Positions 1 to 10,155 of a stretch of DNA of 10,155 nucleotides are shown here, piece by piece. The notes under the pieces were generated by a model. That model did no database searches, had not been told where the DNA came from, and was given only the letters and a program-made list of their open reading frames with translations. The stretch is from Minisyncoccia bacterium (GTDB lineage: Bacteria > Patescibacteriota > Minisyncoccia > Phycocordibacterales > UBA918). Each line of letters starts with the position of its first letter. Position 1 is the stretch's first letter. Both the position numbers and the translations under genes were made by a program. The stretch covers positions 1 through 10,155 of the forward strand of contig CAXRCZ010000009.1 of assembly GCA_964229335.1 (NCBI GenBank). Direction: 5' to 3'.

Positions 1-7
1 GGCTGAT

Positions 8-83
8 TGGTGCGCGATGAGAGACTTGAACTCCCGACCTTCTCGGTGTAAACGAGCTGCTCTACCAACTGAGCTAATCGCGC
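8..83 (-). tRNA. tRNA-Val (anticodon TAC)
   Basis: Reverse complement reads GCGCGAT-TA-GCTCAGTTGGTAGAGC-A-GCTCG-TTTACAC-CGAGA-AGGTC-GGGAG-TTCAAGT-CTCTC-ATCGCGC-A-CCA: full cloverleaf, 76 nt, CCA encoded. Confidence 0.97.
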
Positions 84-104
84 ATGTTTAAATATGTGCG
101 AGAG

Positions 105-132
105 AGTATACAACAAAACCAGACTCATGCAA
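105..132 (-). promoter_or_regulatory. sigma70-type promoter for tRNA-Val
   Basis: Minus strand TTGCAT (132-127), 16 nt spacer, TATACT (110-105), about 20 nt upstream of the tRNA 5' end. Confidence 0.6.
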
Positions 133-157
133 CAAATTTCAAACTTAATTAGCCTAT

Positions 158-188
158 AAAAAGGAAAGACCGGTCATATAGACCGGTC
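158..188 (-). terminator. intrinsic terminator after the small basic ORF
   Basis: GACCGGTC-N5-GACCGGTC (168-188; each arm self-palindromic) followed on the minus strand by TTTCCTTTTT; begins 7 nt after the stop at 195-197. Confidence 0.65.
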
Positions 189-194
189 CGTGCC

Positions 195-347
195 CTAAAA
201 ATTTTTCCGAGCGCGAGAAGGGTTGCGACGATGGCCTTCTTCTCGTTCCGCTTTTGCTTGGGTAACATGCCCAGCGGATTTCCTCTTTTTCCTTTCCTTG
301 GCTCTTTCAACAAAAAGCGAAGTGCCAGGAATCAGGTCATGGAACAT
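195..347 (-). CDS. small basic hypothetical protein (50 aa, MFHDLIPGTS...RARKNF)
   Basis: ATG at 347 preceded by GGAGA (356-352); candidate promoter TTGCGT(411-406)-17-TATAAA(388-383); terminator downstream; K/R-rich. No family recognised. Confidence 0.55.
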   Translation of the reverse strand: MFHDLIPGTSLFVERAKERKKRKSAGHVTQAKAEREEGHRRNPSRARKNF

Positions 348-444
348 AAAATCTCCATTGTTGAACAAAAGTGTCAAACTTCTTTATAGTCGGTTTTTGC
401 AATCAACGCAAGTGAATACTGCTTTATAAAAGTCTTTACCAAGG

Positions 445-450
445 TATACT
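445..450 (+). promoter_or_regulatory. -10 element (TATACT), probably leaderless acylphosphatase transcript
   Basis: TATACT 6 nt upstream of ATG 457, no SD. Confidence 0.6.
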
Positions 451-456
451 GGCTCC

Positions 457-732
457 ATGCAAGAAATAGTTTGTCGGGTTGTAGGGAAGGTACAAGGTGT
501 GATGTATCGTACCTATGTGCAAGACGCTGCCACAAAATTAGAGCTAACTAGCTACGTAGAAAATTGTGCTGACGGTACTGTGGCGGTGGTGGCGCAAGGG
601 ATACCTGATACTCTAAAGGAACTGGTTGAATATCTGCATGAAGGTTCATCTCTTTCGAGAGTAGAGGAAGTGTCAGTCGAATGGCAGACGCCAAAACAGC
701 TCTTCGAAGAATTTTCTATCAAATACGTATAA
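457..732 (+). CDS. acyP: acylphosphatase
   Basis: 91 aa with V-x-G-K-V-Q-G-V-x-Y-R phosphate loop and YVEN-x-x-DGTV motif of the acylphosphatase family. Confidence 0.93.
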   Translation: MQEIVCRVVGKVQGVMYRTYVQDAATKLELTSYVENCADGTVAVVAQGIPDTLKELVEYLHEGSSLSRVEEVSVEWQTPKQLFEEFSIKYV

Positions 733-734
733 CT

Positions 735-1472
735 ATGAATGAGCCTCAAATAATTTTTGAAGACGATGATGTATTGGTGCTCGACAAACCGATAGGATGG
801 CTAGTCCATGAAGATGGTAAGGGTGATGGGCCAACGGTGGTTGAGTGGTTCCTGCGACATTGCCCAGCAGCCGAAGAGGTAGGTGAGATTGGTTATAGTC
901 CGGAGGGCACAGAACTGAATCGCTCTGGAGTAGTGCACCGATTAGATAGAGAAACCTCCGGTGTGCTTATTATGGCTAAGACGCAATCGGCACATGTTCA
1001 CTTAAAAAAACGATTCAAAGACCGCTTAGTTCACAAAGAATATCGAGCACTAGTGTACGGCAGGATGAAAGAACGGTGGGGAACCATCAGCGCTCCAATT
1101 GGGAGAAGTGGCAAAGACGCCAGACAACGCTCAGCGCTGCCGGGTGCAAAAGGCACGTTGCGCGAGGCAGTCACTGAATACGAATCTATAAAAGAGGGGG
1201 AATACAACGGAGAAATCTTTTCTTTTCTACGGCTTGTTCCCAAGACCGGTCGGACGCACCAATTGCGAGTTCACTTACGGTATTTAGATAGACCGATTGT
1301 CGGCGATCAGCTATATGCAGAGTATAAAATACATGATTCCAATAATTTAAACTTGGATAGAATGGCCCTGCATGCAGAATCACTCGAACTCACGTTACCA
1401 AGTGGTGAGAAACAAGTATTCAAGACTCCGCTTCCTGATGAATTGCAAGCAGCAGTAGCCAAACTGAAATAG
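735..1472 (+). CDS. RluA/RluD-family rRNA pseudouridine synthase (no S4 domain)
   Basis: Motifs VLDKPxGWLVH, VVHRLDRETSG (catalytic Asp), TGRTHQLRVH, PIVGDQLY, ALHA. Start placed at ATG 735 (MNEPQII), 2 nt after the acyP stop. Confidence 0.93.
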   Translation: MNEPQIIFEDDDVLVLDKPIGWLVHEDGKGDGPTVVEWFLRHCPAAEEVGEIGYSPEGTELNRSGVVHRLDRETSGVLIMAKTQSAHVHLKKRFKDRLVHKEYRALVYGRMKERWGTISAPIGRSGKDARQRSALPGAKGTLREAVTEYESIKEGEYNGEIFSFLRLVPKTGRTHQLRVHLRYLDRPIVGDQLYAEYKIHDSNNLNLDRMALHAESLELTLPSGEKQVFKTPLPDELQAAVAKLK

Positions 1473-1483
1473 CTAAACAAGCG

Positions 1484-1512
1484 TTGCAAGCGGGGATAGT
1501 ATGTGGTAGATT
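1484..1512 (+). promoter_or_regulatory. sigma70 promoter for rplS
   Basis: TTGCAA (1484-1489), 17 nt spacer, TAGATT (1507-1512) with an extended TG at 1504-1505. Confidence 0.65.
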
Positions 1513-1545
1513 GTGCCGCACTTATAGACACAACACTATATTTAT

Positions 1546-2193
1546 ATGAAAGCAGCAATGGCAGGGGTGAATGTATCACCCGTCAACATGGAGGAACGAA
1601 AGAATCTTGGTATCAAAGCCGGAGATACTATTCGTGTTCACCAAAAAATTCAAGATAAAGGCAAGACCCGAATTCAGATATTCGAAGGTATTGTACTAGC
1701 CCGCAAACACGGTACTGAACCAGGAGCTACCTTTACTGTACGAAAGGTAACTAGTGGGGTAGGGGTAGAAAAAATCTTCCCACTGTACTCACCACTAATC
1801 GACAAACTAGAAATCGTGAAGCGAGCTAAGGTGCGTCGAGCCAAGCTATACTACATCCGCGAAAAAGTAGCCCGTGAAATCAAACGACAAATGCGTCGCA
1901 TGAGTCTCGTTTCAATGTCTACTGAATCAGGTGCCGAAGTGGCTGCCCGCGAAGCTGAAGAAGCTAAGAAGGCGGAAGAAGCCGCAGCGCAAGAGGCTGA
2001 AGCCAAAGCCGCAGAGGAAGCAGCTAAGGCAGAAGAGACTACGGCCGAAGAGCCAGCAACAGAAACTACTGCAGAAGAAGCAGAAGCACCGGAAGCTACT
2101 GAAGAAAATACAGAGGCTGAGGTCAGAGAAGAAGCTCCAGCAGCTGGACCAGAACCTTCAGAAGAGACAACCGAAGAAGAAAAGAAAGACTAA
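1546..2193 (+). CDS. rplS: 50S ribosomal protein L19 with acidic low-complexity C-terminal extension
   Basis: [42 protein letters not shown] and [11 protein letters not shown] are canonical L19 motifs, followed by about 90 Glu/Ala/Thr/Pro-rich residues. Start may instead be ATG 1558. Confidence 0.97.
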
Positions 2194-2194
2194 A

Positions 2195-2223
2195 CAAAAA
2201 CCGGCCGCAAAGGCCGGTTTTTG
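2195..2223 (+). terminator. intrinsic terminator after rplS (potentially bidirectional)
   Basis: CAAAAACCGGCC-GCAAA-GGCCGGTTTTTG: perfect stem with T-tract. Confidence 0.88.
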
Positions 2224-2236
2224 CTATACTTTTCTC

Positions 2237-3262
2237 ATGGAAGGATTTCCTAAAGACACGTCAAAAAACAAAAAAGAACTCAGTTTAGTTCTAGCTGCGG
2301 CTTTAGCTGCCTCAGTACCAAGTCAAGTTGAGGATGGAGGTATCGAAGCCACTACTTACACTAGTGAAGCCCTTGAGAAAGTTCCACAAGTTAGTGTTAT
2401 AGAGCTTGAGACGGGAGAAAAGATTTACGCTCACGAAGACGAGACCACTACCGAAATTATGGAGTATCTCTCCGGTCGCAGTGAACTAACCGAAGCAGAT
2501 ATTGCCGCTGGGTTACGCAAAGATTTTTTCAATGCCTTAAAGAGAGCTGGTGAAGATATAACTAGTGCCGAAATCAGGGACTATCTTTACAGTATTGATA
2601 GTAGAGAAAAGGTCACAGACTTTTACGAAAAATATTCACAAGTATATACAGAACCTTTAAAAGAATTTAACGGCGACACTGAGGCCTATGCCAATCACCG
2701 GTTCCAAGAGCAAACAGAGATAGAACAATCAATTCGTGAGAAGATAGATGATGGTCTTTACCAGGCATTGTGGGAAATCTATATACGAGGTGGAGCCCCA
2801 AGAATTGAATGGGTGGACACATCAGAAGAAAGAAGTTTGCGAAGAAATCAAAGATATGGAGGCAGCAACTATTACAAAACTCGTGACTCCCATGATAATG
2901 AGGACCCGACCATGTATCTTGATCGTTCATATAAATCAGACAGAGCGTTGGCTGCTTTTTTAGATGAGTTAGCACATAGTTTTAGTCATTTTAATAATCC
3001 AGAACAATTTTTTACTGGTATAGCTCAAATAGAGAAATATAAGAGAGGTAAAGATCTTACTGATCCAGTAGTGAAGAATAAAATCATTCAACTTTATAAT
3101 GAACCAGGTACAGAAGAATATTTGGCACATCAAGTCATCGCACCGATATTATTTGAGTTCATTGGAAAGTATCACCCTTCAATGCAAAAATATTTACAAC
3201 GATATGAAGAAAATAGAGAGGAATTGAGACAGTTGCAAAGCGAAGATAAACCTATAGAATGA
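2237..3262 (+). CDS. hypothetical protein, 341 aa, N-terminal hydrophobic segment and zincin-like xExxH motif
   Basis: ATG 2237 follows TGcTATACT by 6 nt; hydrophobic LSLVLAAALAASVP near the N-terminus; AFLDELAHSF and PGTEEYLAH motifs. The ORF-track extension back to 1931 is a shadow frame of the rplS tail. Confidence 0.8.
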   Translation: MEGFPKDTSKNKKELSLVLAAALAASVPSQVEDGGIEATTYTSEALEKVPQVSVIELETGEKIYAHEDETTTEIMEYLSGRSELTEADIAAGLRKDFFNALKRAGEDITSAEIRDYLYSIDSREKVTDFYEKYSQVYTEPLKEFNGDTEAYANHRFQEQTEIEQSIREKIDDGLYQALWEIYIRGGAPRIEWVDTSEERSLRRNQRYGGSNYYKTRDSHDNEDPTMYLDRSYKSDRALAAFLDELAHSFSHFNNPEQFFTGIAQIEKYKRGKDLTDPVVKNKIIQLYNEPGTEEYLAHQVIAPILFEFIGKYHPSMQKYLQRYEENREELRQLQSEDKPIE

Positions 3263-3280
3263 GACCCACCTCAAATATAT

Positions 3281-3364
3281 GTCCACGTGGCGGAATTGGT
3301 AGACGCGCTACCTTGAGGGGGTAGTGGGAGTATTCCCGTGCTGGTTCAACTCCAGTCGTGGACA
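3281..3364 (+). tRNA. tRNA-Leu (anticodon GAG)
   Basis: GTCCACG acceptor stem pairing with CGTGGAC; D-arm GCGGAATTGGTAGACGC; CTACC-TTGAGGG-GGTAG anticodon arm; long variable arm; GCTGG-TTCAACT-CCAGT T-arm; discriminator A; CCA not encoded (followed by CAA). Confidence 0.96.
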
Positions 3365-3370
3365 CAAGAA

Positions 3371-3399
3371 AAAATGAGCACCGATACAGTGCTCATTTT
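3371..3399 (+). terminator. intrinsic terminator after tRNA-Leu
   Basis: AAAATGAGCAC-CGATACA-GTGCTCATTTT: perfect 11-bp stem. Confidence 0.8.
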
Positions 3400-3417
3400 G
3401 CGTTATACTGGATTAAT

Positions 3418-3879
3418 ATGAAGAAGCGTCCAACTGAAAAAGATTTTTCATACGGAGTCGTTCCAGTTCTCGATACTCCAGCTGGGTGGAGAGTACTTCT
3501 AGTACACCAACTTTCTCATAAAGGTGGCAACCACCGATTTTGGATTTTCCCCAAAGGTCATGCCGAGGGGGACGAGACACCGCACCAAGCTGCCAAGCGA
3601 GAACTGCAAGAAGAAACCGGCATTATAGAGGTCACTCTGGAAGAAAAAACTCAGTTTGAAGTGCGGTATAACTTTCGGCACGAAGAGAAAATAATTAAAA
3701 AGACAGTAATTTATTATCTGGGCTACTGTCGAGATAGCCAGACAAAACTCACGCAACCAGAAGAAATTATTGAAATGAAATGGTGCGACTTCACTACTGC
3801 TGAAAAACTCCTATCACACAAAAATTCTAAGAAAGTGCTAAAGCAAGCGATGGAGTTTTTGAAAGCGGCACATACTTGA
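3418..3879 (+). CDS. Nudix hydrolase, Ap4A hydrolase (bis(5'-nucleosyl)-tetraphosphatase)-like
   Basis: Perfect Nudix box G-HAEGD-E-TPHQAAK-RELQEETGI preceded by WIFPKG and SYGVVP. Start at ATG 3418 (MKKRPTEK) after TATACT at 3404-3409; the longer ORF call overlaps the tRNA and its terminator. Confidence 0.92.
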   Translation: MKKRPTEKDFSYGVVPVLDTPAGWRVLLVHQLSHKGGNHRFWIFPKGHAEGDETPHQAAKRELQEETGIIEVTLEEKTQFEVRYNFRHEEKIIKKTVIYYLGYCRDSQTKLTQPEEIIEMKWCDFTTAEKLLSHKNSKKVLKQAMEFLKAAHT

Positions 3880-3949
3880 TATTTCAGCTTAGGTGTGGCA
3901 CGGTGAACTTTGGAAGTACTGCACAATCAACTCAAACGGGAGAATCACC

Positions 3950-4516
3950 ATGCTTCGTATTTTTGCTATTACTCTGGCACTCGCGCTGGGAACGTTCGCT
4001 GCGCCCGCAAAGGCGCAGGCGACCACTATCGTGTGTTCGGATATCGAGGATTTGAAAAAAGTTCTCGAGGAAGTCGATCGACCAGAAAAGCTCAATGCGT
4101 ACTGGAAATTCCCATACACGCAGAGACAAATGAGTCGCCACTTCTGCCGCCGCAGAGGAGTGACTCGCCCTACTGAGTTGCACTGGTGGGGCTGGCACGA
4201 GAATAGTTCAGGGGTACTCTTTCCAATCATTCAAGCCACTCCGGTAGAGCAAAGAATGAGGGCTAGGCGGGCGCTCCAGCGGGAGTTTTATCCCGACTTT
4301 GCTTACTCGAGTGAAGATTTCATCTTCACTCGGTGTGGCTATCGGACAGCAGGATTGGGGCGCCAAATCAATCGCTGCATCATGCCACGCAATTGCAGAT
4401 CCCAGCGGGCTTACGCACTCGGCACAGGTTACGGTCTAAGGCGACCGCTACCTGATTACGTCAGGTTTCGTCCGGACTGTGGCAGCCGGAGAGGTCCTGG
4501 GGAGTACATTGATTAA
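3950..4516 (+). CDS. secreted hypothetical protein (188 aa, signal peptide, 6 Cys, Arg-rich)
   Basis: SD GGGAGA at 3938-3943 before ATG 3950; Sec signal MLRIFAITLALALGTFAAPAKA/QA; own terminator. No family recognised. Confidence 0.72.
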   Translation: MLRIFAITLALALGTFAAPAKAQATTIVCSDIEDLKKVLEEVDRPEKLNAYWKFPYTQRQMSRHFCRRRGVTRPTELHWWGWHENSSGVLFPIIQATPVEQRMRARRALQREFYPDFAYSSEDFIFTRCGYRTAGLGRQINRCIMPRNCRSQRAYALGTGYGLRRPLPDYVRFRPDCGSRRGPGEYID

Positions 4517-4551
4517 ACCGTGGTAGTGAGTTTGGAACATTGCCGAACAAC

Positions 4552-4589
4552 AAAAAGCACCGGGGGCGCGAAGCGTCCCCGGTTTTGTA
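4552..4589. terminator. intrinsic terminator between convergent genes
   Basis: ACCGGGGGCGC-GAA-GCGTCCCCGGT (4559-4583) with a T-rich tail on + and an A-tract at 4552-4556; sits between stops at 4516 (+) and 4591 (-). Confidence 0.8.
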
Positions 4590-4590
4590 T

Positions 4591-5007
4591 TTATAGGAAA
4601 AATAATCCAATCACAATTGCTCCTATCCAGCTGAGAGAGGAAACAGCTCCAGATAAGAGGAGCTTTTTTTGTACCCTAGAGGGTAATGATTGATAGGGAG
4701 TAGAGGTAGCATGACGAGATAACTGCCCGATAGCAATTGCATTAATAACTAACACTACTACAAAAAACATCTTGAGCCAGTACTCAGGTTGGGTAGAAAA
4801 GTAATCCCAAGCTGGTGCTACTAAAAAGATACCCGTCACAATCATTCCCAATAGTCCAAGCCAAATTAACCGGTGCGTCCAGGTGATGAAGCGAAGAGAA
4901 ATGGTTGCTCGTTTGCCTCTAAAATATTGCACACCTTGATGATCAGCTATCAAAATAACGCACACTGTAGCAACTAAGATAGCTAAATGAATACTTACCA
5001 ATGCCAT
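4591..5007 (-). CDS. 4-TM membrane protein (CopD/DUF2214/DUF6644-like helical bundle)
   Basis: Four hydrophobic segments, N-terminal His, GLLGMIVTGIFL and YWLKM motifs; start 3 nt after the TspO stop. Family assignment is tentative. Confidence 0.75.
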   Translation of the reverse strand: MALVSIHLAILVATVCVILIADHQGVQYFRGKRATISLRFITWTHRLIWLGLLGMIVTGIFLVAPAWDYFSTQPEYWLKMFFVVVLVINAIAIGQLSRHATSTPYQSLPSRVQKKLLLSGAVSSLSWIGAIVIGLFFL

Positions 5008-5010
5008 AGA

Positions 5011-5406
5011 TTACCAATTCAAATAGGTTATAGAGAGTTGTAAAACTGTCGCAAACCCAACCCACGCTAGATAGGGTAGGTTAAGATACGCTACCCACGG
5101 GTGGTACGGATGGATGACGATGAGTGCCCATACTAGTGTTCCAAGTACCAGCAAAATATCAATCGCTGCCAAGAGGTTGTTTTGCAAACCAAATTGAATT
5201 GGAGAAAAGGCCAGATTGAATAGTAGATTCAGAGCAAAGGGAAGAACCACTAACCAAGGCAGACCGCCTTTAATAGCTTGCCAAAATACGTAGCCAAAGG
5301 TAATAGCAATGATGGTGTAAAGTACACTCCAGACTGGTCCAAAGAGCCAAGTCGGTGGAGCAAAAAAAGGTTTTTCGAGTGCTTGATACCAGGCCGCTTC
5401 ATTCAT
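5011..5406 (-). CDS. tspO: TspO/MBR tryptophan-rich sensory protein
   Basis: WYQALEKPFFAPPTWLFGPVWSVLY, LNLLFN..SPIQFG and LPYLAWVGFATVL are TspO signature segments. Confidence 0.95.
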   Translation of the reverse strand: MNEAAWYQALEKPFFAPPTWLFGPVWSVLYTIIAITFGYVFWQAIKGGLPWLVVLPFALNLLFNLAFSPIQFGLQNNLLAAIDILLVLGTLVWALIVIHPYHPWVAYLNLPYLAWVGFATVLQLSITYLNW

Positions 5407-5420
5407 ATTTTTAGTATAAC

Positions 5421-6818
5421 TTACTTAGCTGTATCTTTGGCTTTTTTATACGCTTCGCGCGCCCAATGATAACTATCTTTTTGATTTACTAATGGTGATG
5501 GATAATCGCTGGCAAGCTCACTAAAGTCCTGGGTCTTACCATCAGTCAGTTTTTCAGCTGGTACATCTTTGAGTTCAGACACCCATTTTTTTATAAATTC
5601 TGCATCTGGGTCATATTTTTCGGCTTGAGTGTAGGGGTTAAAAATTCGTAATGGTCTTGGGTCGGCACCGGTTGAAGCGCTCCATTGCCACCCGCCATTA
5701 TTTTGGGCCGGGTCATAGTCAATCAAATGCTGTGCAAAATATTTTTCACCCCACTGCCAATTGATAAGAAGATTTTTGGTGAGATATGAAGCTACTATCA
5801 TACGCACTCGGTTGTGCATCCAGCCAATAGTATTGAGTTGTCGCATGCCAGCATCTACCATCGGCACACCAGTCTTGCCTTCAGACCAAGCAGCAAATTG
5901 TTTTTCATCATTTACCCAATCAATGTTATTGCCCCAACCATAGAATGATTCCTCGAAGATATGAGGATTATGGAGAGCGATATAGTAATAAAAATCTCGC
6001 CAGTACAATTCGCTAATGAATTGCTCGGTATTGGTGGACTGCTCTTTAACCATTTCATAGGTTTCGCGAATGGATATTGTGCCAAACTTATGATGAGCAG
6101 ATAGGGTAGAGGTTCCATCAATTGCTGGTAGGTTGCGGTCGGTGCGGTAGTTTTTTAAAAACTGATTTTGTCGTAATAATTTCAACCCTTCCTCTCGACC
6201 GCCGTGAAGTAATAAGTCCTCATTTTTTTCTGGCGTGTAATCCTTAAGAGAAACAGTAGGAGTTTCGAGAGAGCCGGAGAAATAATTTGAAAAATTATTT
6301 CTCCGCGGCGCAGGTACATCGTATTCAGCGCGAGCTTTTTTCATGAACGGTGTAAAGACGCTGTACAACTTCTCTTGGTTGGTACGAATTTTATCTATTG
6401 GCGATAGGGTGTAGTCTCGAAACGAACAGAATTCCACGTCACGCTTTTTACACATTTCTGCAATCATCTCATCTCGCGTACGCGCAAACGGGGTGTAGTC
6501 TTCATTCAAAAATACCGCGTCTATATCGTCTTTCTTAATGAGTGAATCGATTATTTCAACGGGTTGTCCGCTGCAAACAAATAGTTGTCGATTGCGACGG
6601 CGCAGAGCATCATCAAGTTCTTGGAGAGAACGCACCATAAATGAAAACGCCGGCAAACTGAAATATTCGTTTTTCTTTTTATCGACTTGCTGCGAGTCAA
6701 AGATAAATAGGGGAACTACCGTCTCAGCCTGATCCAGCGCTGCCAACAAGCCAGTGTTGTCCTCCAATCGCAAGTCTCTTCTAAAGATAAATACTGCTTT
6801 TTTATAGGGCTTATCCAT
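5421..6818 (-). CDS. phrB: deoxyribodipyrimidine (CPD) photolyase, cryptochrome/photolyase family
   Basis: FRRDLRLEDN, TSTLSAHHKFGTISIR, FISELYWRDFY, GKTGVPMVDAGMRQL, GWMHNRVRMIVAS, LIDYD..NNGGWQW, RIFNP..QAEKYDP. Start placed at ATG 6818, 6 nt after TGcTACTCT. Confidence 0.96.
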   Translation of the reverse strand: MDKPYKKAVFIFRRDLRLEDNTGLLAALDQAETVVPLFIFDSQQVDKKKNEYFSLPAFSFMVRSLQELDDALRRRNRQLFVCSGQPVEIIDSLIKKDDIDAVFLNEDYTPFARTRDEMIAEMCKKRDVEFCSFRDYTLSPIDKIRTNQEKLYSVFTPFMKKARAEYDVPAPRRNNFSNYFSGSLETPTVSLKDYTPEKNEDLLLHGGREEGLKLLRQNQFLKNYRTDRNLPAIDGTSTLSAHHKFGTISIRETYEMVKEQSTNTEQFISELYWRDFYYYIALHNPHIFEESFYGWGNNIDWVNDEKQFAAWSEGKTGVPMVDAGMRQLNTIGWMHNRVRMIVASYLTKNLLINWQWGEKYFAQHLIDYDPAQNNGGWQWSASTGADPRPLRIFNPYTQAEKYDPDAEFIKKWVSELKDVPAEKLTDGKTQDFSELASDYPSPLVNQKDSYHWAREAYKKAKDTAK

Positions 6819-6868
6819 GTGGTGAGAGTAGCACACCGAGGTAACTTTTGGTATTTGCAGCCTCCATA

Positions 6869-8047
6869 CTACTGATACTGGATATAGACGGGCTTGGGAG
6901 TAAATTGCAACATCTCTTTGGCCGTAAATATTCCGGTGCTTGGTGGTTTCAAGTCATTCTTATAAAAGACTTTTATCCCCGCAAATTGTACTGGTTCAGG
7001 CACAATCACATTTTTGTAAGTGCCGGTTTTTAGGTCTTTTGAACCCCAGCCATCCATATGCATAACCACTTGGACTTCTGGTCGAGGCTTAATGTCTTGG
7101 TAGTCAGTGACCATGTTTTGGGTAAAGCGGTGTACCACTAATACTTTTGGTGGCAGCTGATGTTCATTCACTATATCTGCGAGCCAGTCAATGGTGTAAT
7201 TGATATCTTCAGCACTAAAGGTGCCGACTACTAATCCAGGCGCATGACCACTTTTCATAGAGAATTCAGGATCGATTCCTAAGTGCACATCCGGTTCTTT
7301 GAGGTATTCAGTAAACTTTGGCAATTCTGCTTCAAGAGTACTCAAGCCGACCTGAAGATCGAGGAACATAATCCCATCAACTTCCTTGGCAATGGCATGA
7401 GCTTTCTCAACCTCTGTCTTTGGCATTACTGCTCGGTACATACCGTCGGCTCCAGCGTCTGCTTGCGCCACCATCGCAATATAATGAATCGCCGGTATCG
7501 CCGGAGTGGCTGGATCAGCCGCTTCCCATTCTGCCACGGTCTGCTGTAGGTGCGGAATAAGTTGTTCTTTATCAAGTTCACCAAGAATACCCATATACCG
7601 AGAATAGAGATTGCCGTAGTAGGCGACTATGCGATTGAAGGGAAGTAGTGCACCGCCATGAGGGTAGGGGTTTTGTGGTGGCCAGTTCTGACCGCGAACA
7701 GTTGTGTTGCTGTTATCACTTTCGACTAACTCATATTTAAGTTTTGTGGTGGTACCAGCTTCAGTTTGAATGGTTACTTCTTGCGCGAGCTTTTCAGGTG
7801 AAAAACCGGCTAGTGAGAGAAGTCGCCGGTTGTATTCTGTTTTGTCTAGTGGTTGAGGCCAACCCGTTGCCGCTTCTTTTTGCTCCTCACTCTGTGTGGA
7901 AGTAGCCGAAGCGGTAGCATTCTCGGTAGAAAAAGCAGTGAGTGCTGGTAACCCAACAACAGTCAACCAGATACACAGTGCTGTCAAAATTACAGCTATT
8001 GCTACTAGTATTCCGTTGTGCCAAGTTAATTTCAATACCAAAATCAT
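6869..8047 (-). CDS. membrane-anchored/secreted conserved hypothetical protein, possible TIM-barrel hydrolase-like domain
   Basis: 392-aa ORF with an N-terminal TM helix, S/T/A linker, then a globular domain (RIVAYYG, LDLQVG, VHLGIDPEF, LVVHRFT, HMDGWG). Start uncertain (ATG 8047 or TTG 8035). Confidence 0.8.
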   Translation of the reverse strand: MILVLKLTWHNGILVAIAVILTALCIWLTVVGLPALTAFSTENATASATSTQSEEQKEAATGWPQPLDKTEYNRRLLSLAGFSPEKLAQEVTIQTEAGTTTKLKYELVESDNSNTTVRGQNWPPQNPYPHGGALLPFNRIVAYYGNLYSRYMGILGELDKEQLIPHLQQTVAEWEAADPATPAIPAIHYIAMVAQADAGADGMYRAVMPKTEVEKAHAIAKEVDGIMFLDLQVGLSTLEAELPKFTEYLKEPDVHLGIDPEFSMKSGHAPGLVVGTFSAEDINYTIDWLADIVNEHQLPPKVLVVHRFTQNMVTDYQDIKPRPEVQVVMHMDGWGSKDLKTGTYKNVIVPEPVQFAGIKVFYKNDLKPPSTGIFTAKEMLQFTPKPVYIQYQ

Positions 8048-8302
8048 AGCACGAATTTAGGTCTCAAAATCAGTCACTAGCGTTAGTCTAAATACTTTTT
8101 TGCGATATCAATATAATTTTTCTGTTTCTCCTTATCAAATTTTGATGGGCGACGTGGTAGAGGTGAGACAGTTTGAGAAACTGTCGCAAGGCTCATTGAG
8201 ATATATTGAAGAATGAAAAATATCCAATGAGTAGACAGCTTCTGTAAGAAGGTTAGAACTGTGTTTGAAAATAGAAACGACACTACTATTTATATTCCAG
8301 TT

Positions 8303-8749
8303 CTAGTCTAGTTCTTCAATCAGTTTTTTCATCTCTGCAATCTCTCGTTCTTGCGCCGCAATGATTTCATCAGCTAATTCTCTTACACGTGGATCTTCAA
8401 TTTGAGCACGACTGCTGGTGAGGATGGCGATTGAGTGATGCGGAATCATTGCCTCCATGTAATCGACATCGTCAACCAATGCTTGGCTTCGGACAAGGAA
8501 AAGTGAGAGTGCAAAAAGCGCCATGCTCCCACCCACAATCATCTGGTTTGTCTTTCTGTCTGTGTACATGTGGCGCATAAACCACAACATGACAAGAGCC
8601 ATGACAGCAGTCATAATCAGATTCATATATAAACGTGTTTCACTAAAAAATACATGACCGAATTCGTAGGTATGCAAGTACATCAGCATGTACATAAGCA
8701 CTGATGAGGTGATAATCATTTGAAAGAATGTTTTGTATGAAGAATGCAT
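8303..8749 (-). CDS. DUF305 (ferritin-like) membrane protein
   Basis: Three Met-rich TM segments, then DVDYMEAMIPHHSIAI...ELADEIIAAQEREIAEM, the DUF305 HH signature. Confidence 0.88.
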   Translation of the reverse strand: MHSSYKTFFQMIITSSVLMYMLMYLHTYEFGHVFFSETRLYMNLIMTAVMALVMLWFMRHMYTDRKTNQMIVGGSMALFALSLFLVRSQALVDDVDYMEAMIPHHSIAILTSSRAQIEDPRVRELADEIIAAQEREIAEMKKLIEELD

Positions 8750-8776
8750 GTTGGGTAGTTAGATACTAATTACTTT

Positions 8777-8819
8777 CAGCTTAGCAAATTACAGAAGTAC
8801 ATTGAAATTTTGCTATAAT
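8777..8819. promoter_or_regulatory. back-to-back extended -10 promoters of the DUF305 locus
   Basis: Plus strand TGcTATAAT (8811-8819), 7 nt before ATG 8827; minus strand TGcTAAGCT (8785-8777) toward 8749. Confidence 0.6.
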
Positions 8820-8826
8820 TATTTGT

Positions 8827-9216
8827 ATGAAAATACTGGCAGTCAGTGTTGTTGCAGTAGTTTTTGGCGCAATGTTCGCGAGTCTATTTCATATGAGTAT
8901 GGATATGGACACGATGGCAACTGGTGGTGACTGCATGTATATGTCCCACGCAGAAACCTGGTGCCCGATGAATGCCACAGATCATATCGGGGCGTGGCAG
9001 GCAGTTTTTCAAGCCGTTGCTCCTTCAGTCATGCTTCTGCTAGTAACAGCTAGTGCACTCGCTCTGGTTGCAGCTGCTGCTCCGAACCTCATCACATCTA
9101 GACCGAGTACTATACGGATACTACAAAGACAGTTGCGAGAGCGAACCTATCTTTTCTCTTATCGACCACTGCAAGAACTGTTTGCTAGAGGCATTCTTCA
9201 CCCCAAACTATTTTAG
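8827..9216 (+). CDS. 2-TM Met/His/Cys-rich membrane protein, candidate metal-sensing leader ORF
   Basis: Perfect extended -10 upstream; TM1 (3-21), loop 22-53 with 7 Met, 3 His, 2 Cys, TM2 (about 68-85), basic tail ending LQELFARGILHPKLF. Confidence 0.8.
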   Translation: MKILAVSVVAVVFGAMFASLFHMSMDMDTMATGGDCMYMSHAETWCPMNATDHIGAWQAVFQAVAPSVMLLLVTASALALVAAAAPNLITSRPSTIRILQRQLRERTYLFSYRPLQELFARGILHPKLF

Positions 9217-9243
9217 TGAATAGGCATATCTATTATTCACTAA
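9213..9243 (+). promoter_or_regulatory. intergenic hairpin linking the upstream stop codon to the DUF305 initiation region
   Basis: TTAGTGAATA (9213-9222) and TATTCACTAA (9234-9243): perfect 10-bp inverted repeat, no T-tract after it. Confidence 0.6.
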
Positions 9244-9252
9244 CTTAAAGAC

Positions 9253-9867
9253 ATGAAAAACAATATAATTTTAGTAGCTGTAATTGCTCTTCTTATCGGA
9301 GGAATTGGTGGCTATATTATCGCAGGTAAGAATGATAAAAGTGAAGAAACTGTACCAAGGGGTATGCATCGCATGCCAGACGGTACGCTCATGAGTAATG
9401 GTTCTGGAATGAATGAGATGGACCACTCTGCCATGATGGTTTCAAGCGAGCGTGAATTTGTTGCGGGAATGATCCCACACCACCAAGAGGCAGTTGATAC
9501 TGCTAATGAAGTATTGGCTAGAGGTGGAACCAATGAACAGATAGTTGTTCTGGCAAACGAGATAATTGCCGCACAAGAAACAGAAATAGCTCTCTTAAAA
9601 GAATGGCACCAAGAGTGGTATGGGGTAGCATATACTCCTGATGGTTCATATCAACCCATGATGCGTAACCTGACAAATCTCTCTGGTGTAGAGTTGGATC
9701 GAACATTCCTCGAAGACATGATTCCTCATCACAAGGGAGCGATTATGATGGCGCAGAGTGTCAGACCATACATTGAACACCAAGAAATTACTGATATGGC
9801 AGACGCCATTATGGAAACACAGTCTGCCGAAATCGAGTTAATGCAAGATTTGTTGACCAAACTGTAG
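9253..9867 (+). CDS. DUF305 / CopM-like extracytoplasmic metal (copper)-binding protein
   Basis: N-terminal TM anchor, GMHRMPDGTLM and MNEMDHSAMM Met/His segments, and two DUF305 repeats (FVAGMIPHHQEAV...AQETEI; FLEDMIPHHKGAI...TQSAEI). Confidence 0.9.
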   Translation: MKNNIILVAVIALLIGGIGGYIIAGKNDKSEETVPRGMHRMPDGTLMSNGSGMNEMDHSAMMVSSEREFVAGMIPHHQEAVDTANEVLARGGTNEQIVVLANEIIAAQETEIALLKEWHQEWYGVAYTPDGSYQPMMRNLTNLSGVELDRTFLEDMIPHHKGAIMMAQSVRPYIEHQEITDMADAIMETQSAEIELMQDLLTKL

Positions 9868-9888
9868 TTCCAGTAACGTGTCACAGAG

Positions 9889-9916
9889 ACAAAAGACTCC
9901 CAATGGGAGTTTTTGT
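9889..9916. terminator. intrinsic terminator after the DUF305 gene (potentially bidirectional)
   Basis: ACAAAAGACTCCC-AAT-GGGAGTTTTTGT stem with T-tracts on both strands. Confidence 0.82.
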
Positions 9917-9920
9917 TTAT

Positions 9921-10155
9921 AGGGCGGCGAGAGTTCCAGTTTCTCACTAAGGGTCTAAAATATCAGAACTGAGATATTCTTGTATATCTTCACCAATTGA
10001 AGATATTTTGCGCTGGGCATCTTTATGATTCCGCTCGAACCTATTTCCAAGCGAAGCTTGGATGAACAACGCTGGCCGCGCCGAGTGCGTGGTGAGGCTG
10101 TACCTCAACGTACGCATTCGCGTGCGTGGTAACGCTAATGCGCACCTCCTCCCGT
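9921..10155. other. hairpin-rich unassigned region, possible structured ncRNA (truncated by window edge)
   Basis: At least five consecutive stem-loops and a 9-nt direct repeat; no recognised RNA family; a partial minus-strand CDS cannot be excluded. Confidence 0.35.

Follow-up and report, generated by a model that had tools for sequence, protein, structure and literature searches.

The window analysed here, i.e., the whole 10,155-nt stretch of a Minisyncoccia contig, contains a short open reading frame (ORF) directly in front of a copper gene. Does this ORF encode a leader peptide that stalls the ribosome and thereby controls the next gene, as a preliminary description of the locus had proposed, or is it simply a small membrane protein? 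Respective features are listed in Table 1.

Table 1. Features of the leader-copM locus, in coordinates of the window
Feature	Position	Strand	Remarks
Divergent membrane protein, half DUF305/CopM domain	8303-8749	-	77-nt upstream region common with the leader
Extended -10 box TG-n-TATAAT, perfect	8811-8819	+	7 nt 5' of the leader ATG
Leader ORF	8827-9216	+	129 aa; member of an apparently uncatalogued Patescibacteria family
TM1 / signal-anchor, predicted	8833-8889	+	residues ~3-21, hydropathy window
Outside loop, predicted	8890-9024	+	residues ~22-66; contains C36-x9-C46 plus H53 and may sense Cu or disulfides
TM2, predicted	9025-9081	+	residues ~67-85, hydropathy window
C-terminal motif L115-F129 (LxELFxxGILHPKLF)	9169-9213	+	candidate arrest sequence, by conservation and in-register SPRAP-stop swap
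Codon P126	9202-9204	+	within the motif
Codon K127	9205-9207	+	within the motif
Codon F129	9211-9213	+	within the motif
11-bp hairpin, predicted	9213-9243	+	arms 9213-9223 (holds the stop codon) and 9233-9243
copM (DUF305)	9253-9867	+	exported copper metallochaperone; predicted regulated gene
Terminator-like hairpin 3' of copM	9891-9915	.	A-tract 5', T-tract 3'; likely bidirectional; listed on the - strand by the terminator scan (9910-9896), read on the + strand by eye

Locus layout, leader family and neighbouring genes

The coordinates agree with the preliminary description, which had placed a 129-aa ORF 36 nt upstream of a Met/His-rich DUF305 gene. This gene is identified as CopM by NCBIfam (NF049983, 104.8 bits at a cut-off of 90) and matches PF03713 (DUF305) with an E-value of 6.9e-41. 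Hydropathy likewise reproduces the described arrangement of TM1, loop and TM2 (ending near residue 85), where the 45-residue loop contains 2 Cys next to 7 Met and 3 His, and P126 follows the end of TM2 at a distance of 40 residues (about 41 had been given). In line with the description, the terminator scan shows no T-tailed terminator between leader and copM. No Rfam match was found within 8200-10155. Neither the 11-bp hairpin nor the extended -10 box had been mentioned before.

The leader ORF is more than a chance reading frame, since it has 20 homologues with 42-80% identity and its C-terminal 20 residues are the best-conserved part. It matches no Pfam family at E≤1 and no NCBIfam entry, and no solved-structure match was found. 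When 104 family members were compared with the family libraries, only scattered weak matches resulted (best E 0.004); single matches to LpqS (E 0.08) and CopD (E 0.03) were taken as chance. In a language-model feature search, the matches listed were unnamed clusters throughout, with Minisyncoccota as the commonest phylum.

Homologues of the leader are present in 18/36 genomes of the same genus, in 65/401 genomes of the class and in 34/401 genomes of the phylum, 25 of the latter lying outside the class. The assembly of the window itself has five copies, and the gene that immediately follows is another metal or redox gene in each case (CopM, DUF411 twice, DsbA and a DUF7282 protein); farther behind these leaders are genes that, by eye, resemble heavy-metal ATPases and a multicopper oxidase. 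From 124 loci we extracted 117 ORFs, which left 115 members after removal of 2 near-duplicates. By their tails, 78 members fall into the class GIL[HN]PK, 25 into WLxLxENSP, 2 into SPRAP-stop and 1 into EKRDP. The other 9/115 are outside these four classes, some being frameshifted or split pieces, and several members from the phylum search have degenerate tails.

A second, motif-first set was collected solely with the DNA pattern of the tail and comprises 121 metagenome loci and 2 loci from a viral collection. It yields 116 distinct ORF ends, of which 74 are complete, and the Cys scaffold is found in 73 of these 74 ORFs. That is, the tail motif marks one family. The two IMG/VR contigs matched by the pattern are likely host DNA, and a tblastn search of the leader against plasmid and phage collections gave no match.

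Next, we classified the 111 distinct genes that follow the leaders, using Pfam at E≤1e-3 (control genes at E≤1e-8). Copper-named genes account for 41 of them (CopM 16, DUF411 12, HMA-DsbD_2-cupredoxin 8, HMA ATPase 4, multicopper oxidase 1), thiol-redox genes for 21 and DUF1573 with or without rhodanese for 38, while 4 are other genes and 7 are without Pfam match. DUF411 is named copG in the CueR-regulon table of PMC12341060. As a control, six other stretches of the window's own genome gave 109 called genes, 9 of which were removed as mirror duplicates; 0/100 are copper-named and 1 is a DsbA. The expected association with copper genes is supported, the neighbours being copper or thiol-redox genes; against it, 59/111 next genes are thiol-redox or DUF1573 genes and not copper-named. 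Similar classes are observed elsewhere, with 95/102 next genes of the motif-first set matching the annotated set by BLAST (91 to named classes; 35/102 are DsbA, DsbD or AhpC-like) and 18/24 next genes of the new phylum-search loci.

We also asked how the leader relates to the copper repressor CsoR, which is found in 139/401 class genomes and 36/61 same-genus genomes. Where a leader genome has csoR, the gene lies within 5 kb of a leader in 14/25 cases. A role of the leader as CsoR replacement was rejected, as CsoR occurs in 25/64 leader genomes and 114/336 others (p 0.47). Given that CsoR is common in relatives, the leader would be an added layer rather than a general replacement. The assembly of the window encodes EF-P and three response-regulator domains.

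Conservation of the leader peptide and exchange of its tail

The common anatomy of the family consists of TM1, a loop with C-x9-C, TM2, about 41 poorly conserved residues and the tail LFSxGIL[HN]PK[LI][FY]. Lys and Arg are commoner after TM2 than in the loop in 101/103 members, which predicts the loop to be outside and the tail inside. Within 104 aligned members, the near-invariant columns are C36, C46, H53 and P126. The C-x9-C spacing is found in 47/76 GILxPK, 22/25 NSP and 2/2 RAP members, and none of the members scored in these classes shows a Cys spacing of 3 (CXXC type). The Met/His content of the loop differs between members. Conservation had been expected in a Cys/Met/His loop and in the tail; this is borne out for C36, C46, H53 and the tail peptide but not for the Met/His cluster, such that the conserved ligands of the putative sensor are probably the two Cys plus H53.

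Lys occupies position 127 in 74 of the 78 GILxPK members (R in 3, Q in 1), although the conservation of the G, I, L, H, P and K columns is partly circular because they served to define the class. F119 and S120 took no part in this definition and are nevertheless F in 72/78 and S in 61/78. H125 of the proposed GILHP motif is not conserved, with H found in 53 members, N in 22 and Q in 3. At the DNA level, GILxPK members use all four codons for Gly122 and Pro126 and all six for Leu124 and Leu115. With third codon positions free and residues fixed, an RNA or DNA reason for the motif is ruled out and the tail is conserved as a peptide rather than as DNA.

The linker between TM2 and the tail shows the reverse pattern, i.e., its sequence is unconserved (about 3.5 bits of entropy per column vs. 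0.4 for F119) and its length is narrow. The distance from TM2 end to Pro has a median of 41.5 residues (10-90% range 38.5-46, n=76), which confirms the conserved spacing anticipated for the family, and the last Cys precedes the Pro by a median of 80 residues.

The register of the tail is best read from members with another ending. A profile built without RAP-type members finds locus L024 by its scaffold alone (positions 5-99, E 2.8e-15). This locus ends in SPRAP-stop, has a DUF305 gene downstream and carries a hairpin nearly as in the window. In total, SPRAP-stop was found on this scaffold in 2 loci, both upstream of DUF305 genes, and in 5 proteins. Homologous loci align H-P-K-L-F-stop in register with S-P-R-A-P-stop. 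Since SPRAP-stop, a RAPP-like tail, and WLxLxENSP occur in register on homologous scaffolds, the conserved tail is likely an arrest module. The same register equates K127 with the Arg of RAP(P) and predicts F129, not P126, as the P-site residue, with F119 ten residues further up the tunnel. The loose resemblance of GILHP to SecM's GIRAGP, on which the preliminary description had drawn, therefore likely uses the wrong register.

The Arg of RAPP peptides is described to enter a pocket of the 23S rRNA, RAP being located in the P site (PMC10951233). The RAPP/RGPP uORF file in the source data of PMC12992588 has 211 occurrences of SPRAP, a DUF2946 protein among them; downstream of RAPP uORFs, DUF305 genes show a 23-fold enrichment (710 vs. 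119). As RAP-stop lacks the A-site Pro, its stall would have to take place at termination, and NAP-stop and NSP-stop peptides are reported in PMC10987492 to stall with the stop codon in the A site. An A-site stop cannot be required throughout the family, given that the Pro is followed by more than three residues in 31/103 members; the NSP-type members, too, are not NSP-stop, their Pro being followed by 2-8 residues.

We also mapped the tail classes onto a quick tree of the scaffold, for which the last 30 or more residues were removed (104 rows, 102 columns). The classes need 6 label changes compared to a minimum of 3. Supported branches force only one change per class, such that the tree supports neither a repeated origin of the tails nor a particular order of the swaps.

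Transcription, initiation and the spacer RNA

A -10 box with at least 5/6 matches at 4-9 nt before the ATG is found for 46/101 leaders vs. 8/105 next genes and 14/136 inner genes. The TG-extended form is present within 40 nt upstream of 38/100 leaders (1.7 in shuffles) and of 2/105 next genes. SD-like sites precede 1/105 next genes and 4/136 inner genes; a 16S 3' end, from which to read the anti-SD, was looked for in the assembly but not found. With -10 boxes marking the leaders and SD-like sites being rare, the leader probably constitutes the first cistron of a leaderless mRNA. The near absence of SD-like sites points to an output other than Shine-Dalgarno masking.

Concerning a promoter within the spacer, the -10-like boxes before next genes number 11/50, 11/55, 12/63 and 13/45 in four groups, where shuffles give 15.0, 18.3, 18.6 and 18.5, respectively, and they show no spacing peak across the family. 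The TAACTT at 9241-9246, which had been named as a weak element that might drive an independent transcription start at 9253, matches 3/6 positions of the -10 consensus and is background.

Leaders and next genes are separated by 25-130 nt in 95/105 cases and by less than 25 nt in one, while 200/420 gene pairs of the window's own genome have a gap below 25 nt. In the window, this region carries the hairpin of Table 1: its 5' arm takes in the stop codon of the leader, and its 3' arm lies 9 nt upstream of the copM ATG. Region 9214-9255 folds with -8.9 kcal/mol (z -3.3; 2/200 shuffles equally stable), whereas the folding of a wider 101-nt window is not significant (z -0.6). By prediction, the hairpin masks the start of copM, and the cost of opening this start region would drop from 6.0 to 2.1 kcal/mol if a ribosome footprint is placed at P126, and from 6.9 to 1.9 kcal/mol if it is placed at F129. 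For short spacers in general, a predicted opening gain of at least 2 kcal/mol with the ribosome at F129 is observed for 31/42 and 38/60 loci vs. 34/92 controls.

Two RNA layouts emerge when loci are split by spacer length. Among spacers not exceeding 70 nt, hairpins anchored at the stop codon are predicted for 37/43 genome loci and 41/63 motif-first loci, compared to 35/92 controls. Longer spacers show a terminator-like hairpin starting no more than 30 nt from the Pro codon in 28/34 genome loci and 31/45 motif-first loci vs. 10/92 controls; among the long spacers of NSP-type members it is found in 6/20. When all spacer lengths are pooled, stop-anchored hairpins are seen in 52/110 motif-first loci and 52/147 controls. 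For these comparisons as for those of the next genes, the loci are kin to each other and all controls stem from a single genome, so that p-values overstate. RNAalifold found no consensus structure in two spacer alignments (15 and 21 sequences). In a cognate-arm test, 35/75 loci of the genome set rank in the top 10%, the motif-first set is near its control (25/102 vs. 18/100) and the window's short-spacer group is weak (2/15). Whether hairpin position follows the motif or the stop was assessed by regression, which gave a non-significant slope of 0.23 (p 0.13).

Proposed mechanism, alternatives and relation to known leaders

Taken together, the arrest-leader interpretation of the locus is supported by the sequence comparisons. 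We consider it probable that the ORF is a cis-acting, CutF-like arrest leader. Its conserved tail would halt the ribosome at the last codons before TM2 has fully entered the membrane; binding of copper to the outside Cys pair would extend this stall, and the extended stall would open the hairpin masking the copM start and thus switch on the next gene. In long-spacer members, the same stall would block the terminator hairpin that begins just behind the stop codon. According to PMC9436324, a TM helix no longer pulls once about 45 residues lie between its end and the peptidyl transferase centre. Applied to the spacing above, this suggests that TM2 is finishing its insertion as the tail is made. 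We infer the direction, i.e., that a stall switches the gene on, because the targets are detoxifying and because in both RNA layouts the presence of the ribosome would mean 'on'.

A broader version of this proposal, to which we give about even chances, is that Patescibacteria combine one C-x9-C sensor scaffold with interchangeable arrest modules (GIL[HN]PK[LI][FY], RAP-stop, WLxLxENSP, WxxxxEKRDP) and with two RNA switches. In GIL[HN]PK[LI][FY], Lys would then replace the Arg of RAPP and the A-site Pro would be dispensable, and the switches would be either an SD-independent start masking or a stop-proximal intrinsic terminator.

The evidence has to be weighed against several other explanations. 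The leader could simply be a small membrane protein which, once released, binds copper or serves as partner of a transporter; its tail would then be a cytoplasmic helix involved in degradation or in contacts with a partner, and the hairpin would provide no more than plain translational coupling. Two TM helices around a Met/His/Cys loop would fit a metal buffer, the tail is without known arrest signature, and a terminating ribosome would melt the window hairpin just as a stalled one would, so that the RNA alone needs no arrest. We still regard this as unlikely, given one copy per operon before unrelated genes (five in one genome), a TM2-to-tail distance that is fixed across an unconserved linker, the in-register replacement of the tail by SPRAP-stop, and stop-proximal terminators in long-spacer members that would cut the operon unless controlled. 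If arrest is accepted, its signal might be disulfide formation or membrane insertion instead of copper, i.e., C-x9-C would be a substrate of DsbA/DsbD in an envelope-redox feedback comparable to that of SecM on secretion. The Cys pair and H53 being the only near-invariant loop residues would agree with this, as would DsbA, DsbD or AhpC-like next genes (21/111 and 35/102) and the disulfide-generated pull invoked by the CutF model (bioRxiv 10.1101/2025.02.05.636593). The 41/111 copper-named next genes, the proximity of csoR in 14/25 cases and a window copy with 7 loop Met upstream of CopM make such a redox sensor unlikely as well.

The sign of the regulation could also be opposite: a default stall keeps the operon on and copper releases it. 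CruR is reported to act in this way (PMC9426467) and terminator-like spacers are present in the family. However, the next genes mostly serve export, buffering and detoxification (HMA ATPase, multicopper oxidase, CopM, DUF411), and CruR works through Rho, for which no match was found in this assembly, such that we consider the opposite sign very unlikely. Finally, the next gene might have its own spacer promoter (TAACTT or the TATTAT at 9231-9236) and the leader might be an independent unit. TATTAT does match 5/6 of the -10 consensus, and terminator-like hairpins in long-spacer members would suit separate units. With TAACTT at 3/6, next-gene boxes no commoner than in shuffles and no spacing peak, this explanation is hardly credible, and there is no sign of the independent promoter that the preliminary description had raised as an objection.

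Compared to known systems, the proposed copper-responsive arrest leader is closest to CutF of Rhodobacter capsulatus (cutFOG; PMC9973294, bioRxiv 10.1101/2025.02.05.636593). Both are the small first ORF of a copper-defence operon, with an export signal, an extracytoplasmic Cys motif and a conserved C-terminal tail, and the 'stall = on' logic of CutF is predicted for the Patescibacteria leader as well. A stem-loop before the next start, as in CutF, is predicted in the window and enriched in short-spacer members, but a consensus fold was not found, the cognate-arm results are mixed and there is no SD to be masked. CutF has a cleavable signal, CxxxC, a PPP tail and a stem-loop hiding an SD site. 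The Patescibacteria leader has two predicted TM helices, C-x9-C and a GIL[HN]PK[LI][FY] tail holding a single Pro; SD sites are nearly absent, and in members with long spacers the output would be of terminator type. With respect to the rules of the CutF census, the window leader is shorter than 150 aa, has an N-terminal hydrophobic segment and a same-strand next gene within 1000 nt, and heads a metal-homeostasis operon; the census also asked for a PP motif among the last 15 residues (PMC9973294), where the window leader has a single Pro (P126). The uORF screen of PMC12992588, in turn, selected on RAPP/RGPP motifs. The main GILxPK class would therefore escape both screens.

CruR/DUF2946 of Bordetella pertussis, for which arrest is demonstrated according to PMC12992588, shares the position as uORF heading copper operons and a conserved Cys-to-tail spacing (PMC9426467), and the minority SPRAP-stop tails resemble SPRAPP tails in the RAPP uORF list of PMC12992588. 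Unlike CruR, the Patescibacteria leader has no CXXC and no RAPP in its main class, and its targets suggest the opposite sign. Profile PF11162 is not among the 25 of 37 families listed for the 104 members (E≤0.1) and matches 0/151 class genomes, where a positive control matched in 2/14 genomes. None of the 115 members has a RAPP tail, 2 ending in RAP-stop. Lacking profile match, CXXC and RAPP, the family is outside DUF2946. The nearest named clusters by language-model features are nevertheless DUF2946 (0.85-0.86, 100-110/256 shared features), which we treat as a lead only. RAPP/RGPP uORFs such as DUF6153 of Streptomyces are likewise membrane-targeted with conserved Cys/His and precede DUF305, DsbA/thioredoxin and Cu proteins (PMC12992588); they are defined by RAPP/RGPP, which is absent from the main tail class of the Patescibacteria leader, and this main motif was not found in the searched text and supplements of that source.

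With MifM and SecM, the leader has in common a small uORF with TM or signal, a conserved C-terminus and a spacer of more than 30 residues (PMC10987492), which is likewise narrow in MifM. A stop codon in the A site, as reported there for x-A-P-stop and NSP-stop peptides, is predicted for the Patescibacteria leader, too. Unlike MifM and SecM, these leaders are not upstream of sec or yidC genes, and there is no match to the published SecM, MifM and VemP motifs (PMC7897499). A MifM likeness of the WLxLxENSP class was rejected, since its W-to-N spacing is 6 vs. 8 in MifM. The literature searched contains no description of the family or its tail motif, strings of which turn up in three unrelated papers, and supplements beyond it could list members. 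The family is thus likely uncatalogued. Its mode of action is probably that of CutF. This fits the earlier view of a sequence-distinct analogue of CruR/CutF (no PF11162, CXXC, RAPP or PP tail, at the head of a copper operon) whose motif belongs to no characterised family, as judged by Pfam, NCBIfam and motif strings in the literature searched.

Copper leaders have so far been gathered by their RAPP/PP tails, which renders families without such tails invisible. Should the tail indeed cause ribosome stalling, it would represent a new arrest motif. If the modular reading is true, the family would provide a new arrest chemistry together with a natural series for the origin or replacement of RAPP-type motifs. 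The pair of HPKLF-stop and SPRAP-stop on one scaffold lets one ask whether RAPP has a shared or a repeated origin, and bears on what can substitute for the Arg and the A-site Pro. For the Patescibacteria, a group with tiny genomes where regulation is hard to study, the leader offers a candidate for post-transcriptional regulation: in this assembly, five metal operons carry a leader and no match to CsoR, MerR, CopY or ArsR profiles was found.

Assembly quality and the metal island

Contig C7 of the window's own assembly (G000) is 100% identical to its own reverse complement over the full length. It is a mirror-image assembly artefact, which has probably inflated the contamination figure of the assembly. 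We also observed an exact match between the last bases of the window and one end of contig C12, which is likely an assembly overlap or a repeat.

Four of the five leader copies of G000 are located on contig C4, within a metal island that spans approximately 26 kb. By eye, this island also encodes ZIP and CDF transporters, two heavy-metal ATPases, a multicopper oxidase and DUF305 proteins. Furthermore, it contains one recombinase-like and one DNA-methylase-like ORF, and the island is possibly mobile. C4 also encodes, adjoining another leader operon, a close paralogue of the window's divergent membrane protein with half a CopM domain (by eye).

Features located in the window and in other contigs of G000
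Feature	Sequence	Positions	Strand	Length
Divergent half-CopM membrane protein	window	8303-8749	-	
Paralogue of this protein	C4	131844-132293		
Metal island	C4	131800-158300		~26 kb
Segment identical to one end of C12	window	10015-10155		141 bases
Self-complementary contig	C7	entire		126,716 bases

Altered leaders, tail variants and viral-collection loci

Three leader loci are altered: L111 has lost its stop such that the reading frame runs into the hairpin, L122 shows a frameshift upstream of the tail, and L095 is divided in two by a stop. These are either assembly errors or natural variants. On the same scaffold, a W-x-EKRDP tail is found at three loci (L150, L152, L091), while L140, L147, L149, L155 and L157 carry several tails that retain the Trp alone. 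It is possible that these additional variants form a decay or diversification series of the candidate arrest motif. Finally, two IMG/VR contigs (L160, L161) bear a leader followed by a CopM-like or DsbA-like gene and represent either host DNA or a mobile element.

Unusual genes downstream of the leader

At four loci (L038, L039, L093, L095), the gene that follows the leader encodes an exported protein (~205 aa) that belongs to no Pfam family. This protein is very Cys-rich (CC and CCCxC clusters) and has a His-rich end. Single-domain DUF1573 proteins are the usual target of WLxLxENSP-class leaders (19/25). These proteins, encoded directly downstream of leaders L046 and L059-L097, feature a conserved Cys-Met-Cys stretch as well as Met/His residues. 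They may represent an exported copper chaperone that has not been described so far.
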